A DNA stretch of 64,000 nucleotides from NCBI GenBank assembly GCA_964649545.1, contig CAZYPY010000007.1, forward strand, positions 4,698 through 68,697. The letters are read 5' to 3'. The notes under the pieces were generated by a model. It made no database searches and was not told the origin of the DNA. It worked only from the letters and a program-made list of their open reading frames with translations. The translations under genes were made by a program, and so were the position numbers. Every line of letters starts with the position of its first letter. The stretch's first letter is position 1. This document shows positions 1 to 64,000 of the stretch, one piece after another. Source of the DNA: an uncultured Microthrixaceae bacterium. Lineage in GTDB: Bacteria > Actinomycetota > Acidimicrobiia > Acidimicrobiales > DATDAH01.

Positions 1-52
1 GACCGGTCGACGGCCAGACCTCCACGGGTTCGCCCGACGAGCCGACCTGGCA

Positions 53-541
53 TCACGTGACGCCGCCGCCCGTCGCCGCTGCGAGCGGTCCGGGGCCCGG
101 CGCCCACGCGATCCCGTGGACGCCGCCCTCGATCGGCCCGACCGAGCCGAGGACGTCACCGTCGTCGGTCAGGGTGAGGAGCGACCACGCCGTGCCGACC
201 GCGAGGAGGTCGCCGGTCGGGGACCAGGTCAACGCGGTGATCGGCGCCTCGACGGCGACGGTGCGATGGGCGTCGCCGGTCACGATGGCGACGTCGCCCG
301 TATCCGTGCCCACCGCCAGGCGGGTTCCCGTGGGCGACCACGCCAGTGCCGAGACGGCGCCGCGACACCTCGTCGGCGGGGTGGTCGGCCGGAGGGCCTC
401 GCCGTCGACGAGGGCCACCTCCCCGTTGACGGCGCCGACCGCGATCAGCGCCCCGTCCGGGCGCCACTGGAGGTGCTCGACGGCGTCGCTCAGAACCTGC
501 GCTCTAGACACGGCAGGCGAGCAACGATGCGGCCAGGTCAT
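53..541 (-). CDS. WD40/beta-propeller repeat protein; stops at an in-frame TGA (53-55) but the frame stays open to the window edge
   Basis: Repeats such as VEHLQWRPDGALIAVG, VSALAWSPTGTRLAVG, ITALTWSPTGDLLAVG and VHGIAWAPG are WD40-type. Start is ATG 541 or GTG 511. It follows the COG0523-like gene on the same strand. Confidence 0.7.
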   Translation of the reverse strand: MTWPHRCSPAVSRAQVLSDAVEHLQWRPDGALIAVGAVNGEVALVDGEALRPTTPPTRCRGAVSALAWSPTGTRLAVGTDTGDVAIVTGDAHRTVAVEAPITALTWSPTGDLLAVGTAWSLLTLTDDGDVLGSVGPIEGGVHGIAWAPGPGPLAAATGGGVT

Positions 542-1499
542 CCAGTCCGAGGTCTCGACCGGCGATGCGCAACCTCGAGTGGCGGGGCGCTCCGTGCGCC
601 CACGGCGGACCCGGCTCGTGGCGGACGGCCGTTCGACAGCCACTCAGGTGGAGGGGACCGTCGCGGTCGGCGAGCGCGAGGACGGCCTCGATGCGCAGCA
701 GACGCGCTCCGGCTGCTCCGTGCAGTGCGTGGAGCCACTCCTCGAGTCGGTCGGGGTCGAGCAGACCGTCGACCGCGAAGGTCATCGAGCCCGTCCCGCT
801 CCGACCACCGGCCGGATGGGCGCCCGGCGCGCCGTACGGCGTGTGGAGCCGGGCGAGTCGTGAGGGGGTCGACGCGGGTGACCACGACGCGAGCTCGAGC
901 ACGTCGGCGAGCCGCGGACTCGTCGACGCGTCGACCCAGGCGAGCGGGTTGAGGCGTTGGATGGCATCGGCGACCCTCTGGATCCCGTGGGGCGTGAGGA
1001 GGGCACCTCGGGAGATCCACACAGCGTCGGCGAGCATGGCCGCGTCCGCGGGTCGATCGGACGGCCATGGCGACGCGGTGCTGGCGGCTGCCGTCGTCGC
1101 CGCGGGGCCGTCGATGGCCAGGAGCACCGCGTTGAGCCGGACGAGACGCGCCAAGTCGGGGTCGTCGAGCAGGGTGACGACGGGTGTCGCCGGATCGGTG
1201 CCGGGGAGCTCGAGCACGACGATGTGGGCGGGCGGGCGCCGACGTCGGGCGATCCGACCGAGGGTGTCCACCAGGTCGATGCGTTGCGCACAGCAGGCGC
1301 AGCCCTGCGTGCGGAAGCCGATCGACTCGTGGGTCGTCACCGTCTCCAGACCGGCGAACGTGGTCTGCGGCGCCCCTCCGGGCACGACGACCACGACCTC
1401 GCCGCCGGCGCTGGCCGCGAGGTGGCGGGCGAGCTCGTCGGCCCCGCTGTCGGTCCAGCCGTGGACGAAGGTGACGGCCGGTCGTCGCGGCTCGGTCAC
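504..1499 (-). CDS. COG0523/CobW-family protein with degenerate P-loop (putative GTPase-dead zinc metallochaperone paralogue)
   Basis: GCACC (CxCC) motif, ELPG at the ExxG position and a CobW_C-like C-terminus (LDPDRLEEWLHAL...LLRIEAVL). The Walker A position reads GWTDSGADEL instead of GxxGxGKT. The GTG start overlaps the rpmE2 stop (GTGA). Confidence 0.75.
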   Translation of the reverse strand: MTEPRRPAVTFVHGWTDSGADELARHLAASAGGEVVVVVPGGAPQTTFAGLETVTTHESIGFRTQGCACCAQRIDLVDTLGRIARRRRPPAHIVVLELPGTDPATPVVTLLDDPDLARLVRLNAVLLAIDGPAATTAAASTASPWPSDRPADAAMLADAVWISRGALLTPHGIQRVADAIQRLNPLAWVDASTSPRLADVLELASWSPASTPSRLARLHTPYGAPGAHPAGGRSGTGSMTFAVDGLLDPDRLEEWLHALHGAAGARLLRIEAVLALADRDGPLHLSGCRTAVRHEPGPPWAHGAPRHSRLRIAGRDLGLDDLAASLLACRV

Positions 1500-1744
1500 G
1501 TGCGCCGTTTGCCGTAGCGACGCTCGAAGCGGTCGACTCGACCCGCGGTGTCCACGATCTTCATCTTCCCGGTGAAGAACGGGTGGCTGGCGGCGCTGAT
1601 GTCGACGGTCACGAGCGGATACTCGACGCCGTCGATCTCGCAGGTCCGGTCGGTGGTGACCGTGGATCGCGTCAGGTAGTCGACCCCCGCGCTCGTGTCG
1701 CGGAACACCACCGGACGGTACGCAGGGTGGATCCCCTCTTTCAC
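1496..1744 (-). CDS. rpmE2: 50S ribosomal protein L31 type B (zinc-independent paralogue)
   Basis: [16 protein letters not shown]...[31 protein letters not shown]; no CxC/CxxC zinc ribbon. Confidence 0.95.
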
Positions 1745-1905
1745 CGCTCCTCCTTGAACGCGACGTGGCGGCGGACCTTGGGGTCGTACTTGCGCAGCTC
1801 CAGACGCTCGCGCTGGTTCTGCTTGTTCTTGGTGGTGACGTAGGTGAACCCCGTGCCGGCGGTGGAGCGGAGCTTCACCAGCACGCGCTTGTCGCTCTTG
1901 GCCAT
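1741..1905 (-). CDS. rpmG: 50S ribosomal protein L33, zinc-free type (54 aa; absent from the ORF track)
   Basis: Hand translation: [54 protein letters not shown], with no Cys. Its ATG overlaps the L28 stop (TGATG) and its stop overlaps the L31 start (GTGA). Confidence 0.95.
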
Positions 1906-2141
1906 CAGACCTTGATCCCTCGTGCTCGGATGGCCGCGACCACCGATTCGATGCCGTTGCGGTTCACGGTCTTGATGGCACGCGTCGACAGGGTCAACCG
2001 CACCCAGCGCCGTTCGGAGGGCAGCCAGAAGCGCTGGGTCTGGATGTTGGGGTTGAACCGGCGGCGGGTGGTTCGGTGCGAGTGCGACACGTGGTTGCCG
2101 AACCCGGGTTTCGCTCCCGTCAGCATGCAGATCCGTGACAC
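1905..2141 (-). CDS. rpmB: 50S ribosomal protein L28, zinc-free type
   Basis: [62 protein letters not shown] at 2141 with GAAGGAGGG RBS upstream; only one Cys. Confidence 0.95.
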
Positions 2142-2156
2142 CGAGCCCTCCTTCGT

Positions 2157-2175
2157 GGAATGAGAATCATTCCTG
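2157..2175. promoter_or_regulatory. Putative Zur box between divergent rpmB and cobW
   Basis: Perfect inverted repeat GGAATGA-GAA-TCATTCC (2157-2173). The core TGAGAATCATT resembles the actinobacterial Zur consensus TGAAAATnATTTTCA, and both flanking units are typical Zur targets. Confidence 0.75.
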
Positions 2176-2226
2176 CTAGTGTGGCTGGTCTCGCCCGCAC
2201 CTGCAACTCGCCTCCGGAGGCCGACC

Positions 2227-3459
2227 GTGGATCCCTTGACCGACCAGCGACTGCCCGTCACCGTCCTGTCGGGGTTCCTCGGGGCCGGCAAGACCACGCT
2301 GCTGAACCAGGTGCTGGCGAACCGTGAAGGCCGGCGGGTGGCGGTGATCGTCAACGACATGAGTGAGGTCAACATCGACGCGTCCTTGGTGGCAGGCGGC
2401 TCGGCCGCCCTGCACCGCACGGACGAGCGCCTGGTGGAGATGACCAACGGGTGCATCTGCTGCACGTTGCGCGACGACCTCCTCGAGCAGGTCGCCGAGC
2501 TCGCCCGGGAGCAGCGGTTCGACTACCTGCTCATCGAGTCGACCGGCATCAGCGAGCCGATGCCGGTGGCCGCGACGTTCCTCTTCGAAGACGTCGACGG
2601 TGCCAGCCTGGCCTCGGTGGCCCGACTGGACACGATGGTGACGGTGGTGGACGCCTCCCGATTCCTGGACCATTTCGACGAACTCGTCGATCTGGCCGAG
2701 CTCGGGGTGGCCCGCGACGACGAGGACGATCGCAGCGTGGTCGAGCTCCTGGTCGACCAGGTGGAGTTCGCAGACGTGCTCGTGGTGTCCAAGCCCGATC
2801 TCGTCGACGAGGACGACCTCGCCCGGGTGGTCGGCCTCGTCCGCCACCTCAACCCGCGCGCCCGGGTCCAGATCGTCGAGCGAGGCGAGCTGCCCCTCTG
2901 CGAGCTGTTGGACACGGGGCGGTTCGATCCCGACGAGGCCTCACTCGCGCCCGGCTGGGTGCGTGAGCTCAACGGCGAGCACGTCCCCGAGACCGACGAG
3001 TACGGCATCGGGTCGTTCGTCTACCGGCAGCGCTGGCCGTTCCACCCGGAGCGGCTCGTGGAGGCGCTCGAGACCGACTGGCCCGGCGTCCTGCGCTCGA
3101 AGGGCTTCCTCTGGCTCGCGACGCGCCCCGATGTCCAAGCCCTCTGGAGCCAGGCCGGTCTGTCGGTGCAGCTCGAGCCGTTGGCTCCCTGGTTCGCGTC
3201 GCTGCCGGAGTCCGAATGGGATCTCGACCCTGACGAGCGGGCCGAGCTCGCCGAGCGCTGGGACCCGCTGGTGGGGGATCGCCAGACCGAGCTCGTCTTC
3301 ATCGGGATCGACATGGACGAGGCGGACCTGCGGGCCCGGCTCGACCCCTGTGTCCTCACCGCCGCCGAGGTCGAGGCCGGGATGGAAGCCTGGGCCACCT
3401 ACCCCGACCCCCTGCCGGCGTGGGACCTGCTCTGCGACCTCGACGACGACGAGGGGTGA
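2227..3459 (+). CDS. COG0523 G3E-family GTPase, zinc metallochaperone (YciC/ZigA-like)
   Basis: GFLGAGKTT Walker A, GCICC, ESTG, SKPD and CobW_C (PFHPERL...[11 protein letters not shown]). GTG 2227 follows a GGAGG RBS. Confidence 0.93.
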
Positions 3460-3474
3460 GGTCAGGCGCTCCGA

Positions 3475-3765
3475 TCAGTGCTCGTCCCAGTGGCCGTCGT
3501 GGGCGGCGTGGCGGTGGCCGTCGTGGAGGTAGTCGACGTGATCGCCATGGGCCACGGACTCGTGGCCGCAGTCGGGGCCGTGGGTGTGGTCGTGGCCCGC
3601 GTGCTCGAGGTGGGGCAGGTCGCACTCGTCCCAGTGGCCGGCGTGCTCGTGGTGGGCGTGGCCCTCGTGGATGTAGTCCACGTGGCCCTCGTGGTCGACG
3701 GCGGCGTGGCCGCAGCCGGCACCGTGGGTGTGGGTGTGGTCGGCGTGGGTCGTGCAGGTGCTCAC
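3475..3765 (-). CDS. Small His-rich, internally duplicated putative metal-binding protein (96 aa)
   Basis: 27 His and 4 Cys. Two copies of HxHGxxCGHxxVxHxxHVDYxHxGHxHxxHxGHWDE. The start overlaps the stop of the upstream ArsR gene; an AGAGGA RBS is present. Confidence 0.85.
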   Translation of the reverse strand: MSTCTTHADHTHTHGAGCGHAAVDHEGHVDYIHEGHAHHEHAGHWDECDLPHLEHAGHDHTHGPDCGHESVAHGDHVDYLHDGHRHAAHDGHWDEH

Positions 3766-4073
3766 CGGTGGCTCCTCTCGTTGGCGTGGGCGATGGCGTC
3801 GAGCGCGATGTGGACGACGTGCTCGTCGGCGATCGAGTAGGCGATCTCTCGGCCCCGACGGCGTCCCGCCAGCACCCCGGCCGTGCGTAGGACCCGGAGG
3901 TGCTGCGACACGAGGGGCTGGGCGACACCGAGGGACTCGACGAGGTCGTGGACGCAGCGCTCACCGTCCTGGACCTCGAGCACGATGGCCAGCCGGAGGG
4001 GATGGGCGAACGCCTTCAGGAGCTCGCTGGCCGCCTCGAGACCGGTCACATCAACAGATGCTAATAGATGCAT
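3762..4073 (-). CDS. smtB: ArsR/SmtB-family repressor with alpha5 zinc site (SmtB/CzrA/Rv2358-like)
   Basis: wHTH (AFAHPLRLAIV...SQHLRVLR) and C-terminal DEH-x10-H-x2-E (DEHVVHIALDAIAHANE). Start is ATG 4073 or GTG 4049. Confidence 0.85.
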   Translation of the reverse strand: MHLLASVDVTGLEAASELLKAFAHPLRLAIVLEVQDGERCVHDLVESLGVAQPLVSQHLRVLRTAGVLAGRRRGREIAYSIADEHVVHIALDAIAHANERSHR

Positions 4074-4079
4074 GCATGG
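4050..4079. promoter_or_regulatory. Possible SmtB operator / AT-rich promoter
   Basis: An AT-rich patch in a GC-rich background containing ATGCATGCAT and ATGCATC-TATTA-GCAT, at the smtB start. Confidence 0.4.
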
Positions 4080-4274
4080 TCGACCAACCCGGCCGCGATG
4101 GTCGCCGTCGCCGCGCGTGCTCGTACTGGACGGGGGTGGCCTCGCCCACGAGCGGGGGCCGCACCCAGCGCCACCATGACGCCGACAGGCGCGAGTCGCC
4201 TGAGGCGGGCCCGATCCGCGGAGGGCGAACGGTCGCGGGATCGCCAGCTGGCGCCGCTCCCCCCGTGGGTCGGC

Positions 4275-5114
4275 TCAGGTCGGGGCCGGGACGCCGGCGT
4301 CCGACCAGAACGAGTCCAGCACGGCGGCGAGCGCCGTCGGTGCCTCGACCGGGGCCAAGTGGCGGGACCCCTCGATGACGACCACGCCGTCGCCGGCGCC
4401 GTCCAGGCGCCGAGCGTCCTCGGCGGTCCAGAGCGGGTCGTCGTCGCCCACGACGAGCAGCGTGGGGCACGTCGCGGCGGCGGCTGTCCATCGCAGGTCG
4501 GGACGCTCGAGCATCGCCGCGCGCAGCGATCGTTGCAGCGCCCGCCGGGCCGGCCGGCGCAGGGCCGTCGTCACCAGCGCCACGGCCTCGGGGTCGTGGT
4601 CACGGACGGAGGCCGTGAGCAGCGTGTCGACCACCTTGGCGGCGACCGACCGCGGGCCGAGGAGCGGGTACAGCGCGACCAGCGGCGCCACCTTCCGGCG
4701 TTGCTCCGCCGGCAGCGCCACCAGGGGCGCGGCGATGGCGGTGAGGGTGGTCACCCGCTCGGGGTCGCGTGCGGCCACCAGGTGGCCGACGTGACCGCCC
4801 CAGGCGTTGCCCACCCAGTCGACCGCCGGGATCCCGACGGCGTCGAGCACCTCGACGGCCGCGGCGGCGCAGTCGTCGAGGGAGAACCGGTGGCCCGGAC
4901 CGGGGCTGGCGCCGTGGCCGGGGCCGTCGACCACCAGCCACCGGCGCTCGCCGGGGAAGGCGGCGACGAGCCGGTCCCACGAGTGGCCGTCCACGAAGAG
5001 GCTGTGCCACAGGAGCGTGGGTGGTCCCGCGCCCACGGAGCGGACGTGCAGGGGGCCCACCCGGGTGGGCACGAGCTCCGCGACGGCGGCGGGGAGGGGA
5101 CGGGTCGCGGTCAC
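4275..5114 (-). CDS. Alpha/beta hydrolase fold protein with Ala at the nucleophile elbow
   Basis: LLWHSLF, VDGPGHGAS, VDWVGNAWGG, GDDDP and GSRHL. The GTG start overlaps the SRPBCC stop. Confidence 0.85.
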   Translation of the reverse strand: MTATRPLPAAVAELVPTRVGPLHVRSVGAGPPTLLWHSLFVDGHSWDRLVAAFPGERRWLVVDGPGHGASPGPGHRFSLDDCAAAAVEVLDAVGIPAVDWVGNAWGGHVGHLVAARDPERVTTLTAIAAPLVALPAEQRRKVAPLVALYPLLGPRSVAAKVVDTLLTASVRDHDPEAVALVTTALRRPARRALQRSLRAAMLERPDLRWTAAAATCPTLLVVGDDDPLWTAEDARRLDGAGDGVVVIEGSRHLAPVEAPTALAAVLDSFWSDAGVPAPT

Positions 5115-5566
5115 GCCGTCACCGCCTCGGGCAGCTGCTCGACGAGCGTGCGGAGGCGCTCGACGTCGCCGGTCAGGTTGCGCGCGAGCATGCGGCCCAG
5201 CAGCGGGGCGAGGATGCGGTTGACGCCCGTCGGCGTGACCTCGAGGTCGAGGCGGACGGCGCAGCGGTCGGGCGCCAGGGCCCGCACCTCCCGTGCGCCG
5301 TGGGCGACGGCACCCTCGGTGGTGCGCCACTCGAAGCGGGCGCCGGGCACGACCAGGGTGACCTCGCCGAGGTTGCGGTACGTGCGTCCGGCCACGACCA
5401 GCACCTCCACCGTGGTCGTCCCGGCACGGACGAGGCCGACGGGGGTCGCGGTCATCTCCTTGACCCCCGTCCGCCAGGACGGATCCTGGGCGTAGTCGGC
5501 GATGACGCGCCACACGTCCTCGGCGGGGGCGGAGATCTCGATCTCGTGCGAGAGGGTGATCGGCAT
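5111..5566 (-). CDS. SRPBCC/polyketide cyclase family protein
   Basis: IEISAPAEDVWRVIADYAQDPSW pattern; GGAGGA RBS before ATG 5566. Confidence 0.85.
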   Translation of the reverse strand: MPITLSHEIEISAPAEDVWRVIADYAQDPSWRTGVKEMTATPVGLVRAGTTTVEVLVVAGRTYRNLGEVTLVVPGARFEWRTTEGAVAHGAREVRALAPDRCAVRLDLEVTPTGVNRILAPLLGRMLARNLTGDVERLRTLVEQLPEAVTA

Positions 5567-5587
5567 GGTGGTTCCTCCTGGATAGGT

Positions 5588-5648
5588 AGTTCGGAACCGA
5601 ATAGTACGGTAGCGAAGATTCGCTGTCAAGATGCTCGACGTCGAAGTA
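5588..5648. promoter_or_regulatory. Three putative MarR operator sites in the divergent intergenic region
   Basis: TTCG-GAAC-CGAA (5590-5601), TACG-GTAG-CGAA (5605-5616) and CTCG-ACGT-CGAA (5634-5645) share a nnCG-N4-CGAA pattern. Confidence 0.5.
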
Positions 5649-5659
5649 CTGTGGCGGCC

Positions 5660-6154
5660 ATGCGGTCCGACGATCCCGTGGCCGGCCTGGTGGCGCAATG
5701 GGCGGCCGAGCGGCCCGACCTCGAACTGGCGCCGATGGCCACCTTCGGCCGACTCGGTCGGCTGCACGCCTACGCCAGCAGGGCCATCGACGAGGTCTTC
5801 GCCCGTCACGGGCTGAGCATCGGCGAGTTCGACGTGCTGGCCGCCCTCCGGCGGGCGGGGGCGCCGTTCACGATGACGCCCACCGCGCTGGCGCGCCTGC
5901 TCATGCTCTCGCCCGCAGGGATGACCAACCGCCTCGACCGGCTCGAGCGGGCCGGTCTCCTCGAGCGCCGCCCCGATCCGGACGACCGCCGCAGTTCGCT
6001 CGTCGTGCTGACCGACCGCGGCCGCGACGTCGTGGACGTCGCCGTCACCGAGCACGTCGCCAACGAGGCGCGCCTGCTCGAGCCCCTGTCGGAACGGGAC
6101 CGGGCCACGCTCGATCGGCTCCTGCAACGGCTCCTGGCCCAGTTCGAGAGCTGA
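5660..6154 (+). CDS. MarR-family regulator (TamR/PecS/UrtR-like)
   Basis: N-terminal QWAAERPDL, GEFDVLAALRRAG, SPAGMTNRLDRLE and DPDDRRS. Confidence 0.9.
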   Translation: MRSDDPVAGLVAQWAAERPDLELAPMATFGRLGRLHAYASRAIDEVFARHGLSIGEFDVLAALRRAGAPFTMTPTALARLLMLSPAGMTNRLDRLERAGLLERRPDPDDRRSSLVVLTDRGRDVVDVAVTEHVANEARLLEPLSERDRATLDRLLQRLLAQFES

Positions 6155-6266
6155 ACCGGGCTGGTCGTCGCCGGCGGGCGCCTCCTCACCACCGACGGCT
6201 CCCGGCGCCTTCCGGAGAGGCGAGCACGACGGCGACCGGCCCACAGAGGTCAGTCGAGACGGGCAT

Positions 6267-6302
6267 CCGTCGAGGGCGCCGCGGTGGCGACGCCCTCGAC
6301 GG
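6267..6302. terminator. GC-rich hairpin between convergent marR and methyltransferase genes
   Basis: 12-bp perfect stem CCGTCGAGGGCG / CGCCCTCGACGG with a 12-nt loop; no U-tract. Confidence 0.5.
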
Positions 6303-6314
6303 CCCGAGGTGCCG

Positions 6315-7241
6315 TCAGGCCACCGCCAGCGCCCCGGCCACGGCGGCGATGTGCTCCTCGTCGGTACCGCAGCAGCCGCCGACGGCGCGGAGGTCCAGGA
6401 CCTCACCGAGGCGCCCGTAGAGGTCGGCGAGCTCGGCGATGTCGCCCCGGTCGAGCTCGGTGGCCGCGTCGAGCTCGGCGTGGCTGAGGGTCGACGCGTT
6501 GGCCCGGATGCCCTGGATCCGTCGCAGCGACGGGTGGTCGCCGCCGATCTGCTCGATGAAGTGGGTGGGGTGGGCGCAGTTGACCATGAAGTAGGCGGGC
6601 GCGGCGTCCGTGGTCTCGTCCACCTGCTCGATGGCCTCGCCGAGCGGCTGGCCCGAGGGCAGCCGTCCGTCGGTCTCCACCGTGAAGGCCACGACCACCG
6701 GCAGGGCGACCGCCGAAGCGGCCCGGGCCACCCCGATCGCCTCCTCCACGTAGTTCATGGTGATCGCGCTGATCAGGTCCGCGCCGGCATCCTGGAAGGC
6801 CCGGGCCTGCAGGCCGTGGTAGGCCGCGGCCTCGGCGGCGCTCATGGCCTCGCCCACGACGTAGCCGTCGCCCCTCGGGCCGATCACCCCGTTGACCACG
6901 GTCGGCACCGTGGGGTGCTCGGTCGCGAGGCCGGCCACGAACTCGACGGCGTCCCGGTTCACGGCGGCGAGGGAGATCGGGTCGTACCCGACCCGCGCCC
7001 CCCAGTCCAGGCTGGCCCGCCAGGTCGGCGTGTCGAACACCAGGCCGGTGCCGGTGCGCTCGGCGAGCTCGAGGTAGGGGGCGTAGTAGCGCCGCAGGGC
7101 CCGGCGGCCCTCGTCGGTGCCGAGCAGGGGGAAGGCCGCGAAGTGGGGCAGGTCGATGCCGTGGTTGAACATGAGGGCGGTCTCGATCCCGCCGTCCATC
7201 AGGAACGGTCGGTCCGAGGTGAGCTGGGGGAGCGGGTGCAT
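6315..7241 (-). CDS. Homocysteine S-methyltransferase family protein
   Basis: LMDGGIETAL, MVNCAHP and C-terminal GGCCGT zinc-binding Cys motifs. Confidence 0.9.
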   Translation of the reverse strand: MHPLPQLTSDRPFLMDGGIETALMFNHGIDLPHFAAFPLLGTDEGRRALRRYYAPYLELAERTGTGLVFDTPTWRASLDWGARVGYDPISLAAVNRDAVEFVAGLATEHPTVPTVVNGVIGPRGDGYVVGEAMSAAEAAAYHGLQARAFQDAGADLISAITMNYVEEAIGVARAASAVALPVVVAFTVETDGRLPSGQPLGEAIEQVDETTDAAPAYFMVNCAHPTHFIEQIGGDHPSLRRIQGIRANASTLSHAELDAATELDRGDIAELADLYGRLGEVLDLRAVGGCCGTDEEHIAAVAGALAVA

Positions 7242-7282
7242 GGTCGGTCCTTTCGGGGACGTTGGGTTGACACCCGAGCAGG

Positions 7283-7309
7283 CGTGAGATCGCGTCTCAC
7301 GACGTGAGC
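7283..7309. promoter_or_regulatory. Inverted/direct repeat, candidate operator of the adjacent STAND regulator
   Basis: CGTGAGA-TCGCG-TCTCACG (7283-7301) plus a third half-site CGTGAG (7303-7308). Confidence 0.5.
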
Positions 7310-7347
7310 CCCGGCGGCGGCGCCGGGCCCGCCGTTAGGGTCGTCGG

Positions 7348-10017
7348 GTGGCATCCGGACCGCTGATCGGCCGTGATCGCGAGGTCGCCGAGGTCACCGC
7401 CCGGCTGGACGACCACCGTCTGGTCACCGTCGTGGGACCGGGCGGCGCGGGCAAGACGACGCTGGCCCGGGAGGTCGCCCGTGGCGCCGCGCGCGACTTC
7501 CCGCTCGGGGTGCTCGAGGTCGATCTCACGCGGGTCGGTGACGAGGAGACCGTGCCGGGGGCGCTCGCGGCCCAGCTCGGGTTCGAGTCGTTCGACTCGC
7601 TCCTCAGCGCACCGGCCGACCAGCCCGCGCTGGTGCTCCTGGACAACTGCGAGCACCTGCTCGACGCGGTCGCCACGTGCGTCGTCCGCTTGCTCGGCGC
7701 CTGCCGCCAGCCGACCGTGCTCGCCACCAGCCGATCACCGCTCGAGGTACCCGGCGAGACGGTCGTGTCGCTCGCACCCCTGCCGGTTCCCGGCCCGGGC
7801 GACGATGCACGCGAGTTCGCGTCGGTGCAGCTGTTCCTCGAGCGCATGCGCGATGCCGGGGTGGACCCCCGCACGGCCGACCCGTCGACGGTGGGCGAGC
7901 TCTGCCGCCGGCTCGACGGGCTCCCGCTGGCCCTCGAGATCGCGGCGGCGCGCACGCGCAGCCTCGGCGTCGCGGACATCCTGCACGGCATCGCCGAGGG
8001 CTCCGACGTGCTCGACCGCCCGCGCTTTCGGGGGTCGGCCCGCCACCGAAGCATCGACGACGCGATCCGGTGGTCCGTCGACCTGCTCGAGCCGGGGACC
8101 GCCGACTTCCTGGCCTCACTCGCCGTCTTCGCGGGGCCCTTCGACGCCGGCGGTGCGCGCGCCGTCGCCGACGCCGACCCCACCGCGGCCGAGCGAGCCC
8201 TCGACGAGTTGGCGGCGGCGTCGCTGATCGTCGTCGACGGCCGAGGCGGCACGGCCCGGTACCGCCTGCTCGAGACCGTCCGGCGGTTCGCGGGTGATCG
8301 CCTGCGCGCGGCCGGGCGCTTCGAGGTCTCCTACGACCGGTACACCGATCACGTCGTCACCGCGTTGCAGGAGACGCGGGCCGACGCCACGAGGATCTGG
8401 CGACCGACGCTGGTGCGCGACCTCGTGGCGTCGTTCGACGACCTCGCCGAGGCGCTGCGCTGGTGCACCCACCACGACGCCACGCCGCGGCGAGCCTTCG
8501 CGATCGCCGGTGCGCTCTGGGCGGTCACCCACCAGGCCCACGCCGACGACATCGTGACGCTCGTGCAGCAGGTCGTGGACCGCTGGCCCGACCGGGGCAC
8601 GCCGTCGGGCGCGTCGGCGGTGGCATCGCTCGCCACGGCGCAGTACACGACCGGCCACCCTGCACGAGCCGTCGAACTGGCCGCCGGCGCGCTCGACCGG
8701 CTGACGTCGGTGGGTGCGGTGGCGGTGACCCTGCACCGCGTGCTCGGCCAGGGCCACCGGGCCCTCGGGGATTTGGAGGCGGCCCTGGCCGCGTTCCGTG
8801 CGGGCGCGGCCGTCGGTCACGAGCTGGACGTGACGGCGATGGCCCTCGAGCTCGACGTGGCCGCGGCCGTCGTCGCCGCCGACCTGGGAGACGCCGACGT
8901 CGCGGTCCGCGACCTCGAGGCCGTCATCGACCGTGCCACCGAGTCGGGCTCGGATCTCACCGTGGCCTGGGCCCGCACGGCGCTCGGATGGGTGCAGTTG
9001 CGCATCGACCCCGTCGCCGCGTCGGCGGTCGTCGACCGGGCGCTCGCAGAGTCGGCGGCCATCGACTACCCGATCGCGATCGCCGCCGGCCTGCGCTCAC
9101 GGGTGTACGCGCACCTGCTGTCCGGCGACCGATCCGCGGCGGTGGCGACCGCCCGTGAGCTGGTCGACGACCTGCTCGGCCGCGGTGCGCACTCGAACGC
9201 CCGACTGCTGTTCGACGTGGGGGCGGTCCTGGCCCACGACGCCGGGCACGACGCCTGGCGACCCCTGGTCGCCGCGGCCCGATCGGCGCCGATCACCACG
9301 TTGCTGTGCGCCCGCTACGAGCTGGTCCCGCTCCCCGACGTGGACGAGCCACCCCGTCCGACCCGTGACTCGATCCGTCTCGTGCGCCAGGTGCTGGTCG
9401 ACCTCGCCTCGACCTCGCCGGCGGCCACGACGGCGCGGGCCGGCGGTGCGGATCCGGCCGCGGCACCGGTGGCACCAGCCACTCCGTCTCGCCCGCGCAT
9501 CCGCCGTGCCGGCGCGATCGTCGAGCTCACCTTCGACGGCCACACCGTGGCGGTGCGGGCGTCGAAGGGCATCGCCGACATCGTCCGGCTCGTGCAGGCG
9601 GGCGGTCGGGAGGTCCACTGCGTGGAGCTGGCCGACGTCGCCGTCGAGCAGTCCTCGACCGGCGAGGTGATCGACGCGGCGGCACGCCGCCAGTACGAGC
9701 AGCGCATCCGGGACCTGCAGTCCGAGGTCGACGAGGCGGAGGCCGACGGCGACTACGCCCGCTCCTACCGGTACCAGGCCGAGCTCGACGAGGTGATCGA
9801 GCACCTGACCGCCGCGCTCGGCCACGGGAAGCGCACCCGGCGCGGCGCCGACGCCGCCGAGCGGGCGCGCTCCGCCGTCACCCACCGCGTTCGGAGCGCG
9901 ATCAAGCAGGTGACCGCCGTGCATCCGGGCCTGGGCCACCACTTGGAGCACGCGGTGAACACCGGTACCTACTGCAGCTACCGGCCGGAGCACCCCGTCG
10001 AGTGGATCGTCGAATGA
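7348..10017 (+). CDS. STAND-class ATPase regulator (NB-ARC-like, helical repeats, C-terminal putative DNA-binding domain)
   Basis: [24 protein letters not shown] and CRRLDGLPLALEIAA; C-terminal ERARSAVTHRVRSAI...VNTGTYCSY. Confidence 0.85.
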   Translation: MASGPLIGRDREVAEVTARLDDHRLVTVVGPGGAGKTTLAREVARGAARDFPLGVLEVDLTRVGDEETVPGALAAQLGFESFDSLLSAPADQPALVLLDNCEHLLDAVATCVVRLLGACRQPTVLATSRSPLEVPGETVVSLAPLPVPGPGDDAREFASVQLFLERMRDAGVDPRTADPSTVGELCRRLDGLPLALEIAAARTRSLGVADILHGIAEGSDVLDRPRFRGSARHRSIDDAIRWSVDLLEPGTADFLASLAVFAGPFDAGGARAVADADPTAAERALDELAAASLIVVDGRGGTARYRLLETVRRFAGDRLRAAGRFEVSYDRYTDHVVTALQETRADATRIWRPTLVRDLVASFDDLAEALRWCTHHDATPRRAFAIAGALWAVTHQAHADDIVTLVQQVVDRWPDRGTPSGASAVASLATAQYTTGHPARAVELAAGALDRLTSVGAVAVTLHRVLGQGHRALGDLEAALAAFRAGAAVGHELDVTAMALELDVAAAVVAADLGDADVAVRDLEAVIDRATESGSDLTVAWARTALGWVQLRIDPVAASAVVDRALAESAAIDYPIAIAAGLRSRVYAHLLSGDRSAAVATARELVDDLLGRGAHSNARLLFDVGAVLAHDAGHDAWRPLVAAARSAPITTLLCARYELVPLPDVDEPPRPTRDSIRLVRQVLVDLASTSPAATTARAGGADPAAAPVAPATPSRPRIRRAGAIVELTFDGHTVAVRASKGIADIVRLVQAGGREVHCVELADVAVEQSSTGEVIDAAARRQYEQRIRDLQSEVDEAEADGDYARSYRYQAELDEVIEHLTAALGHGKRTRRGADAAERARSAVTHRVRSAIKQVTAVHPGLGHHLEHAVNTGTYCSYRPEHPVEWIVE

Positions 10018-10128
10018 CGCGGGGACCGGGGAGCGTCGGCCTCGGCCCGGCGACGAGCACGCCGCCGCCGGCGATCGCATCCGGCGAACCGCGGTCGACG
10101 AGACCGTCCGGCGGGACAACATGAGCAC

Positions 10129-10365
10129 ATGCGCACCCTCCTGAGCGGTTTCAGCGAGTGGGTCCTGGCCCATCCCGTCGTGTGGGCCGTCGGCTCGGGA
10201 GGCGCGCTGGTGGTGCTCGGCATGGCCCTGCATCTGCCCCCGGTCGTCGTCGTCGCCGCCGGTGCGGCCATCGCGGGGCTCAACATCCTGCACGCCAGGA
10301 GGCGGGGCTACTGCCCCCTGCCGGACGAGCCCGACGCAGCCGCGGGAGGGGAGCCGACCGACTGA
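10129..10365 (+). CDS. Small hypothetical membrane protein (about 2 TM)
   Basis: Two hydrophobic stretches followed by RRRGYCPLP; GC3-rich codons. Confidence 0.5.
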   Translation: MRTLLSGFSEWVLAHPVVWAVGSGGALVVLGMALHLPPVVVVAAGAAIAGLNILHARRRGYCPLPDEPDAAAGGEPTD

Positions 10366-10480
10366 CTGCCGGCGCCGCGTCGAGGTGGCGCGGACGCCGA
10401 GCCAAGCCGTCACTGTCGCCGTCAGCGAGACGGGACCTTGGGCCCTGTGTGGCGGGGCCTCGTGTCGTCATGCTGCACGT

Positions 10481-10771
10481 GTGAACGGTTCAATCACGCT
10501 TGAAGCGATCGCGGCGCGCTTCCGGGCGTTGGGCGACCCGACCCGGCTGCGGGTGGTGGCCGAGCTGACGCTCGGCACCCGGTGCGTGTGCGAGTTGCGC
10601 GACCGCGTCGAGGTGTCCGGTCCCCTGCTGTCCCACCACCTCACCGTGCTGCGTGACGCGGGCCTGGTGACCGCGGAGCGCCGGGGACGTTGGGTCGACT
10701 ACACCCTCACCCGCCAGGGCCGGGATGCCGTCGCCCATCTCGACCTCGATCCCAGCCGGTCGTCTCGATGA
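10481..10771 (+). CDS. arsR: ArsR-family As(III)-responsive repressor
   Basis: FRALGDPTRL, alpha3 CVCEL and SHHLTVLRDAG; ATGA overlap with acr3. Confidence 0.88.
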   Translation: MNGSITLEAIAARFRALGDPTRLRVVAELTLGTRCVCELRDRVEVSGPLLSHHLTVLRDAGLVTAERRGRWVDYTLTRQGRDAVAHLDLDPSRSSR

Positions 10772-11886
10772 CCGACTCACGCACGACCGACCCCCGTCCC
10801 GTCGCGGGGCGCCTGTCCACGCTGGACCGTCTCCTCCCGGTGTGGATCGGCATCGCCATGGCTGGCGGGCTCTTGCTGGGCCGCGCCATCCCCGACCTCG
10901 ACGACACCCTGGAGGCCATCAAGGTCGACACGGTGTCGCTGCCCATCGCCGTCGGGCTGCTGGCGATGATGTACCCCGTCCTGGCCAAGGTCCGCTACGC
11001 CCACATCGGCGACGAGCTCGACGACCGCCGCACACTGGGGTTGTCGCTGCTGCTCAACTGGGTGATCGGTCCGCTGCTCATGTTCACCCTCGCCTGGGTC
11101 TTCCTCCACGACCTGCCCGAGCTCCGCACCGGGCTGATCATCGTGGGCCTCGCTCGATGCATCGCCATGGTCCTCATCTGGAACGATCTGGCCGGCGGTA
11201 GCCGCGAGCTCGCCGCGGTGCTCGTCGCGGTCAACTCGCTCTTCCAGATCGTCATGTACTCGGTGCTGGGGTGGTTCTACCTGACCGTGCTCCCGGGCTG
11301 GCTCGGCCTCGACACCGCCGACCTCGACGTCGGGCTGTGGGCGATCGCGAAGTCGGTCCTCATCTTCCTCGGCATCCCGCTGCTGGGCGGATACCTCACG
11401 CGTGCCGTGCTCGAGCGTCGTCGCGGAACCGAGTGGTACGAGCAGCGGTTCCTGCCTCGCATCGGACCGATCGCCCTCTACGGGCTGCTGTTCACGATCG
11501 TCGTGCTCTTCGCCCTCCAGGGCGGTCAGATCACCGACAACCCCTTCGACGTCGCCCGCGTGGCCCTCCCGCTGCTCGTGTACTTCGCGCTCATGTGGGG
11601 CGGGTCGTTCGCCATCGGGTACCGGCTGCGATTCCCGTACGAACGCAACGCGTCGGTGGCGTTCACTGCGGCGGGGAACAACTTCGAGCTCGCCATCGCC
11701 GTGTCCATCGCCGTGTTCGGCGTCACCTCAGGTCAGGCACTGGCCGGCACCATCGGCCCGCTCATCGAGGTCCCCGCCCTCGTCGCGCTCGTCTACGTGT
11801 CCCTCTGGGCCCGGCGTCGCCTCTACCCGGCCGACGCGCGCGCCAGCACGTCTGCGTCGACCGGCGCAGCGTCGAGCCAACCATGA
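10768..11886 (+). CDS. acr3: Acr3 arsenite efflux permease
   Basis: LDRLLPVWI, MMYPVLAKV, LLLNWVIGP, GLARCIAMV, GNNFELAIAV and GPLIEVP. Confidence 0.95.
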   Translation: MTDSRTTDPRPVAGRLSTLDRLLPVWIGIAMAGGLLLGRAIPDLDDTLEAIKVDTVSLPIAVGLLAMMYPVLAKVRYAHIGDELDDRRTLGLSLLLNWVIGPLLMFTLAWVFLHDLPELRTGLIIVGLARCIAMVLIWNDLAGGSRELAAVLVAVNSLFQIVMYSVLGWFYLTVLPGWLGLDTADLDVGLWAIAKSVLIFLGIPLLGGYLTRAVLERRRGTEWYEQRFLPRIGPIALYGLLFTIVVLFALQGGQITDNPFDVARVALPLLVYFALMWGGSFAIGYRLRFPYERNASVAFTAAGNNFELAIAVSIAVFGVTSGQALAGTIGPLIEVPALVALVYVSLWARRRLYPADARASTSASTGAASSQP

Positions 11887-12045
11887 CCGGACGCCCCTCG
11901 ACGCGGAGTTGCGTGCCCGCTCCCACGATCATCCGTACGATGACCTGACCCGGCGGACGGTCGCCCCTGCGCCGATGCCCCGTCCGTGCCGGGGAGCAGG
12001 CCGCACCAACAGGCGTCTCCGGACCCGATCCGTCGCCGGTCGCGG

Positions 12046-12924
12046 TCAGAGCTCGCCGCGGGCGAGGAGCTCGACGGGGTCCTGGCTGTCGAGCATGCCG
12101 AGGTAGGCGCCGCCGCGGGCCAGGTTGTCGTACATCGCGTAGCCGAGCAGCTCCTGGGCCTGGCGGGGGAGGGTGGCGGCCACGTCGGGTGGAACGGCGA
12201 GAAGGCTGTTCTCCTCGGTGCGCAGCCAACCGAGGCAGTAGCTGAGGTGGGCGCCGCGGCGGGGGACGTCGGACGTGTTGGCGCCACCGCCGTGCAGCAC
12301 GCCGCCGGTGTAGACGACGGCGGACCCGGCGGGCATCTCGGCGCACACGACCTGATCGGGGCCCGGAGGCGGTTGGGCCGCCTGCTCGAACGGTGGCAGG
12401 TCGCGGTCGGGCCAGCGGTGGCTGCCGGGCACGACCCGGGTGGCGCCGTTGTCGGCGGTGAAGTCCACGAAGGCGATGACCGAGGCGAGCTGGAGCTCCG
12501 GCGCCGGCCGCGGGACGTCGCTCCACACCGCTTCGTCCCGGTGGAGCAGCTGCGCCTCGGCGCCGGGGCCCCGCTCGAGGAGGTGGCCGATGTTGAGCTG
12601 GTAGCGGGCGCAGGAGGGCAGGAGGACGGCGTCGGCGAGGGCGAGCAGCACCGGGTGGCACATCACCTCGGTGGCGAAGGTCCGCGAGACCCGGGCCATC
12701 CCCGAGACCTGGCGGGTGTGGGCGCCGTGGAAGGCCCGGATGATGGGGTTGAACATCGGCGCGGCGGGGTCGTCGGCGGCGATCGCCTCCTCGACCTCGT
12801 CGTTCACCCGGGCCACCACGTGGGCCGTCAGCAGGTCCTCGACGATGACGACGCCGTCCCGTTCGAGGGCGGCGACCAGGGTCGCCGGATCGGTGCTGAC
12901 CCCGAACCGCTCGATGCCGGTCAT
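12046..12924 (-). CDS. Phytanoyl-CoA dioxygenase (PhyH) family Fe(II)/2OG oxygenase
   Basis: LLHRDE (HxD), DFTADNGATRVVPGSH, LHGGGAN and LRTEEN. Confidence 0.88.
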   Translation of the reverse strand: MTGIERFGVSTDPATLVAALERDGVVIVEDLLTAHVVARVNDEVEEAIAADDPAAPMFNPIIRAFHGAHTRQVSGMARVSRTFATEVMCHPVLLALADAVLLPSCARYQLNIGHLLERGPGAEAQLLHRDEAVWSDVPRPAPELQLASVIAFVDFTADNGATRVVPGSHRWPDRDLPPFEQAAQPPPGPDQVVCAEMPAGSAVVYTGGVLHGGGANTSDVPRRGAHLSYCLGWLRTEENSLLAVPPDVAATLPRQAQELLGYAMYDNLARGGAYLGMLDSQDPVELLARGEL

Positions 12925-13040
12925 CGGTCCATCTTGGCCGCGATCACGGCCACGAGCTGGTGCAGCGCCGCCGACACCACCTCGTGGTGCGGACCGGTGT
13001 TGATCAGCCGGGAGCAGCCGAGCAGTGAGCCGTCGTACAC
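12921..13040 (-). CDS. Cryptic small ORF or gene remnant coupled to PhyH (about 39 aa; not in the ORF track)
   Basis: (T)LDPVYDGSLLGCSRLINTGPHHEVVSAALHQLVAVIAAKMDR*. Nearly all third positions are G/C, and the stop overlaps the PhyH ATG (ATGA). Confidence 0.4.
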   Translation of the reverse strand: MYDGSLLGCSRLINTGPHHEVVSAALHQLVAVIAAKMDR

Positions 13041-13087
13041 CGGGTCGAGCGTTCAGGACCTCGCCCATCCAGGGACGCCGGGTTGGG

Positions 13088-14032
13088 CTACTGGACCGGG
13101 GTGGCCTCGCCGACGAGGGGCGGTTCGGGCTCGGGCTCGTCGGCACCGGCGCGCGCGACCTGGACGAGCCCGACGCCGGTGAGCACGAGTAGGCCGCCGA
13201 GGAGCTGGACGCCGGTGAGGACCTCCTCGAGCCAGACCCACGCGACGGTGGCGGCGATCACCGGCTCGATCATGGCGACGATGCCCGTCGTGGTGGCGGA
13301 CAGGTGGCGCAGGCCGAACACCTCGAGCGCGTACGGCGCGAGGGTGCCGAGGAGGATCACCCAGAGCACACCCAGCCACACGGGGATCGTGATGGCGGCG
13401 AGGCGACCGAGCAGCGACGTGGACTCGGTCAGGACGCCGGGGTCGAATTCCCACCACGGCTGGACGAACGCCCAGAAGACCGACGAGATGGCGAACATCC
13501 AGAAGCTGAGGACCAGGGGGTCACGGGTCTCGAGCATGTGCTTGCCGAGCAGGTGGAAGGTGGCGAGGAACGCGGCGGCGCCGAGGGCGGCCAGGACGCC
13601 GACGACGTCGAGGCCGACGTCGGTCCACACCTGGGAGACCAGGGCGAGGCCGAGCAACGCCAGGCCCAGTGCCCACCACACCTGGCGGGCGACGTGGTGG
13701 CGGAGCACCACGACCGAGAAGACGGCCACCATCAGCGGGGCGGTGAACTCCAGGAGCAGCGCGATGGCCGCCGGGAGGCGGTCGAGCGCGACGAAGTAGA
13801 GCCACTGGAGCAGTGCGGCCCCGCTGAGGCCGAGCACGATCAGCTTCGGGATCTCGGGTCGTGGGATCCGCAGCGAGGTGGGGCGGACGGTCTTCAGCAC
13901 GACCAGCAGGCCCAGCGCGGCGCCGGTGCAGCGCAGGGCGGTCAGCCGGGCGGGCTCGAGGTCGGTCGAGAGGACGACCTTGGACACGCTGGCGTTGATC
14001 CCGAACAGCGCCGCCCCGGCGAGGACGAGCAC
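13088..14032 (-). CDS. EamA/DMT family transporter (start uncertain)
   Basis: About 10 hydrophobic segments; ALLLEFTAPLMV and AMIEPVIA. The frame is open about 18 codons upstream of GTG 14032. Confidence 0.88.
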   Translation of the reverse strand: MLVLAGAALFGINASVSKVVLSTDLEPARLTALRCTGAALGLLVVLKTVRPTSLRIPRPEIPKLIVLGLSGAALLQWLYFVALDRLPAAIALLLEFTAPLMVAVFSVVVLRHHVARQVWWALGLALLGLALVSQVWTDVGLDVVGVLAALGAAAFLATFHLLGKHMLETRDPLVLSFWMFAISSVFWAFVQPWWEFDPGVLTESTSLLGRLAAITIPVWLGVLWVILLGTLAPYALEVFGLRHLSATTTGIVAMIEPVIAATVAWVWLEEVLTGVQLLGGLLVLTGVGLVQVARAGADEPEPEPPLVGEATPVQ

Positions 14033-14150
14033 GTAGCCGCGCCGGTGGTGCGTCGAGACGAGGGTCGAGGAGGCGATCAGCAGACGCTACGGCCCCCGGA
14101 GCAGATCGGCGTCCACGTCGTCGAGCTCGCGTCGGCGCTGGTCGGCTCGG

Positions 14151-14954
14151 TCAGACGGCTCGGTCGAACTCGGCGAGCTGATCGCCGCCGGGTTCGACCA
14201 CGTCGCCGGTCTTGAGGATCTTGACCAGCGCCACGATGCCGAGGATGACCGTGAGGTTCAGGACCAGGCCGCCGGCGGCGATGGGCTTGTCGTCGAGGTT
14301 CTGAACCGAATGGTCCTGGACGAAGATCGAGAAGTCCCAGATCGCGTGCAGTCCCATCGTGACGATCAAGGCGCCCGTGATGCGGCGGGTCACGTAGTAC
14401 ATGAGTCCGACGGCGAAGGCGAACGCGATCTGTTGCAGCGTCTCTCGCACGCTCTGCCCGAAGAGTGCGTTGGGTGCGTGGAGGAGGCCGAAGATGGCGC
14501 CGGAGAACACCCACACCCACTTCTCGTGCATCGACCCACGCCCGCCGACGACGGCGATCCCGCGCGTGAGCAGCTCCTCGGAGAAGCCCACGAGCAACGT
14601 CCCGATGGCCAGCCAGAGGGCGTACGAGGCGACCCCGTCGATCTCGGCCCACCTCGTGGTCGCGAGGTTCCCGATGGCGCCGAGGACGAGCAGCGCCGGG
14701 ATGAGCAGCATCCAGCGGCTGCCCACCCGGCGCGGCTCGTTCATGGCCGGCTTCCACCAGCCCAGGAACGTCGTGACCACGATCAGGTAGACCGCGCCGA
14801 GGCCGACGGAGAGCACGACCCCCTTGCGGACGTTCTCGACGGTGTCGCCGACCTCGTCGTAGTCCAGGCCGGTGAGGCCCCAGACCGCGAAGACGACGAC
14901 CAGGTAGCCGAGGATCGCCGCAACGGCGGTGGTGGCGGACGGCTTGACGCGCAT
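14151..14954 (-). CDS. CPBP (Abi/CAAX) intramembrane metalloprotease
   Basis: FSEELLTRG (EExxxR), FGLLH and HAIWD. Confidence 0.9.
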   Translation of the reverse strand: MRVKPSATTAVAAILGYLVVVFAVWGLTGLDYDEVGDTVENVRKGVVLSVGLGAVYLIVVTTFLGWWKPAMNEPRRVGSRWMLLIPALLVLGAIGNLATTRWAEIDGVASYALWLAIGTLLVGFSEELLTRGIAVVGGRGSMHEKWVWVFSGAIFGLLHAPNALFGQSVRETLQQIAFAFAVGLMYYVTRRITGALIVTMGLHAIWDFSIFVQDHSVQNLDDKPIAAGGLVLNLTVILGIVALVKILKTGDVVEPGGDQLAEFDRAV

Positions 14955-15198
14955 GTTCGTGGCTCGCTTCTCTGCGCTGCGGCGGATGGCGGGAAGCTAC
15001 CCGCACCATCCCATTGGGGCTCAGCTCAGCCCGGAGGTGTCATGCAGTACCCTCGGGATCGGGTCGAGCGCTGAGGTCGGCGTGGTGGTGGGGAGAATTG
15101 CGAAAGTTCGCGTGCGGAGCGGTCGTTGTCCTGAGGGGCAAGCGGTTCGGCGCCGGCCGTGGCGTCGTGGTCACGAGAACGAGGGACTGAATCACCGG

Positions 15199-17838
15199 AT
15201 GTCGCGACCCAAGCTTACGTACGGCGTCCTCGTGGCCGCCGCGGTGGCGCTGCTCGCCGTGCCGACGGCGCGGGCCCAGACCGCGCCGGCGCCCGACGCC
15301 GGCCCCGAGCCCGTGTCGAGCGGTCGCCAGGCCGTCGACGAGCTCGGCGCCGACCTCGCCGACGTGGCCGAGGACTACGGCCTGAGCGCGCAGCAGCTGC
15401 GCAACCGGCTGCTCGCCGACCCCACCCTGGCGGTGGACGACGGGGGCGAGCTGCTCTACGTCGACGAGCCCGCGCCGGGTGAACCGCCGGCGCCGGAGGG
15501 GTCCGTCGAGGCCGACACCGACCCGGCGCCCGCGCCGCCGACCACCGATCCCGCCTTCGACCTCCACAGCCTCCCGGGCGCCGACCACACCATCTACCTG
15601 GACTTCGACGGTCACACCACGACGGGCACCACCTGGAACTCGGCCTACAACCTCCCCACCATCGTCTCCCCTCCTTACGACATCGACGGGTCGGCCGACA
15701 CCTGGTCGGCCACCGAGATCTCCCGCATCGCGCTCGCCTGGGCGTACGTGGCCGAGGACTTCGCCCCCTTCGACGTCGACGTCACCACCGAGGAGCCCCC
15801 GACGGCCGACCTCATGCGCAGTGGCTCGGGCGACACCCGCTGGGGCGTCCGGGTCGTGGTCACCAAGGACACGTGGGCGAGCTGTGGCTGCGGCGGGCAC
15901 GCCTACATCGGCGCCTTCGACGACCCGACCGACGAGCCCGCCTTCGTCTACAACAGCTCGCTCACCGGCGTGGCCGAGGCATCGTCCCACGAGGTCGGCC
16001 ACACGATGAACCTGGCCCACGACGGCCAGGGCACGTCCGCCTACTACGGCGGCCACGGCTCGGGGGCGACGAGTTGGGGCCCGATCATGGGCTCGGCCTA
16101 CAACCGGTCGGTCACGCACTGGAGCCGGGGCGAGTACCTCAACGCCACCAACAACACGTCGAGCGCGAACTACGGGAACGGCCCCGACGACCTCGCCGTC
16201 ATCGCCAGCCTCACCAACGGCAACGGGTTCGGGTTCCGCCCCGACGACCACGGCGACACGATCGCCTCGGCGACCGCGCTCCCCGGCCTCTCACCGGCGG
16301 CGAGCGGGCTCATCACCACGACGCAGGACGTGGACGTGTTCCGGTTCTCCACCGGCGCCGGCACGATCGGCATCCAACTCGACCCGGCGGCGCCCGGCAC
16401 CAACCTCGACATCCGGGCCCGGCTCCTCGACGCCGCCGGCGGCCTCGTCGCCGAGGCGGACAACGCCACCAGCCTGTCGGCGACGCTCGCTGTCGTCGTG
16501 CCCGCCGGCACCTACCACCTGACCGTGGACGGCACCGGCACGGGCAGCCCGCTGGCCACGCCGCCGACCGGCTACACCGAGTACGGGTCGATCGGGCGCT
16601 ACCAGCTGTCGACGACGACCCTTCCGGTCCCGGCGGGCGCCATCACGGGCGCCGTGCGCGACGACGTCACGGGCGCGCCGGTCCCCGGCGCCTGGGTGAT
16701 CGCCGTCGACCGCTCGACGGGCGGGGTCGTGGCGGCGACGGCCGACGGCCTCGGCGCGTTCGCCGCGGCGGTGGCGGCCGGCACGCACCACCTGCTCACC
16801 CTCGACCCGTCGGGCGACCACGCCGGTGAGTGGTTCGACGACCAGGCCCTCGACGGCAGCCCGACCGTGGTCGCGGCCGGCACGACGGGCCTCGAGGTGG
16901 GCCTGGCGCCTTCGGGCAGGACGGCGTCGGTCGCCGGCGTTGTGACCGACGACACCACGGGTGCGCCCCTCGGGGGGATCTGGGTCGCCGCGGTCGGGCC
17001 GTTCCCCGGGTCCTCCGCGCTCGACGGCGGCACCGTGACCGACGGCCAGGGCCGCTACACCATCCCCGGGCTCCAGGCCGGTGACCACCTGCTGGTCTTC
17101 GTGGACCCGACCGGTTCGCACGCGGTGGAGTTCCATCGGGACTCGCCGACGCCCGACGGCTCGACCATGGTCGGCCTGACCGCGGGGACGCAGTCCGACG
17201 TCGACGCCTCGCTCGGCGCGGCCACGGCCGCGCCCCCGGGCGACGCGACCGTGACCGGCCGGGTCACCGAGACCGGGACCGGCGCCCCGATCGCCGGTGC
17301 GTGGGTCGTGGCCCTCGCCACCACCGGCTCGTTCGCGGGGGCCACCACCGCCGACGCCCAGGGTGAGTACCGCCTGGCCGTCCCGCCGGGCGGGTACCAC
17401 CTCGAGTTCATCGACCCCTCGGCGACGCACCGCGGTGAGTGGCACCTCGACACGGCCATCGAGGACCTCGGCGGTGCCGACCAGGTCGTGGTCACCGCGG
17501 CCGGCGCCACCGTCGACGCCGACCTCGACCCGTCCGGGCCGACCGCCGCGCTCGCCGGCACGGTCACCGGCGTCGGCGGGGCGCCGGTGCCGGGCGCGTG
17601 GGTGGTCGTGCTCGACCCCGCCACCGGCGCACTCGTCAAGGGCGCGGTCACCGGCGTGGACGGCACCTACCGCGTCGACGGGCTCACCGCGGGGCCAGCC
17701 CTGGTGGCCTTCCTCGATCCCGCGGGCCTGCACTCGGTCGAGTACCACGACGATGCGGCCGGCTTCGCCGACGCCGACCCCGTGGCGCTCGTCCCCGGCA
17801 CCACCACCTCGCTCCCCGCCGTGCTCGGTCCGGCCTGA
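15199..17838 (+). CDS. Secreted metzincin-type metalloprotease with PPC-like domain and about 4 carboxypeptidase-regulatory-like beta repeats
   Basis: Signal peptide (MSRPK...ARA), HEVGHTMNLAH, Met-turn GPIMG, and repeated GxVTDxxTGAPxxGAWVxA units. Confidence 0.82.
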   Translation: MSRPKLTYGVLVAAAVALLAVPTARAQTAPAPDAGPEPVSSGRQAVDELGADLADVAEDYGLSAQQLRNRLLADPTLAVDDGGELLYVDEPAPGEPPAPEGSVEADTDPAPAPPTTDPAFDLHSLPGADHTIYLDFDGHTTTGTTWNSAYNLPTIVSPPYDIDGSADTWSATEISRIALAWAYVAEDFAPFDVDVTTEEPPTADLMRSGSGDTRWGVRVVVTKDTWASCGCGGHAYIGAFDDPTDEPAFVYNSSLTGVAEASSHEVGHTMNLAHDGQGTSAYYGGHGSGATSWGPIMGSAYNRSVTHWSRGEYLNATNNTSSANYGNGPDDLAVIASLTNGNGFGFRPDDHGDTIASATALPGLSPAASGLITTTQDVDVFRFSTGAGTIGIQLDPAAPGTNLDIRARLLDAAGGLVAEADNATSLSATLAVVVPAGTYHLTVDGTGTGSPLATPPTGYTEYGSIGRYQLSTTTLPVPAGAITGAVRDDVTGAPVPGAWVIAVDRSTGGVVAATADGLGAFAAAVAAGTHHLLTLDPSGDHAGEWFDDQALDGSPTVVAAGTTGLEVGLAPSGRTASVAGVVTDDTTGAPLGGIWVAAVGPFPGSSALDGGTVTDGQGRYTIPGLQAGDHLLVFVDPTGSHAVEFHRDSPTPDGSTMVGLTAGTQSDVDASLGAATAAPPGDATVTGRVTETGTGAPIAGAWVVALATTGSFAGATTADAQGEYRLAVPPGGYHLEFIDPSATHRGEWHLDTAIEDLGGADQVVVTAAGATVDADLDPSGPTAALAGTVTGVGGAPVPGAWVVVLDPATGALVKGAVTGVDGTYRVDGLTAGPALVAFLDPAGLHSVEYHDDAAGFADADPVALVPGTTTSLPAVLGPA

Positions 17839-17898
17839 GCCTCGCCGGGTCGGGGTGTCGACCCGAGCGTCGGGTCCCTCGATCTGTAGACTGAATGT

Positions 17899-18144
17899 AT
17901 GACCGTGGGCTCTACGACGATACGCGTGAGTGTGGAGCAGCGGGAGCGGCTCCGCCGGCTGGCCGACGACCGCCAGGCGACGATGGCGGACACCCTGGAC
18001 GCGGCGTTGGAGTCACTGCGTCGTGAGCGCTTCTACGAGGCGATGGCGGCGGCAGAGGCGGACCTCCGATCGGACCCTGCCGCATGGGAGCGCTACACCC
18101 GCGATCGCGATGCCTGGCTGAACCCCGACCTCACGGCGTCGTGA
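17899..18144 (+). CDS. Type II antitoxin (RHH-like N-terminus), partner of MazF
   Basis: TTIRVSVEQRERLRRLA and an acidic C-terminus; GTGA overlap with the toxin; TAGACT -10 element 6 nt upstream. Confidence 0.75.
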   Translation: MTVGSTTIRVSVEQRERLRRLADDRQATMADTLDAALESLRRERFYEAMAAAEADLRSDPAAWERYTRDRDAWLNPDLTAS

Positions 18145-18479
18145 ACTTCGGCGATGTCGTCACCGTCGACTTCGGGACCCCGGTCGGTTCGGAGGCCGGC
18201 TTCTCCCGGCCGGCCGTGATCGCCACGGCCGATGCGTTCCTGCGCTTCCGGCCCTCGACGGTCTTCGCCGTGCCGCTCACGTCGACTCCACGGACGTTCC
18301 CGAGCCACGTGCCCGTCGAGCCCGACGAGGTGAACGGCCTGGAGGTGCCCAGCTGCGCCCTGGTCGAGCAGCTCCGAGCCGTGGCGGTCGAACGCTGCTC
18401 GCCGGCCCGGGGGAACGTCGGGCCGGTCGTGTCCCACCAGCTCCTCGATGTGCTCGCGATGATCACCGGGATGGCGTGA
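18141..18479 (+). CDS. mazF: PemK/MazF family endoribonuclease toxin
   Basis: GDVVTVDFGTPVGSEAGFSRPAVI, VPLTST and ALVEQLRAV. Confidence 0.9.
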   Translation: MNFGDVVTVDFGTPVGSEAGFSRPAVIATADAFLRFRPSTVFAVPLTSTPRTFPSHVPVEPDEVNGLEVPSCALVEQLRAVAVERCSPARGNVGPVVSHQLLDVLAMITGMA

Positions 18480-18575
18480 GCAGGGGCGCGGCTGAGCAAC
18501 CGTCCTGAGCGATGACCGCGGTCACGGCGCCGGAGACCAGGAAGGGCAACCGCCCGTCGCCGGCCCGGGGCGAAC

Positions 18576-19118
18576 CTACGTCGCCTCGGGCGTCGGGCCG
18601 AAGCGCCGGCGCAGCCGCGCCCGGTTGTCGCGCTGGAGCATGACCGGGTACCCGTTGAGCAGGACGTCGAAGACCAGGGTGAGCGCCGCGGCCGTCCACC
18701 AACCCCGGGCCAGCGCGTGGAGCACGACCCCCAACGTGGCCACGAAGAGCAGGCCGTGCGCGGCCTCGGCGTCGCGCATCCGCTGGTCGAGGTGGGCGAG
18801 CCGCTCGGGGGAGCGCTCGGCGGGAAGGTGCAGGTCGGGGTTGAACACGGCCAGTGGCCCGCGCCGGAGGAGGCGCTTGAACCACCGGACCCCCAGGCGC
18901 TCGTAGAGCCGCCCGTCCTGCTCGACGGGGCGCAACCGGTGGACGGCGTCGGGCAGCCGAGGGCGCCACACACGGCTCACCGTGCCCATCCACGTCATCG
19001 GCACCCACACCACCAGGAAGGCGAAGCCGGCGCTGGCCGGCCCGAGCCACCGAAGTCCGACCACCAGCAGCGCAGCGGCGACCACCGTCGCGACGACGAG
19101 CAGGAGAGCCGAGCGCAC
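18576..19118 (-). CDS. CrtO-like (glycosyl-4,4'-diaponeurosporenoate acyltransferase family) membrane protein
   Basis: GRLYERLGVRWFK, AEAAH and NGYPVMLQRDNRARL resemble the CrtO family pattern. Confidence 0.6.
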   Translation of the reverse strand: MRSALLLVVATVVAAALLVVGLRWLGPASAGFAFLVVWVPMTWMGTVSRVWRPRLPDAVHRLRPVEQDGRLYERLGVRWFKRLLRRGPLAVFNPDLHLPAERSPERLAHLDQRMRDAEAAHGLLFVATLGVVLHALARGWWTAAALTLVFDVLLNGYPVMLQRDNRARLRRRFGPTPEAT

Positions 19119-19234
19119 CCAACGATCATCGCCGCGCCCGGAGGGCCGTGCCGCGACCGGGACCGGACGCGGAGCGGCCCCCGGACCACACGGGGTGTGC
19201 GGATCCGGGGGCCGCTCGGGCGAGCGGTCGAGCG

Positions 19235-19984
19235 TCAGACGCCGGCGCCCACCAGCGCTCGCTCGCCGGCCAACGGCGTCGGGGTGGGGTCCGACAGGGC
19301 CGGGCGCCGGAAGCCCTTGACCGTGAAGTACACGCCGATCGAGAACTCCCAGACGGCGATGGGCAGGACGGCGACCATGGCGGTGCCGCTCACCTGCTCG
19401 TGGGCCCCGAAGAGGGTCGCCAGCACCGAGGTGGTCAGCAGGCCGGCGCCGACCAGCCCGAGGACCGGCAGGCCTCGGGGCACGAGGCGGGCCCGGTAGA
19501 GGATCGGCGCGAGGCACAGCGCGTTGACGGACGCCATGACCCCCGGCCCGAGCAGGAAGCTCCAGTCGTGCACGGCGACCATCGCCGCCGCCGTCGTGGC
19601 GAGGCCCTCGGCGTCCGGACCGAAGTCCTGTCGAAGGGTGTACACCGCGAGGAGGGCGATGATGCCGATGGTGATGACCGCGGCCTCGAGCGTGCGGGAC
19701 GCGACGAAGCCGATCGCGCCGCTGGGACCGTGGCGCCGGATCATCGGGTACAGGGCGATGGCGGTACCGATGCCGGTGAGGCCGGTGAGGACCTCGAAGA
19801 TCGCCCCCCAGAGGATGCCGCCGTCGTCGCCGGCCTGCAGGACGAAGGTCGGGTCGTTGAGGACGCCGTCGTAGAACGCCAGGGCCGGGATCGAGAAGGC
19901 GAACGTCGCCAGGTAGAAGAGGCCGGCAGCCAGGGCGTGCCTGCGCTCGGTGGTCATGCGGGGGTCGGTGCGGTGCGCGGTCAT
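19235..19984 (-). CDS. DUF4386 family membrane protein
   Basis: AAGLFYLATF, ALYPMIRR, FVASRTLEA, LYRARLVPR and WEFSIGVYFTVKGF. Confidence 0.8.
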   Translation of the reverse strand: MTAHRTDPRMTTERRHALAAGLFYLATFAFSIPALAFYDGVLNDPTFVLQAGDDGGILWGAIFEVLTGLTGIGTAIALYPMIRRHGPSGAIGFVASRTLEAAVITIGIIALLAVYTLRQDFGPDAEGLATTAAAMVAVHDWSFLLGPGVMASVNALCLAPILYRARLVPRGLPVLGLVGAGLLTTSVLATLFGAHEQVSGTAMVAVLPIAVWEFSIGVYFTVKGFRRPALSDPTPTPLAGERALVGAGV

Positions 19985-19985
19985 G

Positions 19986-20297
19986 TCAGTGCTCCTGAGG
20001 GCCTCGAGCCGGTGGCTCGTCGTCGGATGGGACGGCCGTGAGCGACACGAGCGGGATCCCGAGGTCACGCAGCTTCTGGAGCAGGCCGTGCAGCGAGGCC
20101 TGGTCCGCCACGGGACCGGCGAGGACGGTGGTGCCGTCCGGCCCGGGGGTGATGGACAGCCCCTCGAACCACGCCGACCAGTGGGTGCCGAGGCGACCCG
20201 CCACCCGGATCTCGTAGTGCGTCCCCGTGTCCCGGGGCCCGTCGTGGGTGCTCACCAGCGGACCGTACGAACGGACCTGGTGAGCGGTCATCACCAC
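19986..20297 (-). CDS. Conserved small hypothetical protein associated with MalT-like regulators
   Basis: YEIRVAGRLGTHWSAWFEGLSIT...TTVLAGPVADQASLHGLLQKLRDLGIPLVS; start is GTG 20297 or 20255. Confidence 0.75.
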   Translation of the reverse strand: MVMTAHQVRSYGPLVSTHDGPRDTGTHYEIRVAGRLGTHWSAWFEGLSITPGPDGTTVLAGPVADQASLHGLLQKLRDLGIPLVSLTAVPSDDEPPARGPQEH

Positions 20298-20320
20298 ATG
20301 TGGTGATCGCGCGTGGTGAT
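20290..20320. promoter_or_regulatory. Perfect 18-bp palindrome plus direct repeat, candidate LuxR/MalT binding site
   Basis: ATCACCACATGTGGTGAT (20290-20307) and a second GTGGTGAT (20313-20320). Confidence 0.6.
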
Positions 20321-20345
20321 CCTCAGCGGTCCGGGCCGGGCAGGA

Positions 20346-23033
20346 CTACAGGCCGAGCTCGGCGGCCCGGGTGACCGCCTCCCGACGGTTGGTGACGCCG
20401 AGCTTCGTGTAGATGTTCCGCGTGTGGGTGCGGAGCGTGTTCAGCGAGACGATGAGCTCGCGGGCGATCTCGGGGCCGCTCTGGTCGCCCCGGAGCAGGT
20501 GGAGGACCTCGAGCTCGCGCTCGCTCAGCGGGTCGACGAGCCCTCGGGCTGACGTCGGCGGTGGGCTCGCCGGCGGGGGCGCGGTCCCGAGCACCGCCCG
20601 GGCCAGCTCGCCGCCGGCGCCACCGGAGGCGGCCGCCACCCTGAGTAGCGGGTCGAGGGCGGGGCGCTCCTCGCGGAACGGACGGGCCCTGCCCTCGGGG
20701 GCCGCGCCGGCGAGGGCATCGGACAGCGCCGCCGTCGCGTCGGCGCGCCGCCCGGCGACGTCGAGCGCCACGGCGAGGGCGACCAGCAGCTCGACGACGC
20801 TGCCGGCCCGGCCGGCGCCCGACGCGGCCGCCCGGAGGCGCTCCAGCAGGTCGACGGCGGCGTCCGCATCACCGCGGGCGAGGAGGACCCGGGCCAGGCT
20901 GGCGTGCTCGTACTCGTGGAGGTACGTCGGCTGGTCGTCCGCCTGCACGCCCGACGCGGCGACCGACCGCCGGGCGCCGTCGAGGTCGCCGGCCGCGACG
21001 AGCGCCCGTGCCCGCATCGCCGTCACCGGGCGCACCGGCGGCGACAGGTCGGTGTCGTAGAGCGGCTCGGCCTCGGTGAGGAGCCGGAGGGCGCCGTCGA
21101 GGTCGCCCCGTGCCCGGCAGAGGCCGGCTGCGGCCACCCGCCGGCGGTACGGGTGCTGGGGCAACCCGGCGGCGTCGCCCAGCGCGAGGGCGGCATCGAG
21201 GTGTCGAGCCGCCGTCTCGACGTCACTGCGCTCGAGGTGGACCTCGCACAAGCCGGCGTGCATGTCGGCGGTGCCGCGCACGACGTCGTGCCTCTGCGCC
21301 AGTTCCAGCCCGGACTCGAAAACGGCGCGGGCGTCATCCAACCGGCCCTGGGCCACCCGCATGTCGGCGAGCGCGATCGAGGCGCCGAGCGCGTCGCTCA
21401 CGTGCCCGGCCGCGGTCAGCTCCGCGATCGCCTCGGTGTGGCGGCGACTGGCTGCGTCGAGGTCGCCCGCCGTCCACCGGGCCAGCCCGAGCAGCGCGGC
21501 GGCGGCGCCCCGGCGGAGGTGGTCGTCGGGCGCGGCGAGGCCGAGGGCGCGTTCGGCGTGCGCCTGGCTCTCGGCGAGGTCACCCGCCACCAGGGCGAGG
21601 GCGGCCCGGTACACGGCCGACTGCGCCGGCAGGCGGCTCAGATCCTCGGTGTGGAACACCACCGCGGCGTCGAGGTCCTCTCCTGGGGCGAACCACCGGT
21701 CGACGTCGGCGAGCACGGACTCGACGCCGTGGACGTCGCCCGAGATCATCCGGGCACCCACGAGCTCCATGCTCAGCACGGGCCGATCGGGGAAGAGCTC
21801 GGGGGGCAGCGCCGTGAGCCAGTTGCGCAGCGTCACCTCCTGGCGGGTCCGCCGCATCATCGGCGCGGCCAGCTCGATCAGGCGGGCGGCGGCCTCGACG
21901 TCGCGGCCGGCCAGCGCGTGGCCGACGGCGGCCGCCGGCTCACCCGCCGCCTCGTACCAGGCGCTCGCTCGCCGGTGCCGCGCGTCGACGTCGCCCGGCG
22001 CCTCGGCGAGGAGTCGGGCGCGAAGCACGTCCGCGAAGAGGTGGTGGTACCGGAACCAGCCGCGCCGGTCGTCGAGGGCGACGAGGAAGAGGTTGGCCCG
22101 ATCGAGGTGGGCGAGCATGGCCCGCCCGTCGTCACGGCCGGTGACGGCGTCGCAGAGCTCGGCCGTGAACCGGTCGAGCACCGACGTCTTGAGCAGGAAC
22201 CGCCGGACGTCCAGCGGTTGTCGCTCGAGCACCTCCTCGGCGAGGTAGTCGACGACGAAGCGGTCGTCGCCGGCGAAGTCGGCGATGAACGCGGCGGGGT
22301 CTTCGCGTCCCTGCATGGACAGGGCGGCGAGCTGGAGGGCGGCGGCCCACCCCTCCGTCCGTGCCTCCAGGGTCTCGACCTGGGTCGGGGTGAGGGTCAG
22401 ACCGGCGGACTCGCCGAAGTAGGCCGTCGCCTCCTCCCGGGTGAAGCGCAGGTCGGCGGCCCGGACCTCGAGCAGCTCGCCCCGCGCCCGCAGCCGGGCC
22501 AGTGGCAACGGTGGGTCAGAACGGCCGGCGAGCACCAGGTGCGCGTTCTCGGGCAGGTGCTCGACGAGGAAGGCGAGCACCTCGTGGATCTCGGGCGCCT
22601 CGATCACGTGGTAGTCGTCGAGCACGAGGAGCACCGGGCCGGGCCGGGCCGCCAGGTGGTTCAGCAGCGCGGCCGCCGCCGCGTCCGGCGCCCCGCCGTC
22701 GACTCCGGTGAGTCCGGCGTCCGGTCCCGTGCCCTCATCGGCCAGGCCCCGCACGGCCGCGGTCAGGTAGGACCAGAACACCGACGGGTCGTTGTCGCCG
22801 GCGTCGAGGGCCAGCCATGCCGTCCTGCGGGCGGGATCGGAGGCGATCAGCTGGCTCAGGAAGGTCGTCTTGCCGAAACCGGCCGGCGCCGACACCAGCA
22901 CCAGTGGCGGCAGCTCACCCCGCGCCCGGTCCGTCAGCCGTCGGCGCTCGACGGTCCCGCGGCGCTGTCGCGGCGGGTGCAGCTTGGTCCTGAGCAGCGG
23001 GGGACCGCCCCCGCGGTCGGCGGACCCGCTCAT
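20346..23033 (-). CDS. MalT-like LuxR-family STAND transcriptional regulator
   Basis: LLRTKLHPP, SAPAGFGKTT, LVLDDYH, TEGWAAALQLAALS, FRYHHLFAD and a C-terminal LuxR HTH (LSERELEVL...TLRTHTRNIYTKL). Confidence 0.93.
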   Translation of the reverse strand: MSGSADRGGGPPLLRTKLHPPRQRRGTVERRRLTDRARGELPPLVLVSAPAGFGKTTFLSQLIASDPARRTAWLALDAGDNDPSVFWSYLTAAVRGLADEGTGPDAGLTGVDGGAPDAAAAALLNHLAARPGPVLLVLDDYHVIEAPEIHEVLAFLVEHLPENAHLVLAGRSDPPLPLARLRARGELLEVRAADLRFTREEATAYFGESAGLTLTPTQVETLEARTEGWAAALQLAALSMQGREDPAAFIADFAGDDRFVVDYLAEEVLERQPLDVRRFLLKTSVLDRFTAELCDAVTGRDDGRAMLAHLDRANLFLVALDDRRGWFRYHHLFADVLRARLLAEAPGDVDARHRRASAWYEAAGEPAAAVGHALAGRDVEAAARLIELAAPMMRRTRQEVTLRNWLTALPPELFPDRPVLSMELVGARMISGDVHGVESVLADVDRWFAPGEDLDAAVVFHTEDLSRLPAQSAVYRAALALVAGDLAESQAHAERALGLAAPDDHLRRGAAAALLGLARWTAGDLDAASRRHTEAIAELTAAGHVSDALGASIALADMRVAQGRLDDARAVFESGLELAQRHDVVRGTADMHAGLCEVHLERSDVETAARHLDAALALGDAAGLPQHPYRRRVAAAGLCRARGDLDGALRLLTEAEPLYDTDLSPPVRPVTAMRARALVAAGDLDGARRSVAASGVQADDQPTYLHEYEHASLARVLLARGDADAAVDLLERLRAAASGAGRAGSVVELLVALAVALDVAGRRADATAALSDALAGAAPEGRARPFREERPALDPLLRVAAASGGAGGELARAVLGTAPPPASPPPTSARGLVDPLSERELEVLHLLRGDQSGPEIARELIVSLNTLRTHTRNIYTKLGVTNRREAVTRAAELGL

Positions 23034-23620
23034 CGCGGGCGGCGCCGGGCCGGCGCGGCGCGCACGTGGATGCGCTCGCCCTCGCGGCTGAGGATGCTGA
23101 GGATCTCCACCGGCCGCGTGCCGGCGGCGCCGAACCAGTGCGGCAACCCGGTGTCGAACTCGGCGACCTCACCGGCCTGCATGGTGACGTCGTGGCCGGG
23201 GAGGATCAGCCGGAGCTCACCGGCCAGGACGTAGAGCCACTCGTAGCCGTCGTGGCTCCGCAGCTGCGGTTCCCCCCGCTCAGGCGGGATCACGACTTTC
23301 CAGGCGTGCATGCCCCGGGGCTGGCGGGTGAGCGGGACGACGATGCGGCCGTTGCGCCGCTGGGGCTTCAGGCGGATCCGGGGGTCGCCCGTCTCCGGGG
23401 CGCCGACGAGCTCGTCGAGCGGGATCCGGTGGGCCTGGGCGATCGGCAGCAGCAGTTCGAGGCTGGGCTTGCGCTGGCCGGACTCGAGGCGGGAGAGGGT
23501 GCTCTTCGAGATCCCGGTCACGGCGGACAGCTCGACCAGGGTCACGTCCCGCTCGTTGCGGATCTGGCGGAGGCGCGGCCCGACCTCGGCGAGGACGGCG
23601 TCGATCTCGGCGTCGGGCAC
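23030..23620 (-). CDS. XRE-family HTH regulator with cupin domain
   Basis: GPRLRQIR, STLSRLESGQRKPSLELL, HDGYEWLYVL and PHWF; ATGA overlap with the MalT-like gene. Confidence 0.9.
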   Translation of the reverse strand: MPDAEIDAVLAEVGPRLRQIRNERDVTLVELSAVTGISKSTLSRLESGQRKPSLELLLPIAQAHRIPLDELVGAPETGDPRIRLKPQRRNGRIVVPLTRQPRGMHAWKVVIPPERGEPQLRSHDGYEWLYVLAGELRLILPGHDVTMQAGEVAEFDTGLPHWFGAAGTRPVEILSILSREGERIHVRAAPARRRPR

Positions 23621-23709
23621 GCGGCGATGCAAGCACGGATTCCCAGGATCGGCAACAAAAGTTGTCACTGCGGAAAATCCGGCGCACGCTGCGGGCGGAG
23701 GTGGTCGAC

Positions 23710-24642
23710 ATGGACGAGGACCGGTACGACGTCGTGGTGGTCGGTGGTGGGGCGGCCGGGTTGAGCGCCGCGCTGGTGCTGGGCCGGGCTCGTCGCCGGG
23801 TGGCGGTGGTCGACGCCGGCCACCCGCGCAACGCCCCGGCCAGCCACATGCAGGGCTTCCTCTCGCGCGACGGGCTGCCGCCGTCCGAGCTGCTGGCCAT
23901 CGGGCGGGAGGAGGTGCAGGCGTACGGCGTCGAGGTCGTCGCCGGCTCGGTCGAGGCGGTCGAGGTGGTCGAGCCGGGCTTCGTGGTCGTCCTCAGGGAC
24001 GCACGCCGCCTCACGGCCCGGCGCCTGCTGGTGGCCACGGGGGCGGGCGACGAGCTGCCCGACCTTCCCGGCGTCCGGGAGCGGTGGGGGCGTGACCTGC
24101 TCCACTGCCCCTACTGCCACGGCTGGGAGGTGCGCGACGAGCCGCTCGGCGTGCTCGGCACCCACCCGCTCGCGGTCCAGCACGCCCTGCTCGTGCGCCA
24201 GTGGTCGGACGACGTCGTCTTCTTCGCCCACGGTCAGGAGGTGGCGGTGGAGGACGAGGCGGCGCTTGCCGCCCGGGGGGTGCGGATCGAGCGGCCCACC
24301 GTCACCCGCCTCGTCGTCGAGGACGACCGCCTGAGGGGCGTCGAGCTGGAGGACGGCCGGGTCGTCGCGCGGTCCGCGTTGTTCGTGCGCCCCGGCGTAC
24401 GACCCCACCCCGACGGGCTGCTCCCCGGTCTCGGCTGCGACCTCGACGTCGAGGGCTTCGCCGTGGTCGACCGGACCGGAGCCACGAGCGTCCCGGGCGT
24501 GTGGGGGGCCGGCAACGCGGTCGATCCACGCGCGCAGGTGATCACCGCCGCGGGCCAGGGCTCGGCCGCCGCCATCGCCATCAACGCCGATCTCGTCCGG
24601 GACGACGTCGAGCGCAGCCTCGCGGCGGCCTCGGTCGGCTGA
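23710..24642 (+). CDS. Thioredoxin reductase-like NAD(P)/FAD oxidoreductase
   Basis: VVGGGAAG, HCPYCHG and TSVPGVWGAGN; divergent from the XRE-cupin gene. Confidence 0.9.
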   Translation: MDEDRYDVVVVGGGAAGLSAALVLGRARRRVAVVDAGHPRNAPASHMQGFLSRDGLPPSELLAIGREEVQAYGVEVVAGSVEAVEVVEPGFVVVLRDARRLTARRLLVATGAGDELPDLPGVRERWGRDLLHCPYCHGWEVRDEPLGVLGTHPLAVQHALLVRQWSDDVVFFAHGQEVAVEDEAALAARGVRIERPTVTRLVVEDDRLRGVELEDGRVVARSALFVRPGVRPHPDGLLPGLGCDLDVEGFAVVDRTGATSVPGVWGAGNAVDPRAQVITAAGQGSAAAIAINADLVRDDVERSLAAASVG

Positions 24643-24698
24643 TCGACCGACCGGGCAACGGCTGGGAGGATGGTGCGAGCGAGCAGAGAGGAGCGTCG

Positions 24699-25169
24699 GT
24701 GACGGGGACGATCGAGGTGGTGCCGGTCGGGCATGTGCGGGGCGGTCGGGCCGTGGTCGAGGACGACGGGTGGGACGCCGAGCGTTGCCGGATCGAGCTC
24801 GACGGCGGGGTGCTCGAGCCCGAGGCCACCCTCGGCCTCGACGCCTTCTCCCACGTCGAGGTGGTCTACGTCTTCGACCGGGTGGACCCCGACTCGGTGT
24901 GCACCGGCGCCCGCCACCCCCGTGGGCGCGAGGACTGGCCCCGCGTCGGCATCCTCGGGCAGCGGGCCAAGGACCGCCCCAACCGCATCGGGGTCACGAC
25001 CTGCGCGCTGCTCGCGGTCGGGCCGGGCTGGCTCGAGGTGCGCGGGCTGGACGCGGTCGACGGCACCCCGGTGCTCGACGTGAAGCCCCACCTCTCCGGC
25101 TTCGACCCGCGGGGCGAGGTGCGAGAACCGGCGTGGGCGGTCGAGCTCATGAACGGCTACTGGGAGTGA
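24699..25169 (+). CDS. TrmO/TsaA/YaeB-like SAM-binding protein (N-terminal domain only)
   Basis: LGLDAFSHVEVVY, RPNRIGVT and LDAVDGTPVLDVKP. Confidence 0.85.
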   Translation: MTGTIEVVPVGHVRGGRAVVEDDGWDAERCRIELDGGVLEPEATLGLDAFSHVEVVYVFDRVDPDSVCTGARHPRGREDWPRVGILGQRAKDRPNRIGVTTCALLAVGPGWLEVRGLDAVDGTPVLDVKPHLSGFDPRGEVREPAWAVELMNGYWE

Positions 25170-25194
25170 CCCCAGGCGCGATCATCGAGGCGTC

Positions 25195-26160
25195 ATGGAG
25201 ATCCCGACCCTCGACGACGTGCGCCGTGCGACCGAGCGCGTCTCGCCGCGCGTGCACCGCACGCCCGTCCTGACCAGTCGCTCGGTCGACCAGCTCGCCG
25301 GTGGTCGGGTCCACTTCAAGTCGGAGCACCTGCAGCGGACCGGCTCGTTCAAGTTCCGGGGCGCGACCAACGCCGTGCTCGCGCTCGACGACGCCGCGGC
25401 CGGCCGAGGCGTGGCGGCCCACTCGTCGGGCAACCACGCCGCGGCCCTCGCCCTCGCCGCCCGCGACCGCGGCGTGCCGTGCCACGTCGTGATGCCGGAG
25501 GACGCGCCACGGGCGAAGCGGGAGGCGACCGCGGCCTACGGCGCTTCGATCGTGCTCTGCGAGCCGACTCTGGCGGCCCGGTCCGAGACGCTCGCCGAGG
25601 TGCTCGACCGGACCGGCGCCACCGAGATCCACCCCTACGACCGGCCCGAGGTGATCGCCGGCCAGGCCACGGCCACCCTGGAGCTGCTCGAAGAGGTGCC
25701 GGCCATCGGCGCCGTGATCGCACCGGTCAGCGGCGGCGGACTGCTCTCGGGCACCGCCATCGCCGCCAAGGGCGTCGACCGGGGCATCGCCGTGATCGGA
25801 GCCGAACCCGCCGCCGTCGACGACGCCGCCCGCTCGCTGGCCGCGGGCCGGCGCATCCCGGACGGCAACGGCACCTCGATCGCGGACGGCCTGCTCGCCG
25901 TCCTGAGCGACCGCACGTTCACGATCCTGCGTGACCACGACGTGCGGGTGGTCACCGTCACCGAGGACGAGATCGTCGACGCCATGGCCCTGCTGTTCGC
26001 CCGTCTGAAGCAGGTGGTCGAGCCGAGCGGGGCCACCGCCCTCGCCGGCCTGCTCGCGCTGGTGCGCGCCGGCGTCCCCCTCCCGTCCGACGTCGGCGTG
26101 ATCCTCTCCGGCGGCAACGTCGACCTCGACCGCCTGCCGTTCGGGGCGGAGCCCTCGTGA
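25195..26160 (+). CDS. PLP-dependent serine/threonine dehydratase or serine racemase family
   Basis: KSEHLQRTGSFKFRGA, SSGNH, VSGGGLLSG, VEPSGA and SGGN. Confidence 0.9.
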   Translation: MEIPTLDDVRRATERVSPRVHRTPVLTSRSVDQLAGGRVHFKSEHLQRTGSFKFRGATNAVLALDDAAAGRGVAAHSSGNHAAALALAARDRGVPCHVVMPEDAPRAKREATAAYGASIVLCEPTLAARSETLAEVLDRTGATEIHPYDRPEVIAGQATATLELLEEVPAIGAVIAPVSGGGLLSGTAIAAKGVDRGIAVIGAEPAAVDDAARSLAAGRRIPDGNGTSIADGLLAVLSDRTFTILRDHDVRVVTVTEDEIVDAMALLFARLKQVVEPSGATALAGLLALVRAGVPLPSDVGVILSGGNVDLDRLPFGAEPS

Positions 26161-27284
26161 GCGGCCCGGCGTCACAGGTGCTGCCGTTCGCCCGCCTGCC
26201 GCTCACCTATGCCGAGTGCCGGACCCGGTTCCGGCGCGCTGCCACCGAAGCGGGGGTGTCGGTCACGGCCCACGCCCTCGACGCGATCGGCCCCGACGGC
26301 GAGGAGCTGACCGTCGACGTGGCCGAGGTCGGCCCGCCCGACGCCGAGGGGCTGCTCGTCGTCCTCTCGGGCGTGCACGGCGTCGAGGGGTTCGTCGGCT
26401 CGGCACTGCAGTGCGATCTCCTCGACCGGCTGGCCACCTCGCCGCTGCCCCCCGGCGTCGGCCTCCTCCTCGTCCACGCGGTGAACCCGTGGGGCATGGC
26501 GTGGTGGCGACGGGAGAACGAGTCCAACGTGGACCTCAACCGCAACTGGCGCCGCAGCGACACCGAGCCCGAGCACAACGACGCCTACGACGAGGTGCAC
26601 GAGCTCGCCTGCCCGGCGACGCCCGACCTGCCCGACGTCGACGAGCTGTTGGTCCACGCCGCCTCACTCGTGGCCGAGCGGGGCGCCGCCTGGGTCCGCG
26701 ACGCCATCACGGTCGGCCAGTACCGCCACCCGGACGGCCTCCACTACGGCGGCGAGTCCACCGAGGCGTCGAACCGGGTGCTCGAGGGCGTGGTCGCCGA
26801 GCACGTCGTCGGCCGCGACCACGTCCTCGTCGTCGACCTCCACACCGGGCACGGGCCCCGGGGCGAGCTCACCCTGTTGAGCGACGAGCCGCCCGGCAGC
26901 GACCAGGACCGGTTCCTGCGCGATCGGTTCACCGGCGTGCGGGTCGAGGCCACGGTGGGGAACCCCGACGCCACCACCGGGCGCAAGGCCGGCCAGATCG
27001 CCAACGGCATCCGCGACCTGCTGCCCCCCGGTCGCTGCTGGTCGACGTCCGCCGAGATCGGCACCGCCGACGATCTCGAGCAGCTCGCCGCCACGTACCG
27101 GTCGCGGTGGGTGGCGTTCCACGGCGACCGTCGGGTCCCGGCGCACGCCGCCGCGGTCTGGGCCTACCGTTGCTGCTTCACCCCCGACGACCCCGCATGG
27201 GAGCGGGCCGCCCTCGAGGGCGGCCGCCGGCTCCTCGACGAGGCCGTCACCGCCGTCGCCACGTGGCCCCCGACCACCGACTGA
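26157..27284 (+). CDS. DUF2817 / M14-like metallocarboxypeptidase-fold protein
   Basis: SGVHGVEG (HxxE), HAVNPWG, NESNVDLNRN and DLHTGHG. Confidence 0.8.
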   Translation: MSGPASQVLPFARLPLTYAECRTRFRRAATEAGVSVTAHALDAIGPDGEELTVDVAEVGPPDAEGLLVVLSGVHGVEGFVGSALQCDLLDRLATSPLPPGVGLLLVHAVNPWGMAWWRRENESNVDLNRNWRRSDTEPEHNDAYDEVHELACPATPDLPDVDELLVHAASLVAERGAAWVRDAITVGQYRHPDGLHYGGESTEASNRVLEGVVAEHVVGRDHVLVVDLHTGHGPRGELTLLSDEPPGSDQDRFLRDRFTGVRVEATVGNPDATTGRKAGQIANGIRDLLPPGRCWSTSAEIGTADDLEQLAATYRSRWVAFHGDRRVPAHAAAVWAYRCCFTPDDPAWERAALEGGRRLLDEAVTAVATWPPTTD

Positions 27285-27299
27285 CCCGGAGCGCCCGTC

Positions 27300-28550
27300 A
27301 TGCCCCTTCCCCCGACCGGCCGGAGCAAGGACGACCTCCTCGCGGAGCTCGAGGCCAAACGGGCCGGTGACGTGCGCTGGCAGGAGGGGCGCACCTTCGG
27401 GATGGTCTACGACGCCGGGCCCGAGGCCCACGACGTGCTCGAGGCCGTCGCCGCGATGTTCCTCCACGACAACGCGCTGAACACCCTGGCCTTCCCCAGC
27501 CTCGGCAAGATCCAGAGCGAGGTGGTCGGCATCACCGCCGACCTCCTGCACGGCGAGACCGCCGCCGGCTTCCTCACCTCCGGCGGCACCGAGAGCATCC
27601 TCATGGCGGTCAAGGCGGCCCGCGAGCGGGGCCGGGAGGAGCGGGGGATCACCGCGCCCGAGATCGTCGTGCCCGTCAGCGCCCACGCCGCGTTCCACAA
27701 GGCGGCCCACTACTTCGGGCTCACCGTGCGCCGGGTGCCGGTGCGCGACGACTGGCGGGCCGACGTCGACGCCGCCGCCGAGCTCGTGGGGCCCGACACC
27801 GTCCTCGTGGTCGGGTCGGCGCCGCAGTACCCGCAGGGCGTGATCGACCCGATCCCCGAGCTCGCCGCGCTGGCGGCCGACGTGGGGGCCAACTTCCACA
27901 CCGACGCCTGCATGGGCGGCTTCGTGCTGCCCTTCCTGGAGGAGCTCGGCCACGACGTCCCGCCGTGGGACTTCCGCGTCGACGGCGTGACGAGCATCTC
28001 GGCCGACATCCACAAGCTCGGCTACGCCCCCAAGGGCGCCTCGGTCATCCTGCACCGCACCAAGGAGCTCCGGCGCTGGCAGACCTTCGTCTTCGACGAC
28101 TGGCTGGGCGGCTTCTACGCCTCGCCCAACATGCAGGGCACGCGGGCGGCGCTGCCGATGGCGTGCGCCTGGGCGATCCTGCAGCACCTCGGCCTCGAGG
28201 GCTACCTGCGCCTGACCGCGGCGACGGTGGACGCCCGGGCCCGCCTGGTCGCCGGCGTCCGTGCCGTGCCCGGGCTCGTGGTGCTGGGCGAGCCGGAGGC
28301 CCACCTGTGCGCGATCACCGCCGACCCCGACCACCCCGCGGCGATCGACGTCTTCGCCCTCGGCGACGCGCTCCAGCGCCGCGGCTGGTTCCACGATCGC
28401 CAGACGCCGCCCGACTCGCTCCACGCCACCGTCTCGGCCGGCAACGCACCGGTGATCGACGACTACCTCGCCGACCTGGCCGAGGCGGTGGACGAGGTCC
28501 GCGGCACCCGCAAGGACGACCGCTCGACCAACTACGCCACCCTGGAGTGA
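27300..28550 (+). CDS. Sphingosine-1-phosphate lyase-like PLP-dependent enzyme (fold type I, group II decarboxylase family)
   Basis: TSGGTESILMA, SAPQYPQGVIDPI, HTDACMGGF and SADIHKLGYAPKG. Confidence 0.85.
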   Translation: MPLPPTGRSKDDLLAELEAKRAGDVRWQEGRTFGMVYDAGPEAHDVLEAVAAMFLHDNALNTLAFPSLGKIQSEVVGITADLLHGETAAGFLTSGGTESILMAVKAARERGREERGITAPEIVVPVSAHAAFHKAAHYFGLTVRRVPVRDDWRADVDAAAELVGPDTVLVVGSAPQYPQGVIDPIPELAALAADVGANFHTDACMGGFVLPFLEELGHDVPPWDFRVDGVTSISADIHKLGYAPKGASVILHRTKELRRWQTFVFDDWLGGFYASPNMQGTRAALPMACAWAILQHLGLEGYLRLTAATVDARARLVAGVRAVPGLVVLGEPEAHLCAITADPDHPAAIDVFALGDALQRRGWFHDRQTPPDSLHATVSAGNAPVIDDYLADLAEAVDEVRGTRKDDRSTNYATLE

Positions 28551-28604
28551 CCCGGCCGGTGGGCTTGCGGACGGCCCGAGGTCATCGGGCAAGCTGGCGA
28601 CCGC

Positions 28605-30074
28605 ATGGACCCCCTGGATGACCGGACTCCGGTGCTCGTCGGGTACGGCTCGGTGCACCAGCGCCTGGCGGCCCACGAGGGCGCCCTCGACGCCGCCGGG
28701 CTGATGATCGAGGCGGCCCGACGGTCGCTGCCGCGCGAGCTGGTCGACACCGTCCTCCCGGGCGTCGACTGGGTGGGCGCCACCCAGGGCCTGACCCACT
28801 ACCCCGACCCGGCACGCCTGGTGGCCGAGGCGATCGGGGCGCCGGGCGCGCACACCGTGCTCGCCCGGATCGGCGTGATGCAGCAGACCCTCGTGTCGCA
28901 GGCGTGCGCGCGGGTGCAGTCCGGCGCCTCGACCCTCGCGCTCGTGGTGGGCGGGGAGGCCCGCTACCGCGACGTGGTCGCCCTCGCCGCCGGCGAGGAG
29001 GTCGCGCCGACGCCACAGGACGCCGACGTCGAGCCCGACGAGGTGCTCCTGCCGGCGGAGGAGCTGGCGCTGCCGTGCGAGCGGGCGGCCGGTGCGAGCG
29101 GGGCGCCCGCGTTCTACGCCCTGCTCGAGAGCGAGCGCCGGGCGCGCCTCGGGCAGACGCCCGACGAGAACCGCCGCGAGCTCGGCGCGCTCTACGCCCG
29201 GTTCTCCGAGATCGCGGCGGGCAACCCCGACGCGGTGCGCCGCGACGTCCGGAGCGCCGAGGAGCTCGCCACGCCGTCGGCCGCCAACCCGTACGTGGCG
29301 TATCCCTACACCAAGCTGATGGTCACCACCTGGACGGTCGACCAGGCCGCGGCGCTGCTGTTCTGCACCGTCGGCACCGCCCGACGGCTGGGCATCCCCG
29401 AAGCCCGCTGGGTGTACCCCGTGGTGGCGGTGGAGTCCAACCACATGGTCCCGGTGACCGCACGGCAGCACCTCACCCAACCCGAGGCGATGCGGGCCAT
29501 GGCCCGCGCCTGTCGGCGTGCGGCCGAGGTCGAACCGGCGGAGGTCGACCTCCTCGACCTCTACAGCTGCTTTCCCGTCGCCGTCACCACCGCCGCCGAG
29601 GGTCTGGGCGTGCCCGCCGGCCGTGACCTCACCGTGACCGGCGGCATGTCCTTCGCCGGCGGTCCGCTGAACAACTACGTGTTCCAGGCGCTGGCGCGGG
29701 CGGCCCAGCTGCTGGCCGAGGGTGCGGGCCGGACGGCGCTCGTGACCTGCGTGAGCGGCTTCTACACCAAGCAGGGCCTCACCGTGCTGGCGACCGCGCC
29801 GCCGGCGCGGCCCTTCTCGGTGCAGGACGTCACCGCCGAGGTCGACGAGCTCGAGCCGGCGCTTCCCGTCGACGACCAGGCCGAGGGGCCCGGCACGGTG
29901 GTCGCCGCCACCGTGGCGTACCGGGCCGACGAGCCCGCCCGTGCCCTGGCCGTCATCGACCTGGCGAGCGGGCACCGCACCATGGCGGGCTGCCTCGACC
30001 CGGCGGTGGTGGACCGCTTCACCACCGACGAGCCCGTCGGCCTGCCGGTCGCCGTGCACGCCGGCTCGTTCTCG

Positions 30075-30086
<12 letters not shown>
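28605..30086 (+). CDS. Thiolase-like protein with C-terminal extension
   Basis: TPVLVGYG, VVGGEA, DLYSCFP and TVTGGMSFAGGPLNNY. Confidence 0.8.
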
Positions 30087-33274
<3,188 letters not shown>

Positions 33275-33298
33275 TCCGGTCGCCCGTAGGCTCGGTCC

Positions 33299-34270
33299 GT
33301 GCCGGTCGGTCGGTTCGCGCCCACGCCCTCGGGTCAGCTGCACCTGGGCAGCCTGCGCACCGCGGCGGCGGCGTGGCTCTTCGCCCGGCAGGCGGGCAGC
33401 GCCTTCCTGTTGCGGGTCGAGGACCTCGACCCGAACGTCAGCCGTCACGGGTTCGAACAGGGCCAGGTCGCCGACCTCACCGCGATCGGCGTCGACTGGG
33501 ACGGTCCGGTGGTGCGGCAGTCGGAGCGGCGTGAGCGCTACGAGGCGGCGCTCGCGCAGCTGGTCGACCGCGGTCTGACCTACGAGTGCTTCTGCACCAG
33601 ACGGGAGATCCGGGAGGCGAGCACGGCCCCCCACGTGGCGCCCGGCACCTATCCCGGGACGTGCCGCGACCTCACCGCCGCCGAACGGGCTGCGGCCCAT
33701 CGCTCGGGGCGCCCGGCCGCGCTGCGCCTGCGGGGTGACGGGGCCCCGGTCCGGATCGTCGACGAGCTGCGGGGCGTCGTCGAGGCGTGCGTCGACGACG
33801 TCGTCCTCCGTCGCAACGACGGGGTGGCGGCGTACAACCTGGCCGTCGTGGTGGACGACGCCGACCAGGGTGTCGAGCAGGTCGTCCGAGCCGAGGACCT
33901 CCTGCCCGTGGCCCCGACGCAGGCCCACCTGTACGACCTGCTCGGACGGCCCCGCCCCCGCTGGGCGCACGTGCCGCTGGTCGTCGGCCCGGACGGGGCG
34001 CGCCTCGCCAAGCGCCACGGCTCGGTCACGCTCGCCGACCTCCGCTCGGCCGGCGTGACGGTGGCGGCGGTGGTGGCCTGGATCGGGCGCGGGCTCGGCA
34101 TCGACGACGTCGACGGGGCGCGGTCCGTCGCCCACCTGGTGGAGCGCTTCGACGCGGCGGCCATCCCTGCGGGCGCCGCGACCGTCCTCGATCCCGAGGG
34201 GTCCCACCTCGGGACGCCGGCGCTCGATCAGGCGGGGCCGCGCCCGTCGGCCTACGGTCGTCGGCCGTGA
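33299..34270 (+). CDS. gluQ: Glutamyl-Q tRNA(Asp) synthetase (catalytic domain only)
   Basis: RFAPTPSGQLHLGS, LRVEDLD, CFC...Y...C zinc site and LAKRHG; no anticodon-binding domain. Confidence 0.88.
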   Translation: MPVGRFAPTPSGQLHLGSLRTAAAAWLFARQAGSAFLLRVEDLDPNVSRHGFEQGQVADLTAIGVDWDGPVVRQSERRERYEAALAQLVDRGLTYECFCTRREIREASTAPHVAPGTYPGTCRDLTAAERAAAHRSGRPAALRLRGDGAPVRIVDELRGVVEACVDDVVLRRNDGVAAYNLAVVVDDADQGVEQVVRAEDLLPVAPTQAHLYDLLGRPRPRWAHVPLVVGPDGARLAKRHGSVTLADLRSAGVTVAAVVAWIGRGLGIDDVDGARSVAHLVERFDAAAIPAGAATVLDPEGSHLGTPALDQAGPRPSAYGRRP

Positions 34271-34866
34271 CCGCGAACCGCTGGCTCGAGCTGCTCGAGG
34301 AGAACCCGGGGCACTCGGCCTGGTACATCGAGCGGTTCCGGTCGATGGCCGCCGAGGGGGCCGACCTCGACGGTGAGGCCCGCCTCGTCGACGCCATGGC
34401 CCCCCGGCAGGCCCACATCCTCGACGCCGGCTGCGGGCCCGGCCGGGTCGGAGGACGGCTCGCCCGACTCGGTCACCGCGTGGTGGGCGTCGACCTCGAC
34501 CCGGCGCTCGTCGAGGCCGCCGAGGCCGACCACCCCGGCCCCACCTGGCTCGTCGCGGACCTGAGCGAGCTCGACCTCCCCGGGATGGGCGTCGACGAGC
34601 CGTTCGACGTGATCGTCAGCGCGGGCAACGTCATGGCCTTCCTGGATCCGGCGACCCGTCGCCCCGTGCTGGGCCGGCTCGGTGCCCACCTCGCCCCCGA
34701 GGGCCGGATCGTCGTGGGCTTCGGCGCGGACCGCGGCTACCCGTTCGAGGAGTTCTTCGCCGACGTGGAGGCCGCCGGGTTGCGCGGCGTGGTCCGGCTC
34801 GCGACCTGGGACCTCCGGCCCTTCGAGCCGGACTCGGACTTCCTCGTCGCCGTCCTCACCACCTGA
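34267..34866 (+). CDS. Class I SAM-dependent methyltransferase
   Basis: ILDAGCGPGR, GVDLD and AGNVMAF; GTGA overlap with gluQ. Confidence 0.9.
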   Translation: MTANRWLELLEENPGHSAWYIERFRSMAAEGADLDGEARLVDAMAPRQAHILDAGCGPGRVGGRLARLGHRVVGVDLDPALVEAAEADHPGPTWLVADLSELDLPGMGVDEPFDVIVSAGNVMAFLDPATRRPVLGRLGAHLAPEGRIVVGFGADRGYPFEEFFADVEAAGLRGVVRLATWDLRPFEPDSDFLVAVLTT

Positions 34867-34905
34867 CGGGTCGCGGGCGCCCGGGTCGGCGCTCGGTGGG
34901 GGTGG

Positions 34906-36594
34906 TCAACCGATCGACGACGCGAGCGCGTCGGCGAGCGCGGCGGCCGGGTCGGGGGGCAGGGACGGCGAACGCCAGGCGACGTGCTGGTCGGGCCGGA
35001 CGAGCAGCGCGCCGTCGGGCCCCGGTTGCGTGCGCGCCCACCACCCGGGGCTCGCGACGACGTCCTCGGACAGCCGCACGTGGTGCAAGGGCGCGCCGTG
35101 CACGGACGCGTCGACCGCGTCGGCCCAGGCGGCGTGCCCGCCGAAGGTGAGCAGCGTCAGGCCGTCCGCGGGCACCAGGTCGAGGGTCGAGCGGCTGTCC
35201 GCCAGCCAGCCGTGGGGCAGTCGGGCGCCGACCTCCGCCGTCGGCGCGAAGGTGCTCGGGTCCTCGATGGGCGCCGGCGGTCCGCCCTCGCGGACGAGCG
35301 CGCCCTCGGCGTAGACGTAGCCGAGCTGGAGGCCGAGCATGTCGAAGTGCGTCGTCTGCTCGGCCACGGCCGCCTCGATCGCCGGTCGCCGAGCGGGGTC
35401 GGACAACGCCGCCGCCAGGTCGGCGCTGGTGGCGCCGGGGCGAACGCCGAGGGCCTCGTGGAGGTGCACGATCTTGAACGCGTTGGTGGCGCTCTGGTGG
35501 CAGTTGCTCTCGGCCACCGGTCGCCGTTCGGACTCGTAGGTGTCGACGAGGGCCGGGGGCGCCCAGCCGTCCTCGACCGCGCACAGCTTCCAGACCAGGT
35601 TGTGGGCGTCGGCGACCCCGGTGTTGAGCCCCATGCCGCCCGTGGGCGGGAAGCGGTGAGCGGCGTCGCCGATCAGGACGACCCGGCGGTCGCGCAGGCG
35701 CTCGGCCACCTGGGCGGACATGTGCCAGGTGCCCACGCCCACGACGTCCGTGGCGTCGACGGGGGCCGCGGGATCGCCGATGGCCTCGTTCAGGAGGGCG
35801 GCGCACCGCGCCGCGTCGTAGTCCCCGACCGACTCGGCCTCGGGGTCGTAGGCCACCATGAACACCCACTCACGGTCGAGGTCGTGGGCGATGAAGGTGC
35901 CCTGGGCCTCGGGGTCGAGCACGAAGTGCAGCACGCCGGGGCGGCCGGCCACGTAGGGGCGAAGGTTCGCCTCGACGTGGATGGCCACGAAGCTCTGGAT
36001 GCTCGCCGGCCCCAGCATGGGGATGCCCAGCCACTTGCGCACCGGGCTCCCGGCCCCGTCGGCGCCGAGCAGGTAGGCGCTGCGCACGGTGGTCTCCTCA
36101 CCGGTGGTGCGGTCCACGAGCACCGAGGTCACGCCGTCGGGGTCCTGGGTGGCGGAGCGCCACTCGACGCCGTAGCGGAGGTCGGCGACGCCGGCGACCT
36201 GCTCGGCCAGGAGGGGCTCGAGGCGGTGCTGGCTGATGTTGCGCAGGGGCGTGGGCGTGAGGGCCAGGCATTCGTCACCCTGGCGCTCGAAGGGCAGGCG
36301 CCCGATGACCTCCCCGCCGAGGCGGGTCACGAAGTTCACGTGGCCGGCGTCGGCCGGATCCTTGGCGAGGGCCTCGATGGCGTGCAGGTCGAGCCCGGCC
36401 TGGCGGAAGATCTCGAGGGTGCGCGCGTTCACGACGTGCGCCGCCGGGTTGCGCTGCGGGCCGTCACGGCGCTCGACGACCAGGCACCGGCGACCGGCGT
36501 TGGCCAGTAGCTTCGCCGCGGTCAGGCCCACCGGTCCGGCACCCACGATCAGCACCGGGGTCTCGACGGTGGCGTCGTCGACCACGCCCGTCAT
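34906..36594 (-). CDS. FAD-dependent monooxygenase (class A, PheA/TfdB-like)
   Basis: IVGAGPVG, GADGAGS, GDAAHRFPPTGGMGLNTG and C-terminal LVRPDQHVAWR. Confidence 0.9.
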   Translation of the reverse strand: MTGVVDDATVETPVLIVGAGPVGLTAAKLLANAGRRCLVVERRDGPQRNPAAHVVNARTLEIFRQAGLDLHAIEALAKDPADAGHVNFVTRLGGEVIGRLPFERQGDECLALTPTPLRNISQHRLEPLLAEQVAGVADLRYGVEWRSATQDPDGVTSVLVDRTTGEETTVRSAYLLGADGAGSPVRKWLGIPMLGPASIQSFVAIHVEANLRPYVAGRPGVLHFVLDPEAQGTFIAHDLDREWVFMVAYDPEAESVGDYDAARCAALLNEAIGDPAAPVDATDVVGVGTWHMSAQVAERLRDRRVVLIGDAAHRFPPTGGMGLNTGVADAHNLVWKLCAVEDGWAPPALVDTYESERRPVAESNCHQSATNAFKIVHLHEALGVRPGATSADLAAALSDPARRPAIEAAVAEQTTHFDMLGLQLGYVYAEGALVREGGPPAPIEDPSTFAPTAEVGARLPHGWLADSRSTLDLVPADGLTLLTFGGHAAWADAVDASVHGAPLHHVRLSEDVVASPGWWARTQPGPDGALLVRPDQHVAWRSPSLPPDPAAALADALASSIG

Positions 36595-37373
36595 CAGAGC
36601 AGCCCGCCGTAGCTGCCGCCGTCGAGCTGCAGGTTCTGCCCGCTGACGAAGCCGGCCTGCGCGCTGCAGAGGTACGCGCAGGCGTCACCCACCTCGTCGG
36701 GACGGCCGAGGCGGCCGGCGGCGATGGTCGACGCCATGTGCTCGTAGGCCTGCTCGACCGTGATGCCGGCGAGCGAGGCGTGGAGCTCGGCCATCTGGCG
36801 CTGGCGGCCCGTGTCGATGCGCTCGGGCAACAGGTTGTTGATGGTCACGTTGGCGCCCGCCACGTCCTTGGAGAGGGCCTTGGCGACCGAGGTCAGTCCG
36901 GTGCGAGCGCCCGTCGAGAGGCCCATCGGGGACAGCGGCGTCTTGACCATGGCCGAGGTGATGTTGACGACCCGGCCGAACCCGCGCTCGACCATGCCGT
37001 CGAGGACCGCCCGGATCATGGCCAGCGGGGCGAGCATGTTCGCGTCGAGGGCGGCGATCCAGTCGTCACGGTCCCAGTCGGCGAACCGACCCGGAGTCGG
37101 GCCGCCGTTGTTGTTCACGAGGATGTCGGGCTCGGGGCACGCCGCGAGGAGCGCCTCCTGGGTGGCCGGCGCGGCGATGTCGCCGGCGATCGACCCGACC
37201 TCGACGTCGTGACGGTCGGTCAGCCGGGCCACCGCGTCCGCGAGTCCGTCGGGGTCGCGTCCGTTCACGGTGACGTGGACGCCTTCGCGGGCCAGCGCCT
37301 CGGCGCAGGCGAAGCCGAGGCCGCGACTGGATGCGCACACGATGGCCCGGCGACCGGCGATGCCGAGGTCCAC
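36594..37373 (-). CDS. SDR oxidoreductase (atypical, no YxxxK)
   Basis: CASSRGLG, VNNNGGP and NITS; the catalytic helix reads LSTGART. Confidence 0.88.
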   Translation of the reverse strand: MDLGIAGRRAIVCASSRGLGFACAEALAREGVHVTVNGRDPDGLADAVARLTDRHDVEVGSIAGDIAAPATQEALLAACPEPDILVNNNGGPTPGRFADWDRDDWIAALDANMLAPLAMIRAVLDGMVERGFGRVVNITSAMVKTPLSPMGLSTGARTGLTSVAKALSKDVAGANVTINNLLPERIDTGRQRQMAELHASLAGITVEQAYEHMASTIAAGRLGRPDEVGDACAYLCSAQAGFVSGQNLQLDGGSYGGLL

Positions 37374-37377
37374 GGCG

Positions 37378-37947
37378 TCAGCGCTCGCCGGCGACCGTGC
37401 CGGCGAGCCGCTCGGCCAGTGCCGCCCGCCACTCGTCGGCGGGCTGGAACTCGGGGAGCGACTCGATCTCGGCCCGCGTGGTCGCCTCGATCTCGGCGTC
37501 GCCGGCCGAGAGGTCGAGCGCGCCGGCGTAGGGCTGGGCCACGTGGAACGGCGAGTCGACGAAGCACTCGAGGCCGTTGCCCTCGGGGTCGGTGAAGTAG
37601 AGGGACCAGGCGTTGCCGTGCGACACCGGGACCACCAGGTCCACCCCCGCCGCCGCGAGCCGCTCGCCGACCGCGCGGAGCTGGTCGAGCGTCCCGGTGC
37701 GGAAGGCCAGGTGGTCGGCCAGCATGAACGCCCGCGGGGGTGGGTCGGGCGTCTGCACGAGCACGATCTGGTGGTGCGCCCCGGGGTCCTGCGACAGGAA
37801 GGCCATCTCCCCCATGCCGGGAGCGGGCTCACCGCGGTTGGTCACGGTGAAGCCGAGGACGTCGGTGTAGAAGCCGACCATGGCGTCGAGGTCGCGCACC
37901 GCGAGGGTGACGTGGCCGAGGCGGAGCGTCGGGTCTGGAGGGCTCAT
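37378..37947 (-). CDS. VOC-family protein (single-domain extradiol dioxygenase/glyoxalase-like)
   Basis: LGHVTLAVRDLDAMVGFY, HHQIVL, DHLAF and HGNAWSLYFTDPEGNGLE. Confidence 0.85.
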   Translation of the reverse strand: MSPPDPTLRLGHVTLAVRDLDAMVGFYTDVLGFTVTNRGEPAPGMGEMAFLSQDPGAHHQIVLVQTPDPPPRAFMLADHLAFRTGTLDQLRAVGERLAAAGVDLVVPVSHGNAWSLYFTDPEGNGLECFVDSPFHVAQPYAGALDLSAGDAEIEATTRAEIESLPEFQPADEWRAALAERLAGTVAGER

Positions 37948-37950
37948 AGC

Positions 37951-37982
37951 TGACAGCCTGTCCAATATTGGACAGGCTGTCA
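37951..37982. promoter_or_regulatory. Perfect 32-bp palindrome (double TetR operator)
   Basis: TGACAGCCTGTCCAAT-ATTGGACAGGCTGTCA; each arm contains GACAG-s-CTGTC. Confidence 0.85.
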
Positions 37983-38003
37983 ATAGTGGGCCAGACTGAC
38001 CGC

Positions 38004-38636
38004 ATGGCGACGGCCACCGACGTCCCGCTGACGCGAGGGCACAAGAAGAAGGCGCGGACACGCCAGGCGCTGCTCGAGGCGGCACTCGAGGTGCTCGCCG
38101 AGGACGGCGAGGGCTTCAGCGTCGTGGACATCGCCGCCCGTGCCGGCGTGTCCCACGGCACCTTCTACAACTACTTCGCGGACCGCGACGAGCTGGTCGC
38201 CGCGCTCGTCCCCGTGCTGGTCCAGTCGTTCGCCGCCGAGGCCGCGGCCGAGATCGACGAGCCCGACCCGGCGGCGCGCTTCGCCCTGATCACCGCCCGT
38301 GCCCTCGCCGTCGCCGCCGACGCACCCGAGCTCGTGCGGGTGGCGCTGCGGCTCGAGGCGGTGCAGCGGGGCTTGCTGGCCGAGGGCCCGCTGGCCTACC
38401 TGCGAGAGGACCTCGCGGCGGGTCACGCCGCCGGTCGCTTCGACGGCCCACCGGACGACGGCACCCTCGACGTCGTGCTCGGCGCCCTCCTGCTCGCCGC
38501 CCGGCGGATCGTCGACGGCGAGGCCGGCCTCGACCGACGCCGGACGGTGATCCGCCGCCTGCTCGTCGCCCTCGGGGTGTCGCGAGCGGAGGCCGAGGCG
38601 CTCGCCGAACGTGCGGTGGTCCGCTCGACGGTGTAG
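38004..38636 (+). CDS. TetR/AcrR-family regulator
   Basis: RTRQALLEAALEVL and IAARAGVSHGTFYNYF. Confidence 0.92.
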   Translation: MATATDVPLTRGHKKKARTRQALLEAALEVLAEDGEGFSVVDIAARAGVSHGTFYNYFADRDELVAALVPVLVQSFAAEAAAEIDEPDPAARFALITARALAVAADAPELVRVALRLEAVQRGLLAEGPLAYLREDLAAGHAAGRFDGPPDDGTLDVVLGALLLAARRIVDGEAGLDRRRTVIRRLLVALGVSRAEAEALAERAVVRSTV

Positions 38637-38691
38637 TTGTCTGGTCACGGCCTGCCGACGAGCGGTGCCGCCGGACGAGGAGACCACCCGA

Positions 38692-39636
38692 ATGACCGTT
38701 CCCGTGAACGTCGACAACTTCGTCGTTGCCGAGACCGCCCGCATGTTCGACCAGTTCGTGGCCGCGAGCGGCGGGATGAACCGGTGGACCCACTTCCGGG
38801 CGCCGACGCCGGTCGAGACCCAGCCCGTCATCCGGATGAACCGCGACACGCTGTACAGCATCGCCGTGGTGGACCTCGCCGACGGGGCCACGGTGCGCCT
38901 GCCCGAGGTCGGTGACCGCTACCTGTCCGCCATGGTGGTGAACGAGCACCACCACATCAACGGCGTGCTCCACGGCGCCGGCGACCACGAGCTCCGGATG
39001 GCCGACCACGGCAGCCGGTTCGTCGCCGTGGCCACGCGGGTCTTCCTCGACCCGGAGGATCCAGCCGACGTGGCCGCGGTCAACGCCATCCAGGATCAGC
39101 TCGCCATCGAGGCGGGCTCGTCCGGGCCGTACGAGCACCCGGACTACGACGGCGACAGCCTCGACACGACCCGCACCGCCGTGCTCGCCCTCGCGAAGGG
39201 CGTGCACGACGCGGCTCGGATGTTCGGGCCCGCCGACGTCGTCGATCCGATTCGCCACCTCCTCGGCACCGCCGCCGGCTGGGGTGGTCTGCCCGAGACC
39301 GAGGCCTTCTACGCCATCGACAGCGAGGCCCGTCCGGTCGGGGCCTACACCCTGACCTTCGAGGACGTCCCCGTGGACGCCTTCTGGTCGGTCAGCCTCT
39401 ACAACCGCGAGGGCTACTTCGAGCCCAACCCGTACGACTCGTTCAGCGCCAACTCGGTGACCTCGACCCCCGAGGCCGACGGCTCGGTCGTGCTGCACCT
39501 GGCCCCCGAGCCCGGCGACGCGCCCAACCACCTCTACGTCATGGACGGGTGGAACTACACGGTGCGCCTCTACCGACCCCGCCCCGCGATCCTCGACGGC
39601 ACCTGGACCCCGCCCACTCCCCGGCCCGTGGGCTGA
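38692..39636 (+). CDS. DUF1254/DUF1214 family protein
   Basis: RMNRDTLYS, RYLSAMVVN, PVDAFWSVSLYN and WNYTVRLYRP. Confidence 0.85.
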   Translation: MTVPVNVDNFVVAETARMFDQFVAASGGMNRWTHFRAPTPVETQPVIRMNRDTLYSIAVVDLADGATVRLPEVGDRYLSAMVVNEHHHINGVLHGAGDHELRMADHGSRFVAVATRVFLDPEDPADVAAVNAIQDQLAIEAGSSGPYEHPDYDGDSLDTTRTAVLALAKGVHDAARMFGPADVVDPIRHLLGTAAGWGGLPETEAFYAIDSEARPVGAYTLTFEDVPVDAFWSVSLYNREGYFEPNPYDSFSANSVTSTPEADGSVVLHLAPEPGDAPNHLYVMDGWNYTVRLYRPRPAILDGTWTPPTPRPVG

Positions 39637-39650
39637 AGGACCGCCGCCGT

Positions 39651-40106
39651 TCAGGCCCGGCCGCGCACCCGGACGATGGTGATGGTGCCGGCGACGCCGA
39701 GGAGCACGACGGCGAGGCGCACGAGCGGGCGGTCGACGGCGAGGGCGCTCACGACGATGGCGGTCCACATCATCGCGATGGCGATCACCTTGGCCCGGCG
39801 GGGCATGCCGAGGCCGGCCCGGTAGTCCCGAACGAGCGGGCCGACGCCGCGCAGGTGGAGCACCCACGCCTCGAGCCGGGGCGACGACTTCGAGAACGCC
39901 GCGGCGGCGCCGATGAAGAACACCGTCGAGGGCAGGCCGGGCAGGACGATCCCGAGGCCGCCGAGCCCGACGCACAGCAGCCCGACGGGGATCCACACCA
40001 GCCGTCGCCGGCGCAGGGCGCCCGGACGAGCGGCGACCGTCTTGTCGGCGAGCGCGCCCGCCGCTGCGGGCGGCGCCACCTCGTCGGTCGTGGGGTCGAG
40101 CACCAT
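39651..40106 (-). CDS. YbaN/DUF454 family membrane protein
   Basis: GLGGLGIVLPGLPSTVFFI and FSKSSPRLEAW. Confidence 0.88.
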   Translation of the reverse strand: MVLDPTTDEVAPPAAAGALADKTVAARPGALRRRRLVWIPVGLLCVGLGGLGIVLPGLPSTVFFIGAAAAFSKSSPRLEAWVLHLRGVGPLVRDYRAGLGMPRRAKVIAIAMMWTAIVVSALAVDRPLVRLAVVLLGVAGTITIVRVRGRA

Positions 40107-40205
40107 GGATCGCGAACCTCGCCCCGAGCCTAACCCCGGGGCTCGCCACCCGAACCGGCGTGCCGTCGAGGGATATCCTGCGCCGACGTCGAGCGGAGGG
40201 GCGCG

Positions 40206-41462
40206 GTGGGGTTCTTCAAGCGGACCGTCGAGCAGGTGCGAGGCGAGCGGCCGCCGTTCGGCACGGCGGCGTTCGACCCGGCGGACGTCGACGACGCCCG
40301 GCGGGGCCGTCCCGACCGCTCACTCGAGGGCTTCGCCGCGGCGACCGGGCTCGCCTTCAAGGGCACCGAGCAGGCCGGGCAGTTCGTGTCCACGTTGCCG
40401 ACGTGGCCCGACTACGTCTTCAACGTCTGCCGTGGCACCCTCCCGGGGGGCCGTTACGGCATGGTCGACCACGAGCTCTACGAGGTGCGGGCCCACAACG
40501 GCTCGGTGGCCGCAGCCGGGCGGTTCCACGACCTCCACGTCCCGCCCCGTGTCGGGACCTTGGAGGTGGGCGGCATCGAGCAGGGCTCGAAGAACGAGCC
40601 GTTCTGGGGCAACGCCGCGTGGTTGCCGACCACGAGCGTCCACGTGCGCGCACCCGAGACCAACCGGGTCCCCGTGCTGCGCTTCGTGCGCTCGAGCTCG
40701 CACGGCCTCGAGGGGGACAACGGCCTCGACGGGTACGGCGCCCCGGGGTACCGCACCCTCGGCCCCGACCTCCCACCCGAGACCCTTGCGCCGCTGGCCA
40801 CGGCCGCCGCGCCGTGGTTGGCCGGCCGCGTCGACGCGCACACCGAGGTGCGGGTGCGCTTCGGGATCGTGGCGGTGACCGTGAACGGCTACCGGGTCGA
40901 CGAAGCCGACCTCCGCCACCTCGTGCTGACCGGTGAGAGCATCGCCGATGCCCTGGCCGCGCTGACCCCGCCGGCGCTCCCGACCTCGATCGACGCGCCT
41001 GGTCCGCCGGTGGGCGCCGGTTCGGGGGCCGGGCCCGGCTTCCCCGAGCCGCACCCCACCCTGGTGCCCCTGTACGCGGCACAGGCGTCGCACTGGGGCC
41101 TGCACCAGGAGGACCCCGGCCACGTGCTCGCGCTGTTGCCGCGCTGCCCGATCCCCGGCCGGCCCTCGGGCGTGCTCTTCGGCGTGCCCCCGGGGTGCAC
41201 GGCACCTGCCCGGGTGGTGTGGTTCGAGCAGGGTGGCCGCACCGCGAGCAGCGCCCGCGGCGGCCTCATCGCGCCGGCGCCGCGGGGCGCGAGCACCCCC
41301 CTCGGCGGGGTGCTCCACGCGGAGACGGGCGTCTACACCGAGGTGGTCGACGGCGTCGCCCACGCCTGGCGCAAGCAGCGCTCGTTCGGCGAGCTCGAGG
41401 CGGGCCTCCTGCTGGAGAGCGCCGTAGCGACGCTGCACAGCACGGGTCTCGCCGCCATCTGA
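40206..41462 (+). CDS. Hypothetical protein (418 aa), no recognised domain
   Basis: Long ORF with GC3-biased codons and normal amino-acid composition; fills the gap between neighbouring genes. Confidence 0.7.
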   Translation: MGFFKRTVEQVRGERPPFGTAAFDPADVDDARRGRPDRSLEGFAAATGLAFKGTEQAGQFVSTLPTWPDYVFNVCRGTLPGGRYGMVDHELYEVRAHNGSVAAAGRFHDLHVPPRVGTLEVGGIEQGSKNEPFWGNAAWLPTTSVHVRAPETNRVPVLRFVRSSSHGLEGDNGLDGYGAPGYRTLGPDLPPETLAPLATAAAPWLAGRVDAHTEVRVRFGIVAVTVNGYRVDEADLRHLVLTGESIADALAALTPPALPTSIDAPGPPVGAGSGAGPGFPEPHPTLVPLYAAQASHWGLHQEDPGHVLALLPRCPIPGRPSGVLFGVPPGCTAPARVVWFEQGGRTASSARGGLIAPAPRGASTPLGGVLHAETGVYTEVVDGVAHAWRKQRSFGELEAGLLLESAVATLHSTGLAAI

Positions 41463-41507
41463 GTCGGGCCGACCGATCGCGGCGGCCCCGCCCTACGCTC
41501 GGGGTTG

Positions 41508-41630
41508 ATGCCGCACGACCCGCGACGCGCCGACGAGGGACCGACGCACCCCACCGGACGGGCCGTCCTGCTGATGGTCGCCGTGGTGGTGCTGATCGTC
41601 GTGCTGGCGGCCGCGCCCCTGCTCCGCTGA
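41508..41630 (+). CDS. Putative 40-aa single-pass membrane protein (not in the ORF track)
   Basis: MPHDPRRADEGPTHPTGRAVLLMVAVVVLIVVLAAAPLLR; TACGCT -10-like element at 41494-41499. Confidence 0.55.
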   Translation: MPHDPRRADEGPTHPTGRAVLLMVAVVVLIVVLAAAPLLR

Positions 41631-41777
41631 GCCGACCCGTCGGTCAGGGGGCTCGGCGGGCCGCCGGCGTCACCGTGACGCAGGTTCCCGCGCCCCCAGG
41701 GTGGCTCGAGCGCGAGCCTCGCGAGCGGTTCCGGTCTTGCAGACCCGGCGCGGCGCCGCCCGCGGTCGTGGCGCCCT

Positions 41778-42590
41778 CTAGGCCACCACCGCGCCGCCGT
41801 CGAGGGCGATGACCTCGCCCACCACGTAGGCGCCGGCGCGCGACGAGAGGAAGATCGCGAGGCCGGCGACGTCCTCGGGGGTGCCGACACGGCCGCGGGG
41901 GACCGTCCGTCCGACCGCCTCCCAGTCGGTGCCCTCCACGTCACCGCCGGTGCCGACGCCGGTGCTGAGCATCCAGGTCGGGAAGGGGCCGGGGGCGATG
42001 GCGTTGGCGATGATGTTGCGCTTGGTGAGGCGGTTGCCCATCTGGCGGGTGAGCGCGTGCAGCGCGGCCTTGGAGGCGCCGTAGGACCAGGTGTCGAAGG
42101 TCGGGGTGCGGATGCCGTCGATCGACCCGATGTTGATGATGCGGGCCGGGTCCTCGGCGGTGCCGGCAGCCTCGAGCTTCGGCAGGAGGCGCTGGGTGAG
42201 GAAGAAGACGCCCTTGACGTTGGTGTCCATCACCTTGTCCCAGCCCACCTCGGGGAACTCCTCGATCGAGGCCCCCCAGGAGGCGCCGGCGTTGTTGACC
42301 AGCACGTGGAGGCGGTCGACGTCGGCCAGCGCCTCGACGAGGGCGTCGATGCCCTCGAGCTTCGACAGGTCGGCGGGGATCGACACGCAGGTGCCGCCGT
42401 AGGCCTCGGCGAGGCGGGCCGCGGTGGCGTCGCAGGCCTCGGCCTTGCGGGAGCTGATGTAGACGGTCGCCCCGTTGGCGAGGAACCCGGCCGCGATCAT
42501 CTCGCCGATCCCCCGGGAGCCTCCGGTGACGAGCACGGTCTTGCCGGCGACGGAGAAGAGGTTGGCGGCGGACAGCGACGGATCGGGCAT
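41778..42590 (-). CDS. Classical SDR oxidoreductase (RhlG/DHRS4-like)
   Basis: TGGSRGIG, VNNAG, NIGS and YGASK. Confidence 0.92.
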   Translation of the reverse strand: MPDPSLSAANLFSVAGKTVLVTGGSRGIGEMIAAGFLANGATVYISSRKAEACDATAARLAEAYGGTCVSIPADLSKLEGIDALVEALADVDRLHVLVNNAGASWGASIEEFPEVGWDKVMDTNVKGVFFLTQRLLPKLEAAGTAEDPARIINIGSIDGIRTPTFDTWSYGASKAALHALTRQMGNRLTKRNIIANAIAPGPFPTWMLSTGVGTGGDVEGTDWEAVGRTVPRGRVGTPEDVAGLAIFLSSRAGAYVVGEVIALDGGAVVA

Positions 42591-42766
42591 GGGGGGTCCT
42601 CCGGGACGTGGTCGGGCGCCCCGGACCGTACCCGGCGCCGGCGCCGGCCGGGGCGCCGGCGTGGGGCGGGTGGCTCACGTCACCCGTTCCGGTTCGTGGC
42701 GCTCACGGGCCGCTCGTCGTGCGTTCGGGCCACCCAGGCCTGGGTCCCCGCCTTCGTGCCTCGGGC

Positions 42767-43945
42767 TCAGGCGCCGCCGAGCAGCAGCGCGGAGGTGGGG
42801 ACGCCGGTGCCGCCCGTGACGAGCACGTGCTCGACGTCGTCGACCTGGTTGTACGAGGTGCCCCGCACCTGGCGCACGCCCTCGGCGATGCCGTTCATGC
42901 CGTGGAGGTAGCCCTCGCCGAGTTGGCCGCCGTGGGTGTTGACGGGCAGGCGGCCGCCGAGCTCGATGTTGCCGTCGGCGATGAAGTCCTTGGCCTCGCC
43001 GTGGCCGCAGAAGCCGAACTCCTCGAGCTGGGGCAGCACGAACGGGGTGAAGTGGTCGTAGACGACCGCGGTCTGCACGTCGTCGGGACCGAGGCCCGAC
43101 GTCTCCCAGATCTGGCGGGCGCAGAGGCCCATCTCGGGCAGGCCGGTGATGTCGTCGCGGAAGAACGAGCGCATCATCTGCTGGTCGTCGGACATGCCCT
43201 GGGCCGCGCCCTCGATCACGACCGGGGGCTGGCGCAGGTCGCGGGCCCGCTCGAGCGAGGTGACGAGGATGGCCTGGCCGCCGTCGGTCTCCTGGCAGCA
43301 GTCGAGCAGGTGCAGGGGCTCGACGATCCAGCGGCTGTTCTGGTGGTCCTCGAGGGTGATGGGCTGCTCGTAGAACCACGCCGCCGGGTTGGTGGCGGCG
43401 TGGCGGCGGTCGGCCACGGCGACCCGGCCGAAGTCCTCCGAGGTGACGCCGTGCTCGTGCATGATCCGCGTGGCGAACATGGCGATCCACGACGCCGGCG
43501 TGAGGAGGCCGAACGGCGAGGTCCAGGCGTAGGACGCCTCCTCGGCGGTGTGGCCGGGGGCGCGGTCCTGCACGCCGGTGCCGAAGCGGTGGCCGCTGCG
43601 CTCGTTGAAGGCCCGGTAGCAGAGCACGTAGTCGGCCACGCCCTCGTTGACGGCCATGGCTGCCAGCTGGACGGTGCCGCACGGGGCGCCGCCGCCGAAG
43701 TGGACCCGGCTGAAGTGGGTGAGCTCCTTGATCCCGAGGCTGCGCAAGATGTCGGTCTCGGGGTTGGTCTCCATGGTGAAGGTGGACAGGCCGCTCACCT
43801 GGCCCGGCTCCACGCCGGCGTCCTCGAGGGCGGCGACGCACGCCTCGAGCGCGAGGCGCAGCTCGCTGCGGCCGGAGCGCTTGGAGAACTCGGTGGCGCC
43901 GATCCCGGCGATGGCGGTCTTGCCGGCGTAGGCGTGGGTGGTCAT
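42767..43945 (-). CDS. ltp2: Lipid-transfer protein / Ltp2-like thiolase-fold aldolase
   Basis: AIAGIGATEFSKRSGRSEL, DCCQETDG, VYDHF, NTHGGQLGEGYLHG and VRQVRG. Confidence 0.88.
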   Translation of the reverse strand: MTTHAYAGKTAIAGIGATEFSKRSGRSELRLALEACVAALEDAGVEPGQVSGLSTFTMETNPETDILRSLGIKELTHFSRVHFGGGAPCGTVQLAAMAVNEGVADYVLCYRAFNERSGHRFGTGVQDRAPGHTAEEASYAWTSPFGLLTPASWIAMFATRIMHEHGVTSEDFGRVAVADRRHAATNPAAWFYEQPITLEDHQNSRWIVEPLHLLDCCQETDGGQAILVTSLERARDLRQPPVVIEGAAQGMSDDQQMMRSFFRDDITGLPEMGLCARQIWETSGLGPDDVQTAVVYDHFTPFVLPQLEEFGFCGHGEAKDFIADGNIELGGRLPVNTHGGQLGEGYLHGMNGIAEGVRQVRGTSYNQVDDVEHVLVTGGTGVPTSALLLGGA

Positions 43946-45402
43946 CGGGCCACCTCCCCGGTCGGCGCCGACGCGGTCGGCAGGGTCAGCTCCACGGTGC
44001 CGGTGGCGTGGGCGCCGAGGCTGTTCGTGCCCTGGAGGGCGACGACGACCTCGCCCGTGGTGGGGTCGGCCGACTGCACCGCGCCCGAGAAGGTCAGGGT
44101 GTCGCCCGGGTGGTTGGGGGCGCCGAGGCGGACCCGCAGCGCCCGCACCCGCGCCTCCGGGCCGGCCCAGTCGGTGACGTAACGCTCGGTCAGGCCGAGC
44201 GTGGTGTTGATGTTCATGAAGACGTCCTTCGAGCCGGCCCGCACGGCCACGTCGCGGTCGTGGTGGACCTCGGTGAAGTCCCGGGTGGCGAGGGCGCCGG
44301 CCACGATCAGGGTGGTGGTCACCGGGACGGCGAACAGGGGAAGGTGGTCGCCCTCGGTCACGTCGGCGGCGGCGAGGGTGGTCTCGCGGCGGGCCGGGGT
44401 GGCGGGGCGGAACTGGGGCAGGGTGATCGAGCCGCGGGCGTCGGTCTCGCCCTCGACCTGGGCGGCGTGGCTGTCGAGCCAGCACACCTCGAGGGGCATG
44501 CCCACCTCGAGCTGGTCCCGGGTCACGCCGACCACGTTGGACACCAGGCGGGCGCCCTCCTCGAGCTCGACGAGCCCGACGAGCACCGGGTACCGGAAGC
44601 CCCGCACCTGGGGGTACCGGGGCACGGCGTACGAGTAGAGGTGGCCGCGGCCGGACGCCACGATCCAGCCCTGGTCGAAGCTGCCGCAGTCGGGGCAGCG
44701 CGGCGTCGGCGGGTTGTGCAGGGCCTGGCAGCCTCGGCACTGCTGGATGCGCAGCTCGTGGCGGCGGGCGCCCTCCCAGAAGAACTCGTTGTCGAGGTTG
44801 ATGGCGGGGCGGGGTCGCAGCGCCGGGTCGGGGTCGGGCGGCGGCGGCGCGCCCTCGGCCGGGGCCGGCGCGGCCTTGCCGGTGCCCGGCTTGAACTTGA
44901 GCACCCGGAAGAGCAGGTCGCCGACGTGCTCGCCGTCGGCGGTCGAGTAGCGGTGGCGGGTGGTGACGAAGTGGCCGACGCCGAGGCCGGTGGCCTTCTC
45001 CTCGGACACCGCGTCGAGCACCTCGACGTTGGACAGGACCTCGCCGGGGCGGACGTAGCGCCGCAGCTCCAGCTCGGAGTTGACCGCCACGACCGACGTG
45101 AAGCCCGCGGCCTCGAGCAGGGCGAGGGCCCGGCCCCGGGGGCTGTGGGCGCTGCGGACGTGCTTCAGGCCACCCCGGTCCCAGATGTCGAGGGTCGCCG
45201 GCGGCGCCACGATGCCGCCGTGGACCGAGGCCGCGGCGGCGGCCGGGTCGACGTAGACCGGGTTGTCGTCGCCCATGGCGTCGCACCAGTGGGCGATCGA
45301 TGCCTCGTCCACCGGGTGGCGGGGCGTCGTGGGCGGGCCCACGGTGCCGACCAGCGCCTGGAGGGCGGCCAGCAGGTCGTCGGGCTCGGTCGTCGCAGTC
45401 AC
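43942..45402 (-). CDS. Fused MaoC-N + DUF35 (zinc ribbon/OB) + MaoC hydratase (ChsH2-ChsH1-like fusion)
   Basis: WCDAMGDDNPVY (ChsH2-like), CRGC...CPDC and GLVELEEGARLVSN (DUF35), ALATRDFTEVHHD...TDWAGP (ChsH1-like, D-x4-H); one continuous 486-aa frame. Confidence 0.85.
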   Translation of the reverse strand: MTATTEPDDLLAALQALVGTVGPPTTPRHPVDEASIAHWCDAMGDDNPVYVDPAAAAASVHGGIVAPPATLDIWDRGGLKHVRSAHSPRGRALALLEAAGFTSVVAVNSELELRRYVRPGEVLSNVEVLDAVSEEKATGLGVGHFVTTRHRYSTADGEHVGDLLFRVLKFKPGTGKAAPAPAEGAPPPPDPDPALRPRPAINLDNEFFWEGARRHELRIQQCRGCQALHNPPTPRCPDCGSFDQGWIVASGRGHLYSYAVPRYPQVRGFRYPVLVGLVELEEGARLVSNVVGVTRDQLEVGMPLEVCWLDSHAAQVEGETDARGSITLPQFRPATPARRETTLAAADVTEGDHLPLFAVPVTTTLIVAGALATRDFTEVHHDRDVAVRAGSKDVFMNINTTLGLTERYVTDWAGPEARVRALRVRLGAPNHPGDTLTFSGAVQSADPTTGEVVVALQGTNSLGAHATGTVELTLPTASAPTGEVAR

Positions 45403-45509
45403 GGGGCTCCTCGTGAGGGCGGGGCGGGCGGGTCCCCGATCATTCCACGCCGTCGCGGTGGTGGATGCGGTCCGGGGCGCGGTCGGTCCGGATCGCTAGC
45501 GTGGCCGCG

Positions 45510-46493
45510 ATGGCCCGCGACGCCGGGGGCGAATCGAGGGCGGGGGTTCCCCTCACGAACCTCGACCGACCGCTGTTCGACGGTGCCGGCGCCACCAAGC
45601 GCGACCTCGTCGACTACCTCGACGGCGTGCGGGGCCGCCTGCTGCCCGAGCTGGCCGAGCGGCCGCTCTCGGTGGTCCGGGTGCACCGGGGCCAGGACGC
45701 GTTCATGCAGAAGAACGTCCCCAAGGGCACGCCCGACTGGGTTCGCACCGTGGCCCTCTGGGCGGAGACCTCCAAGCGTGAGGTCCACTACGCGATCTGC
45801 GACGACCGGCGCACCCTCGTGTGGCTCGCCAACCAGCGGGCGGTCGAGCTGCACCCGTCGCTGGCCCGCCTGCCGGACCTCGACCGGCCGACCCACCTCG
45901 TGATCGACCTCGACCCGCCGGAAGGCGACGGGTTCCGGGCCGCGGTGGCCGTGGTGCACCTCGTCCGCCAGGTGCTCGCCGACGCCGGTCTCGCCGGCGC
46001 GGTGAAGACGAGCGGCGCCAAGGGCCTGCACGTGTTCGTCCCCGTCGAGCCATCGGTCGACGCGAGGGCGGCCGCCCAGGCCACCCGCGCCCTCGCCGCC
46101 CGGGTCGAGCGCCTCGACCCGTCGATCGCCACCACCGCCTTCGTGAAGGACGAGCGCGAGGGCAAGGTCTTCGTGGACTCGACCCGCGGCGCCGGCTCGA
46201 CGGTCGTGGCGGCCTACAGCCCCCGGCTTCGGCCCGGTGTGCCGGTGTCGTTCCCAGTGACGTGGGACGACGTCGACGACGTGGCACCGGGCGACGTCAC
46301 CATCCACAACGCGCTCGACCTGCTGGGCGACCGGGACCCTTGGGCCGAGGCCATGCCTGCGCCCCAGTCCCTGCCCGACGACCTGGTGGCCGAGGGCGGC
46401 GAGATCCAGGTGCCGAGGGTGGCGGCGATGCACGAGGGCCGGCGCCGCGCCCGCGCGGCGAAGGCCGCGAAGGCGAACCCGACGGAGTCCTGA
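45510..46493 (+). CDS. Stand-alone LigD-type primase-polymerase domain protein
   Basis: LTNLDRPLF, FMQKNVP, IDLDPP, KTSGAKGLHVFVP and AAYSPR; no ligase or phosphoesterase domain. Confidence 0.88.
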   Translation: MARDAGGESRAGVPLTNLDRPLFDGAGATKRDLVDYLDGVRGRLLPELAERPLSVVRVHRGQDAFMQKNVPKGTPDWVRTVALWAETSKREVHYAICDDRRTLVWLANQRAVELHPSLARLPDLDRPTHLVIDLDPPEGDGFRAAVAVVHLVRQVLADAGLAGAVKTSGAKGLHVFVPVEPSVDARAAAQATRALAARVERLDPSIATTAFVKDEREGKVFVDSTRGAGSTVVAAYSPRLRPGVPVSFPVTWDDVDDVAPGDVTIHNALDLLGDRDPWAEAMPAPQSLPDDLVAEGGEIQVPRVAAMHEGRRRARAAKAAKANPTES

Positions 46494-46600
46494 CGGGCCG
46501 GACGCGCTGGGCCGGTCCCGGTCGGGCGGTCGCGTCGCGCCAAGGCGGGGGCGCCGAGCGGTGCGACGACGGCCCACCGCCCGCGTGCCTCCCCGCTCCG

Positions 46601-46754
46601 GGCTGAACCGAGCGCATCGCGCCGGACCCCGTGCGGTTCAGTGCGCCGGGTTGAGCCGAGCGCAGCCCATCCGGTTCGAGGCGCCAGGCTGAACCGAGCG
46701 CATCGCGCCGGACCCGGTGCGGTTCAGTGCGCCGGGTTGAGCCGAGCGCAGCCC
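46601..46754. repeat. REP/BIME-like intergenic repeat: two 68-bp copies (67/68 identical, period 86 bp)
   Basis: Copies at 46601-46668 and 46687-46754. The 16-mer GG(C/T)TGA(A/G)CCGAGCGCA occurs four times; internal inverted repeat CTGAACCG...CGGTTCAG. Confidence 0.92.
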
Positions 46755-46755
46755 G

Positions 46756-47412
46756 TCAGCCGTCGGGGCGGGCGCGGTCGAGGGCGTCGAGCACGAGCGC
46801 GAGGCCGTGCTCGAACTCGTCGCCGAAGTCGTAGCCCGGGGCCATGACGTGCTCGGTGGCCATCTCCACGAGGTGGGGGAACTCGTCGGGCGACAGGTGG
46901 CCGACGATCTCCTCGGCGACCACACCCACGTCGTCGCCCGGGTCGAAGGGCAGGTTCCGCTCCTGCAGCGCGAAGCCGTAGAGGAACGCGTCGACCAGCG
47001 CGAAGGCGTGGGCGGCGCCGGCGACCGAGAACCCGCCGTGGCGCAGCGCGCCGATCACGGCGTCGTGGTGGCCCAGGGTGGCGGGGCCGGGCGTCGTCCG
47101 GGAGTCCAGGAGCCCGATGGCCCAGGGATGGCGCTGCAGCGCGGCCCGGGCCGAGCGGCACCGGTGGCGGAGGGCGTCACGCCAGTCGTCGGCGTCGGCG
47201 GGCACCTCGAACTCGGCCATCACCGCGTCGACCATGCCGTCGAGCAGGTCGTCCTTGTTGGCCACGTGGTGGTACAGCGACATGGCCTCGACGCCGAGCC
47301 TGGCGGCCACCTTGCGCATGCTCACCGCGGCCATGCCGTCCTCGTCGGCGAGCGCCACGGCGGCCGCGACGATCTCGTCGCGCGAGAGCGGGGGTCGGGA
47401 GCGGGGAGCCAT
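46756..47412 (-). CDS. TetR-family regulator with TetR_C domain
   Basis: LSRDEIVAAAVALAD, SMRKVAARLGVEAMSLYHHV and RHPWA. Confidence 0.93.
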   Translation of the reverse strand: MAPRSRPPLSRDEIVAAAVALADEDGMAAVSMRKVAARLGVEAMSLYHHVANKDDLLDGMVDAVMAEFEVPADADDWRDALRHRCRSARAALQRHPWAIGLLDSRTTPGPATLGHHDAVIGALRHGGFSVAGAAHAFALVDAFLYGFALQERNLPFDPGDDVGVVAEEIVGHLSPDEFPHLVEMATEHVMAPGYDFGDEFEHGLALVLDALDRARPDG

Positions 47413-47455
47413 GGACGAGGTCACCTCCGGGGGGCGGCGGGGGCCGGGTTGACCA

Positions 47456-47488
47456 CCTTACGCTGTACGGATACCTTACACCGTATGG
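47456..47488. promoter_or_regulatory. Two tandem TetR operator sites CCTTAC-N3-GTAnGG
   Basis: CCTTACGCTGTACGG (47456-47470) and CCTTACACCGTATGG (47474-47488); the second overlaps the ATG at 47485. Confidence 0.7.
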
Positions 47489-48519
47489 ACACCGCGACCG
47501 ACACCACCCCGCCCGACCACTCGACCATCCCCCGGATGCGGGCCCTGCGCCAGACCGAGTACGGCGGACCCGAGGTGCTGGCCGTCGCCGAGGTCCCCCG
47601 TCCCCGGGTGGACGCCGGCCGGGTGCTCGTGCGGGTGCGCGCCGCCGCCCTCGACCGGGGCACGATGCACCTGGTCAGCGGCACGCCGTACCTGGTCCGT
47701 CTCGTCGAGGGCGTCCGCCGGCCCAGGCACCAGATCGCCGGCCTCGACGTGGCCGGCGTGGTCGAGGTGGTCGGGGAGGGCGTGACCGGCCTGGCGCCCG
47801 GCGACGAGGTGTTCGGCACCGCTCGCGGCGCCCTCGCCGAGCTCGTCGTGGCCGACCCGGCCAAGCTCGCCCCCAAGCCGGCGGCGCTGACCTTCGCCGA
47901 GGCGGCGGCCGTGCCCGTCTCCGGTCAGACCGCGCTCGCCGCCCTCCGCGACGAGGCCGACGTGCAGCCGGGCCAGCGGGTCCTGGTGCTCGGCGCCTCG
48001 GGCGGGGTCGGCTCCTTCGCGGTGCAGCTGGCCAAGCTGCTGGGCGCCCACGTCACCGGGGTGTGCAGCGCCGGCAAGGCCGACCTGGTGCGCGATCTGG
48101 GCGCCGACGTGGTGCTCGACTACGCCACCACCGACCCCACCGACGGCGCCGAGCGCTACGACGTGGTGGTCGACATCGGCGGCAGCCGCCGGCTGCGCGA
48201 GCTGCGGCGCGCGCTCACCCCGACGGGCACGCTCGTGATGGTCGGCGCCGAGGGCGGCGGCCGCTGGTTCGGCGGCCTCGACCGGCAGCTGAGGGCGGTG
48301 CTGTGGTCGCCGTTCCTGCGCCAGCGGCTGCGGATGCTCGTGGCGCCCGAGCGCCGCGAGGGCCTCGAGGCGCTCGCCGGCCACCTGGAGTCGGGTGCCG
48401 TCGCGCCGGCAGTCGACTCGGTGGTCGACCTGGCGGCGGCGCCGGCCGCGCTGGCCCGGCTGGACGCGGGTGAGGTGCGCGGCAAGGTCGTGGTCGCCGT
48501 CGGCGCCGAGGAGGGCTGA
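47485..48519 (+). CDS. Zinc-independent MDR / quinone-reductase-like NAD(P)-dependent oxidoreductase
   Basis: YGGPEVL, GLDVAGVV, VLGASGGVGSFAVQLAK and GKVVV; no catalytic zinc Cys motif. Confidence 0.9.
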   Translation: MDTATDTTPPDHSTIPRMRALRQTEYGGPEVLAVAEVPRPRVDAGRVLVRVRAAALDRGTMHLVSGTPYLVRLVEGVRRPRHQIAGLDVAGVVEVVGEGVTGLAPGDEVFGTARGALAELVVADPAKLAPKPAALTFAEAAAVPVSGQTALAALRDEADVQPGQRVLVLGASGGVGSFAVQLAKLLGAHVTGVCSAGKADLVRDLGADVVLDYATTDPTDGAERYDVVVDIGGSRRLRELRRALTPTGTLVMVGAEGGGRWFGGLDRQLRAVLWSPFLRQRLRMLVAPERREGLEALAGHLESGAVAPAVDSVVDLAAAPAALARLDAGEVRGKVVVAVGAEEG

Positions 48520-48608
48520 GGCGTGCGGCGCGGCAGGCGCGAGTGGCGCGACGGCGAGCGCCGCCGCGCCGAGTCCGCCTGACGCTTCTTTGTTCACTCA
48601 GTAGCGAT

Positions 48609-48630
48609 TGACTCAATCAGTATCGAGTCG
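48609..48630. promoter_or_regulatory. Putative ArsR operator upstream of the ArsR-ArsC fusion
   Basis: Imperfect 9-4-9 palindrome TGACTCAAT-CAGT-ATCGAGTCG, followed by a TAGGCT -10 element. Confidence 0.55.
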
Positions 48631-48644
48631 CTAGGCTCCCCGGC

Positions 48645-49307
48645 GTGACCGAGGAGCAGCGCGAGCGGGCCCGCCGTCACGCGGCGCTGGGCGACCCGGT
48701 CCGGTTGGCGATCGTGGACGAGCTCGCCGTGTCCGACCGGGCGCCGGTGGAGCTGCGCCGGCGGCTCGGGCTCGAGTCGAACCTCCTCGCCCACCACCTC
48801 GACGTGCTGGAGGCGGCGGGCCTGGTGGTGCGGGCCCGGTCGAGCGGCGACGGGCGCCGCCGCTACGTGTCGCTGCGCGCCGACGCCCGCGACGGCTTCG
48901 GGCCGCGTCCCGTCCCCGCCACGGGGCCGGCGCTGTTCATCTGCTCGGCCAACTCGGCGCGCTCGCCGCTCGCCGCCGCCCTCTGGTCGGCGCGCACCGG
49001 TGGGCCCGCGGCGTCCGCTGGCACCCACCCGGCCCCCACGGTGCACCCGGGGGCGGTCGCCGCCGCCGGTCGGGCGGGGGTCGACCTCCGGGGGGTGGCC
49101 CCCCGGGCGCTCGACGAGGTCGGGCCCTGGCCCGCGGTCGTCGTGACCGTCTGCGACCGGGCCCACGAGGAGCTCGCCGGCCACGACGGCCTCGCCCGGT
49201 CATGGCACTGGTCGGTGCCCGACCCCGTCGCGGACGGGTCCGACGGCGCGTTCGACCGTGCCGTCGCCGAGCTGTGCCGCCGCATCGACCTGCTGGTGGC
49301 GGCGTGA
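48645..49307 (+). CDS. ArsR-type HTH fused to LMW-PTP/arsenate reductase domain
   Basis: ALGDPVRLAIV...AHHLDVLE HTH, then FICSANSARS (CX5R), VTVCD and WSVPDP. Confidence 0.85.
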   Translation: MTEEQRERARRHAALGDPVRLAIVDELAVSDRAPVELRRRLGLESNLLAHHLDVLEAAGLVVRARSSGDGRRRYVSLRADARDGFGPRPVPATGPALFICSANSARSPLAAALWSARTGGPAASAGTHPAPTVHPGAVAAAGRAGVDLRGVAPRALDEVGPWPAVVVTVCDRAHEELAGHDGLARSWHWSVPDPVADGSDGAFDRAVAELCRRIDLLVAA

Positions 49308-50068
49308 GCGACCCGGAGCCGGCCGCGCCCGAGCGGATCGGCCCGGACGACGCGACCCTCACCGTCGAGGTCGAGACCGGGACGGGGGCGCTGCGCCTGG
49401 ACCTGTCCCGTCGCCTGGCCGCCGAAGCCCTCGGCAGCGGGCTGCTCGTGCTCGCCGTGGTCGGGTCCGGCATCGCCGCCAGCCGGCTGTCCGCCGGCGA
49501 CGTGGGCCTCCAGCTCCTCGAGAACGCCGCGGCCACCGCCGGTGCGCTGGTCGGGTTGATCCTGATGTTCGGCGCGGTGTCCGGCGCCCACTTCAACCCG
49601 GTGGTCACGCTGCTCGACCGCTGCCTCGGGACCACGTCCACCCGGGACACCGCCGGCTACGTCGCCGCCCAGGTCGTCGGCGGGTGCCTCGGGGCGGTGC
49701 TCGCCAACGTGCTGTTCGAGCTGCCGGCGGTCGAGCTGTCGACCACCGATCGCTCCTCGGCCGCGCTGTGGCTGTCCGAGGTCGTGGCCACGGTCACCCT
49801 CCTGCTGCTCATCCAGGGCTGCGTGCGCTCGGGCCGCGCGCACGTCGTCCCCTTCGCGGTGGCGGCGTGGATCGGCGGCGCCTACTGGTTCACCTCCTCG
49901 ACCAGCTTCGCCAACCCGGCCGTGACCATCGCCCGCACCCTCTCCGACACCTTCGCCGGCATCGCCCCGTCGTCCGCCCCGGCCTTCGTCGTCGCCCAGC
50001 TCGTCGGGTGCGCGCTGGCCGTCCTCCTCGTCCGCTTCTTCTACCCCCACCCCGAGGTGACCCCGTGA
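49304..50068 (+). CDS. MIP/aquaporin family channel (arsenic-associated, AqpS-like)
   Basis: SGAHFNPVVT and FTSSTSFANPAVTIAR. Confidence 0.9.
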   Translation: MSDPEPAAPERIGPDDATLTVEVETGTGALRLDLSRRLAAEALGSGLLVLAVVGSGIAASRLSAGDVGLQLLENAAATAGALVGLILMFGAVSGAHFNPVVTLLDRCLGTTSTRDTAGYVAAQVVGGCLGAVLANVLFELPAVELSTTDRSSAALWLSEVVATVTLLLLIQGCVRSGRAHVVPFAVAAWIGGAYWFTSSTSFANPAVTIARTLSDTFAGIAPSSAPAFVVAQLVGCALAVLLVRFFYPHPEVTP

Positions 50069-50715
50069 CCGACCTCCGCGACCTCCCCCTCGACCAGCGC
50101 CAGCTCGTGGCCAAGGTGGTCACCCACCTCGGCCCGGAGTTCGAGGGCACGTTCGGGCGCGAGACCATCGAGCGCTTCGTCGTGGACTCCCTGGAGCAGC
50201 TCGCCCCCCGGGCCAAGGTGGCGACGTACCTCCCCGTGCTCGCGGAGAAGTTCGCCAAGGAGCGCCTCCGGGCGCTGGCCCGCGTCGAGGGGTTGGCCGG
50301 GGCGACGGTCCCGGGCGTGCTGTTCCTGTGCGTGCACAACGCCGGCCGTTCGCAGATGGCCGCGGGCTGGCTCCGCCACCTCGGCGGTGACGGGGTGGTG
50401 GTCTGGTCGGGCGGCTCGGAGCCGACGACCGAGATCAACCCGGCGGCCGTGGCGGCCATGGCCGAGGTCGGCATCGACATCGCCCAGGAGTTCCCCAAGC
50501 CGTGGACCGAGGAGATCGTGCGGGCCGCCGACGTGGTCGTCACCATGGGCTGCGGCGACGCCTGCCCGCTGTACCCCGGCAAGCGCTACGAGGACTGGGA
50601 GCTGGCCGATCCGGCCGGCGAGGGCATCGAGTTCGTGCGGGTCGTGCGCGACGACATCAAGGACCGTGTCGAGCGCCTCATGACCTCGCTCGGCGTCGAG
50701 CCCGTCAGCGGCTGA
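50065..50715 (+). CDS. arsC: Arsenate reductase, LMW-PTP fold, with N-terminal helical extension
   Basis: LFLCVHNAGRSQMA, TMGCGDACP and WELADP; about 80-aa N-terminal extension. Confidence 0.92.
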   Translation: MTDLRDLPLDQRQLVAKVVTHLGPEFEGTFGRETIERFVVDSLEQLAPRAKVATYLPVLAEKFAKERLRALARVEGLAGATVPGVLFLCVHNAGRSQMAAGWLRHLGGDGVVVWSGGSEPTTEINPAAVAAMAEVGIDIAQEFPKPWTEEIVRAADVVVTMGCGDACPLYPGKRYEDWELADPAGEGIEFVRVVRDDIKDRVERLMTSLGVEPVSG

Positions 50716-51046
50716 GGGCGGCCGTCGGCGCGAGGGCGTCGCGCAGGGCGCCGAGGCGCTCCGGCACGATCCGGTACCACGCCCACTTCCCCCGCTTCTC
50801 GCGGGTCAGCAGGCCGGCGTCGACGAGCAGCGAGAGGTGGTGGGACACGGTCGGCTGCGAGCGGCCCACCGGCTCGACCAGGTCGCAGGCGCAGGCCTCG
50901 CCGTCGGACGCCGCGGCCACGAGCGAGAGGAGCCGGAGCCGGGCCGGGTCGGCCAGCACCTTCAGCAGGCCCGCGAGCTCCTCGGCCTGCTGCTCGTCGA
51001 GGACGCCGGCGGTGAGCGGGGCGCAGCACAGCTCGACGGGGTCCAT
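50705..51046 (-). CDS. arsR: ArsR-family repressor with N-terminal CC and CxC
   Basis: ELCCAPL, LADPARLRL, EACACDL and SHHLSLL. Confidence 0.9.
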   Translation of the reverse strand: MDPVELCCAPLTAGVLDEQQAEELAGLLKVLADPARLRLLSLVAAASDGEACACDLVEPVGRSQPTVSHHLSLLVDAGLLTREKRGKWAWYRIVPERLGALRDALAPTAALSR

Positions 51047-51090
51047 GGTCCGCTCCTCGGCAGGGGGGTGACGACGGTCAGGAAAAACGT

Positions 51091-51142
51091 ATTGACAATC
51101 ATCGATGTGTCGATAGGATCGTCACATCGACCGATATCGATG
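51091..51142. promoter_or_regulatory. Two ArsR operator-like palindromes between divergent arsR and arsI
   Basis: ATTGA-CAATCA-TCGAT (51091-51106) and CATCGA-CCGATA-TCGATG (51125-51142). Confidence 0.65.
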
Positions 51143-51160
51143 AGTCTACCCGGAGGAACC

Positions 51161-51646
51161 ATGTCCCGTCTGCAGCTCGCCCTCAACGTCACCGACCTCG
51201 ACGCCGCCATCGGCTTCTACTCGAAGCTGTTCGCCACCGAGCCCGCCAAGGTGAAGCCCGGCTACGCCAACTGGGAGATCGCCGACCCGCCGCTCAAGCT
51301 GGTCGTGTTCGAGGCCCCCGAGGGTGGGACCCTCAACCACCTGGGTGTAGAGACCGAGACCGCGGCCGAGGTCGCCGCTGCCGAGGCCCGCCTGGCCGAC
51401 ACGGGCCTCGAGACCACCGGGGTCGACGACACCACCTGCTGCTACGCCACCAAGGTCGAGACCTGGGTCACCGACCCCGACGGCGCCCGCTGGGAGTGGT
51501 ACGTCAAGACCGGCGATGCCGAGCAGCTCGCCCCCGGGTCACTCGAGGACCTCACCGATGGCGACGGCGGCGTGTGCTGCGCCCCGGTGGTCGAGAAGCT
51601 CGCCGTCGGCGCGACGCCCGTCACCGCCGAGTCGGGCTGCTGCTGA
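51161..51646 (+). CDS. arsI: ArsI/CadI-family VOC metalloenzyme (C-As lyase-like)
   Basis: RLQLALNV, KPGYAN, LNHLGVE, TCCYA and WVTDPDGARWEWY; two extra CC pairs in the tail. Confidence 0.88.
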   Translation: MSRLQLALNVTDLDAAIGFYSKLFATEPAKVKPGYANWEIADPPLKLVVFEAPEGGTLNHLGVETETAAEVAAAEARLADTGLETTGVDDTTCCYATKVETWVTDPDGARWEWYVKTGDAEQLAPGSLEDLTDGDGGVCCAPVVEKLAVGATPVTAESGCC

Positions 51647-51648
51647 GC

Positions 51649-52638
51649 GTGGCCACCGACGACCCGCACCGCCGGCGACAGGCGTCGCCGGCGGTGTGGA
51701 CCGCCGCCGACGTCGGTGATGAGGCCGCCTGGACCGTGGCGCTCGACGACGCCCAGCGCGCCGGGCTCGCCGATGCCGCGCGGGCCGCCGCCGCGGCCGG
51801 GCGCACCCCCGCCGACCTGACCGCCGAGGCCTTCCCGCTGCCCGGCCTGGCGCCGGCCATCGACGACTGGGTGCACGAGCTGGCCGAGGGCCGCGGCTTC
51901 CTGCGCCTGCGGGGATTCCCCATCGAGGGGCTCACCGAGGCCGAGGTCGAGCTCGCCTACCTGGGGCTCGGCACCCACCTGGGCACGCCCGTCGGCCAGA
52001 ACAAGCACGGGGACGTGCTGACCCACGTCCGTGACGAGCGCCTGCCCGACACCACCGGGGTGCGGCTCTACCGCACCAACCAGCGCCAGGACTTTCACAC
52101 CGACGGCGCCGACCTGATCGGCCTGCTCTGCCTCCGCCAGTCCCGCACCGGTGGGGAGAGCCGCATCGTCAGCACCGGTGCGGTGTTCAACGAGATCCTC
52201 GACCGGCGCCCCGACCTGCTCGAGGTGTTGCAACAGCCCTTCCCCTGGGACCGCCAGGGCGAGCACGGCCCCGGCGAGTCGCCGTGGTTCGCCCTCGCCC
52301 CGTTCGCCCAAGTCGGGGGTGAGGCACGGGTCTTCTACATCGGGTGGTACATCCGCGACTCGCAGCAGCACCCCGACGCGCCCCGGCTCACCGGAGCGCA
52401 GCAGGAGGCCATGGCCCTCATCGAGGAGATCGCCAACGACCCGGCCTTCCACGTGGCCATGGACTTCCGGCCCGGCGACGTCCAGCTGTTGAACAACGCC
52501 CGCATCCTGCACTCGCGCGAGGCCTACGAGGACGCCGACGACCCCGCCGAGCGCCGGCACCTCCTGCGCCTCTGGCTGGCCGCCCACCGCTTCACCGCGG
52601 TCGACGACCTCCTGCGGGCGGGCATCCCGGCGAGCTGA
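51649..52638 (+). CDS. TauD/TfdA-family Fe(II)/2OG dioxygenase
   Basis: GRGFLRLRG, FHTDGAD (HxD), NNARILHSR and RHLLRLWL. Confidence 0.88.
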   Translation: MATDDPHRRRQASPAVWTAADVGDEAAWTVALDDAQRAGLADAARAAAAAGRTPADLTAEAFPLPGLAPAIDDWVHELAEGRGFLRLRGFPIEGLTEAEVELAYLGLGTHLGTPVGQNKHGDVLTHVRDERLPDTTGVRLYRTNQRQDFHTDGADLIGLLCLRQSRTGGESRIVSTGAVFNEILDRRPDLLEVLQQPFPWDRQGEHGPGESPWFALAPFAQVGGEARVFYIGWYIRDSQQHPDAPRLTGAQQEAMALIEEIANDPAFHVAMDFRPGDVQLLNNARILHSREAYEDADDPAERRHLLRLWLAAHRFTAVDDLLRAGIPAS

Positions 52639-52650
52639 CCCACCGCCGGC

Positions 52651-53586
52651 TCAGCCGGCCCAGGGCGGGCCCGGGACGTCGATGCGGTCGAGCGGGGAGG
52701 CCACGGTGCCGAACCGCTCGTCGCCGGCGGTCCAGTCCCGGTGGGCGGCCACGACCTCGTCGCGGGTGCGGGCCACGTAGTTCCACCACATCACGAGGTC
52801 GTCGGGGAAGGGCGTGCCGCCGAGGAGGAGCACCCGGGCCCCGTCCCGGGCGTCGAGCGCCACCTCGTCGCGGCCGGCGCCGAGCACGCCGGCGTGCCCC
52901 GGTGCGAGCGCCCGTCCGTCGACCGCGATCGGGCCGTCGAGCGCGATCAGCGCGTGCTCGGCGGTCGCCGCGAGCGGGACGACGGTGCGACCGGGGCGCA
53001 GGTCGAGGTCGGCGCCGAGGTGGTCGGTGTCGGCGCGGGCGGGTGAGGTGGCGCCGGCGACGGTGCCGACCAGCACGGTGGCGGTGGCGCCCGCACCCAG
53101 CTCGACCTGCGGGAGCTCGGCGTGGTGCTCGAAGGCCGGGGGCCCGTCCCGGGTGGCCTCGGGCAGCGCGACCCACAGCTGGATGCCGTGCACCGTGCCG
53201 GTGTGCACGCCCGTGGTCTCCTCCGAGTGCGAGACCCCGCGGCCGGCGGTCATCAGGTTGAGCTGGCCGGGCCGGATCAGCTGCTCCGAGCCGAGGCTGT
53301 CGCGGTGCAGCACCGCACCGTCGAGCAGCCAGGTGACGGTCTGCAGCCCGATGTGTGGGTGGGGCCCGATGTCGAGCCCCGCGCCCGGGGCCACCGATCC
53401 GGGGCCCATGTGGTCGGCGAAGCACCAGGCACCCACGGTCCGCCGGGCACGCCGGGGGAGCACACGGCGCACGGCGAACCCGCCGACCTCCGCGGCCCGC
53501 CCCTCGACGACCTCGAGCGGGGCGACCGGTGCATCCTCGTGCTCGGGGACCGGTTCGACGTCACGTTCGGAGAGGGGGCCGCTCAT
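52651..53586 (-). CDS. Pirin family protein
   Basis: GPHPHIGLQTVTW, MTAGRGVSHSE and QLWVALP. Confidence 0.93.
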   Translation of the reverse strand: MSGPLSERDVEPVPEHEDAPVAPLEVVEGRAAEVGGFAVRRVLPRRARRTVGAWCFADHMGPGSVAPGAGLDIGPHPHIGLQTVTWLLDGAVLHRDSLGSEQLIRPGQLNLMTAGRGVSHSEETTGVHTGTVHGIQLWVALPEATRDGPPAFEHHAELPQVELGAGATATVLVGTVAGATSPARADTDHLGADLDLRPGRTVVPLAATAEHALIALDGPIAVDGRALAPGHAGVLGAGRDEVALDARDGARVLLLGGTPFPDDLVMWWNYVARTRDEVVAAHRDWTAGDERFGTVASPLDRIDVPGPPWAG

Positions 53587-53693
53587 GGGTCGGTTCTATC
53601 GGGGTTGCGCCGGTGTCGCGACGGGAAGGGAACACGGGTGGGCGCCCGCACGTTCACCCGAGCAGCAACCCCACCCGACCGGAGGAGCGACCC

Positions 53694-54008
53694 ATGATCG
53701 AGGACACGAACGGCGTGGTGGACGACCGGGACGCCCACCGCCTCCGCTACGTGGAGGGCGGTCACGAGGCCGAGCTGGTGTACCGGGCCGGCGGCGGCGA
53801 GCTGATCCTCATCCACACCGGCGTCCCCGACGAGCTGGGCGGCCGGGGCATCGGCGGGCAGCTCGTGCAGGCGGCGGTCGACCGCGCCCGCGAGACGGGG
53901 GAGACCCTCGTCCCCTGGTGCCCCTACGCCCGGTCCTGGATGGAGAAGCACCCCGACGCCCTCGCCGGCGTCACGGTGGACTGGCGCCCGCCGCCCGTGT
54001 CGGACTGA
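53694..54008 (+). CDS. Small GNAT-family protein (YjdJ-like)
   Basis: HTGVPDELGGRGIG and PWCPYA. Confidence 0.85.
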   Translation: MIEDTNGVVDDRDAHRLRYVEGGHEAELVYRAGGGELILIHTGVPDELGGRGIGGQLVQAAVDRARETGETLVPWCPYARSWMEKHPDALAGVTVDWRPPPVSD

Positions 54009-54095
54009 GGCGGACCGGGGGGCGGTCGCTGCGCCGCCGCGCCGCCGCGATCCGAGCGGGACGCCACGGCCCCGCTCGTCGCGGCCCGGTCGGTG

Positions 54096-54323
54096 TCAGC
54101 TGGGGTAGCAGGCGCACCCGCCGCCGCACGGGCCGGCGGGCGGGCCGGCGCTGGGCGACGGGCCCGAGGCGGTGGCGGAGCCCACCGAGGCGAACACGCT
54201 CAGCAGGCGGGTGGTGTCGTCGTGGCCGGCCGGGCACGACGCCGGGGCGTCGGACTCGGCCATCGACCGGCGGAGCTCGAACGTGTCCCCGCAGGCGCGG
54301 CAGCGGTACTCGTAGGTCGGCAT
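54096..54323 (-). CDS. FmdB-family zinc-ribbon protein
   Basis: MPTYEYRCRAC...CPAGH and C-terminal CGGGCAC. Confidence 0.88.
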   Translation of the reverse strand: MPTYEYRCRACGDTFELRRSMAESDAPASCPAGHDDTTRLLSVFASVGSATASGPSPSAGPPAGPCGGGCACYPS

Positions 54324-54333
54324 CGACACGATG

Positions 54334-55809
54334 CTACCGAGGCGCCTCCAGTCGGGTCACCGCGCCGGTGTGGCCGTCGACCCGGACGAGGTCGCCGGTG
54401 CGCAACTTCTCCGTCGCCTCGGCGGTCCCGACGACGGCCGGGATGCCGAACTCGCGCGCGACCACCGAGGTGTGCGAGAAGGGCGAGCCGCCGTCGGTCA
54501 CCACCGCGGCGGCGAGGGCGAACAGGGGTGTCCACGCCGGCGCGGTGAGGGGGGCGACCAGGACCTCGCCAGGGGCGAACTGAGCGAACTCGTCGAGTCC
54601 GAGCACCACGCGAACGGGGCCCTCGGCGGCGCCGGCGCTCGTGGGCACGCCCTGCACCACCGGCGTGATGCCGGGTGCGAGCGGGTCGCGGAGGAGGTCG
54701 ACGACCTTCGCCTCCTGCTTCCAGGGCCCGGCGACGGGCCCGAGCGAGAGCGGCACGGCCAGCTGCCGCTGCGCGTCGCGGCGGGCCCGGCGCTCGACGA
54801 CCACGTCGGCCCGTGGCCGGTCGTCGCCGGCGAGCGCCGCGAGGATCTCGTCCCGCTCGAGGAAGAAGGCGTCGGCCGCGTGCGCCACCACCCCGGCGGC
54901 GGTGAGCCGTTCGCCGATGGCCGCCATGGCGGCCCGAAGCGCCGGCCACGCGATGGTGAGGCCGCTCGCGAGGGCGTCGCGGTCGACGATGGCCCCACGC
55001 GCGAGGACGAGCAGCTCGTCGAAGCGAGCCCGCTTCGAGGTCGGGAGGAGGGCGCGGCATCGTTCGGCCTCCGCATCGGCCTCGGCCCGGAGGTGCGCGT
55101 GTCGCTCTGCCGCCGTCACCGGATCGCCGGCCGGTCCGGCCTCGTGCTCCCCGAACGTGGGCTCGATCCAGTCGAGCGACACCACGTCGTGGTCCTGGGG
55201 CGCCGACGGGTCGACCACACCGGCGAGCAGGACCAGGTGCGAGGCCGACTCGCCGTCGGGAAGGTGGGTGCGGAGGTACCGGGCGAGGGCGTACTCCGCC
55301 TTGCTCGCGAAGCCGACGGTGGTGACGATCGTGAGGAGCACGGCACCGGACGCGCGTCCGAGGCGCTCGACGGCGCCGGCGGGGTCGGCGGTCACCGCGT
55401 CGTCGGCGGTGCCCACCGCGGCCTCGAGCGCCGGCCGCACGACCGTCTCGTGGTAGCGCCGGCCCGGCAGGGCGAGCACGTCGCGCGCCCGCTCGGGCCT
55501 GGTCGCGAAGGTCGCGAGGGCCACGCCCTGGGCGAGCAGCGAGCGAGGGTGGCGAGCCAGCGTGCGCACGAGGCCGTCCACCTCGCCCTCGTTGGTGAAG
55601 TACCAGCCGTTGACGGTCACGTGCAGCCGCTCGCCGAGCCGGAAGTGGAACAGCTCCTCGCACGCGGCCCGGTAGCCGTCCTCGAGCAATGGCAGGAGCC
55701 ACGTCTCGAACGACGGGGACATCGGGGCCGGGAGCCACTCGGCGACGCGGAAGTCACGCCGCCAGTGGCCGGGCGCCGGTGCCTCCCACGGGTCAGGGAC
55801 GAAGGTCAT
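54334..55809 (-). CDS. PEP-utilising phospho-His swivel domain protein lacking ATP-grasp domain
   Basis: C-terminal GEVLVAPLTAPAWTP...GGSPFSHTSVVAREFGIPAVVG...VDGHTG, preceded by about 370 aa of helical region; no PEP/pyruvate-binding ATP-grasp motifs. Confidence 0.82.
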   Translation of the reverse strand: MTFVPDPWEAPAPGHWRRDFRVAEWLPAPMSPSFETWLLPLLEDGYRAACEELFHFRLGERLHVTVNGWYFTNEGEVDGLVRTLARHPRSLLAQGVALATFATRPERARDVLALPGRRYHETVVRPALEAAVGTADDAVTADPAGAVERLGRASGAVLLTIVTTVGFASKAEYALARYLRTHLPDGESASHLVLLAGVVDPSAPQDHDVVSLDWIEPTFGEHEAGPAGDPVTAAERHAHLRAEADAEAERCRALLPTSKRARFDELLVLARGAIVDRDALASGLTIAWPALRAAMAAIGERLTAAGVVAHAADAFFLERDEILAALAGDDRPRADVVVERRARRDAQRQLAVPLSLGPVAGPWKQEAKVVDLLRDPLAPGITPVVQGVPTSAGAAEGPVRVVLGLDEFAQFAPGEVLVAPLTAPAWTPLFALAAAVVTDGGSPFSHTSVVAREFGIPAVVGTAEATEKLRTGDLVRVDGHTGAVTRLEAPR

Positions 55810-56468
55810 GACGACGGCTCCTCCCAGGGGTCGACGCCGCGATCGGCGAGGTGCTCGAGGAGCGTGCGCATGGCCCAGGCGTGGGCGCGGCCCGCCTCCG
55901 CGAGCGTCAGGTTCCAGCGCTGTGCGCTGATCGCGAGGATCCGGACGCTCACCGTCGAGTTGACGGCGGCGGCGAGGGCCAGCAGCTGGCGCTCGGGGAG
56001 GTCGTCGGCGTTGGCGACCAGGTCGGCCAGGCGCTCGACCAGCTCGCGGTCGCGCCGGCGTCGATCCTCGATGCCGAGGGGGTAGTCGTCGGTGCCGACC
56101 TCGTGCTCGGCGATGCGCACGTGGCCCATGCGCTCCGACCAGCGGGCGGTGACCTGCTCGATCACGTCCGCGTACCCCTCGAGCGACGTGGGAGAAGGAA
56201 GGCCGAGGCCGATCGGCTGGTCGGCGAGGTAGGCGGCATCGAGATCCTGCTTGGTGGGGAAGAAGCGGTACACCGTGCGCTCCGAGACGCCGGCCACCTC
56301 CGCGATCCGGGCGTAGGTGAGGCGCTCCGGGTCGATGACGCCGCCGTGGAAGAGCTCGATCTCGGCGCACGCCTCGAGGATGGCCCGGCGGGTCTGCGCT
56401 CGTTTGCGCTCGCGGAGCGAGGGGGGAGCGGGCTCCCCCCTCGGGTCCGGACGGTCATCGTCGATCAC
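55806..56468 (-). CDS. TetR-family regulator
   Basis: LRERKRAQTRRAILEAC and IAEVAGVSERTVYRFF; overlaps both neighbours. Confidence 0.88.
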   Translation of the reverse strand: MIDDDRPDPRGEPAPPSLRERKRAQTRRAILEACAEIELFHGGVIDPERLTYARIAEVAGVSERTVYRFFPTKQDLDAAYLADQPIGLGLPSPTSLEGYADVIEQVTARWSERMGHVRIAEHEVGTDDYPLGIEDRRRRDRELVERLADLVANADDLPERQLLALAAAVNSTVSVRILAISAQRWNLTLAEAGRAHAWAMRTLLEHLADRGVDPWEEPSS

Positions 56469-57145
56469 ACGCCGACCGTAGCGACACCGGCCGTCCGGGC
56501 CAGGCCGGCGTGGCGGATCATCGAGATCGACACCGCCACGATCCACACGATGAACGGCAGGAGGCCCACCGGCGCGAGGGCCGCCAGGGACTCGTCCGCG
56601 AGCCCGGCGGCGGACAGCACGAGGACGACGGCGCCGATCGCCGCGGCGGAGCGCGTCGCGATCGGACCGAGGCCGGCGTTGGCCCCCGCCGCGGCGATCC
56701 CGAACAGCATCGTCGCCGCAGCGGCGTTGCCGGCGATGATCACCGCGAACGAGCCGGCGTAGAGGAACTTGACGGTCTCGGGGTCGACGCCGAGGTCCTG
56801 CTGCAGCACCGGCACCAGCAAGGTGTTGGAGACGGCGCTGCAGGCCAGCGAGATGGCGAGGCCCGCACCGGCCACCACCGCGGCGGTCGTCGCCCGGTCG
56901 GAGCCGTCCCGCAGGCGCCCGATGATGCTGCCCGCGAAGGTCAGGAGCAGGGGGAGCGTGACGGCGAACACGACCGCGGCGGCGAGGAACGCGCCCCGGT
57001 GGTCGTGGAGGTAGTCGGTGATCTCGGTCGCGGGCGCGTCGAGCGCCGGGGCCGAGCCGCCGGTGAGGGCGGCGGCGGTGGTGAGCGCCGCCCAGGCGAG
57101 GCCGCACCATCCGGCGAGGGATCGGGTCGTGTCGTCCATGTCCAT
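56465..57145 (-). CDS. Multi-pass membrane protein (DUF4386-like)
   Basis: About 6 hydrophobic segments; PALDAPATEITDYL; GGAG RBS. Confidence 0.7.
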   Translation of the reverse strand: MDMDDTTRSLAGWCGLAWAALTTAAALTGGSAPALDAPATEITDYLHDHRGAFLAAAVVFAVTLPLLLTFAGSIIGRLRDGSDRATTAAVVAGAGLAISLACSAVSNTLLVPVLQQDLGVDPETVKFLYAGSFAVIIAGNAAAATMLFGIAAAGANAGLGPIATRSAAAIGAVVLVLSAAGLADESLAALAPVGLLPFIVWIVAVSISMIRHAGLARTAGVATVGV

Positions 57146-57185
57146 GCTCCTGGTTCCGGGGCGTCGCCGCCTTTGTGTCAGGTCA

Positions 57186-57203
57186 GACTGCCAGATGGCA
57201 GTC
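57186..57203. promoter_or_regulatory. Palindrome, candidate TetR operator
   Basis: GACTGCCA-GA-TGGCAGTC between the divergent membrane-protein and SDR genes. Confidence 0.6.
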
Positions 57204-57291
57204 AGAGCTGTCAAGTTTTGTGGTCGCCGTTCGGAGGGGGCGCGACCCGGTGCCAGACTCGGTCGACGCCGACGGGACGGAGGAGGGCCGG

Positions 57292-58053
57292 ATGGGGGAT
57301 CGCTTCGAGGGCAAGGTGGCGCTGATCACGGGCGCGGGGTCGGGCATCGGTCGGGCCGTCGTGCTGCGCCTCATGGACGAGGGCGCCTCGGTGCTCGCGG
57401 TCGACGTCGACGCGGGCGGTCTCGAGGACACCGCCGGGTTCGGCGCCCTCGCCGAGGGTGACGGCGAGCTCGCCACCCTGGTCGCCGACCTGAGCGACCC
57501 CGACGCGTGCGTCACCGCCGTCCACACCGCGCTCGGCCGCTTCGAGCGCCTCGACGTGCTCGGGAACGTCGCCGGCATCCTCGTGGCGTCGCACGCCACC
57601 GACCTCACCCGCGAGCAGTACCGCAAGGTCATGGCCGTCAACCTCGACGCCCCCTTCTTCCTGTCGCAGGCCGCCATCCCTCACCTGCTCCAGACCGAGG
57701 GCAACATCGTCAACATCGCCTCGAACGCCGGACTCCAGGGCGTGCCCTACGTGGTGGCGTACTGCATGAGCAAAGGCGGCGTGGTCCAGCTCACCCGCGC
57801 CCTCGCGACCGAGTACCTCAAGACGCCGCTGCGGGTGAACGCCATCGCCCCCGCCGGGACCCGCACCAACATCGCCGCCACCGCCGCGTTCCCGCCCGAC
57901 CTCGACGCCGAGCTCGCGGGGCGGATGCTGGGCCACCGCGGCATGACCGAGCCCGACGAGGTCGCCGCGCTCTTCGCCTACCTGGCGTCGGACGAGGCCC
58001 GCTCGGTGACGGGCGCGGTCTACGCCATCGACAACGGCCTCACGGCGAGCTGA
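57292..58053 (+). CDS. Classical SDR oxidoreductase
   Basis: TGAGSGIG, GNVAG, NIAS and YCMSK. Confidence 0.93.
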   Translation: MGDRFEGKVALITGAGSGIGRAVVLRLMDEGASVLAVDVDAGGLEDTAGFGALAEGDGELATLVADLSDPDACVTAVHTALGRFERLDVLGNVAGILVASHATDLTREQYRKVMAVNLDAPFFLSQAAIPHLLQTEGNIVNIASNAGLQGVPYVVAYCMSKGGVVQLTRALATEYLKTPLRVNAIAPAGTRTNIAATAAFPPDLDAELAGRMLGHRGMTEPDEVAALFAYLASDEARSVTGAVYAIDNGLTAS

Positions 58054-58078
58054 GCGGCGCCCGGCGAGGGGAGCACGC

Positions 58079-59002
58079 GTGAAGGTCGTCGTCGTCGGGA
58101 CCGGGGCCATGGGGTCGGTGTACGCCGGGTTGCTCGGCCGGGCCGGCCACGAGGTGTGGGCCGTCGACCGCTGGACCGAGCACGTCGACGCCATCGCCGG
58201 CGCGGGCCTGCGGGTGTCGGGGGCGAGCGGCGAGTACGTGGTCACGGGGATCCGTGCCGGCCGCACGCCCGCCGACGCCGGCCCCGCCGACCTGTGGGTG
58301 ATCGCGACCAAGGCCCCCGACGTGGCGTCGGCGGCCTCGGCCATCGCGCCGCTCTTGCGCCCCGACGACCTGGTGATGGCCTTCCAGAACGGGCTCGGCG
58401 CCGGCGAGCGCGTCGCCCGCCACCTGCCCGAGGAGCACGTCCTCGTCGGCATCGCCGAGGGCTTCGGGGCATCGGTCCCCGAGCCCGGGCACGTCCACCA
58501 CGAGGGCATGCGCCTCATCCGCCTCGGCGAACTGCGGGGCGGTGTGACCGAGCGGCTGGTCGCGCTGGAGGTGGCGTGGCGTGACGCCGGCGTCGACGCG
58601 AAGGCCTTCGCCGACCTCACGCTGATGATCTGGGAGAAGTTCCTCTGCAACGTGACGCTGAGCGCCCCCACCGCCGTGTTCGACGCGACCGTCGGTGAGC
58701 TCATGGCCGACGAGGAGGCGTGGGCGGTCGCCCTCGGCTGCACCACGGAGGCCTACCGGGCCGGCGTCGCCGTCGGCGTGGCCTTCCCCTTCGACGACCC
58801 GATCAGGTACGTCACCGAGTTCGCCGCCACCATCCCCGACGCGAGCCCGTCGATGCGCCTCGACCACCTGGCGGGACGGCGCTCGGAGGTCGACGTCATC
58901 AACGGCGCGGTGGTCGAGCTGTGCCGTGAGCTCGGGCTCGACGCGCCGTACAACGAGACCCTCTGCGCCATCCTGCGCCGCCGCGAGGCCGCCTTCGTCT
59001 GA
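58079..59002 (+). CDS. Ketopantoate reductase family protein
   Basis: VVGTGAMGS, FQNGLG, WEKFLCN, SMRLD and SEVDVING. Confidence 0.88.
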   Translation: MKVVVVGTGAMGSVYAGLLGRAGHEVWAVDRWTEHVDAIAGAGLRVSGASGEYVVTGIRAGRTPADAGPADLWVIATKAPDVASAASAIAPLLRPDDLVMAFQNGLGAGERVARHLPEEHVLVGIAEGFGASVPEPGHVHHEGMRLIRLGELRGGVTERLVALEVAWRDAGVDAKAFADLTLMIWEKFLCNVTLSAPTAVFDATVGELMADEEAWAVALGCTTEAYRAGVAVGVAFPFDDPIRYVTEFAATIPDASPSMRLDHLAGRRSEVDVINGAVVELCRELGLDAPYNETLCAILRRREAAFV

Positions 59003-59101
59003 CGCGTCCGGGCGGCCGCGATGAGGGTCGTCGTCGGGATCCGTCGGACCGTCGTGAGCACCCGAGCGCCCGACCGCCCGCGCTCCCTACCCTGGGACGC
59101 C

Positions 59102-60085
59102 ATGGCCCTCTCCGACGCCGAGACCGTCCTGGACCTCGAACCGTTCCGACGGGAGCTGACCGGCTACTGCTACCGGATGCTCGGCGCCGGGTCGGAGGCC
59201 GAGGACGCGGTCCAGGAGACCATGGTGCGGGCGTGGCGCAACGCCGACCGCTTCGAGGGCCGGTCGAGCCTGCGCACCTGGGTGTACCGCATCGCCACCA
59301 ACGTGTGCATCGACATGAGCCGCCAGGTGCAGCGGCGGGCCCGGCCCATGGAGCTGGGCCCGTCCTCACCGCCTGACGAGAAGCTGCTCGGCCCACCGAC
59401 GCCCGAGGCGATGTGGGTGACACCGATGGCCGACGATCGCATCGCGCCGGAGACGTCCGACCCGGCGGACGTGGCCCACCACCGCGAGACCATCCGCCTC
59501 GCCTTCGTGACCGCGCTCCAGCACCTCCCGCCGAAGCAGCGAGCGGCGCTGATCCTGTGCGAGGTCCTGCGCTGGCCGGCGGCGGAGGCGGCGGAGTTGC
59601 TCGACACGACGGTCGCCTCGGTCAACAGCGCGCTCCAGCGGGCACGGGCGACCATGGCCTCGTTGCCCGACCCGTCGGCCCACCCGGTCGACCTGGGCGA
59701 CGCCGACTCGGCATTGCTCGAGCGCTACGTCGACGCCTTCGAGCGCTACGACATCGAGGCGTTGGTCGAGCTGCTGCACGAGGACGCCATCCAGTCCATG
59801 CCCCCGTTCGAGCTGTGGCTCCAGGGGGCCCGGGACATCGGCGCCTGGATGGTCGAGCCCGGCCCCAGCGGCTGCCGGGGCTCGAAGCTGCTCCCGACCC
59901 GGGCCAACGGCTGCCCGGCGTTCGGCCAGTACCGCCCCGACCCCGCGGGCGGGTGGGCACCATGGGCGATCCAGGTGCTCCACCTCTCAGGCGGGCGGAT
60001 CGCCGAGATGAGCTTCTTTCTCGATCTGCTCGACCCCGGCCGGGTGTTCCCCGAGTTCGGCCTCCCCGCCCGGCTCGACGGGTAG
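59102..60085 (+). CDS. ECF sigma-70 factor with C-terminal SnoaL-like domain (SigG-like)
   Basis: YCYRMLG, AEDAVQET, WVYRIATN, VNSALQRAR and C-terminal YVDAFERYDI...MPPFELW. Confidence 0.92.
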   Translation: MALSDAETVLDLEPFRRELTGYCYRMLGAGSEAEDAVQETMVRAWRNADRFEGRSSLRTWVYRIATNVCIDMSRQVQRRARPMELGPSSPPDEKLLGPPTPEAMWVTPMADDRIAPETSDPADVAHHRETIRLAFVTALQHLPPKQRAALILCEVLRWPAAEAAELLDTTVASVNSALQRARATMASLPDPSAHPVDLGDADSALLERYVDAFERYDIEALVELLHEDAIQSMPPFELWLQGARDIGAWMVEPGPSGCRGSKLLPTRANGCPAFGQYRPDPAGGWAPWAIQVLHLSGGRIAEMSFFLDLLDPGRVFPEFGLPARLDG

Positions 60086-60334
60086 CACCAAGCCGGCCAG
60101 GTCGATCAGCTCGCGCAGCTCGGGGACGGCGTCCTCGACCACGAGCCGCGTGCCGCCGCGCCGGGTGAGCAGCAGGAGGCGGGCGACGGCGTCCAGGGTG
60201 TCGAGATCGGGCGCGCCGACGCCGTGCAGCGTGTGGCGGGCGACGACGTGACCGTCCGGCCGCTCCACGCGCAGGCGGCACCAGGGCTCGGCGACGGGCA
60301 CGTGGGAGGGACGGCTCCGGGCCGTGTAGCTCAT
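59987..60334 (-). CDS. Small STAS-like protein, 3' end overlapping the sigma gene antisense
   Basis: PDLDTLDAVARLLL...RLVVEDAVPELRELIDLAGL resembles a STAS core; GC3-rich codons in the non-overlapping part. Confidence 0.6.
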   Translation of the reverse strand: MSYTARSRPSHVPVAEPWCRLRVERPDGHVVARHTLHGVGAPDLDTLDAVARLLLLTRRGGTRLVVEDAVPELRELIDLAGLVLPVEPGGEAELGEHPAGVEQIEKEAHLGDPPA

Positions 60335-60404
60335 CGGTGTCAGCGATCGGGCTCGCGGGCGGACGAGCAGGTCGGACGACCGTCGCGCGAGTACGTTGCG
60401 GCAG

Positions 60405-62294
60405 ATGCCCGGGGCGGTCGAGGCGGTGCACGGCGACACGCGTCGCTCGGCGGGGCAGGGAGCGGTCGCGCTCGCCGCCCTCGGGGTGGTGTTCGGCGAC
60501 ATCGGCACCAGTCCCCTCTACGCCTTCCGCGAGGCGTTCGAGCACCAGGACCTCGCGGTCACCGAGACCAACGCGCTCGGCGTCGCCTCCATCGCCTTCT
60601 GGGCGCTCGTCGTCATCATCTCGATCAAGTACCTGGCGCTCGTCATGCGCGCCGACAACCACGGCGAAGGCGGGATCCTGGCGCTCACCGCGCTGGTCAT
60701 CCCCAAGACGACGCCGGGCCGCCGGGTGGCGGGCCTGGTGCTGCTCGGTGTGTTCGGCACGGCGCTGCTCTACGGCGACGGCCTGATCACCCCCGCCATC
60801 TCCGTCCTCAGCGCGGTCGAGGGCTTCGAGGTCGCGTCCTCGGCGTTCGAGTCCTGGGTGATCCCGCTCGCCTGCCTGATCCTGCTCGGCCTGTTCCTCG
60901 TGCAGCGCCACGGCACCGAAGCCGTCGGCCGTGTCTTCGGCCCGGTGATGGTCGTCTGGTTCGTCACCCTCGGCGTGCTCGGTCTGAACCAGATCGTGCA
61001 GCACCCGGGCGTCCTCGAGGCCGTCAACCCGGTGCACATCGTCGACTTCTTCCGCGCCGAGCCGGGAAAGGCCTTCCTCGCCCTGGGCAGCATCTTCCTG
61101 GTGGTGACCGGCGGCGAGGCGCTGTACGCCGACATGGGCCACTTCGGCCGGCGTCCGATCACGCGGGTCTGGTACGGCGTCGTGCTGCCCGGCCTGGTCC
61201 TGAACTACTTCGGGCAGGCCGCGCTGTTGACCCACGACCCCGAGGCCATCGAGAGCCCCTTCTACCGCCTGGCGCCGGAGTGGGGCGTCACCCCCCTCGC
61301 CGTGCTGGCCACCATGGCGACCATCATCGCCTCGCAGGCGCTGATCTCCGGCGCCTTCTCCCTCACGGTGCAGGCGATCCAGCTCGACTACCTGCCCCGG
61401 CTCAAGGTGCTGCACACCTCGGCCCACCACCGCGGCCAGGTCTACGTGCCCCTCGTCAACTGGGCGCTGATGATCGGCTCGATCGGCCTCGTGCTCGGCT
61501 TCCGCACGTCCAGCAACCTGGCCGCGGCCTACGGCATCGCCGTCACCGCGACCATGGCGGTCACGAGCGTGCTGTTCTACGTGGTCGTCCGGACCCGGTG
61601 GCACTGGAGCACCGCCAGGGCGGTGGCGGTGATCGCCCCGCTGCTCGCCGTCGACCTGGCCTTCCTGTCCGCCAACATCCCGAAGATCCCCGACGGCGGC
61701 TGGTTCCCGCTGCTGGTGGGCGTCCTGTTGCTGGCCCAGATGGCGACGTGGCGCCGAGGGCGCCAGATCATCGCCGCCCGCATGCGACGGGCCGAGCGCG
61801 ACATCGTCGACGTGCTCGACGAGCACGCCGACGTGGCCACGGTGCCGGGCACGGCGGTGTTCCTGTTCCGCGACGAGGGCAAGGCCCCGCCGGCCTTGAT
61901 CAACAACCTCGAGCACAACCACGTGCGTCACGAGGCGACCGTGCTGCTGGCCATCGACATCACCGACGCACCGTTCGTGGAGGGCGACGAGCGGCTGTCG
62001 GTCGACGTGGTCCGGCCGGGGCTCGTCCAGGTGGTCCTGCACTTCGGGTACCTCGACGAGCTCGACGTCCCCGCGCGGCTCGCCGAGGTCGAGGTCGACG
62101 GCGTGCCGCTGGACCTCACCGACGTCACCTACTTCGTCGGGCGGGAGTCCGTCGTGCAGACCGACCTCGAGGGCATGCACCCCGCCCTCGAGCACCTGTA
62201 CGCCTTCCTGCACCGCAACGCGGACAGCGCCATCCGGTTCTTCAACCTGCCCAGCGACCGCGTGTTCGAGGTCGGCGCCCGCATCGAGCTCTGA
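60405..62294 (+). CDS. kup: KUP/HAK/KT potassium transporter
   Basis: LGVVFGDIGTSPLYA, DNHGEGG, GDGLITPAISVLSAVEG and GEALYADMGHFG. Confidence 0.96.
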   Translation: MPGAVEAVHGDTRRSAGQGAVALAALGVVFGDIGTSPLYAFREAFEHQDLAVTETNALGVASIAFWALVVIISIKYLALVMRADNHGEGGILALTALVIPKTTPGRRVAGLVLLGVFGTALLYGDGLITPAISVLSAVEGFEVASSAFESWVIPLACLILLGLFLVQRHGTEAVGRVFGPVMVVWFVTLGVLGLNQIVQHPGVLEAVNPVHIVDFFRAEPGKAFLALGSIFLVVTGGEALYADMGHFGRRPITRVWYGVVLPGLVLNYFGQAALLTHDPEAIESPFYRLAPEWGVTPLAVLATMATIIASQALISGAFSLTVQAIQLDYLPRLKVLHTSAHHRGQVYVPLVNWALMIGSIGLVLGFRTSSNLAAAYGIAVTATMAVTSVLFYVVVRTRWHWSTARAVAVIAPLLAVDLAFLSANIPKIPDGGWFPLLVGVLLLAQMATWRRGRQIIAARMRRAERDIVDVLDEHADVATVPGTAVFLFRDEGKAPPALINNLEHNHVRHEATVLLAIDITDAPFVEGDERLSVDVVRPGLVQVVLHFGYLDELDVPARLAEVEVDGVPLDLTDVTYFVGRESVVQTDLEGMHPALEHLYAFLHRNADSAIRFFNLPSDRVFEVGARIEL

Positions 62295-62343
62295 CCCCGT
62301 CCGGGCGACCCCGGGTCGGGTGGCGTCGTTCTACGGTGGCCCG

Positions 62344-63108
62344 GTGGCCGAGCGCGACCTCTACCTGCACGAGGTGATCGACATCGTCGGGCAGGGCCAG
62401 TACGACTACATGGCCCACGCCGCCCGCGAGCCGACCAACGCCATGCCCGGCATGCTCACCCTGCAGGGCACGTTCTTCGTGTGCGCCGTCGGTGGGGGGC
62501 GCTGGCCGCAGGTCGTCAACCTCTGGGACGTGGGCGAGGCGGGGTGGGACGGCTGGGCCGCCAACGTCGACCGCCTCAACCTGAAGCGCCGTGCCGCGTT
62601 CTACGGCGACTGGTGGGACGAGGCCGCCCAGTGGCGCACCGGGGGGTTCGACCGGCTCTGCGGCGGCGTGCCCGGCAGCCCCTCGACCGCGGAGATCGCG
62701 GCGGCGGGCATCCGGGGCACGCTCTTCGTCCACCAGCTGCTGACGGTGCGTCCCGGCTCGGCCCTCGACTACCTCGACGCCGTCGTGCGCGAGCAGGTGC
62801 CGGTCTGGCGCGAGCACGGCCACGAGCCCACGGGGATCTACGAGGTGCTCTCGAACCAGCACGAGGTCGTGGTCGTGTGGGCGACGTCGGTGGAGGCGCA
62901 GACAGCGCTGCGGCGCTCGCGGGACGCGGCACGAGGGCTGCTGTCGGGGGTCGGTGCTTCGGAGGGGGACGAGCGCCTCGTGGCGTGGGAGCGCACCGCC
63001 GCCGAGTACGTCACCGGCGGCGACACCCACCTGATGACGCCGATGCCCGGGACGGTGTACGGCCCCGACGACTGGGAGCAGGCCGACCTCGCCGACTGGC
63101 TCCCCTGA
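62344..63108 (+). CDS. NIPSNAP-like tandem dimeric alpha/beta barrel protein
   Basis: Two similar halves (LYLHEVIDIV...YMA; LFVHQLLTVRPG..DYL); WPQVVNLWD. Confidence 0.6.
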   Translation: MAERDLYLHEVIDIVGQGQYDYMAHAAREPTNAMPGMLTLQGTFFVCAVGGGRWPQVVNLWDVGEAGWDGWAANVDRLNLKRRAAFYGDWWDEAAQWRTGGFDRLCGGVPGSPSTAEIAAAGIRGTLFVHQLLTVRPGSALDYLDAVVREQVPVWREHGHEPTGIYEVLSNQHEVVVVWATSVEAQTALRRSRDAARGLLSGVGASEGDERLVAWERTAAEYVTGGDTHLMTPMPGTVYGPDDWEQADLADWLP

Positions 63109-63132
63109 GCCGCTGGGTGTTGCCCGTACCGG

Positions 63133-63969
63133 TCAGGCCGGCGGGACGGCGGCGCCGGCGGCGACCACGGGGAACTGGCGGGTGGCGTCGTCCTGGGGGA
63201 CCGGGTCGCCCCGACCGCCCTCCCCGTCGCCGAGGTAGCCGACCGCGTCGGTGTGGCAGTACTGGACGATGTAGGCCTTGCGCACGGCGTCGGTGGTGTT
63301 GACCCGGGTGGCGTGGGGGCTGAGTGAGGAGAACACGACGACGTCGCCGGCCCGTGTGGGCACATCGACCGCGGTGTCGTGGTCGCCCCAGCACTCGAAG
63401 CCGATGGGCGTCTCGGCGTGGGCGAGGGTGCCGTCGCGGTGGGCGCCGGCCATCACCGAGACGCAGCCGTTCTCGGGGGTCGCATCGGTGAGTGACACCC
63501 AGAAGGTCAGGTAGGCCTGGGGCTCGATGAACGTGTAGCCGTTGTCCTGGTGCCAGAGCACCGGCTCGGCGCCGTGGGGCACCTTGTAGACCGCCTGCTC
63601 CCAGTAGAGGCGGACGTCGTCGCCCATGAGGTCGCGGCAGACGCCGGCGAAGACCGGGTGGCGGCAGAACCGCCGGGCCGCCTCCGAGCGCACCACCACG
63701 TGCGGCGCCACCACCTGGGTGTCGAGCCCGGCCACCGACAGCCGGCCGCCCTCCACCTGCTCGAGCAGCCCGGTGACGAGCTCGACCGCCTCGTCGCACG
63801 CCGCCTCCACCGTCGCCAGCTCGTCCGGGGTGAACGCGCCCCGCAGCACGAAGAACCCGTCCCGGTCGAACTGCGCCCGCTGCTCGTCGGTGATCGCGGT
63901 CGGCGCCCGGTCGGGGAGCGCCCACTCGAAGCCCGCGTTCCAAGGATGCGGCGTTCGCTCCCGGCTCAC
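63133..63969 (-). CDS. Phytanoyl-CoA dioxygenase (PhyH) family Fe(II)/2OG oxygenase
   Basis: WHQDNGY (HxD), TDATPENGC, SPHAT and RKA. Confidence 0.9.
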   Translation of the reverse strand: MSRERTPHPWNAGFEWALPDRAPTAITDEQRAQFDRDGFFVLRGAFTPDELATVEAACDEAVELVTGLLEQVEGGRLSVAGLDTQVVAPHVVVRSEAARRFCRHPVFAGVCRDLMGDDVRLYWEQAVYKVPHGAEPVLWHQDNGYTFIEPQAYLTFWVSLTDATPENGCVSVMAGAHRDGTLAHAETPIGFECWGDHDTAVDVPTRAGDVVVFSSLSPHATRVNTTDAVRKAYIVQYCHTDAVGYLGDGEGGRGDPVPQDDATRQFPVVAAGAAVPPA

Positions 63970-64000
63970 GGCGCCACCGTAGTGACGAGGCGGCAGCGTG

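Follow-up and report, generated by a model that had tools for sequence, protein, structure and literature searches.

The 64-kb window (the whole stretch of DNA analysed) comes from an Acidimicrobiia-like bacterium and carries a cluster of zinc-starvation genes, with a predicted zinc-excess sensor and a His-rich protein adjoining it (Table 1). Gene calling and profile searches over the window placed all eight genes as they had been given in a preliminary description, and recovered the start/stop overlaps and the 27 histidines reported there.

Table 1 Genes and sequence features of the locus
Feature	Position	Strand	Evidence or remark
WD40 beta-propeller, N-terminal part	2..541	-	Pfam WD40-type families; gene cut by window edge
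COG0523-like pseudo-GTPase (COG0523*), 331 aa	504..1499	-	Pfam cobW 32 bits, CobW_C 49 bits
L31 type B, zinc-free paralogue, 82 aa, 1 Cys	1496..1744	-	NF002462 125 bits, cutoff 86
L33, C- form, 54 aa, no Cys	1741..1905	-	profile matches
L28, C- form, 78 aa, 1 Cys	1905..2141	-	profile matches
Zur-type operator (predicted)	2161..2175		TGAGAA-TCA-TTCCTG; within 85-nt divergent intergenic region
-10-like hexamer TAGTGT, putative rightward ZigA-like promoter	2177..2182	+	directly after operator
Canonical ZigA-type COG0523 zinc metallochaperone GTPase (predicted), 410 aa	2227..3459	+	NF038288 577.8 bits, cutoff 600
His/Cys-rich protein, 96 aa, 27 His, 4 Cys	3475..3765	-	two ~45-aa modules
ArsR/SmtB-family sensor	3762..4073	-	alpha5 ligands DxH-x10-HxxE; RCVHDL in alpha3
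17-nt element TATTAGCATCTGTTGAT, candidate promoter/operator	4050..4066	-	directly upstream of conserved sensor GTG

A leftward operon of zinc-free ribosomal paralogues

Profile matches and cysteine counts bore out the assignment of L28, L33 and L31 as C- ribosomal paralogues. L28 starts at a GTG directly preceded by GAAGGAGGG; L28 and L33 are joined by a TGATG overlap, L33/L31 and L31/COG0523* by GTGA, and COG0523*/WD40 by GTGTCTAG. A terminator scan found no terminator-like site inside this operon, and gene-neighbourhood comparison showed the order L28-L33-L31-COG0523*-WD40 to be conserved in relatives, where a gene for a 75-aa protein follows WD40 (here expected outside the window edge).

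Most parts of the cluster are already known. In 2009 Haas et al. reported Zur-regulated operons of COG0523 and WD40 genes, along with Rv0106, a COG0523-like protein without the motifs (PMC2770081); Mrf is encoded in the mycobacterial C- operon (PMC6094098) and a mycobacterial smtB-zur operon has been described (PMC7174638), so that the gene combination, first thought to be undescribed, is new only in its variants: the pair of dead chaperone relative and propeller, and the His-rich protein. The closest parallel is with the mycobacterial C- (altRP) operon and Mrf (MSMEG_6069/Rv0106): both systems combine zinc-free paralogues with a GTPase-motif-less COG0523-like protein under a Zur box (predicted here), mycobacteria likewise have a second, ZigA-type, Zur-regulated COG0523, and the divergent L28 and COG0523 genes of the window are laid out as in Rv0105c/Rv0106. 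Unlike the mycobacterial operon, that of the window has no S14 or S18 paralogue, and the WD40 gene that always follows COG0523* has no counterpart reported for Mrf in the published accounts found.

The divergent promoter region and its operator

The Zur palindrome noted earlier at 2157-2173 (GGAATGA-GAA-TCATTCC) was recovered, once only in the window (0.03 expected), and a Zur-type operator does lie there, but in a register 3 nt away. We rejected the 7-3-7 register at 2157-2173 as the operator because relatives and the mycobacterial Zur consensus support the overlapping, conserved site at 2161-2175. With a position weight matrix built from nine sites, all from other loci, this site scored 25.8 bits, against 14.6 for the second-best site in 64 kb and a maximum of 15.0 over 20 shuffles. 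It is conserved in at least ten loci, is unchanged in position in L001, L006, L018, L027, L028, L030 and L033-L036, has perfect palindromic symmetry in L028 and L030, and fits the M. smegmatis Zur consensus GA-N-AA-NNN-TT-NN-C at all specified positions but the final C (PMC7174638). The position of the TAnnnT-like hexamer beside the box is kept in most aligned loci; an E. coli-type promoter scan returned no promoter.

The GTPase gene to the right of the operator is canonical, as first described: all G motifs, CxCC and RxKG are intact. It shares these, and the Zur-type box, with ZigA/ZagA/Nha3 (COG0523 SSN cluster 1), has its own version, PETDEY, of the PETEEY motif of cluster 1, and falls 22 bits short of the NCBI ZigA equivalog cutoff. 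An 83% identical ZigA-like orthologue occupies the same divergent position in L001, and the promoter region is shared with a ZigA-like GTPase in the window, L001, L030 and L033.

We hypothesize that this single operator controls L28, L33, L31, COG0523* and the WD40 partner on its left and the ZigA-type metallochaperone on its right. When zinc is scarce, Zur would leave the DNA, the C- proteins would substitute for their zinc-binding counterparts and the ZigA-like GTPase would re-allocate zinc. Two observations count against this scheme: the 64-kb window contains no Zur (FUR) gene, and the right half-site of the operator matches at only three of six positions. A ZnuA gene is likewise missing from the window. 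In favour of the scheme, FUR genes are adjacent in L005, L018 and L028, and ZnuA genes in L018, L028 and L029.

COG0523* and its WD40 partner

COG0523* proved to be a real pseudo-GTPase. Its Walker A region reads GWTDSGADE, its G4 SRGA and its C-terminal RxKG RIEA, meaning that Walker A, NKxD and the lysine of RxKG, a motif with a catalytic role (PMC13001444), are gone, while CxCC (as GCACC) and ELPG are retained; across the clade the nucleotide motifs are lost and CxCC is invariant. YjiA was the top match both in sequence (E 9e-37) and in fold (TM 0.66-0.70 for an AF2 model with pLDDT 89). Having lost every nucleotide-handling motif, COG0523* cannot be a GTP-driven insertase. Its alignment to the canonical, WD40-coupled type spanned the whole protein (E 2e-20) and was better than that to its ZigA-like neighbour (E 2e-12), and we suggest that its origin lies in the COG0523 lineage coupled to WD40 (ZNG1-like, 'subfamily 5'), with metal site and fold retained. 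It is shorter than Mrf (about 330 against about 400 aa), and gave no match to the Mrf model NF047431 (cutoff 375 bits) at E<=0.01; this, with CxCC in place of the CXSC of Rv0106, makes the analogy to Mrf a functional one rather than homology.

A short COG0523 gene directly followed by WD40 was found as 15 gene pairs at 13 distinct loci. The adjacency of COG0523* and WD40 occurs twice in L018 and in L028, and persists to about 30% identity; in L018 one pair, located downstream of FUR and facing ZnuA, has a GTPase that is intact. The znuCBA-COG0523-5-WD40 operons of Bradyrhizobium, Nitrobacter and Rhodopseudomonas (Haas et al. 2009) have COG0523 then WD40 and a Zur site, as here, but the COG0523 partner in the window is without Walker A, NKxD and the RxKG lysine, and the pair lies in an altRP rather than a znu operon of an actinobacterial (Acidimicrobiia-like) lineage.

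The five-gene leftward unit described earlier stands in gene order and overlaps, but its WD40 gene is interrupted by a stop that had gone unmentioned. An in-frame TGA at 53-55 replaces the TGG found at the same codon in L006, to which the fragment is 93% identical in nucleotides and whose intact gene encodes 355 aa; the 52 nt beyond the TGA are still in frame and conserved. Translation would start at ATG 541 or GTG 513, and since full-length orthologues have 322-355 aa the window contains less than half of the gene. With this premature stop, the COG0523*/WD40 module may be inactive in this genome.

The explanation we favour, with a probability of roughly 0.6, is a zinc-starvation operon with a nucleotide-independent COG0523*/WD40 adaptor, together with a convergent zinc-excess module. 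The most likely role of COG0523* and the propeller would be as a zinc-binding adaptor at or around the remodelled ribosome, a placing that we infer from the motif-less Mrf, which acts there in mycobacteria. The occurrence of the pair at L046, a locus without any ribosomal genes, goes against this, and would suit a second possibility that we hold only tentatively: that the function of the pair is unrelated to the ribosome and that it serves as a zinc holdase or hand-off station needing no GTP, in line with the routing proposed in the preliminary description. CxCC would capture zinc, such as that released by C+ proteins, and the propeller would dock a client or the ZigA-like GTPase. The invariance of CxCC despite decaying nucleotide motifs, the presence of the pair in FUR/ZnuA operons, its position after znuCBA in alpha-proteobacteria (PMC2770081) and the ZigA-like GTPase on the shared promoter region are consistent with such a station. 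The propeller, however, showed no conserved His/Cys cluster that might provide metal ligands when unaligned orthologues were inspected by eye, which counts against the favoured adaptor as well, and the pair is retained in the sister strain L006/L007, where the ZigA-like gene has been destroyed, so the pair is not strictly dependent on that GTPase.

Decay is the other alternative here. Omega was 0.31-0.45 for COG0523*, within an overall range of 0.31-0.58, which indicates purifying selection but is 3-4 times higher than in neighbouring genes. These relaxed values and the WD40 stop, which also count against the favoured adaptor, and the finding of close COG0523* relatives in only 1 of 185,579 GTDB species genomes would fit decaying remnants with little function here, within a chance neighbourhood of independent altRP/COG0523 and SmtB/His-rich units. 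We consider this unlikely, given omega clearly below 1, the invariant CxCC and the long-preserved adjacency.

The SmtB-type sensor and the His-rich protein

The convergent operon pairs an alpha5 SmtB-type sensor with the His-rich gene, as proposed: DxH-x10-HxxE is conserved in L015, L018, L028 and L032, and the genes are translationally coupled by GTGA. The His-rich modules follow H-x2-H-x-H-x-HG-x2-CGH ... HVDYxHDGHxH ... GHxDE; an alignment of 29 sequences had 20 invariant H/C/D/Y/G columns, and 227 homologues were found, with no match to any Pfam or NCBIfam family.

The co-location of starvation and excess sides recurs but is not obligatory. Four arrangements, those of the window, L018, L028 and L032, place the SmtB/His-rich pair next to Zur-type genes, which is hard to obtain by chance; the pair is not beside the operon in L001/L002, is absent from L005 (a short contig without the region upstream of L28), and in L006/L007 the right-hand side has been lost by deletions. 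Solitary His-rich genes occur in Streptomyces, Corynebacterium and Nannocystis. These absences would suit independent units; the two-sided island is recurrent, with no fixed unit.

In the favoured explanation the sensor would derepress a cytosolic metal-buffering His/Cys-rich protein when zinc is in excess, following the SmtB-SmtA logic of cyanobacteria, where an alpha5 ArsR/SmtB sensor is likewise coupled to a small metal-binding protein (predicted here). In contrast to that system, the protein coupled to the sensor is dominated by His, consists of two modules and does not resemble Cys-rich metallothioneins, its gene is predicted to share a transcript with the sensor gene instead of diverging from it, and an exporter gene is absent. 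The metal specificity of sensor and His-rich protein is not readable from sequence, which weighs against the zinc-excess assignment. NmtR and KmtR are alpha5-type ArsR sensors specific for Ni/Co, and binding of Ni or Co is common among His-rich proteins. A response to Ni/Co, or general divalent-metal buffering, would also suit a protein without a known family, yet we regard it as the least probable of the alternatives: DxH-x10-HxxE is the SmtB ligand pattern and is conserved, the pair repeatedly lies among Zur, ZnuA, altRP and COG0523 genes, and in L028 ArsR-His-rich is directly upstream of FUR, mirroring mycobacterial smtB-zur.

The conserved sensor start is probably GTG 4049 rather than ATG 4073, and the candidate 17-nt element before it is identical at 16 of 17 nt, in the same position, in L018.

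A zinc-homeostasis cluster with a predicted shared operator

The cluster is a genuine zinc-homeostasis neighbourhood, and both its regulation and the identities of its genes are well supported. Open reading frame listing and profile searches recovered every gene named in the preliminary description. The junctions of the left arm read, in order, TGATG, GTGA, GTGA and GTGTCTAG, and the sensor and His-rich genes are also joined by a GTGA, so that the overlaps described there, like its 27-histidine protein, were borne out. With genes and junctions confirmed, and with no terminator-like site and no Rfam match in window positions 1–4500 (promoters were likewise absent in an E. coli-type consensus scan of this interval), the original observation was correct. 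L28, L31 and L33 contain one, one and no cysteine, respectively, and no CxxC pairs, as is required of zinc-free paralogues; second, zinc-binding (C+) copies of the three were not found within the 64-kb window. The canonical, ZigA-like COG0523 protein has Walker A, NKxD and RxKG motifs that are all intact in the motif table.

Features of the window discussed in the text
Feature	Position	Strand	Evidence
WD40 fragment	2..541	-	WD40-type Pfam families
COG0523-like pseudo-GTPase	504..1499	-	cobW 32 bits, CobW_C 49 bits (both exceed Pfam cutoffs)
L31 type B	1496..1744	-	NF002462 125 bits, cutoff 86
L33	1741..1905	-	no Cys
L28	1905..2141	-	one Cys
Predicted Zur-type operator	2161-2175		TGAGAA-TCA-TTCCTG
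Canonical COG0523 (ZigA-like)	2227..3459	+	ZigA model (NF038288) 577.8 bits over full length, equivalog cutoff 600
His-rich protein	3475..3765	-	96 aa, 27 His, 4 Cys
ArsR/SmtB regulator	3762..4073	-	HTH_5 52 bits, NF033788 89 bits; ligand pattern DxH-x10-HxxE
Homocysteine S-methyltransferase	6315-7241	-	
Near-perfect palindrome TGAGATCGCGTCTCA	7285-7299		Zur matrix 14.6 bits
AAA_16 protein	7348-10017	+	889 aa
ArsR-family gene overlapping SBF/ACR3-type transporter gene	10499-11886		
Third ArsR paralogue	50753-50968		

The palindrome GGAATGA-GAA-TCATTCC, previously proposed as a Zur-like site at 2157–2173, exists and occurs once in the window, but its 7-3-7 register is probably not the functional one. 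We rejected that register because the dyad conserved in relatives, TGAGAA-NNN-TTCNCA in an alignment of the same intergenic region and a perfect palindrome in loci L028 and L030, lies 3 nt further to the right. The predicted operator in this shifted register has a perfect left half and a right half matching three of six positions of TGA-N-AA-NNN-TT-NN-CA, and it agrees with the Mycobacterium smegmatis Zur consensus GA-N-AA-NNN-TT-NN-C (PMC7174638) except at the last C. A weight matrix derived from nine sites of other loci, the window left out, gave it 25.8 bits, compared with 14.6 bits for the next best position in the 64 kb and a maximum of 15.0 bits over 20 shuffles. The site is kept at the same promoter position in at least 10 loci. 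Because it borders a -10-like hexamer, TAGTGT, on one side and lies 6 nt from the L28 Shine–Dalgarno sequence, a single Zur-type site can, as predicted from this position, shut both divergent units. A FUR (Zur) gene is absent from the 64-kb window; FUR genes adjoin the orthologous clusters in L005, L018 and L028.

Further Zur-type boxes were seen elsewhere. In the relative L001 a second box, AATGAGAATGATTCCTG (5417–5429), lies between the WD40 gene and a gene for an iron-type alcohol dehydrogenase, which suggests a zinc-sparing swap of this enzyme in that relative; L030 also has an extra box. The palindrome between the homocysteine S-methyltransferase and AAA_16 genes of the window scores about as high as the best matches in shuffled sequence.

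Signs of decay were found on both arms of the cluster. The WD40 frame has TGA at window 53–55 where the 93%-identical L006 has TGG (Trp), and the next 52 nt are still in frame; the stop is either a nonsense mutation or a sequencing or assembly error. In the sister strain, represented by L006 and L007 (different sequencing runs, 94–97% nucleotide identity), the equivalents of window 2215–2499, 2844–3469 and 3673–4063 are missing, destroying the ZigA-like gene, the sensor and half of the His-rich gene, and so is a further stretch of ~8.9 kb (window 4160–13087). The region with the three internal deletions corresponds to L006 376–1013 and L007 1218–1855; the left-hand operon of this strain is intact. 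Either side can therefore be lost in close relatives.

A COG0523-like protein without GTPase motifs

In organisms from bacteria to humans (ZNG1), the foremost candidates for zinc metallochaperones are COG0523 proteins, and WD40 neighbours of their genes have long been noted. The 331-aa pseudo-GTPase of the left arm lacks all three required motifs, reading GWTDSGADE in place of Walker A (GxxGxGK[ST]), SRGA in place of NKxD and RIEA in place of RxKG. The invariant C-terminal RxKG supplies an arginine finger and the catalytic lysine (2026 preprint, PMC13001444). Within the window clade (homologues 92, 63, 56 and 41% identical) Walker A has become GW(T/L)DSGA(D/E) and the NKxD box SRGA or GGD, with the Glu-x-x-Gly and CxCC motifs retained. 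The CxCC motif reads GCACC in the window protein; across 24 sequences its first and last cysteines are invariant and the middle one is present in most.

An exhaustive profile search gave 78 representatives below 1e-30, and a metagenome scan was run with an 8-sequence alignment as query. Among the best 35 representatives (P0126–P0160), with a motif table of 24 of them plus five locus proteins, the ~320-aa relatives lack NKxD and the RxKG lysine, and most lack Walker A too. Since some members (P0133–P0136, P0139, P0142, P0144 and the short COG0523 protein of L030) keep Walker A without NKxD or the RxKG lysine, motif loss seems to have been stepwise across the subfamily. The fold has been kept: a sequence search of the PDB matched YjiA alone (E 9e-37, full length), and YjiA was also the best structural match (TM 0.66–0.70) to a confident AF2 model from 24 sequences (pLDDT 89), a poorer model from five sequences (pLDDT 60) having been set aside. 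Selection on the gene is purifying though relaxed, with dN/dS of 0.31–0.45 versus 0.10–0.15 for L28, L31 and the ZigA-like gene.

Synteny of the five-gene unit extends to relatives: the order L28-L33-L31-pseudo-GTPase-WD40 is kept in L001–L010 and L021, and the short contigs L022 and L027 are compatible with it. More broadly, the window and 12 further distinct loci (L001, L005, L006, L018, L022, L025, L026, L028, L032, L033, L044 and L046) have a WD40 gene immediately after a short COG0523 gene, L018 and L028 twice each. One L018 pair has an intact GTPase and belongs to a FUR-COG0523-WD40-p121-p72 operon facing ZnuA (p121 and p72 being small proteins named by length); the other, with a motif-less COG0523 protein, follows L33. 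The window pseudo-GTPase aligns over its full length with the intact WD40-coupled protein of L018 at E 2e-20, a better match than the E 2e-12 obtained with the ZigA-like protein of its own cluster. This suggests that it arose when a COG0523/WD40 pair was duplicated and the GTPase motifs were then lost. The protein may belong to the ZNG1-like subfamily 5. As a query, the 162-aa WD40 fragment of the window retrieved generic WD40 proteins only and no orthologues from these loci.

In L006 (3785–4012), L018 (8815–9033) and L032 (9847–10044) the propeller gene is followed by the gene of a conserved 72–75-aa protein that matches no Pfam or NCBIfam family; its window counterpart would fall just past position 1. 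In L018, WD40 and p72 are separated by the gene of a Cys-rich protein of 121 aa (CRGCCCGTSKHP..., without a family; 9030–9395), and a DUF1826 gene (5177–5794) heads the L33-pseudo-GTPase-WD40 operon. In two relatives, L031 (298–567) and L022 (1–150), an extra small ORF containing ELACTEPGCPPIETV separates L33 from L31 or precedes L31; the operon of the window has none.

Precedents in known systems

An Mrf is expected to attach to 30S subunits and to bring in a hibernation factor of the protein-Y type. The mycobacterial Mrf, MSMEG_6069, is a homologue of Rv0106 and the product of an operon for zinc-free (C-) ribosomal proteins; it attaches to the ribosome, and the hibernation factor that it recruits is MPY (PMC6094098). 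Rv0106, which carries CXSC, is without the GTPase motifs (Haas et al. 2009, PMC2770081). Mrf and ZigA are both Zur-controlled in M. smegmatis (PMC11672702), and in mycobacteria smtB and zur share one operon (PMC7174638). The window pseudo-GTPase resembles Mrf in lying in a Zur-type operon of this kind and in having lost its GTPase motifs, but it has no match to the NCBIfam model NF047431 at E ≤ 0.01 (model cutoff 375 bits; best score among five of its relatives, 23 bits), which ruled it out as an Mrf orthologue. In having a COG0523 gene directly before a WD40 gene, and a Zur-type operator, the window resembles the Zur-regulated znuCBA-COG0523-5-WD40 operons listed by Haas et al. 2009 (PMC2770081).

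The window is a combination of published themes, and the suggestion that the full gene combination was undescribed needs narrowing: its core architecture has precedents, but in the literature searched we found no description of a CxCC-retaining, motif-less COG0523 subfamily tied to WD40, of its placement in operons for zinc-free ribosomal paralogues, or of the His-rich family, and nothing beyond Haas 2009 on the His-rich motif or COG0523-WD40 function.

The sensor/His-rich pair and a possible joint function

The metal ligands of the ArsR/SmtB sensor are conserved in five orthologues. Upstream of its gene there was no convincing 12-2-12 inverted repeat, only a 17-nt conserved element. The His-rich protein is a member of a real family that has no Pfam or NCBIfam model; its 227 homologues come from Streptomyces, Corynebacterium, Actinomadura, Myxococcota and others. 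It has two repeated modules, 18 of its 20 invariant columns are His, Cys or Asp, and the family is a candidate new cytosolic metal buffer.

The His-rich gene is solitary in Streptomyces, Corynebacterium and Nannocystis and is coupled to the same alpha5 sensor in the window, L015, L018, L028 and L032. Four of these five have Zur-type genes next to the pair, and no two of the four share a gene order: the pair converges on the ZigA-like gene in the window and on WD40 in L018, stands as ArsR-His-rich-FUR-pseudo-GTPase-WD40 on a single strand in L028, and as ...WD40-p75-ArsR-His-rich in L032, p75 being the 72–75-aa protein that follows the propeller. Gene order in these loci supports a recurrent link between zinc starvation and zinc excess genes. 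The co-location first noted in the window thus recurs in four arrangements; it is not obligatory, because L001/L002 and the short contig L005 are without the pair.

For the pseudo-GTPase/propeller pair and the His-rich protein, function is what we infer. One joint reading, to which we give a probability of about 15% and which is therefore unlikely as it stands, is that the motif-less COG0523 protein, WD40 and p75 would form a zinc-sensing, nucleotide-independent complex docked on the remodelled ribosome, the propeller serving as a RACK1-like ribosomal scaffold, and that the His-rich protein would belong to a new class of histidine-based bacterial metallothioneins under SmtB control. If true, the docked complex would mean that Mrf-type hibernation control was invented a second time, out of the ZNG1-like lineage. 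The bacterial lineage of the window offers a natural experiment, in which a chaperone scaffold and propeller were retained, with predicted co-expression with zinc-free ribosomal proteins, and every GTP-handling motif was discarded; the role of a CxCC/propeller pair without nucleotide hydrolysis, and whether Mrf-like ribosome control extends beyond mycobacteria, become testable in it.

In Nannocystis (L017 2679–4357) a His-rich homologue is divergent from a phytochelatin-synthase-like gene. Public databases label several homologues (P0021, P0033, P0037, P0043 and P0097) as 'threonine dehydratase', apparently a misannotation. The window contains two further ArsR-family genes, one of which, overlapping the SBF/ACR3-type transporter gene, looks like part of an arsenite resistance pair unrelated to zinc.

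Follow-up and report, generated by a model that had tools for sequence, protein, structure and literature searches.

COG0523 proteins have been described as GTP-driven metallochaperones, and the RxKG motif of their C-terminal domain (CTD), with its arginine finger and catalytic lysine, is reported to be invariant and required for GTPase activity. A 64,000-nucleotide stretch of DNA from an uncultured Microthrixaceae bacterium (hereinafter the window) encodes, next to genes for zinc-free ribosomal proteins, a COG0523-like protein in which this and other GTPase motifs are degenerate. This raises the question of whether it is a decaying gene, a diverged version of the mycobacterial MPY recruitment factor Mrf (Rv0106/MSMEG_6069), or a separately derived protein that dispenses with nucleotide altogether. 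The first-pass annotation had cited Mrf as a degenerate GTPase encoded near zinc-free ribosomal genes, and published work supports that background: neither GTPase motif is present in Rv0106, which has CXSC (Haas et al., 2009), MSMEG_6069 is encoded in the C- operon, and Mrf, which lacks the G-domain signature, recruits Mpy without GTP (Li et al., 2020). On zinc depletion, Mrf attaches to the 30S subunit and brings in Mpy.

The gene in question begins within the end of the type-B L31 gene, start and stop sharing 4 nt (GTGA; Table 1), and its product matches both Pfam domains of the superfamily (cobW, PF02492, 32.1 bits with a cut-off of 20.7; CobW_C, PF07683, 48.8 bits with a cut-off of 22). 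The first-pass annotation had read GWTDSGADEL in place of GFLGAGKTT, ISRG in place of SKPD and a retained GCACC by comparison with an intact paralog about 700 bp away; the paralog, whose start is 680 bp off, bears out each of these readings. In the pairwise alignment the Walker A/G1 motif (GxxGxGK[ST]) is absent, with GWTDSGADE standing where the paralog has GFLGAGKTT, such that its Lys is replaced by Ala, its Thr by Asp and the Gly at the fourth position by Asp. The G4 motif ([NST]KxD) is likewise absent, with ISRG aligned to the paralog's SKPD and SRGA at the motif columns, while CxCC is present as GCACC and is invariant across the immediate clade of the protein. The G3/ExxG element reads E-L-P-G against E-S-T-G in the paralog, but shifts by one column in a 150-sequence MAFFT alignment and is hence alignment-dependent; ExxG is missing from another family member (P0004). 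In the MAFFT alignment, the RxKG motif of the CTD is replaced by RIEA, a loss that the first-pass annotation had missed. Structure prediction, which it had proposed as a check, gave a confident AF2 model (pLDDT 93, pTM 0.92), for which the top Foldseek match is YjiA (E = 9e-16, TM 0.63–0.67). This Escherichia coli protein (PDB 1NIJ/4IXM) is the best solved structural match, having the same size and two-domain layout, and a sequence search of the PDB recovered YjiA only and no Mrf structure; however, YjiA has GxxGxGKT, NKxD and RxKG and is active as a GTPase, and it scores 31 bits against the target profile at an identity of only ~15%. Positions 1–2300 of the window are reproduced without differences by three independent metagenome assemblies. 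The motif loss is neither chance nor a sequencing artifact, because every relative with at least ~40% identity shows the same degenerate motifs. The protein is a pseudo-GTPase that adopts the COG0523/CobW fold and is maintained by selection.

Table 1. Features at the pseudo-GTPase locus, in coordinates of the window.
Feature	Position	Strand	Remarks
Partner WD40 beta-propeller gene, N-terminal part	1..541	-	Start ATG 541 or GTG 511; continues beyond the window start
COG0523-like pseudo-GTPase	504..1499	-	331 aa; GTG start; from Pfam, motif alignment and AF2
Type-B (zinc-free) ribosomal protein L31	1496..1744	-	NF002462, 125 bits; one Cys
Ribosomal protein L33, Cys-free (C-) form	1741..1905	-	
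Ribosomal protein L28	1905..2141	-	78 aa; one Cys; first operon gene
Zur-box-like 7-3-7 palindrome	2157..2173	.	GGAATGA-TTC-TCATTCC; between divergent operons
Intact ZigA-like COG0523 GTPase	2179..3459	+	Divergent; all motifs intact; true start maybe later than 2179

The operon runs L28-L33-L31-pseudo-GTPase and then into the WD40 gene, in agreement with the earlier placement of the gene inside a ribosomal-protein operon beside a WD40 gene, and a ribosome-binding site (GAAGGAGG) precedes L28. The palindrome upstream occurs once in the window, where 0.01 matches would be expected, and, as a predicted Zur box, fits the mycobacterial consensus. Boxes related to it were found upstream of the corresponding genes in seven further loci (L003, L009, L012, L013, L016, L018 and L019), and FUR-family genes are neighbors in three loci (L007, L013 and L022). 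An Rfam scan of the window gave no matches. Metatranscriptome contigs, which are unstranded and of low depth, span both the L31/pseudo-GTPase and the pseudo-GTPase/WD40 junctions. One such contig crosses the divergent promoter, and DNA carry-over is therefore possible.

The extent of the family emerged through an exhaustive profile search: a word-indexed search recovered five relatives with the protein alone as query and 15 with a 50-sequence alignment, a metagenome scan with a narrower alignment recovered seven loci, and a scan of GTDB species genomes recovered one true locus, in an Acidimicrobiia metagenome-assembled genome (MAG). The family sequences come almost wholly from metagenomes, with an Acidimicrobiia MAG as the sole named source, and the strain of the window is common in wastewater and sludge. 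Our tree and alignment comprise 150 sequences, of which 68 belong to the family; overall it spans dozens of 50%-identity clusters of proteins of ~310–350 aa, with pI values of 5.1–6.9 versus 4.2–4.6 in canonical COG0523 proteins. G4 and RxKG are found in none of the 68 members, the catalytic Lys of the latter being missing throughout while its Arg persists in 65; CxCC is present in 51/68 and G1 in 13/68, with GWxGxGK[ST] still seen in more distant members (~30–34% identity to the window's protein). The 76 canonical COG0523 sequences in the same census display G1 in 75, CxCC in 71, G4 in 66 and RxKG in 74. Literature searches found no description of these proteins, which constitute a distinct and previously undescribed family.

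Five members of the immediate clade, at 92–41% identity, all have intact frames and share GW[TLA]D[SG]GA, and the coupling to L31 through start/stop overlaps is kept along with synteny in every locus of this clade seen. More generally, zinc-free L28/L33/L31 genes and the Zur-box palindrome usually lie beside the family/WD40 pair, and L33 or L31 flanks it in most other subclades. Close relatives that retained GxxGxGKT would have pointed to decay specific to this strain, but the P-loop is missing from all relatives down to 40% identity; with dN/dS at 0.43 versus L009 and 0.31 versus L003, strain-specific decay was rejected.

A WD40 gene lies directly downstream of the family gene in 13 of the 13 distinct loci whose sequence reaches that far, and these include family members both with and without the P-loop. 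The two genes often overlap, the WD40 genes are homologous between loci, and the distances among them co-vary with those among the family proteins (r = 0.86, Mantel p = 2e-4). The pseudo-GTPase is no lone paralog but one half of a widespread two-gene module with an invariant WD40 partner. The first-pass annotation had underrated the importance of this neighbor. The propellers are strongly acidic (pI 4.5–5.1; the ribosomal proteins have pI 9.3–12), and a search of their alignment for a conserved Cys/His metal site found none: apart from the initiator Met, every invariant position is occupied by Gly, Ala or Trp. WD40 pairing is absent from P0104 and P0139, the closest canonical outgroups, which instead neighbor Amidohydro_2 and phosphotriesterase genes. 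In the window itself, the WD40 gene has an in-frame TGA at 53–55, which is confirmed in independent assemblies, and the module may be impaired in this strain by the premature stop. Selenocysteine at this codon is unlikely, since relatives have Trp and not Cys at the aligned position.

Such pairing has precedents: Haas et al. (2009) recorded the association of WD40 with the Zur-regulated COG0523 subfamily 5, and in proteobacterial znuCBA-COG0523-5-WD40 operons it occurs away from ribosomal genes. Our family shares this arrangement, in which a Zur site (here predicted) precedes a COG0523-type gene with a WD40 propeller gene directly downstream. Subfamily 5, which comprises bacterial relatives of the eukaryotic ZNG1/CBWD, differs in keeping all G motifs and RxKG and in being very acidic (pI ~4.5), whereas our family is near-neutral and lacks G4 and the RxKG Lys in every member and the P-loop in most; subfamily 5 also differs in residing in znuCBA rather than ribosomal-protein operons. 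Canonical COG0523+WD40 pairs (L013b and L016b) are further present at loci that carry the family; these are its best-scoring canonical relatives and are 60–63% identical to the best canonical matches of the family profile, and L013b shares 45% identity with algal CBWD2. The deeper branches linking the family to subfamily 5 in neighbor-joining (NJ) trees have bootstraps of 0–13. Most likely, a Zur-regulated canonical COG0523-subfamily-5/WD40 pair was duplicated to give rise to the family, and some genomes still have both. The ZigA-like neighbor in the window belongs to the same superfamily, has CxCC and shares the Zur-controlled intergenic region, but its long ZigA CTD insert is missing from the pseudo-GTPase; on the ZigA model NF038288 (cut-off 600), the neighbor scores 577.6 bits and the pseudo-GTPase 17.1 bits. 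A recent duplication of this neighbor was considered as a source and rejected, the two proteins being only 24% identical.

The family proteins would bind zinc but no nucleotide, form a complex with the propeller and contact the ribosome. As the best overall explanation we tentatively favor a nucleotide-independent zinc-sensing adaptor that acts with the propeller on remodeled ribosomes. On this model, zinc starvation would release Zur, after which translation of the pseudo-GTPase would be coupled to that of the C- ribosomal proteins and the propeller. With GTP cycling presumably no longer possible, its conformation would depend on Zn(II) occupancy of the CxCC motif and not on nucleotide state. 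The acidic propeller might then serve as a docking platform, with the pair acting on the remodeled ribosome either by escorting or exchanging the basic C- L28/L33/L31 or by recruiting a factor to C- ribosomes; an Mrf-like job would thereby have been reached by convergence. The loss of CxCC from 17/68 members argues against zinc sensing as a mechanism universal to the family.

Because COG0523/WD40 pairs also occur away from ribosomal genes, the propeller may serve zinc handling in general and not ribosomes. In line with this, the pseudo-GTPase could, without the need for nucleotide, serve a client outside the ribosome as a zinc chaperone, zinc buffer or regulatory subunit, with the WD40 protein as client adaptor and the ribosomal neighborhood reflecting a shared Zur regulon only. 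We regard this as somewhat unlikely, yet it accounts for several observations: the ancestral-type canonical COG0523-5/WD40 pair sits with znuABC and FUR rather than ribosomal genes; some family pairs too lack adjacent ribosomal genes (L016a and L022); an Fe-ADH gene recurs near the pair (L003, L018 and L023); and CxCC is kept in the 51 members counted above. Set against these are the translational coupling to L31 in every locus of the immediate clade, the presence of L33 or L31 beside the pair in most other subclades, and the want of any single candidate client enzyme that is consistently adjacent.

The favored ribosomal adaptor also has a more ambitious formulation, which we consider unlikely, namely that an independent nucleotide-free COG0523 derivative and an acidic WD40 protein together form an obligate zinc switch acting directly on the C- ribosomes of non-mycobacterial actinobacteria; its role there would be either to chaperone or exchange C- L28/L33/L31 or to set off hibernation.

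It is less probable again that the protein is an NTPase or nucleotide switch of altered specificity, using a non-canonical pocket for, e.g., ATP or the alarmone ZTP. A perfect GxxGxGK[ST] in 13/68 members despite the loss of NKxD would be compatible with this, in that G4 loss alone fits a changed base specificity, and ZagA is reported to bind and hydrolyze ZTP (Chem Rev). However, in the window's protein the P-loop Lys and Thr have become Ala and Asp and one P-loop Gly has become Asp, and none of the 68 members has the catalytic Lys of RxKG.

Very improbable, in our estimate, is a diverged Mrf orthologue that shares the mechanism of Mrf and brings a long hibernation factor (Mpy/HPF) to C- ribosomes. 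The setting is indeed shared: both are two-domain COG0523-like proteins without functional GTPase motifs, both genes sit among Zur-regulated genes for zinc-free ribosomal proteins (L31B, L28 and L33 in a C- operon; the Zur site is predicted in our case), and an intact ZigA-like paralog is found nearby, as one coexists with Mrf in Mycobacterium smegmatis. However, the MRF equivalog model NF047431 (cut-off 375 bits) gave no match to the pseudo-GTPase at E<=10, with P0004 at 28.9 bits and the control P0168, a genuine Mrf, at 559.5 bits. In profile HMM comparisons, the pseudo-GTPase scored 7 bits for Mrf, 141 for canonical COG0523 and 294 for its own family. Likewise, in the NJ tree Mrf (bootstrap 100) clusters with ZigA-like proteins, joining the window's own ZigA-like paralog (bootstrap 65), whereas the pseudo-GTPase falls in the separate 68-member clade (bootstrap 72). 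Mrf is a ZigA-derived protein of ~398 aa as opposed to 331 aa, has CxSC/CxAC instead of CxCC and RxRG instead of the RxE[AG] of our family, and its P-loop is shortened by deletion rather than substituted. Moreover, the WD40 partner always accompanies our family while none has been described for Mrf, and the operon in the window encodes 50S proteins only, without S14 or S18 genes. The first-pass annotation had suggested a separate derivation, to be judged by whether the protein nests within the Mrf clade; model matches, HMM scores and tree topology agree in placing it outside, and, at the level of sequence comparison, support independent losses of the GTPase motifs in this family and in Mrf.

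Finally, a functionless gene, decaying as a pseudogenizing duplicate of the ZigA-like neighbor, would be in keeping with the loss of all catalytic motifs, a dN/dS of 0.3–0.4 that exceeds that of the adjacent ribosomal genes, and the nonsense codon in the WD40 partner, but is highly implausible in view of the open frame and GWxDxGA motif conserved from 92% to 40% identity, the conserved synteny and start/stop overlaps, the confident structural model, the dozens of clusters in the family, the low identity to that neighbor, and a sister strain in which it is the ZigA-like gene that is broken by deletions while the pseudo-GTPase and its WD40 partner are intact.

Although RxKG is reported to be invariant and essential, a family without its Lys remains under purifying selection and paired with a WD40 protein. 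GTPase function would accordingly have been lost twice independently, in Mrf and in this family, both times beside zinc-free ribosomal protein genes; two independent losses in the same genomic setting suggest a recurrent need of alternative ribosomes for a CobW-like factor that works without nucleotide. If this is true, a GTPase-dead CobW-like factor encoded by alternative ribosomal protein genes would be a convergent, general solution and not a mycobacterial peculiarity. Through this family, the role of the WD40 partner of Zur-regulated COG0523 proteins, a question that has stood since 2009, also becomes tractable. With its carriers abundant in activated sludge, the control of zinc-limited growth in wastewater actinobacteria may be affected.

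The target gene follows genes for ribosomal proteins L28, L33 and type-B L31, which are zinc-free (C-) forms, as their cysteine counts show (1, 0 and 1, respectively). Its product is recognized by the Pfam models cobW (32.1 bits) and CobW_C (48.8 bits), and in pairwise alignment it is 24% identical to its ZigA-like neighbor, which scores 577.6 bits with the ZigA model. The motif description in the first-pass annotation is accurate: GWTDSGADE takes the place of the neighbor's Walker A motif GFLGAGKTT and ISRG that of its NKxD equivalent SKPD, with GCACC being retained; the target's ELPG lies opposite ESTG, with a one-column shift in the 150-sequence alignment. Absent from that annotation is the loss of the C-terminal domain (CTD) motif RxKG, which reads RIEA in the target; a 2026 preprint describes RxKG as the sole invariant CTD motif, giving the arginine finger and the catalytic Lys.

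Features of the target operon and its surroundings (window coordinates)
Feature	Position	Strand	Basis or remark
WD40-repeat gene	downstream of target, runs past window start	-	domain call
Target COG0523-like gene	504..1499	-	ORF; 331 aa, GTG start
Type-B L31 gene	adjoins target 5' end	-	ORF and domain calls; stop codon overlaps target GTG by 4 bases
L33 gene	1741-1905	-	upstream of target; Cys-free
L28 gene	1905-2141	-	upstream of target
Predicted Zur site, 7-3-7 palindrome GGAATGA-TTC-TCATTCC	2157-2173		16 nt upstream of L28 start
ZigA-like COG0523 gene	2179-3459	+	ZigA model; divergent, fully canonical
His-rich protein gene	3475-3765	-	overlaps ArsR/SmtB gene
ArsR/SmtB metalloregulator gene	3762-4073	-	overlaps His-rich protein gene

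An artefact or a decaying gene can be rejected: window 1-2300 is identical in three independent DNA assemblies from different studies, and dN/dS is 0.43 against a 92%-identical strain and 0.31 against a 63%-identical relative. Strain-specific decay, which the first-pass annotation had tied to close relatives retaining GxxGxGKT, is further contradicted by four relatives (92, 63, 56 and 41% identity) whose frames are open too and whose P-loops carry the same alteration, GW[TLA]D[SG]GA; they lack NKxD and keep GC[AP]CC. Structure prediction, proposed in the same annotation, yielded a confident two-domain AlphaFold2 model (pLDDT 93.1, pTM 0.92), whose best solved structural matches are three YjiA entries (E 9e-16 to 2e-14, TM 0.63-0.69).

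Searched exhaustively with a profile, 1.84 billion representatives yielded 78 matches below 1e-30, the top-ranked being ~310-350-aa proteins with the target's peculiarities. In a neighbor-joining (NJ) tree (150 sequences, 320 columns, 100 bootstraps) the target falls within a 68-member clade (bootstrap 72), hereinafter the family, of which a literature search found no description. Loss of G4 and the catalytic Lys is what defines the entire family, with P-loop loss added to it in most branches, the target's included.

Motif retention in the family and in canonical COG0523 proteins
Motif	Family	Canonical COG0523
Walker A	13/68	75/76
CxCC	51/68	71/76
G3	16/68	76/76
NKxD	0/68	66/76
RxKG	0/68 (Arg kept 65/68)	74/76

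The parallel raised earlier was Mrf, and the literature agrees with that background: Rv0106 has CXSC and neither of the GTPase motifs, Mrf, which has no G-domain signature, needs no GTP to recruit Mpy, and MSMEG_6069 lies among C- ribosomal genes under Zur regulation. Orthology to Mrf is rejected, since NCBIfam NF047431, which gives 559.5 bits (cut-off 375) on the genuine Mrf protein P0168, does not match the target even at E<=10; group HMMs give it 294 bits for its own family (its 12 nearest relatives being left out of that model), 141 for canonical COG0523 and 7 for Mrf; and in the NJ tree Mrf (bootstrap 100) stands apart from the target, grouping instead with the window's ZigA-like paralogue (bootstrap 65), in line with the published ZigA/Mrf affinity. 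The losses also differ in detail: the P-loop is shortened in Mrf and substituted in the target, and Mrf has CxSC/CxAC and RxRG, whereas the target has CxCC and RIEA. GTPase motifs were therefore lost independently in the two lineages, the separate derivation initially suspected.

A WD40 propeller gene lies directly 3' of the family gene in 13/13 distinct loci with downstream flank, spanning subclades with and without a P-loop, and its start often overlaps the family gene's stop. These partners (~305-355 aa) are mutually homologous (22-52% identity) and strongly acidic (pI 4.5-5.1); invariant columns in their alignment are confined to Gly, Ala, Trp and the initiator Met, with no obvious metal site. 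Pairwise distances of family proteins and partners correlate (r = 0.86, Mantel p = 2e-4), organismal history contributing. The pairing is absent from the two nearest canonical outgroups. A second COG0523-WD40 pair at two relatives' loci (L013b, L016b) has a fully canonical COG0523 member. These two proteins match P0035 and P0057, the canonical sequences that score best with the family profile, at 60-63% identity; across the G domain the L013b protein and an algal CBWD2 share 45% identity. The family shares its WD40 pairing with the Zur-regulated znuCBA-COG0523-5-WD40 operons of alpha-proteobacteria (Haas et al., 2009), and the simplest reading, with deep-branch bootstraps of only 0-13, is descent from a duplicated subfamily-5/WD40 pair.

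In the window's own WD40 gene, an in-frame TGA (53-55, minus strand) stands where a 92%-identical strain has TGG and distant relatives carry Trp ('AWC'/'LWC'), and the frame beyond it is still conserved (EPVEVWPSTG). Three independent DNA assemblies and one RNA-seq contig carry it without any difference, so it is a real nonsense or split-gene allele in a widespread strain.

The predicted Zur site is the sole match to its palindrome in the window (0.01 expected). Read on the plus strand as TGAGAATCATTCC, it departs from the mycobacterial Zur consensus GA[AT]AAYNNTT[TG][TC]C only by a G at the [AT] position, which the MSMEG_1122 site also has. Related boxes precede the module (family gene plus WD40 gene) at loci L003, L009, L012, L013, L016, L018 and L019, and FUR-family genes adjoin it at L007, L013 and L022. 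The order L28-L33-L31-target-WD40 is constant across the target's own clade; in other subclades the pair is usually, not always, flanked by L33 or L31. Activated-sludge RNA-seq contigs identical to window 1-669 and 764-1554 bridge both target junctions, these being unstranded and shallow, with one spanning the divergent promoter, so that DNA carry-over is possible.

Several further genes accompany the pair. In the subclade of P0006 (L013 4177-4794; also L014, L015, L026, L027) a DUF1826 gene behind a Zur-like box precedes L33 and the pair; Haas et al. list DUF1826 with Zur-regulated COG0523 clusters. A second Zur-like palindrome, AGAATGATTCCTATTCT (L009 3752-3768; also in L010, L011 and L012), comes directly after the WD40 gene. 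Downstream of it are a 75-aa ORF and a Pyr_redox/NAD_binding_9 gene, suggestive of another Zur-controlled unit. In three different subclades (L003, L018, L023) the pair has a gene for an iron-type alcohol dehydrogenase next to it, whose product could be an isozyme that spares zinc or else a candidate client. The window's 96-aa His-rich protein, which has no Pfam or NCBIfam match, carries H.DY.H[ED]GH.H..H.GHWDE twice as an internal duplication and may serve to buffer or store metal under regulation; the same pairing of a small ORF with an HTH_5 gene recurs beside the module at L013 and L016. A sister strain (L009/L010; 95-97% nucleotide identity) differs at window 2215-2499, 2844-3469 and 3673-4063: two deletions break its ZigA-like gene by taking out the P-loop/CxCC region and the bulk of the CTD, and the His-rich/ArsR pair is deleted as well; the pseudo-GTPase and WD40 partner are intact. 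In a related strain, a contig from an RNA run has a similar 630-bp skip (2839 to 3470).

The exact sequence of window 1-2300 recurs, at a word share of 0.92-1.00, in 20 metagenomes of wastewater, activated sludge and anaerobic digesters (2018-2025), so the carrier is a sludge actinobacterium that is common and distributed worldwide. Local GC there is ~65-78%, and among named relatives an Acidimicrobiia MAG is the nearest. The 64-kb window has a sole tRNA, tRNA-Leu(CAA) (40183-40278, plus strand), and no Rfam family reaches its gathering score across it.

The analysis shows the target's fold, motif states, conservation and synteny, along with a predicted Zur site. Its identity and evolutionary placement are well supported; for its function we offer a hypothesis. 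Because the P-loop Lys/Thr, NKxD and the RxKG Lys are missing, it would be unable to run a GTP cycle. Zn(II) occupancy of the retained CxCC site would instead be the switch, and the acidic propeller would provide a surface on which the basic C- ribosomal proteins translated along with it, or the remodelled ribosome, could dock. By analogy only, some eukaryotic WD40 proteins, Rrb1 and Sqt1 among them, serve as dedicated chaperones of ribosomal proteins. The chief alternative is a role in zinc handling, unrelated to ribosomes, that was inherited from the subfamily-5/WD40 pair. The zinc-sensor model is limited as a universal one because 17/68 family members lack CxCC, and in its application to the window's strain because of the premature TGA in the WD40 gene. 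The two ingredients of the module are known separately: a GTPase-dead COG0523-like factor from Mrf, whose gene lies with C- ribosomal genes, and the pairing of COG0523 with WD40 genes. The family is best seen as a pseudo-GTPase lineage that arose by convergence, and it is an exception to the invariance reported for RxKG.

Follow-up and report, generated by a model that had tools for sequence, protein, structure and literature searches.

Within the window, the whole 64-kb stretch of DNA analyzed here, the minus strand carries a gene, hisR (3475–3765; GTG start at 3763–3765, stop at 3475–3477), whose 96-residue product contains 27 His (28%), 4 Cys, 12 Asp and 7 Glu. Its assignment draws on the open reading frame, composition, third-position GC content (GC3) and homologues. 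Among all window reading frames of at least 60 residues, no other 96-residue stretch contains more than 18 His; a second His-rich stretch near 15.6 kb was dismissed as an off-frame reading frame inside the gene for a 969-residue protein. HisR has no signal peptide, its longest His run is two residues, and its halves align without gaps over 43 residues, of which 26 (60%) are identical (E = 4e-15 with compositional adjustment). Repeat 1 (residues 7–48; 3622–3747, minus strand) has the motif H-x2-H-x-H-x-H-G-x2-C-G-H-x4-H-x2-H-V-D-Y-x-H-x-G-H-x-H-x2-H-x2-H-W-D-E-C, and repeat 2 (residues 55–96; 3478–3603, minus strand) follows the same motif and ends in H-W-D-E-H; both were delimited by internal alignment, invariant columns and structural models. 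The start of hisR overlaps the end of an upstream arsR/smtB-type gene in a minus-strand GTGA (3762–3765) that combines the arsR stop codon TGA (3762–3764) with the hisR GTG, an arrangement suggesting translational coupling. An AGGAG ribosome-binding site (3772–3776, minus strand) lies within the arsR coding sequence, 6 nt 5′ of the hisR start. Open-reading-frame coordinates place an identical 4-bp overlap in a relative, L053, whose HisR homologue starts with ATG and shares the N-terminal sequence MSTCTTH. A preliminary description of this DNA had reported the 96-residue protein with its 27 His, 4 Cys and two repeats, and the 4-bp overlap with the ArsR gene; both observations hold.

The probability that hisR is no gene at all, being a chance reading frame or the low-complexity antisense of a Val/Ala-rich frame, is negligible. 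The opposite strand is indeed also open (3478–3840), and spurious reading frames are common in high-GC genomes, but the GC content of hisR by codon position (0.81/0.41/0.96) is as expected for a genuine gene of a 74% GC genome, its start is coupled and preceded by a ribosome-binding site, and hundreds of homologues, across phyla and in eukaryotes, keep specific columns, a conservation that already refutes this reading.

The upstream gene (3762–4049, minus strand) encodes an ArsR/SmtB-type repressor, with matches to PF01022 (E = 4.4e-14) and NF033788 (89.3 bits; cut-off, 55). Its longest open reading frame, of 103 residues, extends to an ATG at 4071–4073, but alignment with L053, whose ArsR is the closest relative (76% identical), and with other hisR-linked ArsR proteins indicates that the true start is likely the GTG at 4047–4049, giving a protein of 95 residues. 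The PF01022 match, a winged helix-turn-helix, covers residues 25–67 of the 103-residue frame (3873–4001, minus strand). The α5 metal site (codons at 3777–3827, minus strand) is intact, reading D83-E-H85-x10-H96-A-N-E99 when numbered from the ATG at 4073, and matches the canonical Zn(II) sensor site DxHx10Hx2(H/E) (PMC11672702). The Asp and both His residues of this site are invariant in 12 of 12 aligned hisR-linked ArsR proteins from three phyla. The preliminary description was thus right about the DxH-x10-H-x2-E sensor site, whereas its start at 4073 is disfavored by the L053 alignment.

With the GTG start, 24 nt formerly counted as coding fall in an AT-rich island, CATGCATGCATCTATTAGCATCTGTTGAT (4050–4078, minus strand), a putative promoter and ArsR operator, functions that we infer from its sequence and from comparison with relatives. 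A putative –10 element, TAGCAT, lies at 4058–4063, and the arsR–hisR mRNA is probably leaderless. The element ATTAGCAT occurs in the window and in L053 at an equal distance from the start, and also upstream of arsR in L092. ArsR/SmtB α5 sensors typically bind an imperfect 12-2-12 inverted repeat at their own promoter. The window island contains one good half-site (CTGTTGATG) and otherwise only short palindromes; the lack of a clean palindrome counts against the zinc-buffer reading developed below. Clear inverted repeats are found at the equivalent place in relatives, namely ATGAACAG-N8-CTGTTCAT (L136) and ATAAACA-N10-TGTTTAT (L027). The operator-like sequence is unique within the 64-kb window, making hisR the only visible effector of the window ArsR. 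A generic scan of positions 3300–4400 for sigma-70 promoters and terminators found nothing, and a window search for Fur-type boxes gave none near arsR, only a site at 2158–2172 and an unrelated weak site at 7285. Metatranscriptome contigs cross the arsR/hisR junction (X26, 3415–3947; X27, 3672–4119); these RNA runs consist of assembled contigs, some of 26–113 kb, which speak to presence rather than to transcript ends or zinc dependence, and lengths of up to 113 kb make DNA carry-over possible.

HisR belongs to a widespread, uncharacterized family that lies within zinc-control gene clusters in several bacterial phyla. Its members span no fewer than 595 species genomes and 1286 clusters (50% identity); one search alone returned 227 homologues (E = 1e-34 to 1e-13). 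Family members of 95–115 residues share a signature of two modules, H-x-H-G-x2-C-G-H ... H-(V/I/T)-D-Y-x-(H/V)-x-G-H-x-H ... H-x-D-x-H, to which the window protein conforms. An alignment of 15 diverse sequences has 32 invariant columns, mostly His, and the only invariant Cys residues are C18 and C66. Each module conserves about 12–13 His, Cys, Asp or Glu residues, approximately 26 in total. In predicted models, each repeat forms a four-strand β meander, and the AlphaFold model of one relative has a pLDDT of 87.5 and a pTM of 0.79. These columns and this model bear out the earlier proposal of a defined fold rather than low-complexity sequence. HisR matched no Pfam-A family at E ≤ 0.1, no NCBIfam family and no related chain among PDB sequences; Foldseek searches of the PDB returned no significant neighbor (best E = 2.3 for a moderate-confidence model and 5.0 for the high-confidence model). 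On the strength of these predicted models, the fold is apparently new. The name ‘threonine dehydratase’ attached to some UniRef members is a propagated misannotation, as no such domain is present. A tblastn search of plasmids with HisR gave no match, although low-complexity filtering could have masked HisR itself. Among the papers covered by a literature search, none describes the family.

The pairing of hisR with a sensor gene recurs in relatives. Of 63 metagenome loci, 38 have a same-strand ArsR gene directly 5′ of hisR, as do 8 of 79 genome loci; Acidimicrobiia, Myxococcota-type and Gemmatimonadota contigs are among them. A Fur-family gene, called zur-like in these loci by its context only, directly follows hisR in 18 of 53 metagenome loci. 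The usual layout is znuACB divergent from arsR-hisR-zur; znuBBCA divergent from arsR-hisR-(Fur family) is found in L007, L027, L059 and L070 and recurs in many metagenome loci, with partial versions that have no Fur-family match (L066), no intact ArsR (L062) or no ArsR (L017). Several arsR-hisR-zur loci have a Zur-box-like palindrome upstream. A distant clade of 115-residue HisR proteins (L089, L090 and L091) is also paired with ArsR. In L091, a P1B heavy-metal ATPase (TIGR01525, 480 bits) precedes ArsR and hisR, a classic arrangement for metal excess. A Nannocystis homologue adjoins a phytochelatin-synthase-like gene. Most Streptomyces, Nocardia and Corynebacterium genomes, by contrast, carry hisR as a stand-alone gene, far from regulators and with other upstream elements; the canonical actinobacterial Zur box TGAAAANNNTTTTCA gave only scattered, weak and unconvincing matches upstream of such genes, between –120 and –135 in several Streptomyces and Kitasatospora loci. 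The coupling of ArsR and HisR first noticed at this locus is therefore conserved across phyla, where it is also fixed as gene fusions, and the earlier mention of zur after smtB in M. tuberculosis proves directly relevant, as many relatives have hisR exactly between smtB-like and zur-like genes.

Several neighbors in the window are zinc related. On the plus strand, a ZigA-type COG0523 metallochaperone GTPase gene (2179–3459; PF02492, PF07683 and an NF038288 match of 577.6 bits that falls below the cut-off of 600) converges on hisR, with stop codons 15 nt apart. Beyond it, profile matches and protein sequences identify a minus-strand operon (504–2141) of zinc-independent ribosomal paralogues, L28 (1905–2141), L33 (1741–1905) and type B L31 (1496–1744), none with CxxC pairs, followed by a second COG0523-like protein with a degenerate P-loop (504–1499). 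Between this operon and zigA lies a palindrome, GAATGAGAATCATTC (2158–2172, unstranded), unique in the window; it is a candidate box for a Fur-family regulator (Zur), of non-canonical spacing when compared with TGAAAATGATTTTCA (PMC2823685). A tblastn search of the window found no Fur-family gene, and the operon here comprises arsR and hisR alone and is not followed by zur.

These neighbors bear on which metal the system handles and on when HisR would be made. Zinc is the best-supported metal for the ArsR–HisR pair, as judged from gene content and sensor motif. It is unlikely, by our estimate, that the system instead answers Ni or Co (or Cd or Cu), with HisR as an Hpn-like Ni/Co store under an NmtR- or KmtR-like sensor. 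Among solved chains, the closest to the window ArsR are 8qkf (2e-30), the Ni/Co sensor NmtR (1.5e-15) and SmtB (2.1e-11); NmtR is thus the closest characterized homologue by sequence, a point that also weighs against a zinc buffer. Moreover, Hpn is an example of a His-rich protein that stores nickel, and the metal selectivity of an α5 sensor cannot be read from its sequence alone. Nevertheless, the fourth α5 ligand is Glu, as in SmtB, and not His, as in NmtR and CzrA; the genes around hisR, in the window and in related loci, are zinc genes (those for ZigA, C-minus ribosomal paralogues, ZnuABC-type transporters and Fur-family regulators); and we saw no urease, hydrogenase, NikABCDE or Nur-type context at the window locus or those of relatives. 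We regard as improbable a role for HisR as a zinc reserve or delivery factor for starvation that works with COG0523 GTPases and is expressed upon Zur release. COG0523 or L31B/L33 genes flank hisR in the window as well as in 5 of 80 loci from genomes and 10 of 80 from metagenomes, and L017, which has no ArsR, carries a Fur-box-like palindrome about 100 nt upstream of hisR. However, the window hisR is convergent with zigA and lies behind arsR, with no Fur-type box, and its conserved partner is a derepressor-type sensor; the Fur-type boxes in the divergent znuA intergenic regions of relatives may serve znuA only.

The model that we favor, with moderate confidence, is that an α5 ArsR/SmtB repressor and a HisR zinc buffer or sink form a translationally coupled two-gene operon. 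Without metal, ArsR would occupy the AT-rich operator overlapping its own leaderless promoter (4050–4078). A rise in cytosolic Zn(II) would load the α5 site and release ArsR, allowing expression of both genes. HisR, a cytosolic protein, would then take up several Zn(II) ions, its two modules supplying ligands for perhaps six tetrahedral sites, and act as a kinetically labile, oxidation-resistant buffer or sink. It would thereby be the effector output of the ArsR sensor, analogous but not homologous to SmtA in the SmtB–SmtA pair. Observations that favor this model include the 4-bp overlap, the invariant α5 ligands, the ArsR pairing, which extends to the 115-residue clade and the ATPase locus L091, the fusions, among them ZnuB::HisR, the znu/Fur-family layouts, ZigA together with L28/L33/L31B, the unique operator-like sequence, the lack of a signal peptide, the invariant columns, the structural model, the Nannocystis neighbor and the junction-spanning metatranscriptome contigs. 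His-rich sites usually bind zinc less tightly than thiolate clusters do, and the stand-alone hisR genes of Streptomyces, Nocardia and Corynebacterium count against the model. The smtB-zur operon of M. smegmatis is co-regulated by SmtB and Zur, and its expression is nearly zinc independent (PMC7174638). Given this precedent and the Zur-box-like palindromes at arsR-hisR-zur loci, zinc induction is not guaranteed.

Natural fusions and variants complicate the assignment of a single function. HisR is fused to ArsR in three proteins, of which P0127 and P0137 keep an intact α5 site and P0158 does not; an independent fusion from Kibdelosporangium (L052) likewise has an ArsR part that lacks α5 ligands. 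Other fusions place HisR at the C-terminus of a ZnuB permease and at the C-terminus of C2H2 zinc-finger factors in the amoebozoan Physarum and in other eukaryote-looking proteins. Exported and lipoprotein versions exist (P0168, P0202 and P0209), and the ArsR proteins of L018 and L005 carry His-rich tails. For the fusions with degenerate-α5 ArsR, ZnuB and C2H2 factors, a module for zinc sensing or regulation is as good a reading as sequestration in bulk. We therefore entertain, as a tentative alternative, that HisR is mainly such a module, or a metallochaperone for sensors, and not a bulk sink: when separate, it would exchange zinc with ArsR, Zur or ZnuBC and set response thresholds, and when fused, the His module itself would be the sensor domain. 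The position of hisR between both zinc sensors in many loci fits this alternative, as do P0158 and L052, in which the fused module seems to have taken over sensing; the ZnuB fusion, which recalls the trans-inhibition domains of ABC importers; and the C2H2 fusions. It accounts poorly for the hisR genes that lie far from any regulator, for the exported and lipoprotein versions, for the roughly 26 conserved ligands, far more than a sensor needs, and for the intact α5 sites of P0127 and P0137. In its broadest form, which we hold just as tentatively, the two-repeat His module of about 100 residues would be a hitherto unrecognized, structurally new zinc-binding and zinc-sensing domain of bacteria and eukaryotes that tunes SmtB-like and Zur-like set-points when free-standing and is itself the sensor when fused. 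Fused sensor roles would then include sensing for an ArsR that has lost α5 ligands, trans-inhibition of ZnuB by cytosolic zinc and, in the amoebozoan C2H2 proteins, a candidate zinc-responsive factor of a new type in eukaryotes.

More broadly, little is understood of how bacteria buffer zinc in the cytosol. To our knowledge, few true metallothioneins occur beyond cyanobacteria and pseudomonads, and no zinc sink is known for most actinobacteria. Its occurrence in hundreds of species, its place between the two master zinc sensors, its apparently new fold and its approximately 26 conserved ligands would make the HisR family a strong candidate for this missing component. HisR would also offer a new metal-binding scaffold that resists oxidation and, should the fusion proteins prove to be what they appear, a new class of zinc-sensing domain extending to eukaryotes.

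The arrangement has parallels in several known systems. In SmtB–SmtA of Synechococcus and BxmR–Bxa1–BmtA of Oscillatoria, an α5 ArsR/SmtB sensor is likewise coupled to a small ligand-rich protein; HisR appears to be the sole local effector of its sensor, as in SmtB–SmtA, and the ATPase-ArsR-hisR order of L091 resembles bxa1/bxmR/bmtA. SmtA and BmtA are Cys-rich proteins (PF02069; about 9 Cys and 2 His in approximately 55 residues, with a Zn4Cys9His2 cluster), and smtA is divergent from smtB. In contrast, HisR, with 27 His but only 4 Cys, matches no Pfam family and has a predicted all-β, two-repeat fold, and hisR would be co-transcribed with arsR, as indicated here by gene arrangement with its 4-bp overlap. 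Of the initial proposal of a metallothionein analogue, the coupling to a sensor gene is supported; metal binding, zinc induction and sequestration are inferred, and HisR is no metallothionein by sequence or fold. HisR loci also resemble the mycobacterial smtB-zur operons (Rv2358-Rv2359, MSMEG_4486-87) and the znr-zur operon of C. glutamicum, adjacent or close to znuABC, in which a gene for an ArsR-type zinc sensor is followed by one for a Fur-family zinc uptake regulator (PMC7174638, PMC2823685). Relatives of the Acidimicrobiia type differ by inserting hisR as a third gene between these two, and the window by having no zur.

Similarities to other His-rich proteins are more superficial. Hpn and Hpn-like (Hpn-2) of H. 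pylori are likewise small, cytosolic and extremely rich in His, with few Cys residues and a metal-responsive regulator. Hpn functions in metal storage and detoxification, binds Ni under NikR control and is confined to Helicobacter; it has His runs and short low-complexity repeats of the EEGCC type and is probably mostly unstructured or oligomeric. HisR has no homology to Hpn, no His runs and a non-repetitive conserved pattern, with its ligands strictly placed on predicted β strands, and it occurs in several phyla in a context of zinc, not nickel. The ‘metallohistins’, such as plant AgNt84, embody the concept that the preliminary description proposed, a small His-based metal-binding protein, and such proteins were reportedly predicted in silico in actinobacteria by Schmidt et al. 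in 2010; unlike the HisR family, metallohistins are a compositional category and not a homologous family. Finally, His-rich, zinc-binding elements attached to zinc transporters and regulators are found in the ZnuA loop, ZIP and CDF loops and the C-terminal tails of COG0523 and ArsR proteins. Whereas those tails and loops are short, poorly conserved and disordered, HisR is an autonomous domain of 95–115 residues with a conserved pattern.

The hisR gene (3475–3765, minus strand) is a real open reading frame encoding 96 residues, of which 27 are His, 4 Cys, 12 Asp and 7 Glu. Translation agrees with the composition given in a preliminary description made from the sequence alone, and the two repeats proposed there align without gaps (residues 7–48 versus 55–96; 26/43 identical; E=4e-15 with compositional adjustment). 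Among all ORFs of at least 60 aa in the 64-kb window, no other 96-residue stretch contains more than 18 His; the runner-up, with 18, was dismissed because it sits in an off-frame ORF. GC content by codon position in hisR (0.81/0.41/0.96) follows the pattern of translated sequence in a 74% GC genome, and the conservation described below excludes a chance ORF. The GTG start (3763–3765, minus strand), preceded 6 nt upstream by AGGAG, overlaps the TGA stop of arsR as GTGA, so that the two genes are adjacent and coupled by the 4-bp overlap noted previously.

The family is large and well conserved. A collection of 5.8 billion proteins contains 227 homologues of the hisR protein at E≤1e-3, and when 1.84 billion cluster representatives were searched with a profile, 1286 clusters were recovered at E≤1e-3, of which 510 reached E≤1e-10. 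Members are encoded in at least 595 GTDB species genomes and in at least 585 contigs from metagenomes, with carriers including Streptomyces, Nocardia, Corynebacterium, Gordonia, Amycolatopsis and Acidimicrobiia, and with a 115-aa variant in Myxococcota-type and Gemmatimonadota contigs. Database entries for homologues read ‘hypothetical protein’ or, in several cases, ‘threonine dehydratase’ (UniRef/NCBI names of P0016, P0028, P0032, P0038 and P0092); the latter is a propagated misannotation, since the proteins lack a domain of that kind. In an alignment of fifteen diverse members, 32 columns are invariant, nearly all of them His, together with two Cys, two Asp that precede Tyr, and glycines; across 85 members, 12 columns are invariant and 21 nearly so. 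Searches of Pfam, NCBIfam and PDB sequences gave no match. For the window protein, AlphaFold2 run with the 85-sequence alignment yielded a moderate model (pLDDT 72.6, pTM 0.46) with a four-stranded beta meander per repeat; for P0081, a 115-aa relative, the model is confident (pLDDT 87.5, pTM 0.79), with matching topology in both repeats. Comparison with PDB structures gave no significant neighbour for either (best E=2.3 and 5.0, TM≤0.31). These results support the earlier suggestion that the fold is a defined one and the sequence not of low complexity. The conserved His, Cys, Asp and Glu positions provide about 26 candidate ligands, which by count could suffice for roughly six tetrahedral sites.

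The arsR product is an ArsR/SmtB regulator (PF01022, E=4.4e-14; NF033788, 89.3 bits versus a cut-off of 55). It carries D-E-H-x10-H-A-N-E, as first read, and DxHx10Hx2(H/E) is the canonical alpha5 metal-site motif of Zn(II) sensors (PMC11672702). The alpha5 Asp, His and His are kept in 12/12 partner ArsR proteins aligned. Although the gene itself stands as originally described, its start does not: alignment with the closest relative, locus L053, and eleven other partner ArsR proteins moves it from ATG 4073 to GTG 4047–4049, giving a 95-aa product. The nearest characterized solved homologue of this regulator is NmtR, so that Ni/Co specificity is conceivable, though we consider it unlikely. Two more ArsR-family paralogues, 40–44% identical to the hisR-linked protein, are encoded in the window at 10499–10738 (plus strand) and 50753–50968 (minus strand).

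The region upstream of arsR includes a 29-nt AT-rich island (4050–4078) with a −10-like TAGCAT positioned for a leaderless transcript. The window and L053 have in common the element ATTAGCAT at equal distance from the arsR start, and it also occurs upstream of arsR in L092. At the position matching the island, L136 has a clear ArsR-type inverted repeat, ATGAACAG-N8-CTGTTCAT, and L027 and about twenty other relatives have another, ATAAACA-N10-TGTTTAT; in the window, the element offers a single good half-site and no clean palindrome. Because this candidate operator occurs once in 64 kb, hisR is the only visible effector of the sensor within the window. The organism occurs commonly in metagenomes from wastewater and activated sludge, and metatranscriptome contigs cross the arsR/hisR junction in three runs (X26, 3415–3947; X27, 3672–4119; X25, 3470–4033), consistent with a single mRNA. 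Contigs of tens of kilobases in the same libraries make DNA carry-over possible, and these assemblies reveal neither transcript ends nor metal dependence.

The best explanation, which we hold with roughly even confidence, is a Zn-released operon resembling SmtB–SmtA and encoding a His-rich zinc buffer or sink. The alpha5 sensor would autorepress a leaderless arsR–hisR operon until Zn(II) binding freed it, and the co-translated His-rich protein would then buffer or store cytosolic zinc by taking up several Zn(II) ions. Adjacency, coupling, conservation and the zinc context are observed; Zn binding, selectivity and induction are proposed by analogy with established ArsR/SmtB sensors, and every functional statement here is drawn from sequence, context and structure prediction.

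Genes of zinc economy form an island at the left end of the window. Convergent with hisR is zigA (2179–3459, plus strand), encoding a ZigA-type COG0523 GTPase (NF038288, 577.6 bits, slightly below the 600-bit cut-off), and divergent from zigA is an operon (504–2141) of Cys-less L28, L33 and type-B L31 paralogues. Actinobacterial Zur regulons are typified by ribosomal paralogues that need no zinc and by COG0523 genes (PMC2823685). The last gene of this operon (504–1499, minus strand) encodes a COG0523-like protein in which VTFVHGWTDSGADE replaces the Walker A GxxGxGKT, leaving a degenerate P-loop, and which retains the GCACC metal motif and CobW_C domain; possibly this protein is a pseudo-GTPase of the zinc-chaperone family. 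Between the operon and zigA is a palindrome unique in the window, GAATGAGAATCATTC (2158–2172), which looks Fur-family-like in spite of half-site spacing unlike the canonical actinobacterial Zur box, TGAAAATGATTTTCA. A search of the window for Fur-family genes gave no hit. A zinc-starvation role for hisR together with the COG0523 proteins seems to us quite improbable. The zigA and hisR stops are 15 nt apart (3459–3475) with no terminator detected between them, and transcription of one gene may run antisense into the other. The inducing conditions are presumably zinc starvation for zigA and zinc excess for hisR. In one wastewater metatranscriptome contig of run X25, position 2839 is joined directly to 3470, so that 630 nt of zigA are missing, which may reflect a strain variant with truncated ZigA or an assembly artefact.

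Relatives extend this zinc context. In locus sets comprising the 80 best hits from each of a metagenome and a genome scan, which are phylogenetically clustered so that fractions describe those sets rather than unbiased frequencies, an ArsR gene lies immediately upstream of hisR on the same strand in 38/63 metagenome loci with enough flank, and a Fur-family gene immediately downstream in 18/53; pairing is rarer among the genome hits, mostly Streptomyces and Nocardia isolates (8/79 and 6/76, respectively). A recurrent layout places znuB-znuB-znuC-znuA divergent from arsR-hisR-(Fur family), and in several such loci (L007, L027, L059, L070, L094) the divergent intergenic region contains a 7-1-7 palindrome, such as TGAGAATGAGTCTCA; this one example has 12/15 positions in common with the Streptomyces coelicolor Zur box (comparison with PMC2823685). 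This arrangement matches mycobacterial smtB-zur and corynebacterial znr-zur (PMC7174638, PMC2823685), with hisR inserted. The downstream Fur-family protein is zur-like by context, as sequence alone cannot assign Zur (best solved relatives: PerR, 1.6e-11; Mycobacterium tuberculosis FurB/Zur, 5.6e-9). Where Streptomyces and Nocardia dominate, hisR stands alone behind conserved lineage-specific elements: GCCACGCAA-N21-TTCGCGTGGC abutting a CAGCCT/TAGCCT −10 in Streptomyces (for example, L006, L020, L033), and GATGCGCAnnTGnTAATGTGT, similar to the arsR-promoter element of metagenome locus L149, in Nocardia (for example, L009, L032, L040). Four Corynebacterium loci (L030, L054, L076, L079) have two to three direct TGAAAAC repeats (some TGAAAAT/TGAAAAA), about 11–17 nt apart, upstream of stand-alone hisR; these resemble Zur-box half-sites in sequence, but are direct instead of inverted. 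In the distant 115-aa clade, the ArsR–hisR pair occurs in 3/5 loci examined (L089, L090, L091), and L091 reads P1B heavy-metal ATPase, ArsR, hisR, ZnuC, ZnuB, TonB receptor, Nramp. In Nannocystis punicea (L004, 3679–5357), a phytochelatin-synthase-like gene (PF05023) is divergent from hisR.

The position of hisR between two sensors, together with fusions of its module, suggests the main rival: that the module senses zinc or relays it to regulators or transporters, which we regard as a real if lesser possibility. The module forms the C terminus of ArsR in P0127, P0137 and P0158; the first two represent clusters of 15 and 12 sequences, among them full-length fusions seen in several samples, and two contigs confirm them as single genes. 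It is also found at the C terminus of a ZnuB-type ABC-3 permease preceded by a ZnuC gene, behind signal peptides or lipoboxes (P0168, P0202, P0209), and at the C terminus of C2H2 zinc-finger proteins, one of them from Physarum. Full two-repeat modules occur in P0141 (Physarum polycephalum), P0157, P0165, P0222, P0225, P0261 and P0264 (Fabomonas), C-terminal to the fingers in most, with a eukaryotic source established for Physarum and Fabomonas and the others eukaryote-like; such proteins may represent a new type of zinc-responsive transcription factor. Alpha5 ligands have been lost from the ArsR part of P0158 and are absent from that of a Kibdelosporangium aridum fusion (L052, 5275–6276), which is followed by a second, free-standing hisR with its own AT-rich upstream element.

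We found no description of the family in the literature, apart from a possible bare listing in a 2010 in silico survey of actinobacterial ‘metallohistins’. In composition, the hisR protein is like Hpn and these loosely defined metallohistins. It differs from metallothioneins and Hpn in that it matches no model, has another ligand set and is predicted to fold differently. In function, arsR–hisR can be likened to SmtB–SmtA as a putative sensor and effector. Pairing a sensor with a metal-binding effector is a known principle; the predicted hisR fold is apparently new, and belongs to a family tied unusually tightly to core zinc regulators.
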